From assembly GCF_033791185.1 (NCBI RefSeq), contig NZ_JASJHF010000014.1, positions 46-64,045 on the forward strand: 64,000 bases of DNA, read 5' to 3'. Shown here piece after piece: positions 1 through 64,000 of the stretch. The DNA comes from Moritella sp. (GTDB lineage Bacteria; Pseudomonadota; Gammaproteobacteria; Enterobacterales; Moritellaceae). The notes below the pieces were generated by a model. It made no database searches, was not told the origin of the DNA, and saw only the letters and a program-made list of their open reading frames with translations. Within the stretch, counting starts at the first letter, position 1. Each line of letters starts with the position of its first letter. Both the position numbers and the translations under genes were made by a program.

Positions 1-81
1 GAGCAAGCATATAACGCATCTGCGCAAGTGGTGAGTATTTCTCAAAAAATATTTGACACTATTCTGAATGCGGCGAGGTAG
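1..81 (+). CDS. flgK: Flagellar hook-associated protein 1, C-terminal fragment (5' end outside window)
   Basis: Frame 1 reads EQAYNASAQVVSISQKIFDTILNAAR-stop, the typical FlgK C-terminus; lies 5 bp before flgL. Confidence 0.85.
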   Translation, partial: EQAYNASAQVVSISQKIFDTILNAAR

Positions 82-86
82 CAAGT

Positions 87-1322
87 ATGAGGTTAACTAA
101 TAATCAAATGTTTTCGCGATCAATTCAAGATATGTCGCAGACTCAAAAACGTTTGAACTCAGCCCATGCGCAAGTAACTACGCAAGAAAAATTTAAAACT
201 TCGGGCGATGCACCTGCTGAAATAGCGAAGTCGAGTTACTTGAATGATGAAATCAAAAAAAATACCCAATACCAAACGAATAGCTCGATGTTGAAAAGTA
301 CATTAGGTTTGGAAGAGACGACTCTTAATAATTTACACACCGCGATGGAACGTGGGCGAGTGCTTTCTGTTCGAGCATTAAATGGTGCGGTTGGTGAAAA
401 AGATCGACATGCAATTTCGTTAGAAATTGGGCAAGTACAAAAAGAAGTTTTTAGTTTGGTAAATACGAAAAATGCCAATGGCGATTATATTTTTTCTGGA
501 ACTTCTTCGCAATTACAACCGTATATTAAGGATGATCAAACGGGTCTATATACTTATCGTGGTAACGAACAAGATAATAAAATTCAAATCGCTACCAATG
601 TTTACATTGGTAGTGGCGATAATGGTCGGCGAGTCTTTGAATCTTCCCCTGCTCGGTTAACCGTCAACACAAGTAATCTGACTGGGCTTATTACTGCTGC
701 GAAAAGCGAAGTTGTTGATCAAGGTGAATATGATAATTTTCATACTCACAATTATGATCATAATAATCCGGTAAATAATACGTTCAAATTAAACATCATG
801 GCACCGTTAGTTCCTGGTGATAGAGATACTTATGAGATCCAAGATAATTTAAATAACGTACTGCAAAGTGGCTATTTTTCTTCAGATAGAGGTGTTCGCT
901 TTAATGGTGTCAATATTTCGGCACAAGGTTCGTCACCGGGTAGTGTTGATATATCGTTAATGCCAAGTGTTAATACCAATATTCTTAATACGTTAGAGTC
1001 ATTAAAGACTGCATTATCAGACGCTTCATTGGAAAAAGTTGATTTTCGCGAAAGTATGGCTGATGCGCAAGTTGGTATTGAGAATGCACAATATTCAGTA
1101 GTATCAACAATATCAATGATTGGTGGTCGTAATAATACGATCGAACGAGTGAATGAATCAAACTCGTCTTTTAAGATCATTAATCAGGAGGCGATGGCAA
1201 TTCTTACCGAGACAGATCTTGCCGCGGCAATGACTGACCTTACTAAAGAACAAAATATTTTAGAAATGAGTTATAAGTCGTTTAATAAGATCAATGACTT
1301 AAGTTTATTTAATTCAATATAG
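87..1322 (+). CDS. flgL: Flagellar hook-associated protein 3
   Basis: N-terminal MRLTNNQMF...Q, flagellin-like helical termini, C-terminal ...SFNKINDLSLFN; position between flgK and the flagellins. Confidence 0.93.
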   Translation: MRLTNNQMFSRSIQDMSQTQKRLNSAHAQVTTQEKFKTSGDAPAEIAKSSYLNDEIKKNTQYQTNSSMLKSTLGLEETTLNNLHTAMERGRVLSVRALNGAVGEKDRHAISLEIGQVQKEVFSLVNTKNANGDYIFSGTSSQLQPYIKDDQTGLYTYRGNEQDNKIQIATNVYIGSGDNGRRVFESSPARLTVNTSNLTGLITAAKSEVVDQGEYDNFHTHNYDHNNPVNNTFKLNIMAPLVPGDRDTYEIQDNLNNVLQSGYFSSDRGVRFNGVNISAQGSSPGSVDISLMPSVNTNILNTLESLKTALSDASLEKVDFRESMADAQVGIENAQYSVVSTISMIGGRNNTIERVNESNSSFKIINQEAMAILTETDLAAAMTDLTKEQNILEMSYKSFNKINDLSLFNSI

Positions 1323-1325
1323 TAA

Positions 1326-1342
1326 TTGGCACACAACTTGCT
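1326..1342 (+). promoter_or_regulatory. Sigma54 (-24/-12) promoter of flagellin 1
   Basis: TTGGCACACAACTTGCT matches TGGCAC-N5-TTGC exactly, 110 bp upstream of the ATG. Confidence 0.85.
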
Positions 1343-1452
1343 CTTATATTATTAACGGTTAACAAAAAAATTAATTTACAAACTAACATCAAGCAAGAAC
1401 TACACATTCATTATGTTATTGCTTAATAAAGTTACATACAGAGGGAATAGAA

Positions 1453-2277
1453 ATGGCTATATATGTAAATACTAATGTTGCATCTTTAAATTCACAACGT
1501 AATTTATCGAACTCAACGAATGAACTGCAAACATCATTTGAACGTTTATCTTCAGGTAAACGTATCAATTCAGCTGCAGATGATGCGGCTGGCTTACAAA
1601 TTGGTTCTCGTTTAGAAGCACAAGTTAACGGCCTAAATCAAGGTGCTCGAAATGCTAATGATGGCATCTCAATGGCACAAACTGCTGAAGGTGCATTAGA
1701 CGAAACAACGAACATGTTACAACGTATGCGTGTTCTTTCAATTCAATCTGCGAATGGTTCAAACAGTGCCGAAGATCGTAGCGCGTTAAATAAAGAATTT
1801 GGTCAACTTCAAAATGAAATCGACCGTGTAGCACAAGACACAACGTTTGGTGGCGAGACGTTACTTGATTCATCGTTTAATAATAATTTTCAAGTTGGTG
1901 CTGATGCTAACCAAATTATTAATGTTAAAATTACGACAAACATGAATTCACTTGGTTTGGGTGTTGGTACTGCAACGTCTAACATCCTAACTTCGGCAGG
2001 CGCTCAAACGGCAATCGACTCTTTAGATACTGCGATCGCATCAGTAACCGATATTCGAGGCGACTTGGGTGCGAAGCAAAATCGTTTCTCATCAACAATT
2101 CGTAACTTAAGTAATATTTCTGAGAATGTATCGGCATCTAAATCACGTATTATGGATGCTGACTTTGCTGCTGAATCTGCGCAGCTAGCGCAAAACCAAG
2201 TATCACAGCAAGCTGCAAGTACAATGCTAAGTCAAGCAAATCAGCAGTCTCAAGTTGCTATGTCATTATTAGGCTAA
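1453..2277 (+). CDS. fliC: Flagellin 1 (short, 274 aa)
   Basis: [52 protein letters not shown] flagellin motifs. Confidence 0.97.
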
Positions 2278-2528
2278 GAGGGTGGGCTCCCTCTGCCCCC
2301 TCTGGCCCTTTTTGGGCCGCCTAATATATTGCTTTTACCTATGTCCTTATCGCTAAGCCCTGTCTAAGCGTATAGGTAAAAGTATTATTTTTATTCCCTA
2401 TTTTTAATCACTTCTTCTTAGTTTATCTTTCTGGCTATTCTTGTTTCTATCTGCATCTATTACTGCTCCATTAGGAGCCCTCAGTAACGGAGCATTATGT
2501 TACAGGAATTATGCTCCGGCAAATTGAC

Positions 2529-2542
2529 GGCAAATTTTTGAC
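2529..2542. promoter_or_regulatory. Putative FleQ/FlrA-type enhancer box
   Basis: GGCAAATTTTTGAC resembles the GTCA-N6-TGAC FleQ palindrome (one mismatch in the arms), about 100 bp upstream of a sigma54 promoter. Confidence 0.4.
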
Positions 2543-2641
2543 TTGGTTAAAATAAATCGAAGCCGGGATTGATATATTCTAGTGGTGAGTATTTTAATTA
2601 ATTAAAAACAGAGGCTTACATATTTTTTGTTGTTTTATCTC

Positions 2642-2658
2642 TTGGCTTATATATTGCA
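2642..2658 (+). promoter_or_regulatory. Sigma54 promoter of flagellin 2
   Basis: TTGGCTTATATATTGCA with correct GG-N10-GC spacing, about 50 bp before the GTG start. Confidence 0.7.
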
Positions 2659-2709
2659 TTAAAAATAAGATATGAATTTTAACTTTAAATCAGCAGAAGG
2701 GAAGATACA

Positions 2710-3537
2710 GTGGCCTTATATGTAAATACAAATGTAGCATCATTAAATTCACAGCGTAATTTGACGACCTCTACAAATGCGTTGCAAACATCATTTGAGC
2801 GGCTATCGTCTGGTAAACGTATTAACTCTGCTGCTGATGATGCCGCAGGACTACAGATCGGTTCTCGTTTAGAGTCTCAGATAAACGGCTTGAATCAAGC
2901 TTCACGTAATGCTAATGACGGTATTTCATTAGCGCAAACAGCTGAAGGTGCACTCGACGAAACAACCAACATGTTGCAACGTATGCGGGTATTATCAATT
3001 CAATCTGGTAATGGTTCAAACAATGATGCAGATCGTGGCGTACTTAATAGAGAATACAGTCAGTTGCAAGAAGAGATGAACCGGATTGCGTATGATACAA
3101 CGTTTGGTGGCTTAAATTTACTTGATGCGAGTTTCAATCGAGATTTTCAAATTGGTTCGGATGCGAATCAAATTATTAATGTTAAAATTACCACCAATAT
3201 GGATGCATTAGGCTTAGGCGTTGGTACTGCAACATCTAATATTTTAACAGAAGCTAATGCGCAAATATCGATTGCAAGTTTAGATGCCGCAATTGCTAAA
3301 GTCACTGAAACTCGAGGTGATCTTGGTGCTAAGCAAAACCGTTTTTCATCAACAATCCGTAATTTGTCTAATATTTCAGAAAATGTATCTACGTCTAAAT
3401 CGCGTATTATGGATGCAGATTTTGCTGCTGAATCAGCTAAAATGGCACAAAATCAAGTCTCACAACAAGCTGCAAGTACGATGCTTAGTCAAGCAAATCA
3501 GCAATCACAAGTAGCGATGACGTTGCTACAAGGTTAA
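2710..3537 (+). CDS. fliC: Flagellin 2 (275 aa, GTG start)
   Basis: Same conserved flagellin N- and C-terminal motifs; purine-rich GAAGGGAAG upstream. Confidence 0.97.
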
Positions 3538-3549
3538 CCTGATAATTAT

Positions 3550-3569
3550 TTTGGCTCGAGAGAGCCAAA
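3550..3569 (+). terminator. Stem-loop after flagellin 2
   Basis: TTTGGCTC-GAGA-GAGCCAAA, 8 bp stem with GNRA loop; weak U tract. Confidence 0.5.
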
Positions 3570-3761
3570 TAGCATTCCTTCCTTTCTAGTACTACTTGTT
3601 TACTCTGCATTAAGCCTACTATATTTCTGTATTCCCTATGCTAATCAGTCGTCTACTCTGTATTTTGTAAAATATAAACCTCATAAGTTGTTGAAAGTTA
3701 AGTGTTATATTTTATGTGTTTGTTTTTTTTGAAAATAAACTGAAAAAAATCAAAATAACCC

Positions 3762-3788
3762 TAAAGGATGTATTTTTAGGGTCGATAA
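3762..3788 (+). promoter_or_regulatory. Sigma28 (FliA) promoter of flagellin 3
   Basis: TAAA-N15-GTCGATAA (consensus TAAA-N15-GCCGATAA). Confidence 0.85.
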
Positions 3789-3879
3789 CTTTTATGACAA
3801 TACAAATAACCGATTATGAATAAGGGCTGTATTTTACATACACAGCAGTCCTTTACAGGATTTCTTTTAGGAGACGAAT

Positions 3880-4701
3880 ATGGCTGTTTATGTAAACACT
3901 AATGTAGCATCTTTAAACTCACAACGTAATTTGAGCAACGCTACCAATGAGCTACAAACCTCTTTCCAACGTTTATCATCTGGTAAACGCATCAATAGCG
4001 CTGCTGATGATGCTGCTGGTTTACAAATTGGTTCTCGTTTAGAGGCTCAAGTGGGTGGTTTAAACCAAGCATCACGAAATGCAAATGACGGTATTTCACT
4101 CGCGCAAACAGCCGAAGGTGCATTAGACGAAACAACGAATATGCTACAACGTATGCGTGTACTTTCAATTCAATCTGCCAATGGTTCGAATAGTGACGCT
4201 GACCGTAACGCACTGCAATCAGAGTTTAATGAATTGCAAACTGAAATCACCCGTGTATCAACAGATACAACATTCGGTGGTAAAAAACTGCTTGATGGTT
4301 CATATGATGAACAGATTCAAGTTGGTGCTGATTCTAACCAAGTTATTGCATTGAAAATGACTTCAGGTATGGATTCAACGACATTAGGTGTGGGCAGTGC
4401 TGCTGCTAACATTTCAACTGCAGCAGGTGCGCAGGCGTCAATTGATCTACTTGATACAGCAATTCAATCGGTAACGGGTACGCGTGCTGATCTTGGTGCG
4501 AAACAAAACCGTTTCTCATCAACAATCCGTAACATTTCGAATATTTCAGAAAATGTATCGGCATCTAAATCTCGTATTGTTGACACCGATTTTGCGGCTG
4601 AATCAGCTAAAATGGCTCAAACTCAAGTGCAACAACAAGCGGCAAGTTCGATGCTAAGCCAGGCTAACCAAACATCACAAGTAGCTTTATCACTACTGTA
4701 A
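3880..4701 (+). CDS. fliC: Flagellin 3 (273 aa)
   Basis: Flagellin motifs; AGGAG SD upstream; followed by flaG-fliD-fliS. Confidence 0.97.
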
Positions 4702-4718
4702 TCATTTCGGTTTATTTT

Positions 4719-4739
4719 TGCCCTGCACCTTGCGGGGCA
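4719..4739 (+). terminator. Stem-loop between flagellin 3 and flaG
   Basis: TGCCCTGCA-CCT-TGCGGGGCA followed by TTTT. Confidence 0.5.
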
Positions 4740-4760
4740 TTTTAGTCTTTGGGGGTTACT

Positions 4761-5174
4761 ATGTCCATTGATAACAATGTGGATAATAAGAGCGTTCGTG
4801 TTTATCCTGACCCTATAGTGACAAAAGAACCTGTCATTACCAATCCTGCCGTTTTAATTTCACCTGTCGATAAGCCTTTACCTGAAAATAATCCATTATC
4901 TAAACCAGAATTGGCCAGTAATGTAGATTTGGAACAAAATTTGCAAGAGGCAAAGGATACGCTGCAAACGCATTTTGATGTTAATAACAAAAAGCTAAAC
5001 TTTAGTGTTCATGGTGACACTGGCCGTCTGGTTGTTAAAGTGGTTGATCCCGAGAGTGGAGAAATACTTAAAGAGCTGCCGTCAGAAGCGGTATTAAAGA
5101 TGGCAACTGACATTGAAAAGTTTCAGGACAATATATCTGCTAGTTCAGGTCTCTTATTTGATGAGATGGTTTGA
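4761..5174 (+). CDS. flaG: Flagellar protein FlaG (ATG at 4761 preferred over TTG at 4749)
   Basis: LNFSVHGDTGRLVVKVVDPESGEILKELPSE motif and C-terminal GLLFDEMV; canonical position. Confidence 0.9.
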   Translation: MSIDNNVDNKSVRVYPDPIVTKEPVITNPAVLISPVDKPLPENNPLSKPELASNVDLEQNLQEAKDTLQTHFDVNNKKLNFSVHGDTGRLVVKVVDPESGEILKELPSEAVLKMATDIEKFQDNISASSGLLFDEMV

Positions 5175-5206
5175 TTAACATAGCGTGATAAAATAGTCGG
5201 ATGTTT

Positions 5207-5238
5207 AGTACGATAGGCAATTTTTTGCCTATCGTACT
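5207..5238. other. Perfect 14-bp inverted repeat between flaG and fliD
   Basis: AGTACGATAGGCAA-TTTT-TTGCCTATCGTACT. Confidence 0.8.
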
Positions 5239-5264
5239 GCTATTGATGAAAATTAAGGATACGC

Positions 5265-6659
5265 ATGGCCGGTATTACGATGGCAGGTTCAGGTTCTGGA
5301 TTAGATCTAGAAACGATCATTTCAACATTTGTTACTGCTGAAAAAACGCCAAAAGAAACACGCTTGAATAAAAAAGAAACCAACCTTACAACAGAGTTAT
5401 CTGGTGTTGGTACTTTAAAAGCGGGTTTGGCCGATTTTAAGGTAATTACAGGCATATTGGGTAATCCGGACTCTTTTTATCAAAGTAAAACCAATATTAA
5501 CTATCAAGGTCGTGATGTTGAGCAAACAACGGCGGGTGGTGCTGGTGATAGCGCCGCTTTACCCATCACTATTCAGACTAAAGGTGTGGTACCAAAAGGT
5601 GCATTTGATGTTGAAGTTAAGCAACTTGCACAGGGTGCACGATTAGAATCTGACTTTTTACCCAGCCGCGAGACTAAACCGGGACAGGGGATGCTGTATT
5701 TTGATGCCGGTAAAGATACTTTCCAAGTGGATGTTAATATTAATGATACTTTGCAAAGCATTCAAAAAAAAATTAACGATGCGCCTGACAATTACGGTAT
5801 TAGTGCCAATGTCATTAGTTCTGATCTCGGTGCTAAAATAGTCTATACCTCAGATAAAAGCGGTAAAGCAAATGATTTAGCTGTATTCACTTCTGATTCA
5901 AGTTTGAATATCATTTCATCTGGAATGAAAGGTCCCCCTGCTACTGATGCGATAATTACGGTTGATGGAAACACCATAACCAAAGATACTAATATCTTTA
6001 GTCATGCGGTATCTGGGGTTACGATCACTGCCAATAGTTTGACTAAGCTGAACGAGCCTGCCAATTTTTCAACATCGACAGATCATGCTGCGGTTCAAGA
6101 ACTCGTTTATGGTTTTGTCGATGGTTATAATACCTTGATGTCTAGTATCAATGAATTGACCCACCCTGAGACCGGTATTTTGAAGTTTGATTCAAGTGCA
6201 AGAAGTATCAAGCAACAACTTCAGAGTATTACCGGCGGCGTAGTTGATGGTGCTAATAAGCGTCTCAACACCTTATACGGTGCGGGTATCTCATTAGAAG
6301 AGGGTGGGATGCTAGCTGTTAATCCATTTGGAATGGGTGGTGCTAAATCGGGCGCTGAACGTTTAAATGACGCAGTTAATAACTCATTAGATGATCTTGG
6401 CAAACTTTTTGCAGGTGATAACGGTATTGCGGCACAAGTGAATCGCGTGTTGGCAAACAATTTGAGCAATAAGGGCATGATCTCTCAGCAAGAAAACATG
6501 TTGAGTGAAAATTTACGCGATATTGGTGATGATCGGGCTAAATTAGATCGTCATATCACCTCGTTTGAAGATACATTACGAAAGAAATATACCGCCTTAG
6601 ATAATACGGTCACACGTTATAATGCCACCGGTGATTACATTCGGAATGTATTAGGTTAA
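5265..6659 (+). CDS. fliD: Flagellar filament cap protein
   Basis: GSGSGLDLETIISTFVTAE N-terminus; C-terminal LRKKYTALDNTVTRYN; position before fliS. Confidence 0.93.
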   Translation: MAGITMAGSGSGLDLETIISTFVTAEKTPKETRLNKKETNLTTELSGVGTLKAGLADFKVITGILGNPDSFYQSKTNINYQGRDVEQTTAGGAGDSAALPITIQTKGVVPKGAFDVEVKQLAQGARLESDFLPSRETKPGQGMLYFDAGKDTFQVDVNINDTLQSIQKKINDAPDNYGISANVISSDLGAKIVYTSDKSGKANDLAVFTSDSSLNIISSGMKGPPATDAIITVDGNTITKDTNIFSHAVSGVTITANSLTKLNEPANFSTSTDHAAVQELVYGFVDGYNTLMSSINELTHPETGILKFDSSARSIKQQLQSITGGVVDGANKRLNTLYGAGISLEEGGMLAVNPFGMGGAKSGAERLNDAVNNSLDDLGKLFAGDNGIAAQVNRVLANNLSNKGMISQQENMLSENLRDIGDDRAKLDRHITSFEDTLRKKYTALDNTVTRYNATGDYIRNVLG

Positions 6660-6708
6660 TCATATTATTCTTCGGTATTTAAATACATTAATAGTTAGGT
6701 AAAAAAAC

Positions 6709-7131
6709 ATGAGAGCTAATATAAGACGTTATCAGCAAGTAAGCCGAGAAAGCGGTATTGCTAGCGCTGATAACCACCAAGTGATTTTTATGTTGTTACA
6801 GGGATTGTTGGATTCTGTAGCTGTAGCAAAAGGCTGCATTTTACGTAAAGATATTGAAGGTAGAGCGAAAGCAATTAACAAATCAATCAATATTACATCG
6901 GGTTTAATTGATGGTATTAATCATAAGGTTCATCCGGAGATTGGTGAAAACTTTGATGCGCTATACCGCTATATACAATTGCGTTTAAATGATGCGGCAT
7001 TAGAGCAGTCAGTAGAACCATTAGATGAAATTACTACATTAATAACACCGATTAAAGACGCGTGGATAAACATCCCTCAAGCAGAAAAAGAAAAAGCGGA
7101 ATTAGTTCGAAAGCAAGCTAACGGTGCTTAA
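6709..7131 (+). CDS. fliS: Flagellin export chaperone
   Basis: ASADNHQVIFMLLQG, ENFDALYRYI, IKDAW FliS motifs. Confidence 0.92.
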   Translation: MRANIRRYQQVSRESGIASADNHQVIFMLLQGLLDSVAVAKGCILRKDIEGRAKAINKSINITSGLIDGINHKVHPEIGENFDALYRYIQLRLNDAALEQSVEPLDEITTLITPIKDAWINIPQAEKEKAELVRKQANGA

Positions 7132-7451
7132 TGATGGATATTACTGACGTTGACTTGATGAGCCAAATATCGGCACTTTCTGCGCAAGCAAAGCAAGCGG
7201 TGATAGAAGATAAGTTGAGTCAATGTGATCAACTATTAATACAACGTCAGATTTTAATTGAGCAGTTAGTTATACTCGCAAACCCTGCTCAATGCCCCTG
7301 TACACATGCTTTTCTAACCCAATTAATGACTGATGATCAAACCCAAGTTACAGCACTAAAAAGATCAAAATCAGTCCTTGAATCCCAGCAAGTTACCAAT
7401 CGGCGTAGTGCTAAATCTATTAATCGGTACCTTACTATTAAACAGTTTTAG
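7131..7451 (+). CDS. fliT: FliT-like small helical flagellar protein
   Basis: 106 aa, helical, translationally coupled to fliS; assignment mainly positional. Confidence 0.6.
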   Translation: MMDITDVDLMSQISALSAQAKQAVIEDKLSQCDQLLIQRQILIEQLVILANPAQCPCTHAFLTQLMTDDQTQVTALKRSKSVLESQQVTNRRSAKSINRYLTIKQF

Positions 7452-7460
7452 GTTGTAATT

Positions 7461-9572
7461 ATGGACTCTTTAAATCTCGACATTAGCGCACAAATAGCCA
7501 CGTTAGAGGCGCAGCAGCAGCAGCGTAAAAAGCAGGTAAGCCTAGCGCATGCCATTGATGCCATTAATGCTAGAACACAACCTATAGCTGATCCAATGGC
7601 CTTATATAGTGCCAATATGCAGGCTTTTAAGCAGTATATTCCCGATGTTCATCAGTCTTTTGTTAATTACCAGCCGAGTAAGTTTGAATTAGCACATGTT
7701 GGTGATGCTTTGCACTTAGTCGATGTTGATAATAACCTAGTGCTGGGCGAGAATTATTTTCACGATAGCCTGATTGATTTTGAGCAATACCGTATTAATC
7801 CGCAGTTGGCGCGTATTGACTTTGAAGAAGAAATTAACAGCGTTGGCGATTTTATTCATGTTAAATACCTCAACCAATTTATTCGTGCATTAAAGGGGAT
7901 TAACCAAAAACATAAAGCCGAATTCGTGTTGCCGGAAGCGGTTAACATGATGGTATTCTTTGGTTTAGGTTTAGGTTACTTCTTACCTGAAATGCTCGAT
8001 AAGCACAGTGTTAAACGGTTATATATCTATGAACCTGAAAATGACTTCTTTTATGCAAGTCTGTTTACGTTAGATTGGGCCAGTATTTTACAACGTCTTG
8101 ATGAAAGTGGCAGTAGTTTGCACTTGTGTCTGGGCGCTGACGAAGAGTTATTCTTTAATGATATCTCGCATGAATTAATGGTTAAAGGACGTTATGATTC
8201 AACGTTCAGCTTTTGCTATCAGCATTATGAAACCGAACAAACGAATAGTGCATTAGAAAAATTCAATCAGCAGAACTTTCACATAGCCTTTGGGTTAGGC
8301 TTCTTTGATGATAGTTTACTGGCGCTCGCACACCAATATCATACCCTGAATCAACACATACCGTTACTTGCGGATGTTGAACCGTTACCTGAATGTGAAA
8401 CCCGTTCGGTATTTATCTTGGGGAATGGTCCGTCACTTGATGAACATATAGAGTTCATTCGAGCGCATCGTGACAAGGTATTACTGGTGAGTGGTGGGAC
8501 GACAATTAGGGCGCTACAGCAATACGGAATTACCCCTGATTTCCATTTGGAAATGGAGCGTACTAAGGTTACTTATACCGTATTAAAGTCGGTTGATGAC
8601 GATGAATATTTAAAATCAATTCCGTTACTGACCCTAAATACCATCACGCCTGATGTGACCAATTTATTTGATCGAAAATTGATGGGCATGAAACTGCAAG
8701 AACCATCAACTGAGATCATTACCAATCCGAAATTAGGTTGTGACAGTGACAATCTAACGACATTAATATTTGCTAATCCAACCGTATCTAACTTGGCACT
8801 GTCATACTTTACCCGAATGGGTTTCAAAAATATTTACTTGTTTGGTGTTGATCTTGGTTTTGCGGGTAAAGCCCATCACAGTAAAAAAAGTATTTACTAT
8901 AACCAGTCTGGCGAAGATAAGTTATTGTTTAATAAGAAAGAATTATCTAGCTTTGTGTCCTCTGGTAACCATGCCGAGGAAGTCGAAACGACGATGATTT
9001 TCCAAATGTCAGGCAAAGGTATGGGTGAGTTATTAGCCTACTATCCAGAAGTGAAATGCTATAATTTGGGTAGTGGTATTAAGATCGAAAATACCATACC
9101 AACTTACCAAGAAGATGTTGTATTGACAGACGAGGTGTTTGATAAAGCCGAATTTGTTGATCGCATGTTGGCACATTACTCTGCGGATACACAAGTATTA
9201 GCTAAGCAATACAGTGCTATTTTAGAACAAGATATTTTTGCTGATTTTGTCGATAAGATGATCGCTTTGATTAAATCACCGATTGTCACTCGTTACGATG
9301 CATTAGAGCAACTTCATCAGCAACTTAAGTTATTAAATAGTCAGTATAATACCAAGCATGCCTTTTTAGTGGAGTTATTAAACGGTACCCTACAGCACTG
9401 CCATGCGGCATTAATTAAAATGTTGCTCTTGCCTGCATCCCCTGAGCAAGGCTTAATTTACTATCAACAGGGCCTCGATATTTTTATTAACTACCTAGAA
9501 GCAGCAAAGGTGAAATATCAGCGAGAACTCTTTGAAGTAGATCAAACCGATGTGTCAGGTTTTTGGAAATAG
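7461..9572 (+). CDS. maf: Motility-associated factor (Maf/DUF115) flagellin glycosyltransferase
   Basis: FFGLGLGY, YIYEPE, ILGNGPSLD, GITPDFHLEMER, IYLFGVDLGF...HH motifs; adjacent to the flagellins. Confidence 0.85.
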   Translation: MDSLNLDISAQIATLEAQQQQRKKQVSLAHAIDAINARTQPIADPMALYSANMQAFKQYIPDVHQSFVNYQPSKFELAHVGDALHLVDVDNNLVLGENYFHDSLIDFEQYRINPQLARIDFEEEINSVGDFIHVKYLNQFIRALKGINQKHKAEFVLPEAVNMMVFFGLGLGYFLPEMLDKHSVKRLYIYEPENDFFYASLFTLDWASILQRLDESGSSLHLCLGADEELFFNDISHELMVKGRYDSTFSFCYQHYETEQTNSALEKFNQQNFHIAFGLGFFDDSLLALAHQYHTLNQHIPLLADVEPLPECETRSVFILGNGPSLDEHIEFIRAHRDKVLLVSGGTTIRALQQYGITPDFHLEMERTKVTYTVLKSVDDDEYLKSIPLLTLNTITPDVTNLFDRKLMGMKLQEPSTEIITNPKLGCDSDNLTTLIFANPTVSNLALSYFTRMGFKNIYLFGVDLGFAGKAHHSKKSIYYNQSGEDKLLFNKKELSSFVSSGNHAEEVETTMIFQMSGKGMGELLAYYPEVKCYNLGSGIKIENTIPTYQEDVVLTDEVFDKAEFVDRMLAHYSADTQVLAKQYSAILEQDIFADFVDKMIALIKSPIVTRYDALEQLHQQLKLLNSQYNTKHAFLVELLNGTLQHCHAALIKMLLLPASPEQGLIYYQQGLDIFINYLEAAKVKYQRELFEVDQTDVSGFWK

Positions 9573-9686
9573 CGGGATGCTGCTGTGTTAAGCAAATTTC
9601 GGTAAGAAAAATGAAAGTGGGCTGATAAGGCTGCATCTTACTATTATTTAGGTATATAATTATAAGCCACTCAGACTGTTTGGCTT

Positions 9687-10874
9687 ATGATGAAAACATA
9701 TTTTTTAATTCCTTTCCTCGCATTATTATCAGCATTAACGCCGCTTGCTATTGATATGTATCTACCGGCAATGCCTAGTATTGCCAGCGATTTTAATGTC
9801 TCTATTGAAATCATTCAAACCACACTCAGTACCTACCTATTGGGTTTTGCAATTGGTCAGCTTTTTTATGGCCCATTGGCGGACAGTTATGGCCGTAAAC
9901 CTGTGCTTATTTGTGGACTTATGATCTATTTAATTGCCAGTGTGGGTATTGTTTATGGCGACTCTATTGAACAATTTAAGTGGTTACGTTTATTACAAGC
10001 CATCGGTGGTGGGGCTGCATCGGTCGTCGTTAGCTCATTGTTACGGGATCTTTTTTCCGGTTCATTATTTTCTAAAATGATGTCTTATGTGGTGCTGTCA
10101 ATGACATTGGCACCGCTCGTCGCCCCGTTAATTGGGGCGCAGTTGTTAGTCTGGTTTAGCTGGCCGAGTATTTTTGTAGCTTTGGCAATTGTGACCTTGA
10201 TATGTTTGTTGATTAGCTATGTCGGAATTAAAGAAACACTGCCGAAAGAGCGTCGAGTAGCGTTTAATCTACGAAGTATATTTGCCAATTATTGGTTGAT
10301 CCTAAAGAACCGAAAAGCGCTTGGTTTAATGCTCTGTGGTGGCTTTAATGTGTCTGGTATGTTTGCGTTTTTAACCGCATCACCCTTTGTGTATATTGAG
10401 TATTTTGGTGTTGACGCGCAGAATTATGGTTATCTGTTTGCATGTAATATTCTTGGCATGATGGTCGTGACATGGACGAATGCTAAGATAGTCATGCGTT
10501 TTGGTTATCAACAGATATTACGTGCTGGTATTATTATTAGTGCGGTGATCTCGGTATTGTTTTGGTTACTTAACGCCAACCTGACATTTGGTTTAACGGG
10601 GTTGGTGATCTCAACGGTGGCCTATGTTTCGTTAATTAGCTTAATTGGGTCGAATGTGATGACAGGGGTATTAGCTGAATTCCCCCATATATCTGGAACA
10701 GCGTCAGCATTGGCTGCCACGATCAGATTTGGATTTGGTGCACTATCAGGGGTCGTCATCAGCCTATTACACGATGGTACTCCGTTACCCATGATTATGG
10801 TTATTAGTGGCTGTGGGATATTATCCTTCCTCAGTTATTTCATATTGACGGATAGAGCAAATAAGGACAGTTAA
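9687..10874 (+). CDS. Bcr/CflA family MFS drug exporter
   Basis: LTPLAIDMYLPAMP, GQLFYGPLADSYGRKPV motif A; about 12 hydrophobic segments. Confidence 0.92.
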   Translation: MMKTYFLIPFLALLSALTPLAIDMYLPAMPSIASDFNVSIEIIQTTLSTYLLGFAIGQLFYGPLADSYGRKPVLICGLMIYLIASVGIVYGDSIEQFKWLRLLQAIGGGAASVVVSSLLRDLFSGSLFSKMMSYVVLSMTLAPLVAPLIGAQLLVWFSWPSIFVALAIVTLICLLISYVGIKETLPKERRVAFNLRSIFANYWLILKNRKALGLMLCGGFNVSGMFAFLTASPFVYIEYFGVDAQNYGYLFACNILGMMVVTWTNAKIVMRFGYQQILRAGIIISAVISVLFWLLNANLTFGLTGLVISTVAYVSLISLIGSNVMTGVLAEFPHISGTASALAATIRFGFGALSGVVISLLHDGTPLPMIMVISGCGILSFLSYFILTDRANKDS

Positions 10875-12154
10875 TGCGGATTGAATTTATTAGTACTGGT
10901 GACGAAGTATTATCAGGCCAAATTGTCGATACGAATGCGGCATGGATATCACAATATTTTTTTCACCAAGGTCGTGAGTTTACACGTCGTTATACCGTGG
11001 CGGATGATCTCGAGTCGTTGATTGATATTATAACTGAAACCAGTCTTAGAGCAGATGTGGTGATCATTAATGGTGGTTTGGGACCAACATCAGATGATTT
11101 AAGCGCTGAAGCAGCGGCGAAAGCCATGGGCGTTCCATTAATACTCTCGCAAGTATGGCACGATCATTTAGTGGTTAAATATGCCAAGTCCAATCGTACT
11201 TTGTCGGTGAGTAATGAAAAACAAGCTTGGTTACCAAAGGGTTGTGAAATCGTTGATAACCCAGTCGGTACAGCATGTGGCTTTAGCTTTCAATTTAATC
11301 GCGCGCGCTTTTATTTTACCCCTGGGGTACCCAGTGAATTTAAGCACATGGTGACCGAACAGATACTGCCTGACATTCAGCAGCGTTTTACACCGGTTAC
11401 CATACCAACACTGCTCAAGATTAAAACCTTTGGTATTTCAGAGTCGGCGTTAACTGAACGCTTAGCGGCGTTATCATTACCGAGCTCTATCACGTTAGGA
11501 TTTAGAGTCGATTTTCCCACTGTTGAAGTAAAATTGTTATCGACGGTTGAAGCTGATTTAAGCAGAGCACGTGCCTTAGTCAATGCTGAACTAGGTGAAT
11601 TGATCTTATATGAAGGTGATGGTAGTTTTGCTGCGTATTTACAAAATGTAATGCTAGAAAAAGGGCATACCTTATCCCTTGCTGAATCATGCACTGGTGG
11701 TTTAATTGCTAGTGAGTTGATTGCCGTTGCGGGCAGTTCTGGTTATCTGGATTCAAGTCATGTTACTTACAGTAACGAATCGAAGAGCCGTTTAGTAAAT
11801 GTTGATAAAACTACTATTACTCAGCACGGTGCAGTATCCATGGAAGTGGCTGCTGAAATGGCAGAAGGCGCCATGTTAAATGCGGGTGTCGATTTTGGTA
11901 TTGCGGTGTCAGGGATTGCCGGACCCGGCGGTGGCAGCGAAGATAAACCTGTTGGTACGGTTGCCTTTGCGCTGGCAAGTAAAACACATACTTACAGTCA
12001 ATTACTCTTTATCCCACGCCGGAGCCGTCAAGGTATCAGAGGTGTGGCACTTTATATTGCGCTAGATATGTTGAGAAGAGAATTACTGGGGTTAGATTTA
12101 TCCGCGGAATTTGGTTCGATAGAGCGTCGTGATTACCGCATTGTTGATAAGTAA
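10874..12154 (+). CDS. cinA: CinA family protein (MoCF-like domain fused to PncC NMN deamidase)
   Basis: TGDEVLSGQIVDTNA, GGLGPTSDD, PGVPSE; C-terminal LAESCTGG, VTYSNESK, GIAGPGGG. Confidence 0.9.
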   Translation: MRIEFISTGDEVLSGQIVDTNAAWISQYFFHQGREFTRRYTVADDLESLIDIITETSLRADVVIINGGLGPTSDDLSAEAAAKAMGVPLILSQVWHDHLVVKYAKSNRTLSVSNEKQAWLPKGCEIVDNPVGTACGFSFQFNRARFYFTPGVPSEFKHMVTEQILPDIQQRFTPVTIPTLLKIKTFGISESALTERLAALSLPSSITLGFRVDFPTVEVKLLSTVEADLSRARALVNAELGELILYEGDGSFAAYLQNVMLEKGHTLSLAESCTGGLIASELIAVAGSSGYLDSSHVTYSNESKSRLVNVDKTTITQHGAVSMEVAAEMAEGAMLNAGVDFGIAVSGIAGPGGGSEDKPVGTVAFALASKTHTYSQLLFIPRRSRQGIRGVALYIALDMLRRELLGLDLSAEFGSIERRDYRIVDK

Positions 12155-12228
12155 TGCGATAAGTTCTACTCGTATCACTCTCTAAGAAAAACAGCGTGAT
12201 GAGCGGATAATCCAACCATCACCGCTTG

Positions 12229-13002
12229 TTACCATTTCTGCTTTGGCTGAAACAGTAGGTCTAATTCGTTCTTTTCGTCTTCTTTTTCTTGGCGATCTTT
12301 TAAGTCATCTGAAGATGCTTGAGTAAGCTGTTCATTGACGTCACTTAGTAAAGAAACTAATGTCTGTTGTTTACTGGTAAGAACTTCATTCTTATCATTA
12401 ATGCTGTTTAGGGTATCAATACCTTTACGCAGCAGTTGCTTACAAGAACCAAATTGACGTGTTGCACGCGCTTCATAAGCACGTTTTAATAAATTATCGA
12501 TGTTGACATTAAGTTGCATTAATTCGAGTTTACGGTCTTCAATCACAAATGTTTGGGTATTCAATTTACTTTTTGCATGTTCAGCGCGTAATACCGCCCG
12601 AATTTTTTTAATTTGTTGTAGTAATACAATGGCTTCACGATCTGAATTCGGAGAGCGGAACATTTTTTCTTCGCTTTGTCCTGGCGCTTCTTTTAATTGT
12701 GCCATTTGTGCTTTGACATTCGTTAAGCGCTGTCGTATTTGCGGTAAACCTGGATCCATTTGTAATGCCGAGGTAAGTGAATCATGCATACGGCTGTTTA
12801 ATACCAACGTAAGCACTTTACTGTACGGCAGTGAGGTTGCGTTTAGCAGCAATTCTTCAGTTTCTTGAATGACTTGTTTGTGCTTGATGATGATTTGGCG
12901 CTTTTCAGTTTCAGCTTTACGCTTGAACTGTAAGATAATGTTATAGCCGATCACTAAGAATAATAGGACAGCAATCGCGATGACTATAAAGGTGAGCTTC
13001 AT
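12229..13002 (-). CDS. Hypothetical protein, N-terminal membrane anchor plus long alpha-helical body
   Basis: MKLTFIVIAIAVLLFLVIGYNII hydrophobic start; charged helical remainder. Confidence 0.75.
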   Translation of the reverse strand: MKLTFIVIAIAVLLFLVIGYNIILQFKRKAETEKRQIIIKHKQVIQETEELLLNATSLPYSKVLTLVLNSRMHDSLTSALQMDPGLPQIRQRLTNVKAQMAQLKEAPGQSEEKMFRSPNSDREAIVLLQQIKKIRAVLRAEHAKSKLNTQTFVIEDRKLELMQLNVNIDNLLKRAYEARATRQFGSCKQLLRKGIDTLNSINDKNEVLTSKQQTLVSLLSDVNEQLTQASSDDLKDRQEKEDEKNELDLLFQPKQKW

Positions 13003-13057
13003 TGTATAATAACCCTAAATTTGCTGCAGTACTCAGATATTACTATAAATACCTTAG

Positions 13058-13816
13058 TTAAGGTAGTGTTAACGTAAAGATACCTCCGCCAAGCGGACCG
13101 CCATTAGTCAGTGAAATATGGCCTTTTTTACCTTTGATTTTATGTGCATTAGCAATTAATCGTGCAAAGTATAACCCTAATCCGGTACGCCCTTGTTTAC
13201 AACTTAATGCCGCCATTGAGTTGTGTTGCGCCTCTAACATACTCTCTGGATAACCGCTGCCGTTGTCAGATATTTCAATGAAAAGTTGATTATCAAGGAT
13301 ACTCGCGGTAACCATTATTTTACCTTTACTATAACGCAGAGCATTGATAAAGACATCGGATAACAAATAACTGACTAAGTTATGATCGCAATACCAAGCG
13401 AGGTCAGGATCAATATCGATGTTAATTTCAATGTTGTTGTTATCGCTGTATAGCTGGTTTGTAATGCAAAATTCATTGAAGTAATCGGCAATAAAACATT
13501 CAGCAATATTCAATGGTAGTTGATCTTTCTCATCACGATAAAGTGACAAAACTTGAATTAAACTACTGTTAAGACGTAATACTTCATAGTGCAAATCAGC
13601 GAGTTTAGCAGCATGCTTATCTTTCTCTGGCACGGTATTCATATCGGCAGAAATTGACTCGATGGATTGTAATAACAAGCATAATGAATTTTTCATATCA
13701 TGGACGGCAGATGTCAGGATTAATGCATAATCCACTGTGTCTTTACTTGGTTTAATGTTATCGTCTAATGAGGTCATATTATCGTTGACTAACATGAAAG
13801 TAATGATCCTTAGCAT
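13058..13816 (-). CDS. Histidine kinase without sensor or TM domain (start may be a downstream ATG)
   Basis: H box AVHDMKNSL, N box INALRY, G1 ISDNGSGY, G2 GRTGLGLYF. Confidence 0.85.
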   Translation of the reverse strand: MLRIITFMLVNDNMTSLDDNIKPSKDTVDYALILTSAVHDMKNSLCLLLQSIESISADMNTVPEKDKHAAKLADLHYEVLRLNSSLIQVLSLYRDEKDQLPLNIAECFIADYFNEFCITNQLYSDNNNIEINIDIDPDLAWYCDHNLVSYLLSDVFINALRYSKGKIMVTASILDNQLFIEISDNGSGYPESMLEAQHNSMAALSCKQGRTGLGLYFARLIANAHKIKGKKGHISLTNGGPLGGGIFTLTLP

Positions 13817-13887
13817 ATCTTATTGACAAGAAATAACAGTATTCTGCTACGGTTTTGTTAGAATATAATTAATTATTTGGAATATAG

Positions 13888-14874
<987 letters not shown>

Positions 14875-14888
14875 CGAAATCGTATTAT

Positions 14889-14916
14889 CTCGGCTAACAT
14901 TTGTTGCTTAGCCGAG
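14889..14916. terminator. Hairpin between convergent cysB and WS/DGAT
   Basis: CTCGGCTAA...TTAGCCGAG 9-bp arms overlapping the WS/DGAT stop. Confidence 0.45.
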
Positions 14917-16512
14917 GCTACATTCAGTCGGTATTTTTACTTTAGTCACCGGTTTTTTCACCTCTTTCTCATGCTCCGTTGTTAATTTAAGCACCTCATT
15001 GTGAGCTGTTTGGTCAGCGATTGTTGAACAAGCATTCTCGTTAATCACATTAATTACTTCATGGATACTTTGCGATAGCGCGTCATCGTGGTCCAGTTTT
15101 GCTATTTGTTCACTGACAATATCGATTGCACTCGCCATCACGACTTGCTCTAACTCTACAAATGCGTCTTCGATGTAGCTGGATAACCTAGTCAAATCAG
15201 GAAGGTTAGTTCGGCATGCGATCAAACCCACGTTGAGGTTATTCATATAGCTATACAAGGTTATATTAAGTGACATTCCAGGTGGTAATGCTGATAACGG
15301 GAAGCACTCTTGCATTTTAGCTCCCATCATATACATAGGTTTACGTGGGCCAGGTACATTGGAGATGAGTACATTGCCAACCGGTGGTAATATCGTATCC
15401 AGTTTCAATAGTTCGCTGATGACCGCCAACCCTTGGCTTGCGAGTGTATAGCTTGTTAGTGCCTCATCGGATAATAACTCGGCTTCTTGTTTTAATTTAT
15501 CGCAAGATTTTTTAATTGCCATTAAACGAGCCAACGGCTCGGCTTCACTGTGTGCTAATTCAACCATGGTGATGGCAATGCGATTATTCGATGTGATGTC
15601 GTTCGGGTCGCGCAAGCTCACTGGAATTTGCGCTGTGAGTGGTTGTTTAAGCTGATAGTCAAGAGTAGCTAAATAACGCTGTAAAGCAATATCACAAATA
15701 CATACCACGACATCATTTATCGTTGTTCCCGCTATTTTTCCAATGTTCTTTACACGTGAGAGGGGAAGTATGCTGGTTGCTGCTCGACGCGCCCGTTTCG
15801 GACTAACAGAAAAAGGGGTTTTAGGTGCAGTAAAAGGAGTTGGAATATTGGCTTTATAGATATTCACGCCTTGTAATATTAACTTAGAACCAAGCCCTAG
15901 AATTGAGGGTATTGCGCGTACTTGCTTGGTTAATACAGCACTGTTGTGCTTTAATTTATTAACTAAACTTGCTTTGACTTTACTATTGTCTTGTTTACCC
16001 TCAAAGCCTTTTTGGCTCCAAAATGCTTGTAACTTTCCGTCGGCTTGTGCTGATAAATAGCTAAGGATAATTCTGTTCGCTTTAGCACCATCGGTAAATG
16101 CATGATGTAATTTAAGATAGATGGCAAATTGATTATTACTCAGACCTGAAATTAAATGCATCTCCCATAACGGCCTGCCACGATCCATTAGGTTTGAGTG
16201 TGCGTGTTCTATATATTCAATGAGTTGCTCTCGTGCGCCGGGTTCTGGTAACCGTATACGACGCACATGATAATCAAGGTCAACGTTATCATCTTCTTGC
16301 CAGTTCATCATACCTGAATAAGTGGTGTGTAATTTATAATTGAAAGGGGTTTCTACTTGTGTGAATCGCATCAGTTGTTGGTACAAATCTTTACCGTAAT
16401 CACCTTGATAATCGCTTGGAATATCGAATATTTGCAGTGCAGCGACATGGTTTGGTCGTGATACTGTTTCACAATATAGGAACCCCATGTCGGGTAGAGT
16501 GAGTGATTTCAT
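14908..16512 (-). CDS. Wax ester synthase/diacylglycerol O-acyltransferase (WS/DGAT)
   Basis: Catalytic HHxxxDG (LHHAFTDG), RGRPLWEMHLI, TINDVV, NVLISNVPGPRKPMY, LNITLYSY. Confidence 0.92.
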   Translation of the reverse strand: MKSLTLPDMGFLYCETVSRPNHVAALQIFDIPSDYQGDYGKDLYQQLMRFTQVETPFNYKLHTTYSGMMNWQEDDNVDLDYHVRRIRLPEPGAREQLIEYIEHAHSNLMDRGRPLWEMHLISGLSNNQFAIYLKLHHAFTDGAKANRIILSYLSAQADGKLQAFWSQKGFEGKQDNSKVKASLVNKLKHNSAVLTKQVRAIPSILGLGSKLILQGVNIYKANIPTPFTAPKTPFSVSPKRARRAATSILPLSRVKNIGKIAGTTINDVVVCICDIALQRYLATLDYQLKQPLTAQIPVSLRDPNDITSNNRIAITMVELAHSEAEPLARLMAIKKSCDKLKQEAELLSDEALTSYTLASQGLAVISELLKLDTILPPVGNVLISNVPGPRKPMYMMGAKMQECFPLSALPPGMSLNITLYSYMNNLNVGLIACRTNLPDLTRLSSYIEDAFVELEQVVMASAIDIVSEQIAKLDHDDALSQSIHEVINVINENACSTIADQTAHNEVLKLTTEHEKEVKKPVTKVKIPTECSLG

Positions 16513-16770
16513 TTATATTTCCCTAATGTTTGCAGATCGGACAGCTGGTTAGGTCATACGATTAATACATAGAATAAGTGACCTAATGAGTAGAGAGTAA
16601 TTAGCCGCTAAAGTCATTAGCTGCTGCTCTATTCACTGCTATTTACACCTGAAAGTATGAGGATTTTTCTCATGGGGTAATGAGCATTTAGATAAATGAG
16701 TAATCAAAGGGGTGGGGAGAGGGTAATACCTGTTATGAGGCTGGGTAGGGGCACTTTTTTATGGATATAA

Positions 16771-16806
16771 AAAAGCCAGAATAGTGATAAACACATTCTG
16801 GCTTTT
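16771..16806 (-). terminator. Rho-independent terminator of sdaA
   Basis: AAAAGCCAGAAT...ATTCTGGCTTTT, 12-bp arms with A/T tails on both sides. Confidence 0.75.
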
Positions 16807-16854
16807 ATTCTTTCTAGCGCTAAATCAGTGAGACTTATTTAGCTTAGAATCAGA

Positions 16855-18246
16855 TTAAGTACAAGTGTGAGCTTTTTTGATATCGCCAACATTTAATACT
16901 TTAATTGCTAAACCACCTTGTGATGTTTCACGGTATTTAGCATTCATGTCTTTACCTGTTTCGTACATAGTCTCGATAACTTTGTCTAGCGATACACAAG
17001 GCTCACTGGTACGGCGCATTGCCATTCGAGTTGCATTAATCGCTTTAACAGCCGCGATTGCATTACGTTCGATACAAGGTACTTGTACTTGGCCACTAAC
17101 TGGATCACAAGTTAGACCTAAGTTATGTTCCATACCGATTTCAGCCGCTTCACAAACTTGCGCAGGGCTTGCACCCATTAGCTCAGCAAGACCTGCTGCA
17201 GCCATTGAGCATGATACGCCAACTTCACCCTGACAGCCTACTTCTGCGCCTGAGATAGATGCGTTAGTTTTGTATAGGATACCAACTGCGCCTGATGCGA
17301 GGTAGAATTTAGTGTACTCGTCACGTGTTAGCGGACGAATGAATTTGTCATAATAAGCTAATACTGCAGGGATGATACCTGCTGCGCCGTTAGTTGGTGC
17401 CGTCACTACACGACCGCCAGCTGCATTCTCTTCACTTACTGCAAGCGCAAACATGTTAACCCAGTCAATGATGTTCATTGGATCTGAGTTAAAACCGTCG
17501 GTTGCTTCTAACTGACGTTTCAGTGCTGCGGCACGACGTGGCACACGTAATGGACCCGCTAATAAACCTTCGGTTTTACAGCCACGCTCAATACCTTCAG
17601 ACATTGTTGTCCAAATGTTTGAAAACTGGTGATACGTTTCTTGTTCACTACGGAATGATCTTTCATTCTCAGCCATTAGTGCGCTGATAGATAGTCCGTG
17701 TTCTTTACAGTGTTCAACCAGTTTTGCAGCACTGTTAAATGGGTATTTAACGTCCGCTGTTTCACCTTGTGTTAGACCGAAGTTTTCTTCGTCAACAATG
17801 AAACCACCACCCGTAGAGTAGTAAGTTTTTGTAAATGCAACTTCACCATCGATGTAAGCATGAATTTTCAAACCGTTTTCATGTAGTGCAAGCGGCTCAT
17901 CAATAAAGTTCATCGCTGAAGCGGGAAAATCAACAGTATGACAGTGTAGACCGATCGGTAAACGACGTGTTTGTTCAACACGGTGAATAAACTCTGGGAT
18001 TGCATCAATATCAACAGTTTCAGGTAAGTTACCTGCTAAACCCATTAAGATAGCAATATCAGTGTGGTGACCTTTACCAGTCAACGATAATGAACCATGC
18101 ACATCCACTGTGATTTGAGTGACTTCGCGGATCTTCCCTGTCGCTCGTAGGTCGTCGATAAATTGTTTGGCAGCTTTCATTGGACCAACAGTATGAGAAC
18201 TTGATGGACCAATACCAATTTTGTAGATATCGAATACACTGATCAT
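16855..18246 (-). CDS. sdaA: L-serine ammonia-lyase (Fe-S)
   Basis: [52 protein letters not shown]. Confidence 0.96.
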
Positions 18247-18516
18247 AGTAATTCCTCAGCAGATGCTTAAGTTATATAAGCTTAAATAATTAGCGCGCTA
18301 ACAGTTTCTGTTAGGCAGAATAACGAGGGGGTTAAACTTTTTTTTAATCCCTCAAATTTTTATGTCGCTATGATAGCGATTTAATTCTAAAAAACAACTG
18401 CCAATATAGTAGGCAGCACTGTTATTTAGAGGTGGATCCCATATAACAATTTATTATGTTAAAAAAATGCAGTGTAAAGCTTCGTTTATTTTATTTGATG
18501 CGGGTGTTTTAAGTAC

Positions 18517-18561
18517 TAAAGGTAATAAACGCGTATATTTCATGCTGAATTATTACCTTTA
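18517..18561 (-). terminator. Probable terminator hairpin of the cox accessory operon
   Basis: TAAAGGTAATAA...TTATTACCTTTA 12-bp inverted repeat about 40 bp past the cyoE stop. Confidence 0.45.
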
Positions 18562-18598
18562 ATAATTAATGGTTTAAGCGGGAGGTATGAATTGCCTG

Positions 18599-19495
18599 TT
18601 AATAGTGGATAACCCAGTGGTCTACTAACAATAGTATAAACAATAGCATTAAATGTACGATTGAAAATTTGAATGTTTGAAATGCCATTTTGCGTGTTGG
18701 TTTGAATTTTAAGCGAAAAGCGTAATAAATAAAGGTCATACCTAAGAGTGTCGAGCCGATTAAATACAGATCACCACTCAGTTGGGTGAGCCAAGGTAGC
18801 CAGGTAACCGGTAGTAGCAGTAACGTATAAAGCAATATCAGTGTTTTAGTGTACTCTGCGCCATGGGTCACTGGCAGCATCGGGATCTTAGCTTTGGCGT
18901 ATTCTTTCTCTTTGTGGATGGCGAGCGCCCAAAAGTGTGGCGGCGTCCAGATGAAAATAATCATCACTAACAGTAATGCTTGACCGGTAACTTCATCAGT
19001 CATAGCGGTCCAACCAAGTAGTGGTGGAGTGGCTCCTGCGAGTCCGCCGATGGCAATGTTCTGTGGCGTTGCGCGTTTCAAGTACAGGGTATAAATAACC
19101 GCATAACCAATCAGGCTGGCAAAGGTTAACCACGCCGTTAATGCATTAACAAAGACAAACAATGTCAGCATACCTATGACTGCCATGCTGCTGGCAAAGA
19201 CCAATGCCTTGGCGGTACTAATGGTATTTTGTACTAGTGGCCGCTGGTGGGTTCTGGTCATGATGGCATCAATACGTTGATCAAGAATGTGATTGTAGGC
19301 CGCCGCTGCCGCAGACAATAGGCCAATCCCAATTAATGCGGGTACTAATAAGCGTAATGTCGGCAGTGTGGGTAGCGCAAGTACCATGCCGACTAAGGCT
19401 GTGAGTAATAATAGCGCCACCACTTTGGGTTTGGTTAATTGGTAATAAGCGCGCCAGTTTGGTGTAAGCGTTAATTTAATCGATTGCGTATTCAT
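18599..19495 (-). CDS. cyoE: Heme o synthase (protoheme IX farnesyltransferase); ATG at 19495 overlaps the ctaA stop
   Basis: [49 protein letters not shown]. Confidence 0.95.
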
Positions 19496-20535
19496 AACAC
19501 CTCTTGCAGTTGCTGTTGGTTGAACCAAAGTAGGGTGACTAAGGTTATCAGTAAAATTGCCGCGACTAGGTTGTGGGCGAGTGCGATACTCAGCGGTAAC
19601 TGAAATATAATGTTAGCGACGCCTAAGCTGACTTGTATACAGAGAATGATGATCAGTGTTTTGGCAATAACACGTATTCTTCTTTCGGTTTGATGCTTGA
19701 GTAATTGATAGACGGTTAATAGCAGGTAAGTGATGGTCACCCCTGCCCAGATCCGATGGCTGATATGAATATTCATTCTGGCGATAGTATCTCGGACACC
19801 ATATTGATAAGTCTCCGCCGCTGGACTGAGGCTAAATACATCGCTGAGATTAAAGCGACTTAACCAATCACCATTACAGAACGGAAATTCGGTGCAGACA
19901 ATGGCGGCGTAATTTGAACTTGTCCAGCCTCCGAGTGCAATTTGAATTATGACGATGGGTAGGGCGACGCAACAATATAATTGCACTCGGGTTAATCGCT
20001 GTCGCTGTAAGGTTAATTCACGGTCATTAGCCCGGACATTGAATGGCTGAGTTAATAGGGAAGGGACGACTGGCGGGTGAGATAAGCGTAATCGGAATAA
20101 GACCAGTAGCGCTAAAATGCTAAAGCCACCTAACAAATGCCCCATTACGATGATGGGCTGTAAATTCATGGTGACAGTCCACATGCCTAATGCAGCTTGA
20201 AATAAGACCAGTAGGATCAGCGATGTTGCTAACCGCAGTTGTTGTTTCTGTTTACCACTGATGATGAAAATCAGCAGAATGAGCATACCTAACAAACCGG
20301 CAATATAGCGATGGATCATTTCGTTCCAGGCTTTTTCTGCGTGTAAAGGATCATTGGGATAGGCGAGCTGCGCTGAAGCAATATCTAGGCTATTTGTCGG
20401 AACCGTATTAAAGCCATAACAACCTGGCCAGTCTGGGCAGCCGAGTCCAGCATCGGTTAAGCGCGTATAAGCGCCAAGCATTATGACGATGAAGGCGAGT
20501 AGTATCGTTAGGTTGAGCAGTTTTGGCATAGACAA
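19492..20535 (-). CDS. ctaA: Heme A synthase (COX15/CtaA)
   Basis: [46 protein letters not shown] motifs. Confidence 0.93.
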
Positions 20536-20554
20536 TCCTTGTTTATTGCAATGC

Positions 20555-21100
20555 TTACCCTATTTTCGATATTTTAAGTAAGCGCTTTAAATCCTTTAAT
20601 AAACCCGCTGATATTTTCAATGCTGCCGTCTTATCTGCAGGAAATTGATAGTGCATGAAAATATTTCCCAATGGATCAACTAAATATAGTGTATCCGTGA
20701 CTAATTGCTGCTGGTTTAAGGTGCTCAATGATAATTTTGTGAGGGCCAGAGTATCGATCTTATCTGACTCAAGTGTAGGGAGCGCGGTGACATAGCGTTT
20801 AACGCGACTTCCCTCTGCCGCGAGTAGGGTATGTACTTGCTGTATTTGCCATAAGCTCTGTTTGCAAACCGCGCTGCAACTGTCGGTCTGGCTATTGTTT
20901 GAACTAGTGCTTGGGTCATGGTTTGGGTTATAGAGCAGTAACCATGCTTTAGGAGCGGATGCTAATGTTAGGGGCGGTGATATTAGTTGTCCCGTATTGG
21001 TTTCTGCTCCCTGGTACCAATCATTAACGAGCACCAGTTTGGCGACGAGAATAGGCGCGATAAATAAACTGAACATAATAACTAGAGGTTTCTTTTGCAT
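20555..21100 (-). CDS. Cytochrome oxidase-associated membrane protein (thioredoxin/SCO-like fold suspected)
   Basis: N-terminal TM, CSAVC, LYLVDPLGNIFMHY, DLKRLLKISKIG; canonical slot between SURF1 and COX15. Confidence 0.75.
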   Translation of the reverse strand: MQKKPLVIMFSLFIAPILVAKLVLVNDWYQGAETNTGQLISPPLTLASAPKAWLLLYNPNHDPSTSSNNSQTDSCSAVCKQSLWQIQQVHTLLAAEGSRVKRYVTALPTLESDKIDTLALTKLSLSTLNQQQLVTDTLYLVDPLGNIFMHYQFPADKTAALKISAGLLKDLKRLLKISKIG

Positions 21101-21102
21101 GA

Positions 21103-21843
21103 CTAATCCTTATCTTGCGTATTGCTGTTATTTACTTGATATTTCTTCAACCAATAACCACTGCACAGACTTAATGCAAATGCCAACGCAAACCATTGCA
21201 CTGCATAGGCGGTGTGCTTTGCTGGTGGCATCACTGTGATACGCCAGCTTTTGCTAAAGCCAACTGGTGAATCTTTATCAAGTTGCAGTAATAATGGTTT
21301 GAGTGGGGTATTTAGGTATGTTTGTAACTGTGAAATAACCGTACGCTGCACCACTAATACATTATTTGTTGCAGTATGCAGATTGCCACCAAGTAACCAA
21401 GGTGAGCCTTGCTGCGCGCTTAACGTGCCAGTTAAATGATAATTGCCCGTAAAGCGAGGGATGATAGGTAGTAATAGTCGTGACGATGGCGCAGCTAACC
21501 ATCCGAGGTTCACTAATAGGCGATGTTCACCGCTATAAAAAGGTAGATATAAGTGATAACCGATACGTTTATTATTGGTTTGATTGTCGAGTAAGATGGG
21601 ATGCTGATTATCAAAAAAACCGGACAATGCCACCTGACGATGCAAGCTATCTGGCGTTATCTGGCTTAATCTGGTGATGACTGTTTGATCAATATCGAGT
21701 AGCGCTTGTTTTTGTTGTGCGCGTTCGAGTTGCCAGCTACCGAGTTTAATACAAACACTAATAGCGAGCAGGCTAAAGACCACAAATCCAATTAAGCGTT
21801 TAGGGTATTTATGCTTTGCTATGGTATTAGCCTTATTTTGCAT
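21103..21843 (-). CDS. SURF1 family cytochrome oxidase assembly protein
   Basis: LGSWQLERAQQK, LLDN, LLVNLGW, HTAYAVQWF. Confidence 0.92.
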   Translation of the reverse strand: MQNKANTIAKHKYPKRLIGFVVFSLLAISVCIKLGSWQLERAQQKQALLDIDQTVITRLSQITPDSLHRQVALSGFFDNQHPILLDNQTNNKRIGYHLYLPFYSGEHRLLVNLGWLAAPSSRLLLPIIPRFTGNYHLTGTLSAQQGSPWLLGGNLHTATNNVLVVQRTVISQLQTYLNTPLKPLLLQLDKDSPVGFSKSWRITVMPPAKHTAYAVQWFALAFALSLCSGYWLKKYQVNNSNTQDKD

Positions 21844-21979
21844 CGTTAGCCTTAATCAATAATCGCTTAGCGCAATATTATAAGCGCCTGTTTGAGCATA
21901 ATATTAAGGATAGAGTTGTTTTAATAAAGTGGTAGGTAAACAGCAGAAAGATTAAATTTATTAGCAGCTTATAGAGGAA

Positions 21980-22004
21980 TATCCCAGCACAGGGTGCTGG
22001 GATA
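21980..22004 (-). terminator. Hairpin directly downstream of pyrC
   Basis: TATCCCAGCAC-AGG-GTGCTGGGATA 11-bp arms, 23 bp past the pyrC stop. Confidence 0.65.
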
Positions 22005-22026
22005 GTAACACATTATGAGTGAGGTG

Positions 22027-23058
22027 TTATTTTACTTGCCAAGCGATTGTTTCGCCAGTTCTGATTGGTACCATTTTAGCATCACCAAAAGGCAGCGTTG
22101 TTGGTACTTGCCATGCAGATTTTTCTAACGTAATAGTGTCAGCGTTGCGTGGTAAGTTATAAAAATCAGGGCCATTGAAGCTGGCAAATGCTTCTAGTTT
22201 ATCAAGGGCATTTTCTTGCTCAAATACTTCAGCGTAAAGTTCAATTGCAGCATGTGAAGTGTAAGCACCAGCACAACCACAAGCTGACTCTTTTTTATCA
22301 TCAGCGTGAGGCGCAGAATCTGTACCCAAGAAGAACTTATTGCTACCGCTTGTCGCCGCTTGAATCAGTGCTGCTTGATGGGTATTACGTTTCAAAATTG
22401 GTAAACAGTAATAGTGCGGCTTAATACCGCCCACTAACATGTGGTTACGATTGAATAATAAGTGATGTGCGGTAATTGTTGCTGCGATATTGTCGCTAGC
22501 ATTATTCACAAACTCAACCGCATCTGCAGTGGTGATGTGTTCAAGCACAATTTTTAAATTGGGAAAATCAGCAATAACTGGTTTTAGCACAGTATCTAAA
22601 TATACTTTTTCACGATCAAAAATATCGATATCTGCATCTGTCACTTCACCGTGTAATAACAGTGGCATACCCGCATCTTGTAATGCTTGTAGTGCAGGGT
22701 AAACATTCTTAATTGAGGTTACACCGGATGATGAATTTGTTGTTGCGCCAGCGGGGTAAAGCTTTGCCGCATAAACGATGCCGGTTGCTTTTGCTGCGCG
22801 GATATCTTCAGCTGTGGTTTGGTCAGTCAAATAGATAGTCATTAATGGACTAAATGCAGAACCTGCAGGTACGTTAGCTAAGATACGTTGGTGATAATCT
22901 TTGGCAATTTCAGCGTTCGTTACTGGCGGTACTAGGTTAGGCATAATAATAGCGCGACCCATGTAACGGCTAATGTCCGCAACAGTATGTTTTAAAACAT
23001 CACCATCTCGAAGGTGCAGGTGCCAGTCGTCTGGGCGGGTGATCGTTAAAGTTTCCAT
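22027..23058 (-). CDS. pyrC: Dihydroorotase (type II)
   Basis: [37 protein letters not shown]. Confidence 0.97.
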
Positions 23059-23086
23059 TTGATTTCTCCATCGCTAATTTCCGCAG

Positions 23087-23115
23087 ATTCTAAAGATTAA
23101 TGCTGGTGAAGTCAA
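23087..23115 (-). promoter_or_regulatory. Sigma70 promoter of pyrC
   Basis: Minus strand TTGACT-N17-TAGAAT, 28 bp before the ATG, GGAG SD in between. Confidence 0.8.
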
Positions 23116-23216
23116 AGAGCTAGTAACTATTGATGAGAAAAGACGATACCAAACAAGCCTATTGTTAATTTTAGCTTATTTGATATCGACGTTAGCGATA
23201 CATAGGGGCTGAGTCA

Positions 23217-24113
23217 CTAAACAATGTAGACAAAAATAAACAAAATAATCCAAACTACATCCACAAAGTGCCAATACCAAGCGGAGGCTTCAAAGGCAAA
23301 ATGTTTACCTGGGGTAAAGTGACCATTGATGACCCGTAATAGCATTACAGTTAACATGATCACACCCAAGGTAACGTGCATACCATGAAAACCAGTGAGC
23401 ATATAAAAAGTATTGCCATAGACGCCCGAATCAAAGCGTAACGATAAAGCTTGATAGGCGTGTATGTACTCTTCAGCTTGGAAAAATAAGAACGTAATAC
23501 CTAGAACCACGGTAATAAATAACCAAGTGACTAATTTACCGCGGTGTTTGGCAATCAGATTATGGTGAGCAAAATGTAGTGTCACTGATGAACTAATCAA
23601 AATCACTGTATTAATTAATGGTAATCCATACCAAGGCATTGCTTGGGTTTCTCGACCATCAGGTGTCGTTGTTAGTGGCCATGTGGGGATAAATTCAGAC
23701 CAAATCACGTCATGGGTCATGGCATTATTATCTTCACCACCGAGCCAAGGAATCGACAAGTTACGCAGATAAAATAAAACCCCGAATAACGCCACAAAAA
23801 ACATCACTTCAGAAAATATAAACCATAACATGCCCATTCGAAATGAACGGTCGAGCTGTTCATTGTAGAGCCCTTGCATTGATTCGCTAACGACATTACG
23901 AAACCAACTAAAAAGCATAAACAATAAAACCGCGATACCAACAAATAAAATCGGTATGCCGATGTTGCTGCCTTCCTTACCGACCATTTGTACTGTCGTG
24001 GCAGCGCCAATGGCAATGATAAAAAGTGCAATGGCACCGACTAAAGGCCAAGCACTACTGGCTGGTACATAATAGTTCTTTGGGGCGTTGGCATATTCGT
24101 TATTATCTGGCAT
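23217..24113 (-). CDS. ctaE: Cytochrome c oxidase subunit III
   Basis: GMLWFIFSEVMFF, FYMLTGFHGMHV, AWYWHFVDVVW. Confidence 0.96.
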   Translation of the reverse strand: MPDNNEYANAPKNYYVPASSAWPLVGAIALFIIAIGAATTVQMVGKEGSNIGIPILFVGIAVLLFMLFSWFRNVVSESMQGLYNEQLDRSFRMGMLWFIFSEVMFFVALFGVLFYLRNLSIPWLGGEDNNAMTHDVIWSEFIPTWPLTTTPDGRETQAMPWYGLPLINTVILISSSVTLHFAHHNLIAKHRGKLVTWLFITVVLGITFLFFQAEEYIHAYQALSLRFDSGVYGNTFYMLTGFHGMHVTLGVIMLTVMLLRVINGHFTPGKHFAFEASAWYWHFVDVVWIILFIFVYIV

Positions 24114-24140
24114 TACAAGGCTCCTAGCGCATCGCTACTT

Positions 24141-24686
24141 TTATTGATTCACTGTTAAAGAGGGTGCTGGCTCGTTTTTAAACAGAGTATAGGCGAGGGT
24201 TAATGTCGATATATCTGCGGGGATGTTAGGGTCGATATAAAAGATGAGTGGCATCATTGCCTCTGCATTGGCCGCTAACATTTGCTCTTGAAAGCAAAAG
24301 CATTCAGTCTTAACTAAGTACTGTGCGCCATACCCAGGGCTAATCGACGGGACGGCGCGGCCAAAGGTGTCTTGAGCACTTTGGTTGGTGGCGACAAAGC
24401 TGACTTGATAACGCTCACCGGGATGTAACTCAATGCTGTTAATCTCAGGTTTAAATTGCCAAGGCAGCTGCTTGCTTAGATAGGTGACAAACTCAACCTT
24501 TACAGTGCGAGACTTATCGACAGTTGTCATCGGTACGGATGACTCTCGGCTATAATCTTTGCCGTTTAGCCCGGTAATGTCACAAAACACATCATAGAGT
24601 GGCACTAAGGCAAAACCAAAACCGAACATACCGACGGCGCTAAAAATTAGCAGGCGTAAGTGTTGTTTTATTTTCGGCGCTGTCAT
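24141..24686 (-). CDS. ctaG: Cytochrome c oxidase assembly protein CtaG/Cox11
   Basis: VPLYDVFCDITGLNG, KTECFCF copper motif. Confidence 0.95.
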   Translation of the reverse strand: MTAPKIKQHLRLLIFSAVGMFGFGFALVPLYDVFCDITGLNGKDYSRESSVPMTTVDKSRTVKVEFVTYLSKQLPWQFKPEINSIELHPGERYQVSFVATNQSAQDTFGRAVPSISPGYGAQYLVKTECFCFQEQMLAANAEAMMPLIFYIDPNIPADISTLTLAYTLFKNEPAPSLTVNQ

Positions 24687-26308
24687 TACTTCACCTCTGG
24701 CGGTGTGTCAAAGGTGTGATAAGGCGCTGGTGAAGGCACTGTCCATTCTAACCCTTCAGCACCTTCCCATGGTTTTGCTGGGGCTTTTTGACCACCACGA
24801 ACCGCCATAATAACTACAGTAACGAAAATCAACTGAGACAGCCCAAACAGGAAACCACCAATACTGACTATTTTATTGATATCAGCAAATTGCAATGCGT
24901 AGTCAGGAATTCGGCGTGGCATACCGGCAAGCCCTAAGAAATGCATAGGGAAAAACAGGATGTTGACCGAGATAAGTGAACACCAAAAATGCCATTTACC
25001 CAATGTTTCATTGAACATATAACCTGTCCATTTCGGTAGCCAGTAATAGGCCGCTGCCATAATCGAGAACACCGCGCCAGTCACCAGTACGTAATGAAAG
25101 TGAGCCACCACAAAATAGGTGTCATGGTATTGGAAGTCAGCGGGGGTGATAGCCAGCATTAATCCTGAGAAACCACCAATAGTAAACAGGACGATGAATG
25201 CCAGTGAAAATAGCATCGGCACTTCAAAAGTAATTGAACCACGCCACAGGGTTGATACCCAATTAAATATTTTTACCCCAGTTGGCACTGATATAAGCAT
25301 GGTGCAATACATAAAGAATAGTTCTGCGGCGAGCGGTAAGCCGACAGTAAACATGTGATGTGCCCACACGGTGAAACTCAAAATAGCAATGGATGCTGTG
25401 GCGTACACCATCGAGTGATAGCCAAATAATTGTTTACGAGCAAAGGTCGGAATGATCGCTGAGATGATGCCAAATGATGGCAAGATCATAATATACACTT
25501 CGGGATGACCAAAGAACCAGAATATATGTTGGAAGAGTACCGGATCACCACCACCTGCCGCATCAAAGAAACTGGTACCAAAATACTTATCGGTCAAGAT
25601 CATAGTCACTGCACCCGCTAATACTGGCATCACAGCAATTAATAGGAATGCGGTAATTAACCAAGTCCACACGAACATTGGCATTTTCATTAATGTCATG
25701 CCCGGTGCGCGCATATTTAAAATTGTCACGATGACGTTAATTGCGCCCATTATTGAGCTTATCCCCATTAAATGCACTGAGAATACAAACATAGCGGTAC
25801 TATCGGGACTGTATTTAGTTGATAACGGTGGATAGAAGGTCCAACCAAAGTTAGGGCCGCCACCTTCGGTAAATAGTGATAACAGCAATAATGAAAAGGC
25901 AAACGGTAAAATCCAAAAGCTCCAGTTATTCATGCGTGGCAGCGCCATATCCGGCGCACCTATCATCAGCGGTAACATCCAGTTAGCTAAGCCAACAAAA
26001 GCCGGCATAACGGCGCCAAACACCATGATGAGTCCATGTGATGTGGTCATTTGGTTGAAAAAATTAGGTTCAACTAACTGCAGACCAGGCTGGAATAGTT
26101 CTGCGCGAATGATCATGGCCATGGCGCCACCAATAAAAAACATGGTTAAGCTAAACCACAGATACAGGCTACCAATGTCTTTGTGGTTAGTCGAAAACAA
26201 CCAACGTTTGTAACCTTTTGGTGCGCCGTGGTGTTCGTCATCGTGGTGTGAATCAGAAATAGAGTTAATTACTTGCTCTGCATTATTTTTCAAATGTATA
26301 TCGCTCAT
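24686..26308 (-). CDS. ctaD: Cytochrome c oxidase subunit I (A1 type)
   Basis: GHPEVYI, WAHH, VVAHFHYV, GMPRRIPDY. Confidence 0.97.
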   Translation of the reverse strand: MSDIHLKNNAEQVINSISDSHHDDEHHGAPKGYKRWLFSTNHKDIGSLYLWFSLTMFFIGGAMAMIIRAELFQPGLQLVEPNFFNQMTTSHGLIMVFGAVMPAFVGLANWMLPLMIGAPDMALPRMNNWSFWILPFAFSLLLLSLFTEGGGPNFGWTFYPPLSTKYSPDSTAMFVFSVHLMGISSIMGAINVIVTILNMRAPGMTLMKMPMFVWTWLITAFLLIAVMPVLAGAVTMILTDKYFGTSFFDAAGGGDPVLFQHIFWFFGHPEVYIMILPSFGIISAIIPTFARKQLFGYHSMVYATASIAILSFTVWAHHMFTVGLPLAAELFFMYCTMLISVPTGVKIFNWVSTLWRGSITFEVPMLFSLAFIVLFTIGGFSGLMLAITPADFQYHDTYFVVAHFHYVLVTGAVFSIMAAAYYWLPKWTGYMFNETLGKWHFWCSLISVNILFFPMHFLGLAGMPRRIPDYALQFADINKIVSIGGFLFGLSQLIFVTVVIMAVRGGQKAPAKPWEGAEGLEWTVPSPAPYHTFDTPPEVK

Positions 26309-26330
26309 GTGCAGTCCCTTGAATTACCGA

Positions 26331-27476
26331 TTAGTTGCCATTGCTTAATGCAGTGTCGATTTGCGCTGGCTGTACAATGTCACCGGTATTATTTTCCCAA
26401 GCATTACGTTCATAGGTGATAACTGCTGCGAGCTCTTTTTTAGTTAATTGTTTGGCAAATGCTGCCATTGCGGTGCCGGACACTCCGTGCAGGACAATAT
26501 CAATGTGTTTATTCACATCGCCAAGTGCAATTGGACTGTCTTTAAGTGCTGGGAATGCGCCAGGAATACCGAGCCCTCCAGCTTGATGGCAAGCTGCGCA
26601 AGTACGGTTATAGACTTCCTCGCCGAGCGTCATCATTGCCGGCATATCTAGCGTTTGCGTCAGACTTTGCTGCTCTGCTTGTAGCTGTTGTTTGGCTGTT
26701 ACTTTTGCTTGCGCTAACCAAGTATCAAATGCTGCAGGCTCTAGCGCGGTGACCACAATCGGCATGAAACCATGATCTTTACCACATAACTCAGCGCATT
26801 GGCCGCGGTAGGTTCCTGGTGTATCAATCTTGGTCCAAGCTTCATTAATAAAACCCGGATTGGCATCTTTCTTTACGGCAAAGGCTGGTACCCACCATGA
26901 ATGGATAACATCATCAGCGGTGATCAAAAAACGGATTTTTTTATTGGTGGGTAATACTAGCGGGTTATCGACGTCTTTGAGGTAATGCGGCTGTTTTTCT
27001 ACTTCATTATTGATTTCTGCTTGGCTGGTGGTTAAACGGCTGTAAAACTCAAGATCATCATCGAAATAGCGATAATGCCACTTCCATTGTGACCCCGTGA
27101 TTTGAATGGTGATATCCGCTTCTGTGGTATCTTCCATCAGAATTAGCGCTTGTGTTGAGGGGATCGCCATACCAATTAAGATAACAATGGGGATAGCAGT
27201 CCAAATAATTTCGACTGTGGTGCTTTCATGGAATTTGGCTGCTACAGCCCCTTTGGACTTACGATGACGATATAAAGACCAGAACATAATGCTAAACACG
27301 ATCACTGCAATAGCAATACAGATATAGAGAATGGTCATGTGTAAGTTATAGACGGTATTACTGATACCGGTGACGCCCTCGGTCATATTTAGTGTCGACT
27401 GCTGGGCAAGTAGTGGTGTTGATACAATCCCTAGTACAAATGCGATTAATGTTATTGTTAGTTTAGATAAGCGCAC
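26331..27476 (-). CDS. ctaC: Cytochrome c oxidase subunit II with C-terminal cytochrome c domain (GTG at 27476)
   Basis: DVIHSW, CAELCGKDHGFM CuA motif, CAACH heme motif; SD GAGGGAGG before the GTG. Confidence 0.95.
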   Translation of the reverse strand: MRLSKLTITLIAFVLGIVSTPLLAQQSTLNMTEGVTGISNTVYNLHMTILYICIAIAVIVFSIMFWSLYRHRKSKGAVAAKFHESTTVEIIWTAIPIVILIGMAIPSTQALILMEDTTEADITIQITGSQWKWHYRYFDDDLEFYSRLTTSQAEINNEVEKQPHYLKDVDNPLVLPTNKKIRFLITADDVIHSWWVPAFAVKKDANPGFINEAWTKIDTPGTYRGQCAELCGKDHGFMPIVVTALEPAAFDTWLAQAKVTAKQQLQAEQQSLTQTLDMPAMMTLGEEVYNRTCAACHQAGGLGIPGAFPALKDSPIALGDVNKHIDIVLHGVSGTAMAAFAKQLTKKELAAVITYERNAWENNTGDIVQPAQIDTALSNGN

Positions 27477-27599
27477 ATAACCTCCCTCAAAATTATCCAT
27501 AATGACTCGCAAAATATAGATTAGATAATGAGTGAATTGTGTTAGCTCTCTGTGACAACTGTCAGCACTTAACAATCCACTGTTATTTGCCGAAGTATA

Positions 27600-27614
27600 G
27601 TTACAGAAATGTTA
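27600..27614. promoter_or_regulatory. ArcA-like box upstream of the cox operon
   Basis: GTTACAGAAATGTTA, 12/15 to GTTAATTAAATGTTA; a CRP-like TGTGA-N6-TCAGC lies at 27551-27566. Confidence 0.45.
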
Positions 27615-27658
27615 ATTGCGCTATTTATGATGAAGATAAAGTACTTTATCTATGAGCC

Positions 27659-27931
27659 TCAAGCATTGAAGGTGACGATTTCAAATGATTGTTTTAGTGC
27701 TGATATTTGTTCTTGTAACTTCTTTATGTGACAAGCCACAGATAGCGACAAGTCTTGCAGGTCTTGCTCTTTGACACTTTCTAAGCGCATTACTTTTAAT
27801 TTGATAATTTGGGTGTCGGTCATGAGATTATCAATATGTTGCATCATTTCTGGGTTGGGGTATTTTTCTTTGAGCGATTCTAGCTGATTGGTAAAATCTA
27901 GAAATGCACGCTCAATCTCGATAAGGGTCAT
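27659..27931 (-). CDS. Small hypothetical coiled-coil protein (ATG at 27931)
   Basis: Heptad-like MTLIEIERAFLDFTNQLESLKEK...; GGAG upstream. Confidence 0.55.
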   Translation of the reverse strand: MTLIEIERAFLDFTNQLESLKEKYPNPEMMQHIDNLMTDTQIIKLKVMRLESVKEQDLQDLSLSVACHIKKLQEQISALKQSFEIVTFNA

Positions 27932-28350
27932 AGCAACTCCGAACTGCAATTTAAAGGAATTAATCTGGCTAACGTCAAATTGATTATAGTGTAATTTTTA
28001 ATTTTATACTGCTCAGCAATACTGTTTGTTATGGGTTGGCGCTATGGGGAATTTACATCAACGTAGTGAGACTCGATTAGATTAGCGGAGATTCTGGATC
28101 TTATCGGTGATGGTGAGTAATTAACCAAAGTGAAGATATAAAACTGTAAATTTGTTGTTTTTCATCTTATTTAGCCATAAAAGTCATTTTTGTTCTTGAA
28201 TTTTAACTTTTCATCCATACATTATAAGCAAATAAAATATTAAAGTGCTATTTAGAGTGGCAATGCTCGATTTTTTTCTTGCTGCTAGCTATAATATCGC
28301 GTCTTAAATTTCCAGTTGGAAATGTTAATAAATTCATTAGAGGTATCTAA

Positions 28351-29661
28351 ATGCAAGTTTCTGTAGAAACGACTCAAGGCCTAGAGCGCCGTTTAACTAT
28401 CACAGTTCCAGCTGCAACAGTTAGCAAAGAAATCGACAACCGTTTACGTGGTTTAGCAAAAACTCAACGTATCGATGGTTTCCGTCCAGGTAAAGTACCA
28501 GCTAAAGTAATCAAAAAACGCTTTGGCGCTGCTGTAGCTGAAGAAGTTGCTGGCGAAATCATGCAACGTAACTTCTACGAAGCAATCGTAGCAGAAAAAC
28601 TAAACCTTGCTGGTGCTCCAACACTTGAACCTGCACAAGTTAAAGAAGGCGAAGATTTCTCTTTCACTGCAACGCTTGAAGTTTACCCAGAATTCGAAGT
28701 TGCTGGTATCGAAGCAATCGAAATCGAAAAATCAGTATCTTCAGTAACAGACGCTGATGTTGATGGCATGATCGAAACTTTACGTAAGCAACACGCTGAG
28801 TGGGTTACTGCTGATCGCGCTGCTGAAGCTAACGACCAAGTTAAAGTTGACTTTAACGGTAGCATCGACGGTGTTGAATTTGAAGGCGGCAAAGCTGAAG
28901 ATTTCACACTAGCTATGGGCCAAGGTCGTATGATCCCTGGTTTCGAAGAAGGCATCGTAGGTAAATCTGCAGGCGAAGAGTTCACTGTTGAAGTAACTTT
29001 CCCAGAAGAATACCATGCAGAAAACCTGAAAGGTAAAACTGCAAGCTTCGCTATTAAGCTAAACGCTGTTGAAGCGCAAGAACTTCCTGAAATTAATGCT
29101 GAATTCGTAGGTAAATTCGGTGTTGAAGACGGTACTCTTGAGTCTCTAAAAACTGAAATCAGCAAAAACATGAGCCGTGAACTTGAGCAAGCTATCAAAG
29201 CTGACACAAAAACTAAAGTGCTTGACGCATTAGTTTCATCAAATGACATCGACGTTCCTGCTGCACTAGTTAAGCAAGAAATCGTTACATTACGTGAACA
29301 AGCTATGCAACGTTTTGGCCAAATGGCACCACAAAACGCACCAGAACTTCCTGATGAATTATTCACAGAGCAAGCTAGCCGTCGTGTTAAAATCGGTCTA
29401 GTTCTTGGTGAATTCATCAAAGTAAACGAAATCACTGCAGATGACGCACGTGTTCAAGATATGATCGCATCTATGGCTTCTGCATACGAAGATCCAGCTG
29501 AAGTAATCGCACACTACAAAGACAACGAACAAGCACTAGAAAACGTTCGTAACGTAGCTGTTGAAGACCAAGCTATTGATTTAGTATTAGAAAAAGCAAA
29601 CGTGACAGAAAAAGAAGTTGCGTTTGAAGAGCTAATGAATAAAGCGAGTCAAAACGCATAA
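28351..29661 (+). CDS. tig: Trigger factor
   Basis: [25 protein letters not shown] signature, FKBP domain; strong codon bias. Confidence 0.98.
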
Positions 29662-29755
29662 TTGTTGATTAGATTGAACAAAATACGTAATTAAGCGCTA
29701 TAATGGCTCGAGTGAGGGTATTTCACTTGGGCCATTTTTATTTAGGGATGATAAT

Positions 29756-30379
29756 ATGTCACAATTCTTTAATGATATCACAGAGTCTCCGTCAAACGCG
29801 TTAGTACCAATGGTTGTTGAACAAACAGCTAAAGGCGAGCGCTCTTATGACATCTATTCTCGACTTTTAAAAGACCGTGTAATCTTTTTGACTGGCCAGG
29901 TCGAAGATCATATGGCTAATCTTGTTGTTGCACAGTTACTTTTCTTAGAATCAGAAAACCCAGATAAAGATATTTTCCTTTATATCAATTCTCCAGGTGG
30001 TTCTGTTAGTGCTGGTATGTCAATTTATGACACGATGCAATTTATTAAGCCAAACGTATCTACCATTTGTATGGGTATGGCTGCGAGTATGGGTGCATTC
30101 CTACTTGCTGGTGGCGAAAAAGGTAAGCGTCACGCATTACCGAATGCTAAGATTATGATTCACCAACCTTTAGGTGGTTATCAAGGTCAAGCATCTGATA
30201 TTGAAATTCACGCCAATGAGATTATTAAAACTAAGCGTAAATTAAATGAAATATTAGCTGAACATACAGGTCAAGAATTTGATCGTCTTGCGGCTGATAC
30301 AGATCGTGATAATTATATGACGTCAGCTGAAGCGATGGATTACGGTCTTATCGATACAGTAATAACAAAACGTGACTAA
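29756..30379 (+). CDS. clpP: ATP-dependent Clp protease proteolytic subunit
   Basis: [35 protein letters not shown]. Confidence 0.98.
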
Positions 30380-30459
30380 GTAATTTTTGACAGGTCGATT
30401 GTCTTTTAGCCATAATAAGATTAGGCATGGGGCTTTCACCTGTAATGTGAGGTTATCGA

Positions 30460-31734
30460 ATGACAGAAACAAAAAATGGGGATAACGGTAAACTACTCTA
30501 TTGTTCTTTTTGTGGCAAAAGCCAACATGAAGTACGTAAGTTAATTGCTGGCCCATCTGTCTACATTTGTGATGAATGTGTTGATCTTTGTAACGATATA
30601 ATTCGTGAAGAGATTAAAGAAATTGCACCAAAACGTGAAGGTGATGAATTACCGACACCGCATCAAATTCGTGGCAAGTTAGATGATTACGTCATTGGCC
30701 AAGATCATGCTAAGAAAGTATTAGCAGTTGCGGTATACAATCACTATAAGCGTTTACGCAATGGCGATACATCCAATGGTGTAGAACTAGGTAAGAGTAA
30801 TATCTTGTTAATTGGTCCAACTGGTAGTGGTAAAACATTATTAGCTGAAACACTAGCACGTATTCTTGATGTACCTTTTACTATGGCTGATGCAACAACA
30901 TTAACTGAAGCTGGTTATGTTGGTGAAGATGTTGAAAATATTATTCAGAAATTATTGCAAAAATGCGATTATGACGTAGAAAAAGCCCAACGTGGTATTG
31001 TCTATATCGATGAAATTGATAAGATTTCGCGCAAATCTGATAATCCATCTATTACTCGTGACGTATCGGGTGAAGGTGTTCAGCAAGCATTGCTAAAACT
31101 TATTGAAGGGACTGTTGCTTCAGTACCACCACAAGGTGGTCGTAAGCATCCTCAACAAGAGTTTTTACAAGTAGACACATCTAAGATCTTATTTATCTGT
31201 GGTGGTGCATTTGCTGGTTTAGACAAAGTGATTGAAATGCGTAATAACGTTGGTAGCGGTATCGGCTTTACGGCGGAAGTGAAGGGTGAAGCTGAAAAAG
31301 CAACTTTATCTCAAATCTTCGCAAAAGTTGAACCTCAAGATTTGGTTAAATTCGGTCTTATCCCTGAGTTTATCGGTCGTTTACCTGTGACTGCGACATT
31401 AACAGAACTTGATGAAGCTGCATTGATTCAGATCTTAACAGAACCGAAAAATGCACTGACTAAACAGTACGCTGCATTATTCGATTTAGAAGGTGTTGAA
31501 TTAGAGTTCCGTGAAGATGCACTCGCTGCAATTGCACATAAAGCGATGTCTCGAAATACCGGTGCTCGTGGTTTACGCTCTATTGTAGAAGCTGTTTTAC
31601 TCGATACTATGTATGATCTTCCTTCAGTTGAAGATATTAGCAAAGTTGTGATTGATGAGTCTGTAATTAAAGAAGAATCAGCACCAATTTTGATTTATGA
31701 AAATACTGAAAATCAGGCTGTATCAGCAGACTAG
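30460..31734 (+). CDS. clpX: Clp protease ATP-binding subunit
   Basis: CSFCGK...CDEC zinc finger, [14 protein letters not shown]. Confidence 0.98.
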
Positions 31735-31760
31735 TGTTAGATTTTTAAGCACTTACTGTT

Positions 31761-31787
31761 AAAAAGGGGCGCAATGCCCCTTTTTTT
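31761..31787 (+). terminator. Rho-independent terminator after clpX
   Basis: AAAAAGGGGC-GCAAT-GCCCCTTTTTTT. Confidence 0.85.
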
Positions 31788-31816
31788 ATATTATTTTTCA
31801 TATTTTAAGCCCCTGG

Positions 31817-31845
31817 CATTGATTGTTTAGTAAAAAGCCCTATAT
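31817..31845 (+). promoter_or_regulatory. Sigma32-like promoter of lon
   Basis: CATTGA-N15-CCCTATAT versus consensus CTTGAA-N13-17-CCCCATNT; lon is a known sigma32 target. Confidence 0.6.
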
Positions 31846-31888
31846 ATTCAATATTAGCCCTTAGTCCAGTTTTATAAGTGAGGACAAG

Positions 31889-34240
31889 ATGAATTTTGAG
31901 CGTACGGAACGCGTAGATATACCTGTATTACCATTGCGTGATGTTGTGGTTTATCCCCACATGGTAATTCCTTTGTTTATTGGCCGAGAAAAGTCAATTC
32001 GTTGTCTTGAAGCCGCAATGGATACAGATAAGCAAATATTTTTAGTTGCACAAAAAGATGCAGCTCAAGATGATCCCCAAGTCGATGATTTGAATAGCGT
32101 GGGTACAGTCGCTAATATTTTACAAATGTTAAAGTTGCCTGATGGCACGGTTAAAGTATTGGTCGAAGGCACACAACGAGCTAAATTAAATAGCTTGAAT
32201 GATGGCGATGACTACTTCCAAGCCGAGATTGAATACATTATTTCTGAGTCAGTATCTGACAAAGAAGAAGATGTACTTATTCGCTCTGCAATCGGTCAGT
32301 TTGAAGGTTATATAAAACTAAACAAAAAGATCCCAGCTGAAGTACTCACCTCAGTGATGGCGATTGACGAAGCTGCGCGTCTTGCAGATACAATGGCTGC
32401 CCATATGCCATTAAAATTAGAAGACAAGCAGGTGGTATTAGAACTGAGTAACGTTGCAGAACGTCTTGAGTTCCTAATGGCACAAATGGAATCTGAAATT
32501 GACCTATTACACGTAGAGAAGAAAATTCGTACACGTGTTAAAAAACAGATGGAAAAAAGCCAGCGCGAATACTATTTGAATGAGCAAATGAAAGCGATTC
32601 AAAAAGAGCTCGGTGAATCTGAAGATGGTGTTGATGAATTTGAACAATTAGCTGAAAAAATTGAGCAAGCTAACATGCCTGCGGAACCAAAAGCTAAGAC
32701 CATTGCTGAGTTAAATAAATTAAAAATGATGTCGCCTATGTCTGCAGAAGCAACTGTCGTACGTAGTTATATCGATTGGATGATTTCAGTTCCTTGGAAG
32801 AAACGCTCGAAAGTTAAAAAAGACATCGGAAAAGCGCTAGAAATACTTGATTCAGACCACTTTGGTCTCGATAAAGTAAAAGAACGTATTCTAGAATATC
32901 TAGCGGTACAAAGCCGAGTTAATAAACTTAAAGGTCCTATTCTATGTCTTGTCGGTCCTCCAGGTGTAGGTAAAACATCTTTGGGTCAGTCTATTGCGAA
33001 AGCGACAGGACGTAAGTACGTGCGTATGGCACTGGGTGGCGTACGTGATGAAGCGGAAATTCGTGGACATCGCCGTACTTATATCGGTTCTATGCCGGGT
33101 AAAATTATCCAGAAAATGGCGAAGGTTGAAGTTCGCAATCCACTATTCTTGTTAGATGAAATTGATAAGATGGCGTCGGACATGCGTGGCGATCCTGCTT
33201 CGGCACTACTGGAAGTATTAGATCCTGAACAAAATACCACTTTCAATGATCATTATTTAGAAGTTGATTACGATCTGTCTGACGTAATGTTTGTTGCGAC
33301 ATCGAATTCAATGAATATTCCTGGTCCATTACTTGACCGTATGGAAGTGATTCGTTTATCGGGTTATACCGAAGATGAAAAACTAAATATTGCTAAACAG
33401 CATCTACTGGACAAGCAAATTGAGCGTAACGGTTTAAAAGCCAAAGAAATTAACATTGAAGATAGCGCCTTAATGGGCATTATCCGTTATTACACGCGTG
33501 AAGCGGGTGTGCGTTCACTTGAGCGTGAAATTTCTAAATTATGCCGTAAAGCAGTGAAACAGATTTTGCTGAACAAATCACTTCAATCAGTGACGATCAC
33601 CCAAGAAAACTTATCTGAGTATTTAGGCGTACAACGTTTTGATTTTGGTAAGACTGAAAGTGAAAGCCGCGTTGGTCAAGTGACTGGTCTAGCATGGACA
33701 GAAGTAGGCGGTGATTTACTGACTATTGAAACCACATCAGTACCAGGTAAAGGCAAACTGAACTACACCGGTTCGCTTGGTGAGGTGATGCAAGAGTCTA
33801 TTCAAGCTGCGATGACAGTTGTTCGTTCTCGTGCGGAAAAACTACGCATCAATAATGATTTCTACGAGAAGCGTGACATTCATGTTCACGTACCTGAAGG
33901 TGCAACACCAAAAGATGGTCCAAGTGCAGGTATTGCTATGTGCACAGCGTTGGTATCGAGCTTAACGGGTAACCCTGTACGTGCAAACGTTGCAATGACA
34001 GGTGAGATCACGTTAAGAGGTGAAGTATTACCTATCGGTGGCTTGAAAGAAAAGTTATTAGCGGCACATCGTGGTGGCATAAAACGTGTCTTGATTCCCA
34101 AAGAAAATGAGCGTGATTTGGAAGAAATTCCAGCAAACGTGATTGGCGATCTTGAGATCCATCCGGTACGTTGGATTGATGAAGTACTAGAGCTTGCGCT
34201 AGAGTATCATCCCGATGCTTTTGAAGTGGTATCAAAATAG
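31889..34240 (+). CDS. lon: Lon protease
   Basis: [29 protein letters not shown] catalytic serine, IGGLKEK. Confidence 0.98.
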
Positions 34241-34368
34241 TGTAATACCTTGGTTAGAGTGTCTACCCAGACTTGAATAGTCACTCTAACCTTGTTATAA
34301 ATACTGTTAAAGTTAGTTATATTGATGTTCAACTATTACATATCAATGTTCATAATTAGGGGACGAAA

Positions 34369-34644
34369 GTGAATAAAGCTCAACTGATAGATTGTGTTGC
34401 CGCTAAAGCTGATATTTCTAAAGCTGCTGCAGGCCGTGCTATTGATGCAATGATCGAATCTGTAACTGAAACGCTAGAAAAAGAAGAAGCTGTTACGTTA
34501 GTGGGTTTTGGTACTTTTAGTGTTCGTGATCGTGCTGCACGCACGGGGCGCAACCCACAAACAGGCGCGGAAATTCAAATAGCAGCATCGAAGCTCCCGG
34601 GGTTCAAAGCCGGAAAATTATTAAAAGATGCATTGAAATCTTAA
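34369..34644 (+). CDS. hupB: DNA-binding protein HU-beta
   Basis: [23 protein letters not shown]; canonical lon-hupB-ppiD order. Confidence 0.95.
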
Positions 34645-34671
34645 GCTATTGGTTTTAAATTTTGAGTAAAT

Positions 34672-34694
34672 ACGCACCATTGGGTGCGTTTTTA
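34672..34694 (+). terminator. Terminator after hupB
   Basis: ACGCACC-ATTG-GGTGCGT-TTTT. Confidence 0.75.
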
Positions 34695-34731
34695 TTGTTA
34701 TTGACTGTATTGCAGTTTAGAGAATACTATT

Positions 34732-36636
34732 ATGTTAGAGAAGTTTCGCGAAGGTTCACAAGGACCGGGTGCTAAAATTATTTTAGGCGCAGTGATCGTT
34801 ACATTTGCCCTTGCTGGTGTCAGTAGCTATCTAGGTAGTGGTAGCACTCAATCCGCTGCAACAGTGAATGGTGTCGACATTTCAACACAAGCACTTGAAA
34901 ATCAAGTTAGAAATGATCGTACTCGTTTAGAGTCTCAACAAGGTGAATCATTCGCCGCTCGTTGGGAACAACCAGAATTCCAAAATCAAGTTCGCCAACA
35001 GTCACTAAACACGTTAGTTGCTCAAAACTTGTTACAACAAATGACGGCTGACCTAGCGTTACGTATTGGTGATGACAAGATCCGTGGTTATATTTTTGCA
35101 ATGCAAGAATTTCAAACTGACGGTGTTTTTAATGATGAGCGTTATATCAGCTTATTACGTCAAAATGGCATGGTTCCAGCACAATTCGTTGAACGTTTAC
35201 GTAGCGACTTTGCTCAACAACAATTGACTGACGCATTAGTGAACTCTGAATTTAGTTTACCAAATGAAGTGCAGCAATTAGCGGCATTACAAAATCAGCA
35301 ACGTCAATTAAGCCAACTTATCGTGCCAGTGAACAAGTTTGCTAGCGATATTACCATCACTGATGCAGAGGTAACGAGCTATTATGAAAAGAGCAAAGCT
35401 TTTTTCCAAACGCCAGAGCAAGCATCTGCTGAGTATATTCTTGTTGATATGAAGAACATCAGTGCTGATATCGAATTAGCTGCTGATGCGGCTGAGAGTT
35501 ATTACAGCGAACATCAATCATCTTATGCACAAGAAGATAAGCGTAAAGTTGCGCATATCCTTATTGCATTCAATGATGATGAATCAGCGGCTGAACAGAA
35601 AGCACAAGATTTGTTAACACAAATCCAATCAGGCGCAGACTTTGCTGAGTTAGCGAAATCATCATCAGATGATACGTTCAGTGGTGAGAATGGCGGTGAA
35701 TTAGATTGGTTAGAAAAAGGTATCATGGACCCTGCATTTGAAACTGCTGCATTTGCATTAGTGAACGATGGTGACGTAACCACTGAACTAGTACGCAGTG
35801 ATTTTGGATTCCATATCATTAAGTTATTAGCTGTTGAACCAGGTGAAGTAAAAGCATTTGCTGACGTTAAAGCGTCAATTGAAACACGTCTTAAAAATGA
35901 GCAGGCTGTTTCTCGTTTTGATGAATTAGCAGAGCAGTTAGCTGCACAAGCCTTTGAAGTACCTGATTCATTGGATGTCGCGTCTGAAGAAACGGGGTTA
36001 GCGGTTGTTTCAACTGAACTGTTTTCTGCGAGTTCAGTACCAGCTCCATTAAATGACCCAAGAGTAACAGCAACATTATTTGATCAAGACTTTATTGCGG
36101 AATCACTAAACTCGGAAATTATTAATATTTCTGATACGCAAAGCATTGTTGTTCGTATTAACGAATACAAGCCGCAAACGACGAAAGCATTAGCAGATGT
36201 TAATGACGAAATCGTTGAACGCTTAACAGCAACAAAAGCAGAGCAAAAAGCCTTAAGCTTTATGAGTACTGTTTCAGCTAAAATTAACGCCGGTGAAAGT
36301 GTTACTGCTGAACTAGCTAATATTGATGCTAGCTTTACTGCGCCGGAATGGTTAAGCCGTTTTGATTATACTAAAGCAGATTTCAAAGTATTGAGCAAAT
36401 TATTCTCAATGCCTAAACCTGCGGCAGCACAAGCAAGCGTAGCGACTGAAACATCACTTAATGGCGATGTGACACTGCTTAAATTCTCATCTGTACGTGA
36501 TGCTGAAATGAATGTAGAAGAAGCCGCTCGTCTGGCTGAGACATTAAAGAACATTAATGCACAGGCTGACTATGAAATGCTAATACAAACGCTGATTAAA
36601 ACCGGTGATGTGTCTTATCCTGTGGTTGCAGAATAA
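34732..36636 (+). CDS. ppiD: Periplasmic folding chaperone PpiD
   Basis: MLEKFREG, N-terminal TM, SurA_N region, parvulin HILI...DFAELAK..S.D...GGELDW...GFHII. Confidence 0.93.
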   Translation: MLEKFREGSQGPGAKIILGAVIVTFALAGVSSYLGSGSTQSAATVNGVDISTQALENQVRNDRTRLESQQGESFAARWEQPEFQNQVRQQSLNTLVAQNLLQQMTADLALRIGDDKIRGYIFAMQEFQTDGVFNDERYISLLRQNGMVPAQFVERLRSDFAQQQLTDALVNSEFSLPNEVQQLAALQNQQRQLSQLIVPVNKFASDITITDAEVTSYYEKSKAFFQTPEQASAEYILVDMKNISADIELAADAAESYYSEHQSSYAQEDKRKVAHILIAFNDDESAAEQKAQDLLTQIQSGADFAELAKSSSDDTFSGENGGELDWLEKGIMDPAFETAAFALVNDGDVTTELVRSDFGFHIIKLLAVEPGEVKAFADVKASIETRLKNEQAVSRFDELAEQLAAQAFEVPDSLDVASEETGLAVVSTELFSASSVPAPLNDPRVTATLFDQDFIAESLNSEIINISDTQSIVVRINEYKPQTTKALADVNDEIVERLTATKAEQKALSFMSTVSAKINAGESVTAELANIDASFTAPEWLSRFDYTKADFKVLSKLFSMPKPAAAQASVATETSLNGDVTLLKFSSVRDAEMNVEEAARLAETLKNINAQADYEMLIQTLIKTGDVSYPVVAE

Positions 36637-36767
36637 GAGCAGGTAAATAGTCTGTTAAAACCTACTGGAGTGACTTAGTTAGGCTTTTATTGAGATCGAC
36701 GCTAAGTCATTTTATTGATTAGATCTCGGTGTGATTTTATATTGCATCGAGATTTTTTTTATTAAAA

Positions 36768-37157
36768 GTGATGGCCATGATTAAATATATTATCACCTTT
36801 ATTATGACGATCGGGATCTTGCTTGTCGGACTGTGGTTTAATTTACCACAGGAGAACTCGCTGTTGGGTCAATGGGTGTCGACAGATGATATATATGGGC
36901 AGCCTGAGCAATTAGTCTTTACTGAATTTGGGATGTTTAAAAATGGTCGTCATGTGCCCGCCAAATTTGATATCTCACGTAAGAAAGTGACGGTGATAAC
37001 GAATGTGGCAAGCACTGAGTATTTAGTTGTTAGCAAAAATATGATTAAGCAGCGCATACCACGTCAAAGGTGGCGTTTCTTTTTACGGGCGAGTGCTTTT
37101 GAAGACAGGCAACAGGCAATAAATAAGAATGAAATAAACCGTTACAATCAAGAATAA
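36768..37157 (+). CDS. Hypothetical membrane-anchored beta-rich protein (possibly DUF2850-like)
   Basis: N-terminal TM followed by LLGQWVS; family guess only. Confidence 0.55.
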   Translation: MMAMIKYIITFIMTIGILLVGLWFNLPQENSLLGQWVSTDDIYGQPEQLVFTEFGMFKNGRHVPAKFDISRKKVTVITNVASTEYLVVSKNMIKQRIPRQRWRFFLRASAFEDRQQAINKNEINRYNQE

Positions 37158-37206
37158 TAACGATTAATCCAAAGTTATTAGTTAAATAGCATTAATAAAA
37201 GAACAA

Positions 37207-38031
37207 TCAACAGCTGCTTTTTTTCATATTATATTGATTAGACAGTATCTGTCCGCACAATGCCGCCGTAGGATTCGAGAATAGCTGTTCAGTACGGCCC
37301 TGCTCAATACACTCTCCTTGATGCATCACGATCATTTTATCGCTGATATGCTTCACCAAGCCCATATTGTGGGTCACGATGATATACGAAATACCGATGG
37401 TTTTTTGTAGTTCCAACATTAAGTTAATCATCTGTGAGCGCAATGAGATATCCAATGTTGATAATGTATCATCTGCAATGATAATTTTTGGATCTAAAAT
37501 CAGCGCCCTCGCCAACGCAATACGTTGCTTTTGTCCACTTGAAAGCATCGGTGGATAAAAAGTTGCATACTCCGGCAGTAAGCCAACTAAGCGTAACGTA
37601 TCGATAATTTTCTTGGTACGTTGAGCTACCGTCATATCAGTGTTTAATTGCAGTGGTGCATCGAGAATTTGGCCAACACTGGTTCGTGGGTTGAGTGATG
37701 TTTCAGGATCTTGAAATACCATTCTGATTGAACGACAACGTAAATCGGTATTACTGTCATCAAGTTTACAACCATTAACATAAATGCTGCCTTTGGTTGG
37801 TGTTATTACACCAGCCAGTAAGCGTGCTAGCGTCGATTTACCTGAGCCTGTCTCACCAATAATGGCGAGTGTTTCAGAACGTTGTAAATTAAATGAAATA
37901 TCATTTACCGCGACCACTTCCTGACGTTTAAAAAAACTAGTTGGATTGATATAAGTTTTACCTAGGTTTTCTACGCGCAGTAAAGGTTGCACACGTTTAT
38001 CCGTCGTGATGTCGGTTATTTCTTCTGACAT
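37207..38031 (-). CDS. sapF: Peptide ABC transporter ATPase
   Basis: [26 protein letters not shown]; last gene of the sap operon. Confidence 0.9.
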
Positions 38032-39029
38032 TTCTTACCTTTTAACTCATCTACATTTAATGGGAAATGACAACTAAACATATGGCCTTTTATCTTTTGC
38101 ATCGGTGGCGTGACCACACAATTTTTTTGCGCATTAGGACAGCGAGGTCCCAGTCGGCAACCAATCGGTAGATGGTGTAGTAGCGGAACTTGTCCGGCTA
38201 ACGTATTCAACTGTGCTTTATGCGGCACTTGATTAAAATCTGGATTAGCACGTAATAATGCGTCGGTGTAAGGGTGATGGGTATGATTAAAAACTTGGTC
38301 TCGCGTACCACTCTCAACCATCTGGCCGCAATACATCACGGTCATATTATCCGCTAACAAGCTCACTGTTTCTAAATCGTGGCTGATTAAGAGGATGGTG
38401 GTATGCGATAGTTTATTCAGTTTATCGAGTAAGCGTAAAATTTGATTCTGTGTTTTCGGTTCCATTGCTGTTGTCGGCTCATCAGCAATTAATAGCCGTG
38501 GTTTTTTGGCAATCGCCATCGCTATCATTACTTTTTGACAAAGGCCTTCAGATAGCTCAAATGGATAGCTGTTCATGACCTTCTTGTGATCTTTTACACC
38601 GACTTTGTGTAATAGGGCAATGGCCTGTTTTTTACGCCAATTAAAGCGCTGCCAAAAATGGCCAGTAAATTGATCGCACGGGATAGCTTCGGCAAGTTGA
38701 TCGCCAGCTTTTTCTGATGGATCCAAATGTGCGGCAGCATCCTGAAAGATCATGCCAATTTCTTTACCCATCACTCGGCGACGTTGCACAGGGGTTAAGT
38801 TAAGTAAATCGATATCACCTAATCGTAAACGGTCTGCGCGGATCCGCCAGTTATCTTTGGCAATGCCCATAATCGCTTTTGCAACCAAGCTTTTACCTGA
38901 ACCAGACTCACCCACTAGGCCACGAACTTCACCGTCACTGAGAGTTATGTTAAACCTATCCACTGCTTTCAGTACACCCTGTGGCGTTTCGATTTCAATG
39001 GTTAGATTTCTAATATCGAGTAACGCCAT
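38016..39029 (-). CDS. sapD: Peptide ABC transporter ATPase
   Basis: [46 protein letters not shown]. Confidence 0.93.
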
Positions 39030-39919
39030 TAATCAACTCCCGCAATCACTGATTGTCTTAAACTTTCGCCAACGATATTAATAATAAAAATAGTCACTAA
39101 AATGGCTAAGCCAGGTAGAACAACAGTCCAAGGAGCAATAAATACCAAGTCGGTTGCACCGGACAACATAGTGCCCCATTCAGAAAGAGGACGCTGTGCA
39201 CCTAAGCCTAAAAATCCTAACGCACTAATATCAATTATAGCTGACGAGATCGCGCGTGTAAGTAAGTTAACGAGTGTTTCAATAATGTTCGGAAACACAC
39301 CATAACGGATAATCCGGTAATTATTAGCTCCATCGAGTTTTAGCGCAATAATGTATTCTTTTTGCAGCTCTTGGTAAACCGATAAGTATACACCGCGAAT
39401 AAATTGTGGGATGGACGCTAATAGGATCGCCAGTAAACTATGGTCTAGACCTGGGCCAAGGATAGAGATAATAATAATCGCTAATAACAGTGATGGGATT
39501 GATAATGCCGTATCCATAATATGGTGCAAGGTACTCGACAGCAAACCACGGCTAACGGCAGCAGAAATACCAATTGTCGTGCCGATAATGAGGGCGATAA
39601 CACTGACGAGCACGGCGTTACCAAAGGTAAGGCGCAAACCATATAATAAACGCGAAAGTACATCTCTGCCCAAATCATCGGTACCAAAAAAGTAATCGAC
39701 AGTACCTTGATCATCCCATGATGGTGGTTGCAATAGTAAGTGAGCTTGTCTTAAATCAGGTTCATGAGGCGCAAGCAAAGGTCCAAATACTAATAAGAAA
39801 AACAAGAAGCCAAGCGCCCATAATGCAGCCATGGCGATTTGTTGTGATGAATAATGCTTCCAGGTTTGCTCGGCAGGAGAAAGAATATGTTCATCCGCAA
39901 AGATATTAATGTTGGGCAT
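39029..39919 (-). CDS. sapC: Peptide ABC transporter permease
   Basis: [31 protein letters not shown]. Confidence 0.92.
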
Positions 39920-40871
39920 AAAGTTCTTTCCTGCGAATTGGATGAATGACGACCGTGAGTATTTCAGTTAATACATTGGCAGTCACCACGAAAATAGCCA
40001 CCGTTAACATACCCCCTTGGATCGCCGCATGATCTTGTTGATAAATACTGTTGATTAACCAACGACCAATGCCTGGCCATGAGAATACTGCTTCGGTGAC
40101 CATTGCTGTTGTTAATACTGTACCAAATTGCAAACCCAGATGTGGGATCATGTTGGGAATAGCGTTACGCAGCACATGGCGCATGATAATTTCAGTTTTG
40201 CTTAAGCCTTTACTTGCCGCGGCTTTAATGTATTTTTGCTTCATTACATCACTGACGTGATTACGCATTTGGCGAATAACTTCGGTGGTGGGTACGGTCG
40301 CTAATACAATCGTAGGTAGCACCAAGTGTTTAAGCGCATCATAAAATGCGTCTTGGTTATGTGGACTATCAGAAATAAGGGTATCAATAAGCATAAAACC
40401 AGTCACGGAATCAATTTCATAAAGTAAGTTCAATCGACCGGTTACAGGCAGCCAGTTCCAATTCAGCGCAAAGTACATCATCACTAATGACGCTAACCAA
40501 AACACTGGTATCGAAAAGATAAACAGCGAGATACCCATGATGGTACTGTCCAGTGAGCTACCTCGTTGCATACCTGCAATCGTACCTATGGGTACTCCAA
40601 TCACTATCGACAGAATAAAGGCACTGAAACAGAGTTCTAAGGTGGCGGGAAATACGACTAATATCTCATCCATCACTGGTTGACCTGTGCCACTAGTAAT
40701 CCCTAAATCACCTTGCGCTATCGCCATCAGATAATCTAAATAATTACTGAGTAAACTGCCATCCAAAGCTAAATCACCAGTTACTCGGCTACGTAGAAAA
40801 AAACCAATCACGGTGAGAGCCGTAATAGTAATGACCAGTAGATTAATACGTCTGATTATATAAAAAAACAT
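39906..40871 (-). CDS. sapB: Peptide ABC transporter permease
   Basis: VFPATLELCF, SIPVFWL, HLVLPTIVLATVPTTEVIR. Confidence 0.92.
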   Translation of the reverse strand: MFFYIIRRINLLVITITALTVIGFFLRSRVTGDLALDGSLLSNYLDYLMAIAQGDLGITSGTGQPVMDEILVVFPATLELCFSAFILSIVIGVPIGTIAGMQRGSSLDSTIMGISLFIFSIPVFWLASLVMMYFALNWNWLPVTGRLNLLYEIDSVTGFMLIDTLISDSPHNQDAFYDALKHLVLPTIVLATVPTTEVIRQMRNHVSDVMKQKYIKAAASKGLSKTEIIMRHVLRNAIPNMIPHLGLQFGTVLTTAMVTEAVFSWPGIGRWLINSIYQQDHAAIQGGMLTVAIFVVTANVLTEILTVVIHPIRRKELYAQH

Positions 40872-40874
40872 GAG

Positions 40875-42488
40875 TTATTGCCGTGCTGTATTAATGAAAT
40901 TGATACCACCGAAAGCAGTTGTTTCAACGCCTGTTAAGCCACTAGTATAAGCATGTAAGCGTAACGAGTGTGCCAGTGGAATAAGTGGTAATTCTTGCTG
41001 AATAATTTCTTGAGCCCGGTAGTAGAGGGTGACTCGGTCAATATATTCCGTTTCAGTCACTGCTTGATTGATTAAATCGTCAAACTCGGAATTACACCAG
41101 CGGGTATAATTAGAGCCAGTATTAATCGCGTTACAACTGAGTTGAAAACGAAAGAAGTTATCTGGATCGTTATTATCTGCAGCCCAACCGAGCAAGAAGC
41201 TATCATAATCTGCTTGTTGTAGTTTCTTTTCCATGAGTTGCCACTCATATTTTATAATTCTTACTTCGATACCAATTTGTGCTAGCTCAGCTTGGATAAG
41301 CTCTGCCATTTTGACTGCATCAGGGTTGTAAACTTGCGATGATTTTAACGCCATAATATCCATACTAAAACCGTTGGGATAACCAGCTTCGGTCAATAAC
41401 TGACGTGCGTAGGCAAGGTTATATTTGTAGCTTTTAAGATAAGGATTATAGGCCCAAGAGACGGGGGGCAAAATAGATTTAGCGTTAACACCAGTATTGT
41501 AATAAACCGCTTGTAACAAGGTATCTTGATTAATGGTATGGGCTAATGCACGGCGTATTTTAGGATTGTTAAACGGAGCCTTTTTAGTATTGAAAGCCCA
41601 ATAAGCCACGTTTAGTCCCGTTTCTACCGAAATCTTAACGCGGTCATGTGCACTGATCATCGCGACTTGGCTGGCGGCAGGATAGGCCATGATATCGCAT
41701 TCTTGGGTTAATAATTTTGCTAAGCGTGATGATGCGTTAGGAGTGATATCAAAAATTAATTGTTCAATTTTGGCATTGTCGCCCCAATAATCATCGTGTC
41801 TTTGATAGCGAATAAAATTATTCGCGCGGTATTCTTTGAATTTAAATGGCCCAGTCCCAATCGGTAGATTATCCATATCACTTTGCTGGTTTATCGCGAT
41901 TAATGCATCACCATATTCAGCAGATAATATGACGCTGAAATCACTGGCTAAATTAGCAATAAATGAAGAGTCAGGTAACACAAGTTTAAACTCAATGGTG
42001 TAATCATCAATTTTTACTAACGATTTAATCTGTTGGTCTAGCTCGATGCCTTCGAAAAACGGATAACCAATGTTCGAGACCGCATGATAAGGATGGTTTT
42101 TATTTAAAATTCGTCCGAAACTAAACAACACATCATCAGCATTAAAGGTACGTGTTGGCGTAAAGTAATCGGTTTGATGAAAACGCACGTTCTCACGCAA
42201 GAAGAAGCGATAAGAAAGGCGGTCTTCAGAAACTTCCCAATCAATCGCCAATCCAGCTTTGAATTGCTGGGTATTTGGATCGATAAATAGCAAGCGATCG
42301 TAGAGCTGGCTGGTCGTCGCATCGAGTGTCACATTAGATGTAGCCATCTGAGGATTGAAGGAGTTAGGACTACCTTCAGTGCAATAAGACAAGCCGTTTT
42401 GTTTTATTTGGGGTTGCTCATCACATGCCGTTAATAGCAAGACAACGGTTAGTGGCAGTATATATTTAATCAAATTTCGAATATGCAT
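40875..42488 (-). CDS. sapA: Peptide ABC transporter substrate-binding lipoprotein
   Basis: Lipobox LTAC, YCTEGSPNSFNPQ, PIGTGPFK, YNPDAVKMAELIQAEL. Confidence 0.92.
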   Translation of the reverse strand: MHIRNLIKYILPLTVVLLLTACDEQPQIKQNGLSYCTEGSPNSFNPQMATSNVTLDATTSQLYDRLLFIDPNTQQFKAGLAIDWEVSEDRLSYRFFLRENVRFHQTDYFTPTRTFNADDVLFSFGRILNKNHPYHAVSNIGYPFFEGIELDQQIKSLVKIDDYTIEFKLVLPDSSFIANLASDFSVILSAEYGDALIAINQQSDMDNLPIGTGPFKFKEYRANNFIRYQRHDDYWGDNAKIEQLIFDITPNASSRLAKLLTQECDIMAYPAASQVAMISAHDRVKISVETGLNVAYWAFNTKKAPFNNPKIRRALAHTINQDTLLQAVYYNTGVNAKSILPPVSWAYNPYLKSYKYNLAYARQLLTEAGYPNGFSMDIMALKSSQVYNPDAVKMAELIQAELAQIGIEVRIIKYEWQLMEKKLQQADYDSFLLGWAADNNDPDNFFRFQLSCNAINTGSNYTRWCNSEFDDLINQAVTETEYIDRVTLYYRAQEIIQQELPLIPLAHSLRLHAYTSGLTGVETTAFGGINFINTARQ

Positions 42489-42781
42489 ATTGTTTTATCA
42501 CGATTACTCACCTTGCTAATTTATCATTAAGGTAATGTTCAACCAAGTTAATCCGTGTCTTTTACACCATAATAGTTAAATTTATTGCAATATGATGTAA
42601 AAAATCGAATCGTATCAGTTAGTTTTTAACTGTGTTGTGCCTTATTTAGCAGCATTATTAAGTTATTCATTTAAATCGAGTATGCGGATTATATTAATAT
42701 TAATGGATACATTTTTATTGGCGCTAGGGCTCAAGTTTACATGCTATTATAAGCACATAGTACTTTATGGTGGTTACAGTG

Positions 42782-44350
42782 ATGCGTTTGGAATTAGTTT
42801 GTGAAGATAGAGTTGGTATTAGTCGAGAGATCCTTGACTGTTTTTTAGCGCGTGATATTAATTTATCTGCTATCGAGATCCAGCAACCTGACCGGGTATT
42901 TATTAAATCACCGAACCTAGAATTTTCTGATTTACAGGCATTGATGGCAAGCCTCCGCCGTATTAGCGGTGTATGCGATGTGAAAACAGTCGGTTATTTA
43001 CCTTCTGAGCTCGAACACCAAGAAATTCAAACCTTGATGACTAATTTACCCGACATCGTATTCTCGGTCGATGTGAAGGGCTTAGTGTCTTTGGTTAATA
43101 CCCCTGCATTGACCGCGCTGGGACTTTCAGAGTCACAAGTGAAAGGGCATTGCATTAGTCATTTTGTGAAAGGTTTTTCCATTACTAAGTGGCTAGAATC
43201 AGATGAAGTTTGCGCGCAAACACAAAAGCTGACGTTATTGGATGAAGACTTTTTGGGGGATATCTTACCGTTGAGCATTAGCAGTGATGTTAATCAAGTC
43301 GCGTTATCAAAAACCGCCACTACCGTGAGGCCTGATGAACTTGTTGGTGCGGTTATCATTCTAAAATCAGTCGATCGTATTGGTAAACAATTTAATTTTT
43401 TACGCACCTTTCAGTTTGCCGCATTTGATGAAATTCACGCTAAAAGCGATAAAATGAATGCGCTCATTCATACCGCTAAAAAACTCGCGATGTTAGACGC
43501 ACCATTAATGATCTTAGGTGAAACGGGCGCAGGTAAAGAACTTATAGCCAAGGCCTGTCATCAAGCCAGTGGGCGCTCACAAAATCAATTTTTAGCACTC
43601 AATTGTGCTGCCGTTCCTGATGCAGTTGCCGAATCTGAATTGTTTGGCGTCGTGACAGATGATGGTGAAACCAAACGTGGTATTTTTGAACTGGCTAATG
43701 AAGGTTCGGTATTGCTGGATGAGATTGGTGATATGTCGCCGTACTTGCAAACCAAGTTTTTACGTTTGCTCGAAACTGGTTGTTTTCGCCGCGTCGGTGA
43801 TGAGCAAGAAGTGCGTGTTGATGTGCGTATTTTTTGCACCACCCAAAACGATTTACCTAAGCTTATCAGTGACGGAAAATTCCGCCAAGATTTATATTAT
43901 CGTTTAAATGTGTTATCGATGACGGTGCCTGCGCTACGTGAACGTAAAGAAGACATTATTCCGCTTTGCAATTCTTTTTGCACAGTGTTTAGCCATGAAT
44001 TGCAACGTACTAAGCCACAGTTAAGCCGTAATGTATTAGAGTTATTACAATCTTATCCGTGGCCGGGGAATGTGCGCGAATTACGTAATGTGTTATATCA
44101 CGCGTTAACCTTGTTAGAAGGTGACACCCTAAATTTGTGTGATTTAAACTTACCGAAAGCCAAGAGTGAAGCCTATGATGAAGCCTTGTTTGATGGCTCA
44201 TTGGATGAAGCCTGTAAGCGTTTTGAAAAACTATTATTACAACGCTTATATCCGTCTTACCCAAGTACACGTCAATTGGCAAAACGCTTAGGAGTATCAC
44301 ATACTGCGATTGCGAATAAATTACGTGATTATCAAATTACTAAAAAATAG
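42782..44350 (+). CDS. tyrR: Aromatic amino acid regulator TyrR/PhhR (ATG at 42782 preferred)
   Basis: MRLELVCEDRVG ACT domain, PAS, AAA+ without GAFTGA, C-terminal YPSTRQLAKRLGVSHTAIANKLRDY. Confidence 0.95.
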   Translation: MRLELVCEDRVGISREILDCFLARDINLSAIEIQQPDRVFIKSPNLEFSDLQALMASLRRISGVCDVKTVGYLPSELEHQEIQTLMTNLPDIVFSVDVKGLVSLVNTPALTALGLSESQVKGHCISHFVKGFSITKWLESDEVCAQTQKLTLLDEDFLGDILPLSISSDVNQVALSKTATTVRPDELVGAVIILKSVDRIGKQFNFLRTFQFAAFDEIHAKSDKMNALIHTAKKLAMLDAPLMILGETGAGKELIAKACHQASGRSQNQFLALNCAAVPDAVAESELFGVVTDDGETKRGIFELANEGSVLLDEIGDMSPYLQTKFLRLLETGCFRRVGDEQEVRVDVRIFCTTQNDLPKLISDGKFRQDLYYRLNVLSMTVPALRERKEDIIPLCNSFCTVFSHELQRTKPQLSRNVLELLQSYPWPGNVRELRNVLYHALTLLEGDTLNLCDLNLPKAKSEAYDEALFDGSLDEACKRFEKLLLQRLYPSYPSTRQLAKRLGVSHTAIANKLRDYQITKK

Positions 44351-44437
44351 CATTATCAACCACCAATCTGTTTATAGACTAAAATGGTTAAGGCTCGCAT
44401 CGTCTTATGCGAGCTATTTTTGGACGGAGTCAGCTCG

Positions 44438-45142
44438 ATGAACGTTTTATCCACCTTGTTTTACACTATCGTATTTAGTATAGGGACCTATGCTATGACT
44501 GCATCTGCCGTACAGGCTGAATTATATCCTTTTCAAGCTAAGTATTCGGTCTATTACAAAGACGTAAAATTCGGTAATAGTGAACGTTTATTACGCCGTT
44601 TAAATAATTATGATTATAAATTAACAAGTACTGCTTCGGTATTGTTAGGGTCGGGCAGTTATGAAAATAACTCCTGGTTTAAATTACACAATGGTTTATT
44701 AACCGCGCAACGTTACAAACATGAAACTACCGTGGTTGGTTTTAGCTCGGTATCATCGGGTATTTTTGATGATGAAGGCAATATCGTCATGGATTACGAT
44801 GACAATCAAGTGCAAGTGAAATTACAATCCCATGTGATGGATGTTGGCGCAATGACTATTCTGTTGCAAAATGACCTTAAGCTTGGCAAACAAGCATTCA
44901 ATTACCAATGGGTATTTGAAGAGAAGGTCGAAGCCATTGAGTTCGAGTTATTACAAGAAGAAACCATTAATACGATCTTTGGCGAAATGCAAGCCGTGAA
45001 GCTTAAGCAAGTAACCAAGAAAAATCGTATTTCTTATTTCTGGTTTGTACCGAAATTGGATTATCAACTAGCGAAAATTGAAGTCTATAAAAAAGGCAAA
45101 CGTTGGGCTTATTTAAAATTATCTGACTTGTCTTTCCAATAA
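44438..45142 (+). CDS. Exported DUF3108-like protein (ORF open from 44384)
   Basis: Signal-like N-terminus; ETINTIFGEMQAVKL, YFWFVPKLDYQLAKI resemble DUF3108. Confidence 0.7.
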   Translation: MNVLSTLFYTIVFSIGTYAMTASAVQAELYPFQAKYSVYYKDVKFGNSERLLRRLNNYDYKLTSTASVLLGSGSYENNSWFKLHNGLLTAQRYKHETTVVGFSSVSSGIFDDEGNIVMDYDDNQVQVKLQSHVMDVGAMTILLQNDLKLGKQAFNYQWVFEEKVEAIEFELLQEETINTIFGEMQAVKLKQVTKKNRISYFWFVPKLDYQLAKIEVYKKGKRWAYLKLSDLSFQ

Positions 45143-45217
45143 TCTTACCTGCCTGTTTACCCCGACTAGGCTTCCCGTTACACTGCTGATATTCACTTGT
45201 AATCAGAACGATATGAA

Positions 45218-46621
45218 ATGACAAAGCCAATCATGATAATGGGCTGCACGAGCGACGCGGGTAAAAGTTTCGTGGTTGCTGGTTTGTGCCGTATGTTTGC
45301 CAACCGAGGAGTGAGTGTCGCTCCCTTTAAAGCGCAAAATATGAGTAATAACGCTGCCGTTACCGCTCAAGGTAAAGAGATTGGCCGCGCCCAATACTTA
45401 CAAGCCATTGCTGCTAAAGTTATCCCTGACGTACGTATGAATCCAGTCTTACTTAAACCTAGTGCTGATACCCAAAGCCAGCTCATTTTAAACGGTAAAC
45501 CAGCCCCTGAATTGAGTAATATCCCTTGGATGGAGCGTAAAGAATACCTCTTTAATCATGTTGAGAAAGCCCTTGTTGATCTGCAACAAGACTACCAACA
45601 AATTATCATTGAAGGCGCGGGCAGCCCGGCAGAAGTTAACTTACGCGCCAGTGATATCGTCAATATGAGTGTTGCATTGGCCTGTAATGCCGATGTTTAT
45701 TTGGTTGCTGATATTGATAAAGGCGGGGCATTTGCGCATTTACTTGGCACTTTTATGTGTCTTGCCGAAGCTGAGCAGAAACTGATTAAAGGCTTTGTAT
45801 TAAATAAATTCCGCGGTGACCCGCTATTGCTAGGTAATGCAATGGACTGGTTAGAAGCCAAAACAGGCGTACCAACGGTGGCCAATATCCATTACTTTCC
45901 GCATCAGTTACCGGAAGAGGATACCTTACATCATCGTGCGGCCTATAAAAGTGACCATATTAATATAGCCTTAATCGCCTACCCGTATGCCGCCAACATG
46001 GATGAATTTGATAATCTGATCCATCAAGATAATGTCAGTGTTGTGCCACTACGTGATGGTCAATCATTAACTGATTTTGACGCCATAATATTACCTGGCA
46101 GCAAAAATACTGCAGCGAGCTTATTACATTTACGTGAATCAGGATTAGCCAACGAGATCTATAAAGCGGCGCAACGTGGTCAACCAATCTTCGGTATTTG
46201 TGGCGGTATGCAGCTGTTGGGTGAACAGATCCTTGATCCGCACTATATTGAAGCTGGTGATGAACAAGGTTTAGGGCTACTGCCTATTATCACTGAACAT
46301 GCGCAAACCAAAACCACAGTGCAACGTAATATTAACTGGCAAGGCTTTAAATTATCCGGTTATGAAATTCATCATGGTAAAACTACGATCAGTGATGCTA
46401 GCCAATCAACAGGCTGTAAAGGCTTTATCGAAGCGGATTTAGGTTGGCAGAAAGGTAATGTTTATGGCTGTTATTTACACGGTTTGTTTGATAACAAAGG
46501 CTTTATTAATCAGTTTTTAGCTAATTTAGGCTGGATAGGTGAAGCCGATGATCATGCTGTGAGTCTAGATGCTGAATTAAATCGGGTTGGTGATATGTTC
46601 GAGAAATTGAATTGGTTGTAG
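45218..46621 (+). CDS. cobQ: Cobyric acid synthase
   Basis: GCTSDAGKS, PFKAQNMSNN, EGAGSPAEVNL, DIDKGG, GICGGMQ, YLHGLF. Confidence 0.93.
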   Translation: MTKPIMIMGCTSDAGKSFVVAGLCRMFANRGVSVAPFKAQNMSNNAAVTAQGKEIGRAQYLQAIAAKVIPDVRMNPVLLKPSADTQSQLILNGKPAPELSNIPWMERKEYLFNHVEKALVDLQQDYQQIIIEGAGSPAEVNLRASDIVNMSVALACNADVYLVADIDKGGAFAHLLGTFMCLAEAEQKLIKGFVLNKFRGDPLLLGNAMDWLEAKTGVPTVANIHYFPHQLPEEDTLHHRAAYKSDHINIALIAYPYAANMDEFDNLIHQDNVSVVPLRDGQSLTDFDAIILPGSKNTAASLLHLRESGLANEIYKAAQRGQPIFGICGGMQLLGEQILDPHYIEAGDEQGLGLLPIITEHAQTKTTVQRNINWQGFKLSGYEIHHGKTTISDASQSTGCKGFIEADLGWQKGNVYGCYLHGLFDNKGFINQFLANLGWIGEADDHAVSLDAELNRVGDMFEKLNWL

Positions 46622-46675
46622 GGCGTATAGCTTAGCTATCGGTAATAAAATAACAATAGAATGGCAAAGTAAATA

Positions 46676-46701
46676 AAGCAGGTAAACGCTGTTACCTGCT
46701 T
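46676..46701. terminator. Hairpin between convergent cobQ and pdxH
   Basis: AAGCAGGTAA-ACGCTG-TTACCTGCTT. Confidence 0.6.
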
Positions 46702-46741
46702 AATATAGTGGTGTATATGCGCTGCTAGAAATAATATTCGG

Positions 46742-47395
46742 CTATGGCGCTAGGCGATCAACACGCCAATCATCCCCATCTTTCACATAACTAAAGCGAT
46801 CATGTAAGCGATCGGCTTTACCTTGCCAAAATTCAATACTACTTGGCTTCACTACATAGCCGCCCCAAAATTCAGGTAATGGTACTTCTTTATCGGCAAA
46901 TTTATCGGTGAACTGTTTAACTTGTTGTTCAAGGACTTTGCGTGAACTGATCACTGTACTTTGTGGTGATGCCCATGCGCCGATTCGGCTACCACGTCCG
47001 CGAGACTGGAAGTAAGCATTAGAATCTTCAGCTGAGATCTTTTCGACCACACCTTGAATTCGCACTTGACGCTGTAAAATATTCCAATGGAATGTTAACG
47101 CGACATGTGGGTTATGAGCGAGCTCTTGGCCTTTTCTACTGTCGTAATTGGTAAAGAAAACAAAGCCTTCTTTGGTCAATTCTTTGAGTAGTACAACACG
47201 GCAAGAAGGATCACCATTAGCATCCACAGTAGACACTGTCATGGATTCAGGCAATATGATGCCGCAGTCTTGCGCCGCTTTGAACCAGTTTTGGAACTGT
47301 TCAAATGGGTCAACACTGGGATCGAGATCGGGCAAGTCGATTAATACGCCTTGCCCTAGGGTAAATATACAACGAATTTTATTTAATAAAGACAT
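46742..47395 (-). CDS. pdxH: Pyridoxamine 5'-phosphate oxidase
   Basis: RVVLLK, FFTNYDSRKG, RQVRIQG, EFWQGKADRLHDR. Confidence 0.96.
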   Translation of the reverse strand: MSLLNKIRCIFTLGQGVLIDLPDLDPSVDPFEQFQNWFKAAQDCGIILPESMTVSTVDANGDPSCRVVLLKELTKEGFVFFTNYDSRKGQELAHNPHVALTFHWNILQRQVRIQGVVEKISAEDSNAYFQSRGRGSRIGAWASPQSTVISSRKVLEQQVKQFTDKFADKEVPLPEFWGGYVVKPSSIEFWQGKADRLHDRFSYVKDGDDWRVDRLAP

Positions 47396-47404
47396 AGTTA
47401 AGCC

Positions 47405-47668
47405 TTATGCATATAGACCCAAGTTTTCTTTAGCGTACTGTTCAAATTCAGAACAACCACCAAGGTGTTTTTGATCGATGAAAATTTGTGGAACAGTATT
47501 TACTGGTACACCGGCTGATTTTTCTAGGTCTGCTTTGCTGATACCTTCTGCAAGCATATCGATGTAGTTGTAATCGAAATCTTCATTATCAGCTTTTAAT
47601 GTTTCTGCAATTTGTTTTGCACGTACACAGTAAGGGCAACCAGGACGACCAAAGATAACTGTAAACAT
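47405..47668 (-). CDS. grxA: Glutaredoxin 1 (ATG at 47668)
   Basis: MFTVIFGRPGCPYC, TVPQIF, GGC. Confidence 0.95.
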   Translation of the reverse strand: MFTVIFGRPGCPYCVRAKQIAETLKADNEDFDYNYIDMLAEGISKADLEKSAGVPVNTVPQIFIDQKHLGGCSEFEQYAKENLGLYA

Positions 47669-47797
47669 AATATTAAATACTCCGGGAAAATAAAATTGGT
47701 TTAGCACGCTATGTGTACTTTCGTTACAAGTATTAGTGGCTAGTGAGTGACTTCACTCTTAATGCTTACATAATATGTTTTTCTGAAATAAAATGAA

Positions 47798-47834
47798 ATT
47801 GTTTATTGAATAATAATTGATAGGAATTAGCTAT
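47798..47834. promoter_or_regulatory. OxyR-type binding site upstream of grxA
   Basis: ATTG-N7-AATA-N7-ATAG-N7-CTAT (consensus ATAG-N7-CTAT repeated); grxA is a known OxyR target in E. coli. Confidence 0.55.
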
Positions 47835-47973
47835 TGATGACGAATTTAACATTATCAGTATAACTTCTGTTAAGAAATGTAAATTTTTCGCACCGAGTTC
47901 GAATAATTGCAGAGATAAATAGCAATCAGGATTGTAATCAGTGATAATTATCTATTAATTTTTATAAATCAGC

Positions 47974-49335
47974 TTGAAACGACATATGAAATCATTAGAG
48001 TTTTATCAATCTACGATTACCAACTTAAAGCAACTGCCGATGTCGGCAGAGCATATTGATGTTTTACTTTCTGCGCATGATTTTAAAACAAAAATATTAG
48101 ACTTAATTGCTTCATCTTCGAAACGCATTTATATTTCGACTTTATATCTCCAAGATGATGATGCGGGTAAAGAGATCCTTAACGCGCTTTACCAAGCCCG
48201 AGTGAATAACCCAGGATTAGTAATTAAAGTGTTCGTTGATTTTCATCGAGCACAACGTGGTCTCATTGGCCAAAAAGAACATGGCGGTAATGCCGACCTC
48301 TACAAAGAGATGCGCAAAAATCTGGGCGATAAGGTGACTATCCTTGGAGTGCCAGTGAAAGGTAAAGAAGTATTGGGTGTATTACACCTGAAAGGCTTTA
48401 TCTTTGATGATACCGTGCTTTATAGTGGTGCGAGTATTAATGATATCTATCTACATCTAGGGGATAAATACCGTTGTGATCGTTATCATGTACTTTATAA
48501 CTCTGCTTTAGCAGATAGCATGGTCGCTTATTTAGAAGATTACTTTGTTAGTCAAAGCGCGGTAACACGACTTGATGATGATATGATCCCGTCAAGTAAA
48601 GCGATAAAACAAGATATACGTCAGTTTAAACAAACGCTACGCAGTGCCCAATATCATTACATCAACACGCTACCAGAAAGTAACGAAGTAGGTATCACAC
48701 CTATTTCAGGTTTTGGTCGTCACGGTAATAAATTAAATCAAACTATCACCAACTTATTACGTTCGGTCGAAAGTGAAATTACGATCTTCACTCCGTATTT
48801 TAATTTGCCGCTATCCATCGCCAAAGATATTAAGCGCCTATTAAAACGTAATGTGAAAGTGACGTTGGTCATCGGTGATAAAACTGCGAACGACTTCTAC
48901 ATTCCACCGTCAGAACCGTTTAAAGTGATATCTGCGTTGCCGTATATCTATGAAAGCTATCTGTATAAGTTTGTGAAAAGCTGCCAGCCTTTCATCGACC
49001 AAGGTCTGCTTAATGTGAGATTATGGAAAGATGAAGGTAATAGCTTCCACCTTAAAGGTATATGTTGTGATTTTAAGTATCACCTATTAACAGGTAATAA
49101 CTTAAATCCACGTGCATGGGGTTTAGATTTAGAGAATGGTATTTTGATCCATGATACTAAACAGTTATTAAAAGAGTCCCTGCAAGCTGAGCAAGAGCAT
49201 GTGTTGAAAAATACCCGTCGTATTGAACACCTTTCTGATTTAGAAAGCATGACGGACTATCCTGCTCCAGTACAGAAGTTTATGCGCCGTATTAAAACCA
49301 CGCGCTTGGATATGTTACTCAAACGTATCTTATAA
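47974..49335 (+). CDS. pssA: CDP-diacylglycerol--serine O-phosphatidyltransferase (PLD type)
   Basis: Two HKD motifs: LHLKGFIFD and FHLKGICCD; TGNNLNPRAW.LDLENG. Confidence 0.95.
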   Translation: MKRHMKSLEFYQSTITNLKQLPMSAEHIDVLLSAHDFKTKILDLIASSSKRIYISTLYLQDDDAGKEILNALYQARVNNPGLVIKVFVDFHRAQRGLIGQKEHGGNADLYKEMRKNLGDKVTILGVPVKGKEVLGVLHLKGFIFDDTVLYSGASINDIYLHLGDKYRCDRYHVLYNSALADSMVAYLEDYFVSQSAVTRLDDDMIPSSKAIKQDIRQFKQTLRSAQYHYINTLPESNEVGITPISGFGRHGNKLNQTITNLLRSVESEITIFTPYFNLPLSIAKDIKRLLKRNVKVTLVIGDKTANDFYIPPSEPFKVISALPYIYESYLYKFVKSCQPFIDQGLLNVRLWKDEGNSFHLKGICCDFKYHLLTGNNLNPRAWGLDLENGILIHDTKQLLKESLQAEQEHVLKNTRRIEHLSDLESMTDYPAPVQKFMRRIKTTRLDMLLKRIL

Positions 49336-49369
49336 TATAGCGATTGTTAAACGCATAAATTATGCTAAT

Positions 49370-49402
49370 AAAGGCTTGTTACTGTTTCGGTAACAAGCCT
49401 TT
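49370..49402 (+). terminator. Terminator after pssA
   Basis: AAAGGCTTGTTAC-TGTTTCG-GTAACAAGCCTTT. Confidence 0.8.
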
Positions 49403-49547
49403 GTCGTTTTAATGACCAGACACTTAGTGTGATTCGAATGAAATGAGGATGTAAATTAGTTTCATTCTTAGTAAATACTATTGCTCTGGTCTAGCTTGCT
49501 GATTATACTCTGATTAACTATCAAACAATTATACTGGCTGTGATTTC

Positions 49548-49850
49548 ATGTTCGGATTATTAAAACGATTTTTTTCTGACTCAGATATTAAACCTGTGGA
49601 CAACACTCCAAGCGTTGAACCGGTGCATTATAATGGCTATCTTATCTTTGTAATGCCACAGGAAGAAGCCGGTCAATACCGCGTAGCGGGTTTAATTGAA
49701 AAGCCGGTTGTCGGCGATGTAGACGCTGAGAATTTAAAACACCAATTTATTCGTTCTGATGTTTGCATGAGCAAGCCGCAAGCTGAACAGATCACCTTAC
49801 AAAAATGCAAGTTATTCATCGATCAAGTTGGCGATAACATGTTTAAGTGA
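49548..49850 (+). CDS. HlyU-family (PF10115-like) small conserved protein
   Basis: MFGLLKRFF, EPVHYNGYLI, GQYRVAGLI, HQFIRSD, KCKLFIDQVG. Confidence 0.75.
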   Translation: MFGLLKRFFSDSDIKPVDNTPSVEPVHYNGYLIFVMPQEEAGQYRVAGLIEKPVVGDVDAENLKHQFIRSDVCMSKPQAEQITLQKCKLFIDQVGDNMFK

Positions 49851-49886
49851 TCGATTAATTTTGACTAATTAACGCTGGAGTTCACT

Positions 49887-50528
49887 ATGTTTTTTGCAAA
49901 AAATAAGCTAACCATGGTCAGCAAATCGGATGCACTGCCGGATAACCCAACGGCAATACCTGTTGATGCGTTACATTATGTATCTGGAACCAATATGGTG
50001 CCGCCTTTTGTTGCCCAATATCACGTATGCTATTTCGCAATGGGCTGTTTTTGGGGCGCGGAGCGATTATTTTGGTCGGTACCCGGTGTTGTGACTACAG
50101 CGGTCGGTTACCAAGGTGGTTATACTGTCAATCCAAGTTATCAGCAAGTATGCACAGGTCAAACAGGGCACACGGAAGCTGTGTTAGTGGTTTTCGATCC
50201 AGAAGTGATTAGTTATGCAGAATTATTGATCTTGTTTTGGGAAAATCATCAGCCGACCCAAGGCATGCGCCAAGGTAATGATCAGGGTACACAATACCGT
50301 TCAGCACTGTATTGCACTTCGCAGCAACAATTGTCTGAAGCCAAAGCTTCTGCAGCCTATTATCAACAAGCGCTGACTGATGCTGGTAGTACTGAGATGA
50401 TCACCACTGAGGTTGATCTGGCTGGCCCCTTTTATTATGCCGAAGCCGATCATCAGCAATATTTGGCGAAAAACCCCCAAGGTTATTGCGGCTTAGGTGG
50501 CAGCGGTATTTGTTACCCGAGTAATTAA
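49887..50528 (+). CDS. msrA: Peptide-methionine (S)-S-oxide reductase
   Basis: [40 protein letters not shown]. Confidence 0.96.
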
Positions 50529-50530
50529 AG

Positions 50531-51172
50531 ATGATCGCAAGAGATAGACGAATTTTATTTATACTTGTGTTCACAGTGCTGGCTTTTATGTGGCAAAGTG
50601 CGTTAATTGCACCACTTAAAATTCTAGTGGTGTTCTTACATGAGCTTAGCCATGCACTGGCGACTTGGTTAACTGGCGGTAAGGTTGTGGAGTTTGTGGT
50701 CTCGGCTTATCAAAGTGGTCATGTTCGCTCTGTGGGTGGCTCACGGTTTATTATTCTGAGTGCGGGTTATTTGGGGTCATTACTGTTTGGGCTGTTATTT
50801 TATGCCGCCAGTAGTCGCCGCAAGACCACCGATATTAGCTTAGCGTTATTAGCTATTACCATGTTGTTGGTTGCGATACTCTTTGGTGGCACCTTATATA
50901 CTATTGGTTTTGCGGGCGTTATTGCTGCGCTGATCATGGTGTTATTAAAGTATGCCAGTGCGGCGATTAAGCAAACCGTGCTGTTAGCGTTTGCCAGTGC
51001 CAGCATGATTTATGTGCCGTTAGATATTTGGCAAGATACCATCGTGCATAGTGGCTCATTATCTGATGCCCGTATGTTAGCCAATGAAATGGGTGGTGCG
51101 ACCTTTATGTGGGGCGGTCTGTGGTTTGCAGCTAGTTTGTATTTTATTTATTTAACCTTACGAAAATCCTGA
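50531..51172 (+). CDS. M50B family membrane metallopeptidase
   Basis: FLHELSHA (HExxH), AGYLGS, SDA; multiple TM segments. Confidence 0.85.
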   Translation: MIARDRRILFILVFTVLAFMWQSALIAPLKILVVFLHELSHALATWLTGGKVVEFVVSAYQSGHVRSVGGSRFIILSAGYLGSLLFGLLFYAASSRRKTTDISLALLAITMLLVAILFGGTLYTIGFAGVIAALIMVLLKYASAAIKQTVLLAFASASMIYVPLDIWQDTIVHSGSLSDARMLANEMGGATFMWGGLWFAASLYFIYLTLRKS

Positions 51173-52029
51173 TCTAAGCTTGCCGTTAGTATATTGATAT
51201 GAATATTGGCATTATCAGTGAGTTCAATATCGCTGATAATGCTTAAATCAAACGCTTTACCGTGCTCTTTATTAGCCACTTCATAACAACCTGAATACAC
51301 ATTTAATGGCTGGCAAGACTCAAACACATTATCACGTAACAGTTTTGCTATCGGTTGCTTAATCGCTTTTGCTAACGCTTCTTTTAATGTCCAAATACGA
51401 TACCAGGCCATAGCATGGACTGCTTTGGCGATCTCCTCAGCGTTTGTGCTATCTTCAACGTCATCTTCAATTTGAGCCAGACAGGCTTGTAACTCTTGTG
51501 CATGGTAGTAATGCTTAGCGACTTTGGCGAGAGAGCGTTTGGTCGAGATCCATTCTAAATCAACCCCCAGTTTAATGGCTGGTATTGTTGCTTGGTTTGT
51601 CGTCGACATATTTTTTGTGGACACCAGCGCAATGAGCACTTGACCATGCGAGTGGGAAATACAGCAACGTAGGGAGATAATCTCGTCATGATGGTAGACA
51701 TTCAAACAGGTATCTTTGTCATCAAACAGCACACACAATGCGTCAAAATCATAGCCTAAATGCTCGCTCGCATAGGTCTTAATGATAAAGCGGCTAGCGA
51801 GATACTCTTGTTTGGCTTGCAGTTGCTTACGCTTAGCGAATATAACTTGTTCATGGGGGTGTAAATACTGCTTAGCCAGTGCGGTGATCTGTTCGCTCTC
51901 TATGGTATTGCTGTTAAATAAATACGCATCAATGGCCCCAGTACGACTATCACTAGCAGCGTTGCTCGGAAAGTCGGCATGCGAAGTAAAGGTTAAGCGT
52001 TGGCTAAAGAATACTGCTGTGTCTGGCAT
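51148..52029 (-). CDS. Sfp-type 4'-phosphopantetheinyl transferase, PfaE-like
   Basis: EYLASRFIIK, ISHS, LGVDLE, WTLKEALAKA PPTase motifs; 293 aa; pfaE identity is inferred. Confidence 0.85.
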   Translation of the reverse strand: MPDTAVFFSQRLTFTSHADFPSNAASDSRTGAIDAYLFNSNTIESEQITALAKQYLHPHEQVIFAKRKQLQAKQEYLASRFIIKTYASEHLGYDFDALCVLFDDKDTCLNVYHHDEIISLRCCISHSHGQVLIALVSTKNMSTTNQATIPAIKLGVDLEWISTKRSLAKVAKHYYHAQELQACLAQIEDDVEDSTNAEEIAKAVHAMAWYRIWTLKEALAKAIKQPIAKLLRDNVFESCQPLNVYSGCYEVANKEHGKAFDLSIISDIELTDNANIHINILTASLDQDFRKVK

Positions 52030-52083
52030 TAATGATGAGACCGTTATAGTGCTGTGGACTGAAAGTATAACAATCTCTTGCTA

Positions 52084-52632
52084 TTACTTCAGTAAACGGC
52101 GTAATTTTTTTTGTTGTAGCACGAACCATTCCGGTGTTGTGGTGGTGATTCCTTCTGGCTTCAGCTTCGGGTGAGATACCATGATTTTATTAATGGTTAA
52201 TTCTTGCTGTTGCTCGACATCAATAAATAATATGGTTTTGCCATTTTCGAGGTATTGTTTGAATGCTTTGCTATTAATGTTGGGCAGTTGAATACCAATA
52301 TGATCACCTTCCCAAGTACAAAAAACCAGTACCATTAAAGCGAACATGATAATCGGCATGCCGCCCAGAGGGCCATTATACCAGCCTTGAATATAAGTCA
52401 GTAACAAGATACTGATGGCGAACACAATGCCAATGACACTACCGATATCACCGGGCTTAATTAAACCTTTCTTAAGTGAGTTATCCACTTCATATAAATG
52501 GTGCTTACCTAGGGATTGATCATTATTGCTTAAGGTATGGATCTGGCTTTTATCTATGCCATAGGATTGCAATTCATGTTCGATAATTTCCAGTTCATCA
52601 ACCGAATCGACGATATAGTAATGCCTTAACAT
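52084..52632 (-). CDS. Conserved hypothetical two-TM membrane protein
   Basis: RHYYIVDSVDELE..E.EL...G, helical hairpin, CTWEG..IG. Confidence 0.7.
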   Translation of the reverse strand: MLRHYYIVDSVDELEIIEHELQSYGIDKSQIHTLSNNDQSLGKHHLYEVDNSLKKGLIKPGDIGSVIGIVFAISILLLTYIQGWYNGPLGGMPIIMFALMVLVFCTWEGDHIGIQLPNINSKAFKQYLENGKTILFIDVEQQQELTINKIMVSHPKLKPEGITTTTPEWFVLQQKKLRRLLK

Positions 52633-52701
52633 GTTAACCACCTTTACAGCTCAATGGTATGAGAATAGTTTTAGCGCACAGCTTTATTATAGTAGAAAAT
52701 G

Positions 52702-53484
52702 CTATAGCAGAAGAAACTTATAGCCTAATGAGGCCATCAATAACATCAGCGATACTGATAATGTTTTACGTACAAAAGCGGGACCAAACTTCATTGCTGA
52801 CGCACTGCCTAAATGATTGCCCATCAGATTCATGAAAACTAACGGGATCGCTAACATATACAGTAATTTTCCTGCCAGCATAAACGCAATCAGTGCACCA
52901 ATATTCGACGAGAAGTTAAATAACTTTGATGTTGCAGATGCCGAGACTAAATCAAATTTTAATAAGTAGTGCAGCACTAATATCAAGAAACTGCCCGTAC
53001 CAGGTCCAAAAAAACCATCGTAAAAACCAATCGAGAATACCGCTAATGGTACGCCAAAATAGATAACCTTGGTATTAATAGTCTGTTCACTGTGATGATT
53101 ATCCTGCTTGGGTATAAAGGAGATGACAATACCTATGGGTAGCATCGCGAGGATTATTTTACCGACAGTATCAGGATCAAAGTAGAGGATCGCTTCTGCG
53201 CCCAAGTAAGCGCCAACTAATCCTGCGGGGATCCCTGATGCGGCAGCTGTCCAGATCACCTTTTTATTTTTAACGAAGTTACGGATCGCCGCAATGGTAC
53301 CAAGCGTACTTACTATCTTCTCTTGCCCTAGTGCGACTTGTGGTGGCAGTCCCGCCAAGATGAACGACGGCACCAATATTAGGCCGCCACCGCCTGCAAT
53401 GCTATCAATAAAGCCTGCCGCGAAAGCCGCTGTCATTAATGCTAGCAGTATCCATAACGTAATATCCGATCCAAAAATGTCCAT
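52702..53484 (-). CDS. TauE/SafE (TSUP) family exporter
   Basis: AGFIDSIAGGGGLI, GFYDGFFGPGTGSF, SKLFNFSSN. Confidence 0.92.
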   Translation of the reverse strand: MDIFGSDITLWILLALMTAAFAAGFIDSIAGGGGLILVPSFILAGLPPQVALGQEKIVSTLGTIAAIRNFVKNKKVIWTAAASGIPAGLVGAYLGAEAILYFDPDTVGKIILAMLPIGIVISFIPKQDNHHSEQTINTKVIYFGVPLAVFSIGFYDGFFGPGTGSFLILVLHYLLKFDLVSASATSKLFNFSSNIGALIAFMLAGKLLYMLAIPLVFMNLMGNHLGSASAMKFGPAFVRKTLSVSLMLLMASLGYKFLLL

Positions 53485-53524
53485 CGTTATTATTTCCTCG
53501 GGGTAAGTAATTTGGCCATTTTGA

Positions 53525-53562
53525 TGATCTTTATTTGATCTTTATTTGATCTTAACTGGATC
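53525..53562. repeat. 11-bp tandem repeat giving four phased GATC sites
   Basis: TGATCTTTATT x2 + TGATCTT...GGATC; GATC at 53526, 53537, 53548, 53559. Confidence 0.9.
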
Positions 53563-53580
53563 AGGGATGGCGAATTGTGA

Positions 53581-53670
53581 TGACATATGTCAATTTATAC
53601 GGTATTGCATTACCATGAGGTATGTCAATTATATTTGTACAATTAATTAACAAATATAATTGTACAAATA
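53581..53670. promoter_or_regulatory. Candidate MocR operator region
   Basis: Palindrome TGACATATGTCA; direct repeat TATGTCAATT x2; inverted repeats TATTTGTACAATTA/TAATTGTACAAATA and ATTATATTTGT/ACAAATATAAT. Confidence 0.65.
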
Positions 53671-53769
53671 GACAGATGTAATGGATCTAGCTCTGTATGT
53701 TTTATTCCAGCAAGGTAAACTAAGGGCAATTAAGATTATGTTTTTGCAGTGTTCATTAGAGGCAAGTGA

Positions 53770-55116
53770 ATGAGTGATATTAAGTTTCGACAGATCGCCG
53801 AAACCATTGAAGCTAGAATTAATACCGGTGTGTATCCAGCTAATACCAAATTACCGCCACATCGGGTGCTCGCTGATGAGCTTGAAACTACCCCTACAAC
53901 GGTGTCCAAAGCCTATAAATTATTAGCAGAGAAAAACAAAGTTGAATCCTTTGTTGGTCGCGGCACGTTTGTCTGTGGTGGTGCTGAATTGGAAACCGTG
54001 ATCCAAGCGCCAGACGATAACGCCGATTATAACTTTTCAATTTTACAGCCTTGCTTAAAACACAATATCTTACCGTTGCAGGCCGCCTTTCAACAAACCT
54101 ATGCGACATTGCCGAGTGAGTTATTGGGTTATATCGAACACTCTGGGCATTTATCCCACCGACAAGCGGGGATGAAGTGGGCGGCGGAATTTGGTTTATC
54201 GGTATTGGATCCTGACGATATACTACTTGCCAGTGGCGCGCAGAATGCACTGGCAATATTGATCCAGACCTATACCAAACCGGGCGATTGCATTGCTGTC
54301 GAAGCCTTTACGTATCCTGGTATTCTTTCTATCGCTAATTTACTCGGTCGCCGTGTTGTTGAAGTAGCGATGGATAGCGAAGGCATGTGCCCGACTGCAC
54401 TGAAAGATACTATGCTTAGCGATAAGCCAAAAGTGGTTGTCATTGTGCCGTCACATCAAAATCCAACGGGTGTAACTATGCCGCAAGGGCGTAGAGAAAG
54501 CATTGCTAAGGTGATTGCAGCGGGTAACATCTGGCTATTAGAAGATGATATTTATGGCTTTTTAAATCCAAGCGTCATTCCTGCTATCAGTAACTATATA
54601 CCGGAAAAAAGCTTTCATATTACCAGTCTGTCGAAAGCGATTAGTCCGGCGTTACGCTGTGCATTTATTAAAGCGCCAAAAAGTGAGATCCGTAAGGTCG
54701 GGGCATGTATTCGTACCTCTATCTGGCTAGCTTCACCGCTTAATTTTGCGGTGGCAACCCAATTGATTAATTCGGGGGCGGCGTTTTCTATGGCGAATAA
54801 ACAAAAACAATTGGCTGCACAGCGACAAGCGTTTGTAGCAGAGTTGCTTGGCTTCTTAGCGTGTTCGAGTCAACCGACAAGTTATCATATTTGGGTTAAG
54901 TTACCGAAAAATTGGCGACAAGAGCATTTTGTGATGGAAGCTAAAAATCAGCAGTTATTGGTGAGCAGTGGTGGTTATTTCTCGCAACAGAGTGATAAAA
55001 GTAACCATATCCGTTTATCGTTAATGGCTATTGATGACGAGCAGCGTTTTCAACAAGGTGTTGTATCGCTAGCTAATTTACTCCAAGATGGGCAAGGTTC
55101 ACACTTCCTGTTTTAA
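53770..55116 (+). CDS. MocR/GabR family PLP-dependent transcription factor
   Basis: GntR wHTH (LPPHRVLADEL...VSKAY...VGRGTFV) fused to a class I aminotransferase fold (SLSKAISPALR). Confidence 0.93.
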   Translation: MSDIKFRQIAETIEARINTGVYPANTKLPPHRVLADELETTPTTVSKAYKLLAEKNKVESFVGRGTFVCGGAELETVIQAPDDNADYNFSILQPCLKHNILPLQAAFQQTYATLPSELLGYIEHSGHLSHRQAGMKWAAEFGLSVLDPDDILLASGAQNALAILIQTYTKPGDCIAVEAFTYPGILSIANLLGRRVVEVAMDSEGMCPTALKDTMLSDKPKVVVIVPSHQNPTGVTMPQGRRESIAKVIAAGNIWLLEDDIYGFLNPSVIPAISNYIPEKSFHITSLSKAISPALRCAFIKAPKSEIRKVGACIRTSIWLASPLNFAVATQLINSGAAFSMANKQKQLAAQRQAFVAELLGFLACSSQPTSYHIWVKLPKNWRQEHFVMEAKNQQLLVSSGGYFSQQSDKSNHIRLSLMAIDDEQRFQQGVVSLANLLQDGQGSHFLF

Positions 55117-55173
55117 TTATTTTGACAGGTTAGTATGTCGACCCATAATACGGCATTAGACTAAGGAGAGTTT

Positions 55174-55800
55174 ATGTTGAAAAATACAATAACGGGCATG
55201 CTTATTTTAAGTTGTTCTGGCTGTGTTTTATTAGAAAAGAAAGATCCGCTACCACCAGTCATTGATCCCGCGGATGCAGAAGTTCCGGTATTACTATCAA
55301 CGCCAACATCGGCAGCTGAATGTGCAGGTGATATGGAGCTACCTGTCGAGTTTAGTCGTAAATTTACCGCGGTATCAGACCCCGAACTATTGGCGCAATC
55401 TATCGGTGAAGCCAATGAAGGCAAACTCTGTCAGGGTCAAGTCTATGTCGCTAAACAGAACACCCAAATAATGCTGTTTCGAGCTTGGAATGATACCAAC
55501 CCTGGCAGTGAGTTTGGGGATTGGTGGGCACTAAAAAGCCCGCGTGGACAAATAGCCCAATATCGTCGCGACTATCAAATATGTTACCAATGGTCACCAT
55601 TAGATAAAATGACGTTGTGTAGTTTAAAAGCAGGCGCGAAAGTGGTGATTGGTACAGGGCAAAGTGCCACGTGCTCATCCTATCTTGCTTATCCAAGCTC
55701 AGCTAAGAAACAAGTCTATGTAGCGAATGCCGAAGCCAATCTGTTTGATTGTAATAGCTACAATGCTGAATTTAACTGGACGCCTATTATTAGTAATTAA
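55174..55800 (+). CDS. Hypothetical Cys-rich lipoprotein, possible TNT/ART-like fold
   Basis: Signal ending LSCSGC; six further Cys; GGAG SD; fold is an inference. Confidence 0.75.
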   Translation: MLKNTITGMLILSCSGCVLLEKKDPLPPVIDPADAEVPVLLSTPTSAAECAGDMELPVEFSRKFTAVSDPELLAQSIGEANEGKLCQGQVYVAKQNTQIMLFRAWNDTNPGSEFGDWWALKSPRGQIAQYRRDYQICYQWSPLDKMTLCSLKAGAKVVIGTGQSATCSSYLAYPSSAKKQVYVANAEANLFDCNSYNAEFNWTPIISN

Positions 55801-55880
55801 TCAGCCTAATGTTATTGCTCGCAAATATTGGGCATCGTATTAAGCATCAATAGTAGCCATAAACGATAGAGTGGAAAGGT

Positions 55881-56282
55881 ATGAAATATTATCAACGTGG
55901 GGTGTTATTTGCCGCTACTGTCCTTTTCTCTAGCGTGAGTTTTGCTGCCGATAACGTCATTGTGCGTTATCAGCAGACCCATGATACGCAGTTACAATCT
56001 ATCGCCAAAAAGTTGCAGTCAGATAGCAGTATCCAAGATGCGATTAATTTGATGAATACAGAGTTTATCTTTCCGCAGCCGTTAACGATTGTCTTTGGTA
56101 GTGATGATGTGAATTATGCGTACTTGTTAGAAGACACCGGCTTTTCCGTTGAACGTGGAGATTTTTGTATCAGTGAGTATGACACGATCGCGAATAATTG
56201 GCTGACAGTATTAGCCCCTTATATGGTATCCGCTACCAAGGGTGATACAGGCGTAAATATAGAAAATGCACCCACTGAATAA
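55881..56282 (+). pseudogene. DUF4344-like exported metallopeptidase with a large in-frame internal deletion
   Basis: N-terminal (DNVIVRY...QPLTIVFGSD) and C-terminal (YAYLLE...FC..EY..I..NW) DUF4344-like blocks are joined directly; no HExxH; 133 aa. Confidence 0.6.
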
Positions 56283-56441
56283 ATAACACTCCCGATCATA
56301 AAAAGTTAAATCACACCAAATTACGTTACTATTCTCCCTGTAAATACCGCTCACACTTACGCCATTATTTTAATAATATTTATCGTTATTTTTATACTGT
56401 TTAAATTTCATACAGTTATATTTATCGCTTGTCTTTGTATA

Positions 56442-56459
56442 GTTATGTTATAACATAAC
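56442..56459. promoter_or_regulatory. Perfect 18-bp palindrome, probable second or overlapping Zur site
   Basis: GTTATGTTATAACATAAC. Confidence 0.7.
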
Positions 56460-56466
56460 AATATGT

Positions 56467-56489
56467 GAAATGTTATATTATAACAATTA
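56467..56489. promoter_or_regulatory. Zur box
   Basis: GAAATGTTATA-T-TATAACAATTA versus gammaproteobacterial consensus GAAATGTTATA-N-TATAACATTTC; abuts the SD. Confidence 0.88.
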
Positions 56490-56502
56490 AGGAAGATAAA
56501 CA

Positions 56503-57636
56503 GTGAAGAAGAAATTGGTTTCCCTCGCAATCAGTAGCATTTTGGCATCACCAGCTTTCGCTAATACATTGTCAAACCCACAAATCGGTGTGGTGCTTGA
56601 TGGCTATTATCAAAATGGTGAGCGTAATAACTCAGAGCGTAGCGAAGGATTTGGCCTCGGCCACACCGAAATTAGCATGTCCGCGAATATTGACGACAAG
56701 TTCCACGGTGTATTAACGACAGTGTTAGAAACGCATGGTGATGAAACGGAATTGCTACTAGAAGAAGCATTCATTCAAACATTAACGATGCCATATGGCT
56801 TTAATATCCGCGGTGGTCGTTTCCTGTCTGACTTCGGTTACATGAACAATCAGCATATGCATTCAGACAGCTTCGTTGAGCGACCTGTTGCTTATCGTAC
56901 TTTCTTAGGCTCTCATTATTACGATGATGGTTTACGTGCCAACCTCGTATTGCCTACTGACATGTATGTAAAACTAGGCGTTGAAGCGTTAAGTGGTAGC
57001 AAGATGTCTGCTGTGGATGATAGCACCGCCGTCGGTGTATATACCACGACATTAAAGATTGGTGATGACTTCTCTGAATCATCGAGTTGGCAGTTTGGTT
57101 TAAGTTACTTACGTAATGAAAATGGTAAAGTGACGAGTTTTGAAGAGCACAGTCATGATGAACACGGTCATGACCACAGCCACGCTTCCGCTGTGACTGG
57201 CGCGAATTTATACGGCGCTGACTTTATCTGGAAATGGGCGCCTAATGGCAATTATAAATACAGCAATTTCACCTTATCTGCAGAGTACATGCTGTTAGAT
57301 GACATTTTGGATAGCAAATTCAAAGGGGAGAAAGATGCCCCGGATACGCTAGCGGCTTATTACGTATCAGGAGTATATCGCTTCACACCAAGCTGGTCTG
57401 CGGGTATGCGCTACAGTGATGCTGAAAGTTACGACGGTCATGCTCATGGAACCCACGTACACTTAACCTCTTTGAGTGATAGCGAGATCGAAGCTATGGT
57501 GGCTTGGGATTCTTCTCACTTTGGCACTGTACGTGCGCAATATACACGTGTTGAAAACCAAGACAAAGCCACTGATAACGTATTCACGCTGCAATATGTA
57601 ATGACGTTTGGGGCGCACGGTGCTCATGCGTTTTAA
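56503..57636 (+). CDS. His-rich outer-membrane beta-barrel (porin-sized) metal uptake protein
   Basis: Signal peptide, alternating beta-strand pattern, His loops EEHSHDEHGHDHSH and GHAHGTHVH, C-terminal FGAHGAHAF; only 377 aa. Confidence 0.8.
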   Translation: MKKKLVSLAISSILASPAFANTLSNPQIGVVLDGYYQNGERNNSERSEGFGLGHTEISMSANIDDKFHGVLTTVLETHGDETELLLEEAFIQTLTMPYGFNIRGGRFLSDFGYMNNQHMHSDSFVERPVAYRTFLGSHYYDDGLRANLVLPTDMYVKLGVEALSGSKMSAVDDSTAVGVYTTTLKIGDDFSESSSWQFGLSYLRNENGKVTSFEEHSHDEHGHDHSHASAVTGANLYGADFIWKWAPNGNYKYSNFTLSAEYMLLDDILDSKFKGEKDAPDTLAAYYVSGVYRFTPSWSAGMRYSDAESYDGHAHGTHVHLTSLSDSEIEAMVAWDSSHFGTVRAQYTRVENQDKATDNVFTLQYVMTFGAHGAHAF

Positions 57637-58531
57637 GATCCATAAACTGGTGCTCGCAGCGAGTGCTGCTATTTTGACTTCTCCGGCGATGGCGTTAAAC
57701 ATCTTCGTGTGTGAACCAGAATGGCAGGCTTTGTTAGCTGCCCATGCGCCAGAGGCGACTATCTATTCGGCAACGACTGCAATGCAAGATCCGCATTACG
57801 TGCAAGCAAGACCGTCTTTAATTGCCAAGATGCGCCAAGCGGATATGGCAATGTGCTCAGGCGCTGATTTGGAAATTGGTTGGCTGCCCATGTTGCAAGC
57901 GCGAAGTGCCAATCCTGCAGTGCAAAACAATAAGCACAGTATGTTATATGCCTCTGAAATTGTCAGCATGTTGGATAAGCACGACCATGTCGATCGTAGC
58001 ATGGGTGACATTCATGCTCACGGTAATCCACATGTGCAATTTGCTGCTGACAATATGATCCGACTTTCTCGCACCATAACTAAGCGTTTGGAAACCATAG
58101 ATCCAGATAATGCACAGGCATATCGCCATAATGGGGCGGCGTTTCGTCAACATTGGCAGCAAAAGCTGGTGGAATGGCGTCAACGCGCAGCTCCGCTACG
58201 AGGTAAGCAAGTGGTGAGCTATCACGCGACTTATCGTTATCTCTTTGCGTGGTTGCAGATGACGCAAGTCGCAGACCTTGAGCCTAAACCTGGTGTTTCA
58301 CCGACCACCGCGCATTTGCAATCGTTGACCAAGTTAGACCCAGCGTCGTTTGATGCGATTATTTATTCTTCTCATCAGAATAAACGTGCGGCTAATTGGT
58401 TGCATCAGCAAACGCACAAGCCTGTGATCCAATTACCGCTAACGGTATCGAAAGAGCAGCGCCTTGACGAACTGTATGACGAGATTCTGGATGACTTGCT
58501 CAGTGTACTTGCAGAACCAGTGAAGAGCTAA
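57626..58531 (+). CDS. Cluster A-I (ZnuA/TroA-like) metal-binding periplasmic protein (ATG at 57626)
   Basis: QDPHYVQARPS, GADLE..WL, GNPHV, YHATYRYL, LEPKPGVSPT..HL. Confidence 0.9.
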   Translation: MRFKIHKLVLAASAAILTSPAMALNIFVCEPEWQALLAAHAPEATIYSATTAMQDPHYVQARPSLIAKMRQADMAMCSGADLEIGWLPMLQARSANPAVQNNKHSMLYASEIVSMLDKHDHVDRSMGDIHAHGNPHVQFAADNMIRLSRTITKRLETIDPDNAQAYRHNGAAFRQHWQQKLVEWRQRAAPLRGKQVVSYHATYRYLFAWLQMTQVADLEPKPGVSPTTAHLQSLTKLDPASFDAIIYSSHQNKRAANWLHQQTHKPVIQLPLTVSKEQRLDELYDEILDDLLSVLAEPVKS

Positions 58532-58534
58532 GCC

Positions 58535-59323
58535 ATGTTAACGGATTATCTTTGGCTAGCACCCGCTGTATTATGTGGTCTGATTGCGCTGGTGGGCAAT
58601 GTGATATTAGGGCAACAAGTGCTCGCGCGTAAGATCATTTTTATTGATTTGGCGGTAGCGCAAGTTGCTGCATTAGGCGCTGCATTTAGTCAGTATTGGC
58701 TAAGCAGTTTTGACATATTACCCGAGACTTGGTTAGGGCAAATGATCGGCCCTTGGGTATTGTCGCTGATGTTATGTGGTTTAATTGCCTTGATGGAAAA
58801 ACATTATCAGCAACATCTTGAACCTATGATCGGTAGTCTGTTTGTAGTTTCTGCTTCATTGGCGATTTTACTGGCAAGTAAAGACCCGCACGGGGCTGAC
58901 TTTATTCAAGGGATATTAAATGGTCAGTTGTTATGGGCTACGTGGGATGATGTTTGGCCGTTAGCAATCATTACAGCAGCGATGTTGGCTTTAGTGACTA
59001 TGAAACCGGCATTTATGCAGGGGCGTGGATTTTACGTTATCTTCGCTATATTGATGCCAATAACGGTGAAATTGACGGGTATCTACCTTGAATTTGCGTT
59101 ATTGGTGATCCCTGCGTTATGTGCATCCGCTTTAAAAGGTATACGGTTTTTTATCGCGAGCATGGGCATTGGCGTAATGGGTATTATGTCGGGAATCGTA
59201 TTGTCAGCACATTATGATTTCCCCAGTGGTGCCAGTATCGTGATTACGTTATTTGTCTCTGGTGTATTGTTTCATTTATTGCTGCAACCTTTGTTGCTTA
59301 AGACTGACGTTCGCGCGTCATAG
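58535..59323 (+). CDS. ABC-3 (ZnuB-like) metal permease
   Basis: FIDLAVAQVAALG, GQLLWATW, ALLVIPA, YDFPSGASIV. Confidence 0.88.
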   Translation: MLTDYLWLAPAVLCGLIALVGNVILGQQVLARKIIFIDLAVAQVAALGAAFSQYWLSSFDILPETWLGQMIGPWVLSLMLCGLIALMEKHYQQHLEPMIGSLFVVSASLAILLASKDPHGADFIQGILNGQLLWATWDDVWPLAIITAAMLALVTMKPAFMQGRGFYVIFAILMPITVKLTGIYLEFALLVIPALCASALKGIRFFIASMGIGVMGIMSGIVLSAHYDFPSGASIVITLFVSGVLFHLLLQPLLLKTDVRAS

Positions 59324-59343
59324 ACTAACATCAGCATATAAAT

Positions 59344-59383
59344 AAAGGCCTGATTTCAGTATATATCTGGGATCAGGCCTTTT
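59344..59383. terminator. Bidirectional terminator between the metal uptake operon and yfbR
   Basis: AAAGGCCTGATTTCAG-TATATAT-CTGGGATCAGGCCTTTT. Confidence 0.8.
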
Positions 59384-59422
59384 ATTATAAACTTGATTTC
59401 TTCACTTCACGTTAATGGCGTA

Positions 59423-60001
59423 TTAATCCATATCATCAAACGGCTGACCTATACTGGGTAAGAATACATCAAGGAAATATCGAATTTCATCAGTCATGCG
59501 ATCATCAAGGGCGGTTTTACAGCGTAATTTTGCTTTTGAAAATTCATGATTACCGCAGCTTTCTTCTTCAATACATTTCATGTGTGCACACAGAATATCA
59601 GCGTCTTTGACTAACTGTTTATACGTTGGGTCTAGATCGGGCGTTGATAATAACGGTTTGTAAGCATCACGTAATTCCACTGGCAGCATGTCTAATAACG
59701 TCTGCTCTGCGGCTAACTCAATCTTGTTATATTCTCGAATGATGGCTTTATTATAATATTTCACTGGGGTAGGTAAGTCGCCAGTTAGCACTTCGGTAGT
59801 ATCGTGGAACAAGGCCATTGACGCCGCTTTGTCTGGATCATAGCTTTTGCCGTAATAAGTATTGCCAATTAAGGCAAGGGCATGGGCAACCATCGCCACT
59901 TGTAAGCTGTGCTCGGCTATATTCTCGTGCGTAACGTTACGCATCAACGGCCAGCGGTAAATGAGTTTCATGCGGGCGAGGTGGGCAAAAAAATGGCTCA
60001 T
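59423..60001 (-). CDS. yfbR: 5'-deoxynucleotidase (HD family), ATG at 60001
   Basis: MSHFFAHLARMKLIYRWPLMRN..ENIAEHS, LFHD..EVLTGDLPTPVKY, VKDAD. Confidence 0.95.
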   Translation of the reverse strand: MSHFFAHLARMKLIYRWPLMRNVTHENIAEHSLQVAMVAHALALIGNTYYGKSYDPDKAASMALFHDTTEVLTGDLPTPVKYYNKAIIREYNKIELAAEQTLLDMLPVELRDAYKPLLSTPDLDPTYKQLVKDADILCAHMKCIEEESCGNHEFSKAKLRCKTALDDRMTDEIRYFLDVFLPSIGQPFDDMD

Positions 60002-60259
60002 AACGTTCTCCAAATAAGAAAGGCACCTCATGACAATACAGGCTAGGTGCACGTAAGTCATCGGTTTCATTACTGTAGCATGAGTTAGGAGGTGGCGAGT
60101 GTTTAAATATCACTTTGATGGCGCTAGCCGTTATATCAATGAATTAGTCGAAAGCAGCTTACATATAAGAATAGGTACGCGCAGTCGATATCTTATGTTG
60201 AACAAGCCAGAAGCTCTTTTTTATATAGCAAATTGTGAGTTCAATTTAGGAGGAAAGAC

Positions 60260-60284
60260 AAAAAGGCGTCATAACGACGCCTTT
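60260..60284 (-). terminator. Terminator of alaA
   Basis: Minus strand AAAGGCGTC-GTTAT-GACGCCTTTTT. Confidence 0.8.
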
Positions 60285-60315
60285 CTGATATCTACTTCTG
60301 TATTATAACCGCAAA

Positions 60316-61533
60316 CTAATCTTGGCGATAACTCTTCAAGAAATTCGCTAGTTTGTTAATCGCAACAGTCAGCTCTTCAACACGTGGTAAGAATACTACG
60401 CGGAAGTGATCGGGGCGACCCCAGTTAAAACCAGTGCCTTGTACAATCAATAACTTTTCTTGTTGTAACAAGTCTAAGGCAAATTTCTGATCGTCTTTGA
60501 TGTTGTACATCTCTGTATCAATCTTCGGGAAAAGATACATCGCGCCTTTTGGTTTCACACACGAGATACCCGGAATTTCATTTAACATCTTCCAGGCTAA
60601 ATCACGCTGTTCCAGTAAACGGCCGCCCGGTAGAATCAATTCATTAATACTTTGATAGCCACCTAACGCCGTTTGTATCGCATGTTGCATCGGTACGTTA
60701 GAGCACAGACGCATCGAGGCCAGCATTTCCAATCCGGCAATGTAGTCTTTAGCAAGGTGGGTTGCACCGCTTAATACTAACCAACCAGAACGGAAACCAG
60801 CAATACGGTAAGCTTTAGACAAACCATTGAAAGTCACAATCAGGATATCTTGCGCCAGTGTACACATAGGCACATGCTCAACACCGTCATATAAGATCTT
60901 GTCATAGATTTCATCAGCAAAAATAATCAGTCTGTTCTGACGCGCAACTTCAATGACTTCAAGCAAGAATTCTTTGCTGTATACTGCACCCGTTGGGTTG
61001 TTCGGATTGATTAGAACAATGCCTTTGGTATTCGGGGTTATCTTGGCTTTAATATCATCCAGATCCGGATACCAATCAGATTCTTCATCACAAATGTAGT
61101 GCGTTGCTTTACCACCCGAAAGGGTAATTGCGGCGGTCCACAATGGATAATCCGGTGACGGTACTAAGATCTCATCACCGTTATTCAGTAATGCCTGCAT
61201 CGACATCATGATTAATTCTGATACACCGTTACCCAAATAAATGTCGTCAATTGATACATCCAACAGACCTTTCTGTTGGTAATGTTGCATCACAGCTTTG
61301 CGCGCAGAATATAACCCTTTTGAGTCACAATAACCTTGGCTTAACGGCAGGTTATGAATAACGTCTTTTACGATTTCTTCTGGGGCTTCAAAACCAAATG
61401 GGGCGGGATTCCCGATGTTTAATTTTATTACTCGGTGACCTTCTTCTTCTAAGCGATTCGCTTCTTTTAATACTGGCCCACGTATGTCGTAACACACGTT
61501 ATCTAACTTATGAGATTTTTCTATTGAGTACAT
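60316..61533 (-). CDS. alaA: Glutamate-pyruvate aminotransferase
   Basis: KSHKLDNVCYDIRGPV, LNIGNPAPFGF, NGLSKAYRIAGFRSGW; adjacent to yfbR as in E. coli. Confidence 0.95.
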   Translation of the reverse strand: MYSIEKSHKLDNVCYDIRGPVLKEANRLEEEGHRVIKLNIGNPAPFGFEAPEEIVKDVIHNLPLSQGYCDSKGLYSARKAVMQHYQQKGLLDVSIDDIYLGNGVSELIMMSMQALLNNGDEILVPSPDYPLWTAAITLSGGKATHYICDEESDWYPDLDDIKAKITPNTKGIVLINPNNPTGAVYSKEFLLEVIEVARQNRLIIFADEIYDKILYDGVEHVPMCTLAQDILIVTFNGLSKAYRIAGFRSGWLVLSGATHLAKDYIAGLEMLASMRLCSNVPMQHAIQTALGGYQSINELILPGGRLLEQRDLAWKMLNEIPGISCVKPKGAMYLFPKIDTEMYNIKDDQKFALDLLQQEKLLIVQGTGFNWGRPDHFRVVFLPRVEELTVAINKLANFLKSYRQD

Positions 61534-61759
61534 CCCGTCTCCACCGCTTTAATTATGTTTGTTGTTAATCTTTCTGTAATAAAAGTACCGTATATAAGGC
61601 ATTGTTGGAAGTGATATTTGGTGTTCTACACGATTTATTGTTGCGTCATTGTTAATTGATAAGATTCGGGTGTAACATTATCAGCAATGGTTACCAGATT
61701 GCGGTAATTTTGTGAGAGTATTGTTGTATTACAACGCTAAATTGAATCAAGGAAAGAAC

Positions 61760-62212
61760 ATGAGCCAGCAATTAAACCCCGCAAAAATGAGTGGATTACA
61801 GATTTTACAAGCGATGACAGAAGGGCTTTACCCCCATCCATCTATTTGCGACACCATGCCAATGCATTGTGTTGATGTCAGCGAAGGGTATATTCACTTT
61901 AGTGTACAGGCCGATGATCGTCATTTAAATCCGATGGGTGGTGTACACGGTGGCTTTGCAGCAACGGTACTCGATTCAGTGACTGGCTGCGCGACACATA
62001 CGACATTGGCTGCTGGTGAGAATTATGGCACGGTAGATTTGAATGTAAAAATGGTGCGCCCGATCCCAAAAGATACGCTGTTATATGCTAAGGGTAAGGT
62101 ATTAAACGTATCTAGAACGGTGGTTATCTCTGAAGGTGATATTCGTGATGCGGAGGGTAAGCTTTATGCCCACTGTACGGCAACCTGTGTGATCACTCGT
62201 CGAGTTAAATAG
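61760..62212 (+). CDS. PaaI family hotdog thioesterase (ATG at 61760)
   Basis: HLNPMGGVHGGFAATVLDS..GCA, TVDLNVKMVRP. Confidence 0.9.
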   Translation: MSQQLNPAKMSGLQILQAMTEGLYPHPSICDTMPMHCVDVSEGYIHFSVQADDRHLNPMGGVHGGFAATVLDSVTGCATHTTLAAGENYGTVDLNVKMVRPIPKDTLLYAKGKVLNVSRTVVISEGDIRDAEGKLYAHCTATCVITRRVK

Positions 62213-62222
62213 GCTACTCTCT

Positions 62223-63026
62223 ATGACAAATACAACTTCTGAAATAGCAGAGAATACATTTCAGTACAATCCATCAGCCAGTGAAAATGCCGGAAAGATG
62301 GTGATGGGGCATCGTGGTGCGTCTTCTATTGCCCCAGAAAATACCTTAGCGGCATTTCAATTAGCCGAACATCACAATGTGCCTTGGATTGAAGTTGACG
62401 CCGATATGCTTGGTGATGGTACGGTGGTCATTTGTCATGATGCCACGCTCGACCGCTGCAGCGATCATAACGGTTTATTACGCGATAAAATCGTTACCGA
62501 CCTAGATAATATTGATGCAGGGGCGTGGTTCGGATTAGATTTTGTTGGTGAGCGTATTCCCACGCTGGTGGAGTTGATCTTATTCACCAATGAAACGGGT
62601 ATGAACCTGAATTTAGAAATTAAGTCGGGCCCAGATAAAGTTGCTACGGATCGGTTAATTGATGGCATTATTCGCGATATCAACCATCACTGGCAAGGCG
62701 GTCAACAATTATTGATCTCCAGTTTTAATCATTTGTTGTTAGCCGAAGTAAAACGTCGCGCACCGGAAATAAGTTTGGCGTGTTTGTTTGGTTCGCCATT
62801 GCCCAATGACTGGCTTACTTCTATGCAATATGTCGGCGCTGAATTTGTGCATCCTAAGGAGCAAGGTTTGACCGAATCGCAAGTTAGATCCATGACCGAT
62901 GCGGGATATAGCGTGAATGTGTGGACCGTGAACAATTTGGCAAGAGCCAACCAACTGTATAATTGGGGGGTAACAGGTATCTGCTCTGATATTCCCCAGC
63001 AGTTTCCACCTTGTTATAGAAACTAA
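62223..63026 (+). CDS. Glycerophosphodiester phosphodiesterase (UgpQ-like)
   Basis: GHRGAS..APENTLAAF, IEVD, HDATLDR, NLEIK, WTVN, SDIP. Confidence 0.92.
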   Translation: MTNTTSEIAENTFQYNPSASENAGKMVMGHRGASSIAPENTLAAFQLAEHHNVPWIEVDADMLGDGTVVICHDATLDRCSDHNGLLRDKIVTDLDNIDAGAWFGLDFVGERIPTLVELILFTNETGMNLNLEIKSGPDKVATDRLIDGIIRDINHHWQGGQQLLISSFNHLLLAEVKRRAPEISLACLFGSPLPNDWLTSMQYVGAEFVHPKEQGLTESQVRSMTDAGYSVNVWTVNNLARANQLYNWGVTGICSDIPQQFPPCYRN

Positions 63027-63074
63027 AAATACCGTAATAGCGCATTAAAATTCCAAGGATAAGGGAGACTGTGA

Positions 63075-63788
63075 ATGACCAATAGGGATCGTTGTGCTGT
63101 CAGCGAGCGATTAGCGTTACGCTGGCAAACATTATTACAAGACAATTTTAGTCACCTTACTATTGCGCAGATACAGCAAGCTTGGGCACGCTTGTTATCG
63201 CATTACCAAGAGCTGCATCGTCATTACCATGATATTAACCATATTGAAGGCTGTTTTATTTGGTTTGACCGCATAGAAGACCAACTGGATGATCCATTAG
63301 CTGTGGCGTTGGCCATTTGGTTTCATGACATTATTTATGATGTCAGGCGCAGTGACAATGAAGTGAAGAGTGCCCAGTATGGCGTAACGGCGCTGACTAA
63401 CTTTTCGGTATCAACGACCTTGGTGCAAAAGGTGTATGAGCTAATCTTACTTACTCAGCACCCAAGTAAGCCAACAGGCATGATTAATAGTGTGTCTGAC
63501 TCTTTCTTCAACCGCACTCACAATGATGTACTGACGAATATCCATGATCAGGCGTTATTTCTAGATATTGATTTAACTATATTAGGCCAGAATAGCGCTA
63601 TTTATGCACACTATGAAAACGCCATCCGCAGCGAGTATCAACATGTGCCGTTGTGGGTGTATAAATTAGCGCGTAAACGGTTACTTAAACAGTTTTTACG
63701 TCAGCCGATGATTTATTATTCAGATTATTTTAAAGAAAAATTTGAATGCCAAGCCAGAGTGAACATACAATCAGTGCTTAAGCCATAA
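63075..63788 (+). CDS. Predicted HD-superfamily metal-dependent hydrolase (COG4339-like)
   Basis: YQELHRHYH, WFHDIIYD..RSDNEVKSA, DIDLTILG, IRSEY. Confidence 0.85.
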   Translation: MTNRDRCAVSERLALRWQTLLQDNFSHLTIAQIQQAWARLLSHYQELHRHYHDINHIEGCFIWFDRIEDQLDDPLAVALAIWFHDIIYDVRRSDNEVKSAQYGVTALTNFSVSTTLVQKVYELILLTQHPSKPTGMINSVSDSFFNRTHNDVLTNIHDQALFLDIDLTILGQNSAIYAHYENAIRSEYQHVPLWVYKLARKRLLKQFLRQPMIYYSDYFKEKFECQARVNIQSVLKP

Positions 63789-63804
63789 TGGAATACATTG
63801 AATC

Positions 63805-64000
63805 ATGATTATTAATGGAGCGCCGAGTCAAGCTGTCGCGATTGCCGACCGCGGTTTTAATTTTGGTGACGGGCATTTCACCACTATCAAAATGGCCGCA
63901 GGACAAGCACAGTTGTTAGCTCTGCACATGGCGCGGTTACAGCAAGCGTGCGCGGCGTTAGCCATTGAGTTTAGCCAATGGGATGAACTGATTGCGGCAA
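63805..64000 (+). CDS. pabC: Aminodeoxychorismate lyase, 5' part (runs off the window)
   Basis: MIINGAPSQAVAIADRGFNFGDGHFTT...HMARLQQAC, the PabC DRGxxFGDGxFTT motif; not in the supplied ORF track. Confidence 0.88.
   Translation, partial: MIINGAPSQAVAIADRGFNFGDGHFTTIKMAAGQAQLLALHMARLQQACAALAIEFSQWDELIAA

Follow-up and report, generated by a model that had tools for sequence, protein, structure and literature searches.

ABC importers are defined by the ATP-driven coupling of a binding protein, a permease and an ATPase. How, then, would a zinc importer be energized whose operon supplies a binding protein and an ABC-type permease, adds an outer-membrane protein and includes no ATPase gene? Such an operon lies in a 64,000-nucleotide stretch of a Moritella sp. 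contig (NZ_JASJHF010000014.1), hereafter the window. A sequence-only reading of the window had proposed an ATP-independent or differently energized zinc route, and this idea gained support from the loss of the coupling helix of the permease, from a survey of homologous operons, and from the lack, in over half of the carriers, of a ZnuB or ZnuC that could be borrowed. Of the two outcomes that the reading had named as refuting it, neither turned up in the computational tests. Here, judging from comparative evidence, we lean towards regarding the operon, omr-znuA2-znuB2, as a binding-protein-dependent, ATPase-independent zinc uptake route.

Operon layout and zinc control

The operon comprises three tightly coupled genes on the + strand. 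The outer-membrane protein gene (56503-57636, 377 aa) overlaps by 11 nt with the ZnuA2 gene (57626-58531, 301 aa) when the latter is counted from the ATG at 57626, and a 3-nt gap separates ZnuA2 from the ZnuB2 gene (58535-59323), which encodes a 262-aa permease. ZnuA2 could alternatively start at a TTG (57608). RNA folding revealed an intrinsic terminator hairpin at 59344-59382 with A- and U-tracts on its flanks (16 bp with a U-run behind; dG -29.1 kcal/mol, z -7.31; 0 of 200 shuffles folded as well). Both the gene coupling and the closing terminator first described from the sequence are borne out. A simple terminator scan missed this hairpin. It sits between the operon and the convergent yfbR (59423-60070, - strand) and likely serves both, acting bidirectionally. 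A plasmid or mobile origin of the operon was considered and rejected, since the operon had no match in the plasmid collection.

The tandem Zur-type sites reported earlier proved to be two perfect boxes. Zur box 1 (56446-56460) is a perfect match to TGTTATNNTATAACA on the - strand, lies over a -35-like hexamer, and forms the core of a perfect 18-nt palindrome, GTTATGTTATAACATAAC, at 56443-56460. Zur box 2, TGTTATATTATAACA (56471-56485), matches the pattern perfectly on both strands and lies over a -10-like hexamer ending at 56479. The promoter-like site itself (ATAACA, 18 nt, TG-TATATT; 56450-56479, + strand) came from a consensus scan and is a pattern match only, with 9 of 12 consensus positions matched plus an extended -10 TG. 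When the 4.08-Mb genome was searched for perfect matches to the Zur pattern, only four loci were returned: the ZnuB2 operon and sites upstream of a znuCBA-like ABC-3 operon (likewise with tandem boxes), a DUF1007 and NicO pair, and a His-rich membrane protein. Because the matches are confined to these four loci of metal-transport type, the motif marks a zinc regulon rather than occurring by chance, and we predict that omr-znuA2-znuB2 belongs to the Zur regulon, with operators at its promoter.

The operon is the same module as the omr-znuA2-znuB2 of Vibrionaceae in RegPrecise naming. In Vibrio parahaemolyticus (Vpa1307 / VP_RS21430-21420), gene order and overlaps are the same, the permease is 72% identical to ZnuB2, and the operon is induced 283-1034-fold under zinc limitation. 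Thus the triplet is catalogued elsewhere, as had been suspected; the published work on omr-znuA2-znuB2 that we consulted discusses neither the lack of an ATPase nor the helix deletion, and literature searches found no mechanistic study of the ATPase-less design. Caulobacter ZnuGHI, another candidate counterpart, was rejected, being of the ABC-2 type and equipped with an ATPase of its own.

The operon map and profile searches of the region 54000-62000 of the window recovered no ABC ATPase ORF, in agreement with the original description of the operon. The same holds beyond Moritella: in four classes (Alpha-, Beta-, Gamma- and Zetaproteobacteria), about 125 homologous operons show an invariant gene order, and not one includes an ATPase gene, which answers the call for such a survey with a consistent absence. 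Carriers of the triplet include Arenimonas oryziterrae DSM 21050, Shewanella colwelliana ATCC 39565 and Propionivibrio dicarboxylicus DSM 5885. We also asked whether an ATPase might be hidden beside the operon and rejected this, as the ATPase ORFs found within 3.5 kb at a few loci belong mostly to other units. At L086 and L088, the ATPase (201 aa) has a partner of its own, a 265-aa five-TM protein whose start it overlaps, and we read the pair as a neighbouring, fetAB-like operon; at L137, L182, L200 and L214 the nearby ATPase is on the opposite strand, and at L181 an ATPase on the same strand lies 1.2 kb downstream of the triplet. At L059 and L085, the ATPase belongs to a canonical divergent znuA/znuCB that adjoins the triplet (2 of 43 loci), an arrangement that favours an ATPase supplied in trans. 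Clustering of all flanking ORFs at 130 loci gave no fourth conserved gene shared beyond the three. The remaining clusters consisted of spurious antisense ORFs and of a small upstream protein at 16 loci, for example in Shewanella.

A porin-like outer-membrane protein and a ZnuA-type binding protein

Published annotation names the omr product a TonB-dependent receptor, yet its size and predicted fold contradict this. A TonB-dependent receptor has an N-terminal plug in a barrel of 22 strands, whereas the protein has 377 aa, 16 strands, no plug and no match to the Plug or TonB_dep_Rec families of Pfam; we therefore rejected that identity. It carries a signal peptide, 16 beta-strands, a long loop at residues 109-139 and a His-rich loop at 206-234, and its AlphaFold2 model (pLDDT 81.3) is a plugless barrel of 16 strands. 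Foldseek placed this model closest to OprP, chitoporin, OmpT, Omp32 and OmpF/OmpC (E down to 5.6e-11, TM about 0.55), which upholds the argument that the protein is too small for a TonB receptor. The protein thus models as a zinc-regulated, porin-like 16-strand barrel.

The resemblance to 16-strand porins such as OprP covers the strand number of the predicted barrel and the Foldseek E-value, but the TM score is only about 0.55 and the protein joins no porin sequence family. Profile searches matched no Pfam or NCBIfam family, and most of its 1776 homologues are named "hypothetical". One relative gave a Porin_4 match below the cut-off. The long loop bears the conserved motifs NNQHxHxD and HYYDDG, and an alignment of 29 homologues conserves the His-rich loops together with a C-terminal GAHGAHxF, so the His-rich character noticed in the single sequence extends to the family. 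These His/Asp loops and the tail are specific to the outer-membrane family of the zinc operon.

ZnuA2 matches Pfam PF01297 (E = 2.5e-32) as a periplasmic cluster A-I zinc-binding protein. Against the ZnuA equivalog of NCBIfam (NF007089/NF007091 being the ZnuB/ZnuA pair) it scored 30.8 bits where the cut-off is 268, and it also fell far under the AztC equivalog cut-off. Aligned with Synechocystis ZnuA (1PQ4) and AdcA, ZnuA2 keeps the three histidine motifs QDPH, GNPH and YHATY, and we class it as a ZnuA-type protein with all three zinc histidines retained. ZnuA2 is the orthologue of Vpa1307 / VP_RS21425 of V. parahaemolyticus, in which the metal-site histidines matter for activity and which makes a modest contribution to growth, the znuA2 phenotype being weak and strain-dependent.

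A permease with a deleted coupling helix

ZnuB2 matches the Pfam ABC-3 family (PF00950; 53 bits, cut-off 20.1), although it reaches only 24.1 bits against a cut-off of 284 on the ZnuB equivalog. Among ZnuB2 relatives, the ABC-3 profile often matches in two pieces, omitting about 20-30 profile positions around 140-172. Foldseek matched the AlphaFold2 monomer model (pLDDT 91.4) to PsaC (7KYP; TM 0.72, E = 1.8e-7, probability 1.00). As modelled, ZnuB2 has the fold of a type II ABC-importer permease, similar to PsaC and ZnuB.

In E. coli ZnuB, a long TM5 extends into the cytosol, and the 9-residue coupling helix behind it (residues 154-162) binds the Q-loop of ZnuC (PMC12236471). The ZnuB2 model has a TM5 of 20 residues (137-156) and a TM6 at 165-181, with only a 4-residue turn (159-162, by DSSP) between them; the suggested structure prediction, here of the monomer, thus returned no normal coupling helix, and we find no ATPase-docking helix between TM5 and TM6 of ZnuB2. 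What remains of the cytoplasmic loop is MKPAFMQGRGF (residues 155-165; 58997-59029, + strand). When ZnuB2 was aligned by MAFFT to canonical paralogues and to E. coli ZnuB, 19 residues proved to be deleted here, covering the last part of TM5 as well as the coupling helix (SPDLAFVDG in E. coli ZnuB), slightly more than the roughly 15 residues first estimated by eye. Correspondingly, the distance between invariant anchors is 63 residues in Moritella ZnuB2 and 82 in E. coli ZnuB. This distance is 82 in 25/25 canonical permeases (E. coli ZnuB included), compared with 59-64 in 126 of 131 members of the ZnuB2 family. No stretch of the protein body is less conserved than the residual loop (conservation scores of 1-4 out of 9, versus 5-9 in the canonical coupling helix). 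Constraint is strong elsewhere: the membrane core is highly conserved, and D38, Q43 and E96 are invariant in 131/131 sequences.

The loss of an ATPase gene together with a deletion in the permease is what a decaying ZnuABC remnant would leave after the loss of znuC. However, architecture and deletion alike recur in all four proteobacterial classes, reading frames are intact, many residues are invariant, the ZnuB2 family forms a well-supported clade (support 0.99), and the V. parahaemolyticus operon combines strong induction under zinc limitation with a reported mutant phenotype. These conservation data effectively refute decay, to which we assign next to no probability. In the sister clade, sub2, the operon also has no ATPase gene, and the loop keeps nearly its full length with a degenerated sequence, which fits a loss of the ATPase first and a deletion of the helix later. 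The best explanation of these sequence comparisons is that the ATPase partner was lost throughout the family and the coupling helix in the main ZnuB2 clade. With both the ATPase gene and the docking helix gone, zinc import by ZnuA2B2 probably proceeds without ATP.

The main rival to an ATPase-independent route is an ordinary ABC importer with an ATPase provided in trans: ZnuB2 would recruit ZnuC or another nucleotide-binding protein encoded elsewhere. We regard this as unlikely, though worth serious consideration. Some sugar ABC importers share one ATPase, and ZnuB2 is a clear ABC-3 permease homologue with an ABC-3 fold. In the Moritella genome, two ABC-3 systems come with ATPases of their own, and tandem Zur boxes of the same kind precede one of the two, so that borrowing is possible there on gene content. 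ABC-3 systems complete with ATPases also occur in 36 of the 76 carrier genomes sampled. In the Moritella/Vibrio group, a one-turn remnant, P-AFMQG, takes the place of the coupling helix; it counts against ATP independence and could still touch an ATPase partner. The nearly full-length loop of sub2 counts in the same direction. Against recruitment in trans stand the deletion of the docking helix and the poor conservation of what is left, whereas the shared-ATPase systems known to us keep their coupling motifs.

Gene content across the carriers points the same way. A canonical ABC-3 permease is absent from 40 of the 76 genomes, and in 37 of the 39 such genomes tested, no ATPase reached about 105 bits with the ZnuC model, which gives 276-329 bits in genomes bearing znuCB. 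Since the ATPase of a genuine ABC-3 system in one genome (G324) gets only 87 bits, we rejected the ZnuC profile as a universal detector; absence by this profile is suggestive rather than absolute, and an unusual unlinked ATPase may have escaped notice in most genomes. In a genome assembled as a single contig (G122), all ten ABC ATPase genes seem to be taken: each is fused to a membrane domain, accompanied by a likely membrane partner nearby or part of another known system. In G164, the seeming orphan ATPases could be named through NCBIfam as LptB, FtsE, PotA-like, YbbA, LolD, DevA-like, ModC, MlaF and GldA-like; the high GC content of this genome made crude ORF and hydrophobicity maps noisy, and one seeming orphan proved to have membrane ORFs upstream. 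In roughly half of its hosts, ZnuA2B2 may have no other ZnuAB-type zinc importer beside it.

It could also be that ZnuB2 is no transporter at all but a membrane dock or gate for ZnuA2, with ZnuA2 buffering or chaperoning zinc in the periplasm, or else a zinc sensor, while import into the cytoplasm runs via other carriers. The missing motor would suit such a role, as would the replacement by an invariant glutamine of His40, a residue important for ZnuB function, and the weak single-mutant znuA2 phenotype in V. parahaemolyticus RIMD2210633. V. parahaemolyticus strains with a weak znuA2 phenotype do have ZnuC. We consider this role improbable, as the invariant cavity residues and the conserved membrane core form the pattern of a permeation path, the system is the sole ZnuAB-like one in the 40 carriers without a canonical permease, and the strict coupling of the three genes with a porin suits a transport chain.

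Proposed mechanism and comparison with known systems

For the ATPase-independent route, we infer a substrate path, a ZnuB2 dimer, gating by the binding protein and an energy source. Under zinc scarcity, Zur would come off its two promoter-overlapping operators, and a single transcript would cover the three genes. The porin-like barrel would pass zinc over the outer membrane by diffusion, with no role for TonB, and would be equipped with an inner His/Asp-rich loop, an external His-rich loop and the periplasmic GAHGAHxF tail. ZnuA2 would bind periplasmic zinc at its classical three-histidine site and dock on the ZnuB2 dimer, whereupon zinc would cross the Asp38/Gln43/Glu96 cavity with no dedicated ATPase. 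ZnuB2 itself descends from ABC type II importer permeases, having lost its nucleotide-binding partner. The driving force might be the inside-negative membrane potential together with very low free cytoplasmic zinc, as in uniporter-type metal carriers. Metal release from a high-affinity binding protein normally takes energy input, and we know of no binding-protein-dependent ABC-type (type II) permease that works without its ATPase.

The broader claim, that ZnuB2 is the first known ABC-importer membrane domain to have turned into an ATPase-independent, binding-protein-dependent carrier or channel, having arisen once and spread in Proteobacteria along with a zinc porin, is in our view evenly poised. 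If true, the ABC-importer fold can run on another energy source, and the module would offer a minimal system for the handover of metal from a binding protein to a membrane pore, and zinc-selective porins would gain a new family. The annotations "TonB-dependent receptor" and "metal ABC transporter permease" would need correcting in hundreds of genomes, and the reconstruction of zinc acquisition would change for the many Proteobacteria of marine and soil habitats without ZnuBC.

With ZnuABC, of which ZnuBC is known from cryo-EM (9OKO-9OKR; PMC12236471), the Moritella operon has Zur control and a cluster A-I three-histidine binding protein in common; it differs by having no ZnuC and by including an outer-membrane gene. 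ZnuB and ZnuB2 share the permease fold and Pfam family, the TM2 aspartate (Asp36 in ZnuB, Asp38 in ZnuB2) and the GxLL, IPA and D-x-P-x-G motifs, whereas the glutamine in place of His40 and a (D/N)PHG motif set the ZnuB2 family apart. PsaC of the manganese importer PsaBCA is the closest solved structure to the ZnuB2 model in the fold library searched, but it is only 17-18% identical to ZnuB2 and runs with the PsaB ATPase. In function, the nearest parallels to the proposed mechanism are the binding-protein-dependent secondary transporters TRAP and TTT, in which a periplasmic binding protein feeds an ATPase-free membrane carrier. Their membrane folds are unrelated to ZnuB2 and their cargo consists of organic anions, so that the parallel is one of analogy and not of homology; if the proposed mechanism is correct, ZnuA2B2 would constitute a third kind of binding-protein-dependent secondary transporter besides these two.

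Operon architecture and Zur control

The operon forms a compact unit (56442-59390) of operators, three genes and a hairpin. Pattern matching placed two Zur-type operators at 56446-56460 and 56471-56485, both overlapping a promoter-like -35/-10 pair. They precede the genes for an outer-membrane protein (56503-57636, GTG start, 377 aa), a binding protein, ZnuA2 (57626-58531, ATG start, overlapping the former by 11 nt), and a permease, ZnuB2 (58535-59323, 262 aa, 3 nt further on), whose closest match is from Moritella sp. F3 (94% identity). The terminator hairpin (59344-59382; 16 bp with a U-run, dG -29.1 kcal/mol, z -7.3) also faces the convergent yfbR, and no ATPase gene lies within several kb of the operon. 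The tandem Zur-type sites, tight gene coupling, closing terminator and missing ABC ATPase described in the sequence-only reading were all recovered here. Directly upstream of the Zur-controlled operon, after a lipoprotein gene (55174-55800), lies a 133-aa ORF (55881-56282). It matches DUF4344 (putative metallopeptidase) over just the final 42 positions and is a truncated remnant or else a short, divergent form.

Perfect matches to TGTTATNNTATAACA occur at just four loci in the 4.08-Mb genome searched (i.e., G000, the window's own genome). Besides the operon of the window, a tandem pair is again found on contig 278 (G000:C278:11943-11991), ahead of a znuCBA-like ABC-3 operon (ATPase, permease and ZnuA; C278:10145-11772; loci L002, L132 and L133) that is the genome's own canonical zinc ABC importer. 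With just 116 bits on the E. coli ZnuC equivalog, where the cut-off is 306, the ATPase of this importer falls well short, and the genome is thus without an E. coli-type ZnuC. Just upstream of this operon, a perfect box at G000:C278:7123-7137 (locus L131) precedes the gene for a 229-aa product, which we read as DUF1007-like, followed by a NicO-family membrane protein gene; we take this pair to resemble the ZevAB zinc system of Haemophilus. The remaining perfect box (G000:C123:54-68, locus L130) lies ahead of a membrane-protein gene, whose product spans at least 490 aa, contains a long loop rich in His (HIDDHVGHDDHAGHD...HAGHAHS) and is probably another zinc carrier. Judged from sequence, the four appear to be metal-uptake loci (L130 probably so), as would be the expected signature of a Zur regulon. 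The orthologous operon of V. parahaemolyticus, listed as omr-znuAII-znuBII, was upregulated 283- to 1034-fold in RNA-seq under zinc limitation (PMC9817125).

The outer-membrane protein matched no Pfam or NCBIfam family. Its AlphaFold2 model (pLDDT 81.3, built on 29 homologues) has 16 strands, and in structure it comes closest to OprP, chitoporin, OmpT, Omp32 and OmpF/OmpC (E down to 5.6e-11, TM about 0.55). As the sequence-only reading had argued, 377 residues are far too few for a TonB-dependent receptor, and the model lacks a plug. The His-rich loops and C-terminus that it had pointed out correspond, in the homologue alignment, to invariant His/Asp motifs (NNQHxHxD and HYYDDG) in the long loop 109-139, a His-rich but variable loop 206-234, and a conserved C-terminal GAHGAHxF. 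By analogy with porin loop 3, loop 109-139 probably lines the constriction.

ZnuA2 is a ZnuA-family protein (PF01297, E 2.5e-32) that aligns with Synechocystis ZnuA and AdcA, keeps the three histidine motifs and falls far short of the equivalog cut-offs for ZnuA and AztC. The orthologue in V. parahaemolyticus, Vpa1307, has been described as a new ZnuA subfamily, and its deletion in strain VP3218 impaired growth under zinc depletion (PMC3794297); in strain RIMD2210633, a znuA2 effect was seen just in combination with zrgA deletion (PMC9817125). Alongside these phenotypes, we regard it as extremely improbable that the module is a decaying relic.

Homologous operons and the coupling loop of ZnuB2

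An even sample of 401 genomes from the class included 77 carriers of the ZnuB2 family. At the species level, matches came from at least 591 genomes, and among clusters formed at 50% identity, 417 have E values of 1e-10 or lower. In a first set of 43 loci, 42 have genes for porin, binding protein and permease in that order; the set comprises three obtained via protein look-ups (V. parahaemolyticus, Shewanella maritima and Endozoicomonas elysicola) and 40 from an even sample of the class. All seven further loci of a second set, five of them from a sister clade, were triplets, as were 76 of 80 in named genomes, where three were cut by contig ends and one was a permease alone. This third set includes Vibrio, Photobacterium, Shewanella, Colwellia, Ferrimonas, Lysobacterales, Thiomargarita, Woeseiaceae, Propionivibrio, Thiobacillus, Rhizomicrobium, Rhodospirillaceae and Mariprofundus. 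In line with the sequence-only reading, an ATPase gene was found in none of the approximately 125 homologous operons examined across the three sets; the few ATPase ORFs near triplets were, all but one, assigned to adjacent units. Flanking ORFs of 130 clustered loci shared no fourth conserved gene.

Several neighbours deserve mention. In 16 of the 130 loci, the gene immediately ahead of that for the porin encodes a small conserved protein of ~105 aa (e.g., L150:2432-2740). This protein has a CxxC-like motif, is hydrophobic at its N-terminus and could be a lineage-specific accessory component; the upstream gene at L007 (3436-3726) encodes 96 aa. In two related genomes (L086:4823-6219 and L088:5447-6837), the triplet is followed immediately by a gene for a 201-aa ABC ATPase that overlaps one for a 265-aa five-TM protein; from architecture alone, we read the two as a neighbouring fetAB-like, metal-related ABC pair. 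The sole sufficiently flanked locus with a ZnuB2-type permease and neither porin nor binding-protein gene is L194, in a MAG that bears the label Bordetella parapertussis; its contig may have been misbinned, or the copy may truly be solitary.

ZnuB2 is a weak Pfam ABC-3 member (53 bits), and its monomer model (pLDDT 91.4) superposes on the manganese permease PsaC (TM 0.72). [quoted passage not shown] Taking topology and loop sidedness from this description, we aligned ZnuB2 with E. coli ZnuB, the two canonical ABC-3 permeases of its own genome and two canonical ZnuB from other genomes. A single clean 19-residue gap spans WRNLLSMTISPDLAFVDGV, close to the shortening of roughly 15 residues estimated by eye. 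With the Gly of G-x-L-L/W and the Pro of I-P-A as invariant anchors, the spacing is 82 residues in 25 of 25 canonical permeases, compared with 59-64 in 126 of 131 ZnuB2-family sequences (most often 63) and 75-80 in the five of the small sister clade. The monomer model, the structural check on the suspected loss, places only a one-turn helix (159-162) between the 20-residue TM5 (137-156) and TM6. Across the 131 sequences, conservation is lowest precisely in this loop (1-4 on a 0-9 scale), as against 5-9 for the canonical coupling helix. On the alignment evidence, the coupling helix is read as deleted in the main clade.

Asp38, Gln43 and Glu96 are invariant in all 131 sequences, and a (D/N)PHG motif stands ahead of a periplasmic helix. 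Asp38 is equivalent to ZnuB Asp36, whereas ZnuB His40, which together with Asp36 matters for ZnuB function, is replaced by the invariant Gln. Next to such invariance, a role for ZnuB2 outside transport seems to us quite unlikely.

Could an ATPase be borrowed?

An ATPase acting in trans could still serve ZnuB2, and the window's own genome carries two ABC-3 systems with ATPases. Among the other 76 sampled carriers, some metagenome-assembled, 40 have no canonical ABC-3 permease, their only ABC-3 hits being the ZnuB2-type gene; these include single-contig genomes, and many are 97-100% complete. The module is often the sole ZnuAB-like system in its genome. On the ZnuC profile, znuCB-bearing genomes score 276-329 bits, and 37 of 39 tested genomes without a canonical permease have nothing above ~105 bits. 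The ten ABC ATPase genes of G122 (1.47 Mb, single contig) encode a YejF-like double ATPase, LptB, PstB, CcmA, two LolD/YbbA-type proteins, two ABC-2 proteins with adjacent permeases and two fused exporters. Among the ATPases of G164, a complete genome, those without an obvious membrane neighbour are LptB, FtsE, PotA-like, YbbA, LolD-like, DevA-like, ModC, MlaF and GldA-like, and the sole one left without a name has membrane ORFs upstream. On the ZnuC profile, however, an ATPase from a genuine ABC-3 system (G324) reaches just 87 bits, so that this genome-wide negative is strong where ZnuC orthologues are concerned and weaker where an ATPase is unusual.

A maximum-likelihood tree unites the main clade (support 0.90) and the sister clade (0.97) with support of 0.99, on a long branch from canonical permeases. 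Sister-clade permeases (loci L121-L125 in G018, G257, G200, G074 and G307) likewise belong to triplets that lack an ATPase, and their genomes have no ZnuC-like gene. Their loop is nearly full-length but no longer shows the canonical A...G signature. Both clades are represented in G074, by one copy each. Most simply, the ATPase would have been lost once, after which the coupling helix, no longer of use, decayed and was finally deleted in the main clade. ATPase independence predicts this order, which is hard to reconcile with routine borrowing; we consider a trans-acting ATPase unlikely, while giving it real weight.

Proposed zinc route and known systems

We lean towards binding-protein-dependent, ATPase-independent zinc uptake. 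Under low zinc, Zur would leave the promoter; zinc would pass the outer membrane via the His/Asp-lined porin and be bound by ZnuA2, which would dock on a ZnuB2 dimer; zinc would then follow its electrochemical gradient through the Asp/Gln/Glu cavity. Release from a binding protein of high affinity without an ATP power stroke might occur by ligand exchange onto (D/N)PHG at the periplasmic mouth. Because free cytoplasmic zinc is buffered extremely low and the membrane potential is inside-negative, thermodynamics permit ATP-free import, and ZIP-family carriers import zinc without ATP.

The module is already listed as omr-znuA2-znuB2 in Vibrionaceae (RegPrecise-based annotation), and its binding protein is touched on in PMC3794297 and PMC9817125. 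New relative to the literature searched are the porin-like barrel of the "receptor", the absence of an ATPase from every operon examined, the deleted coupling helix, and the module's frequent standing as the only ZnuAB-like system. TRAP and TTT systems likewise pair a binding protein with a secondary carrier, as proposed here; unlike them, the module would be built from an ABC importer fold and, if its energetics are confirmed, would constitute a new transporter class.
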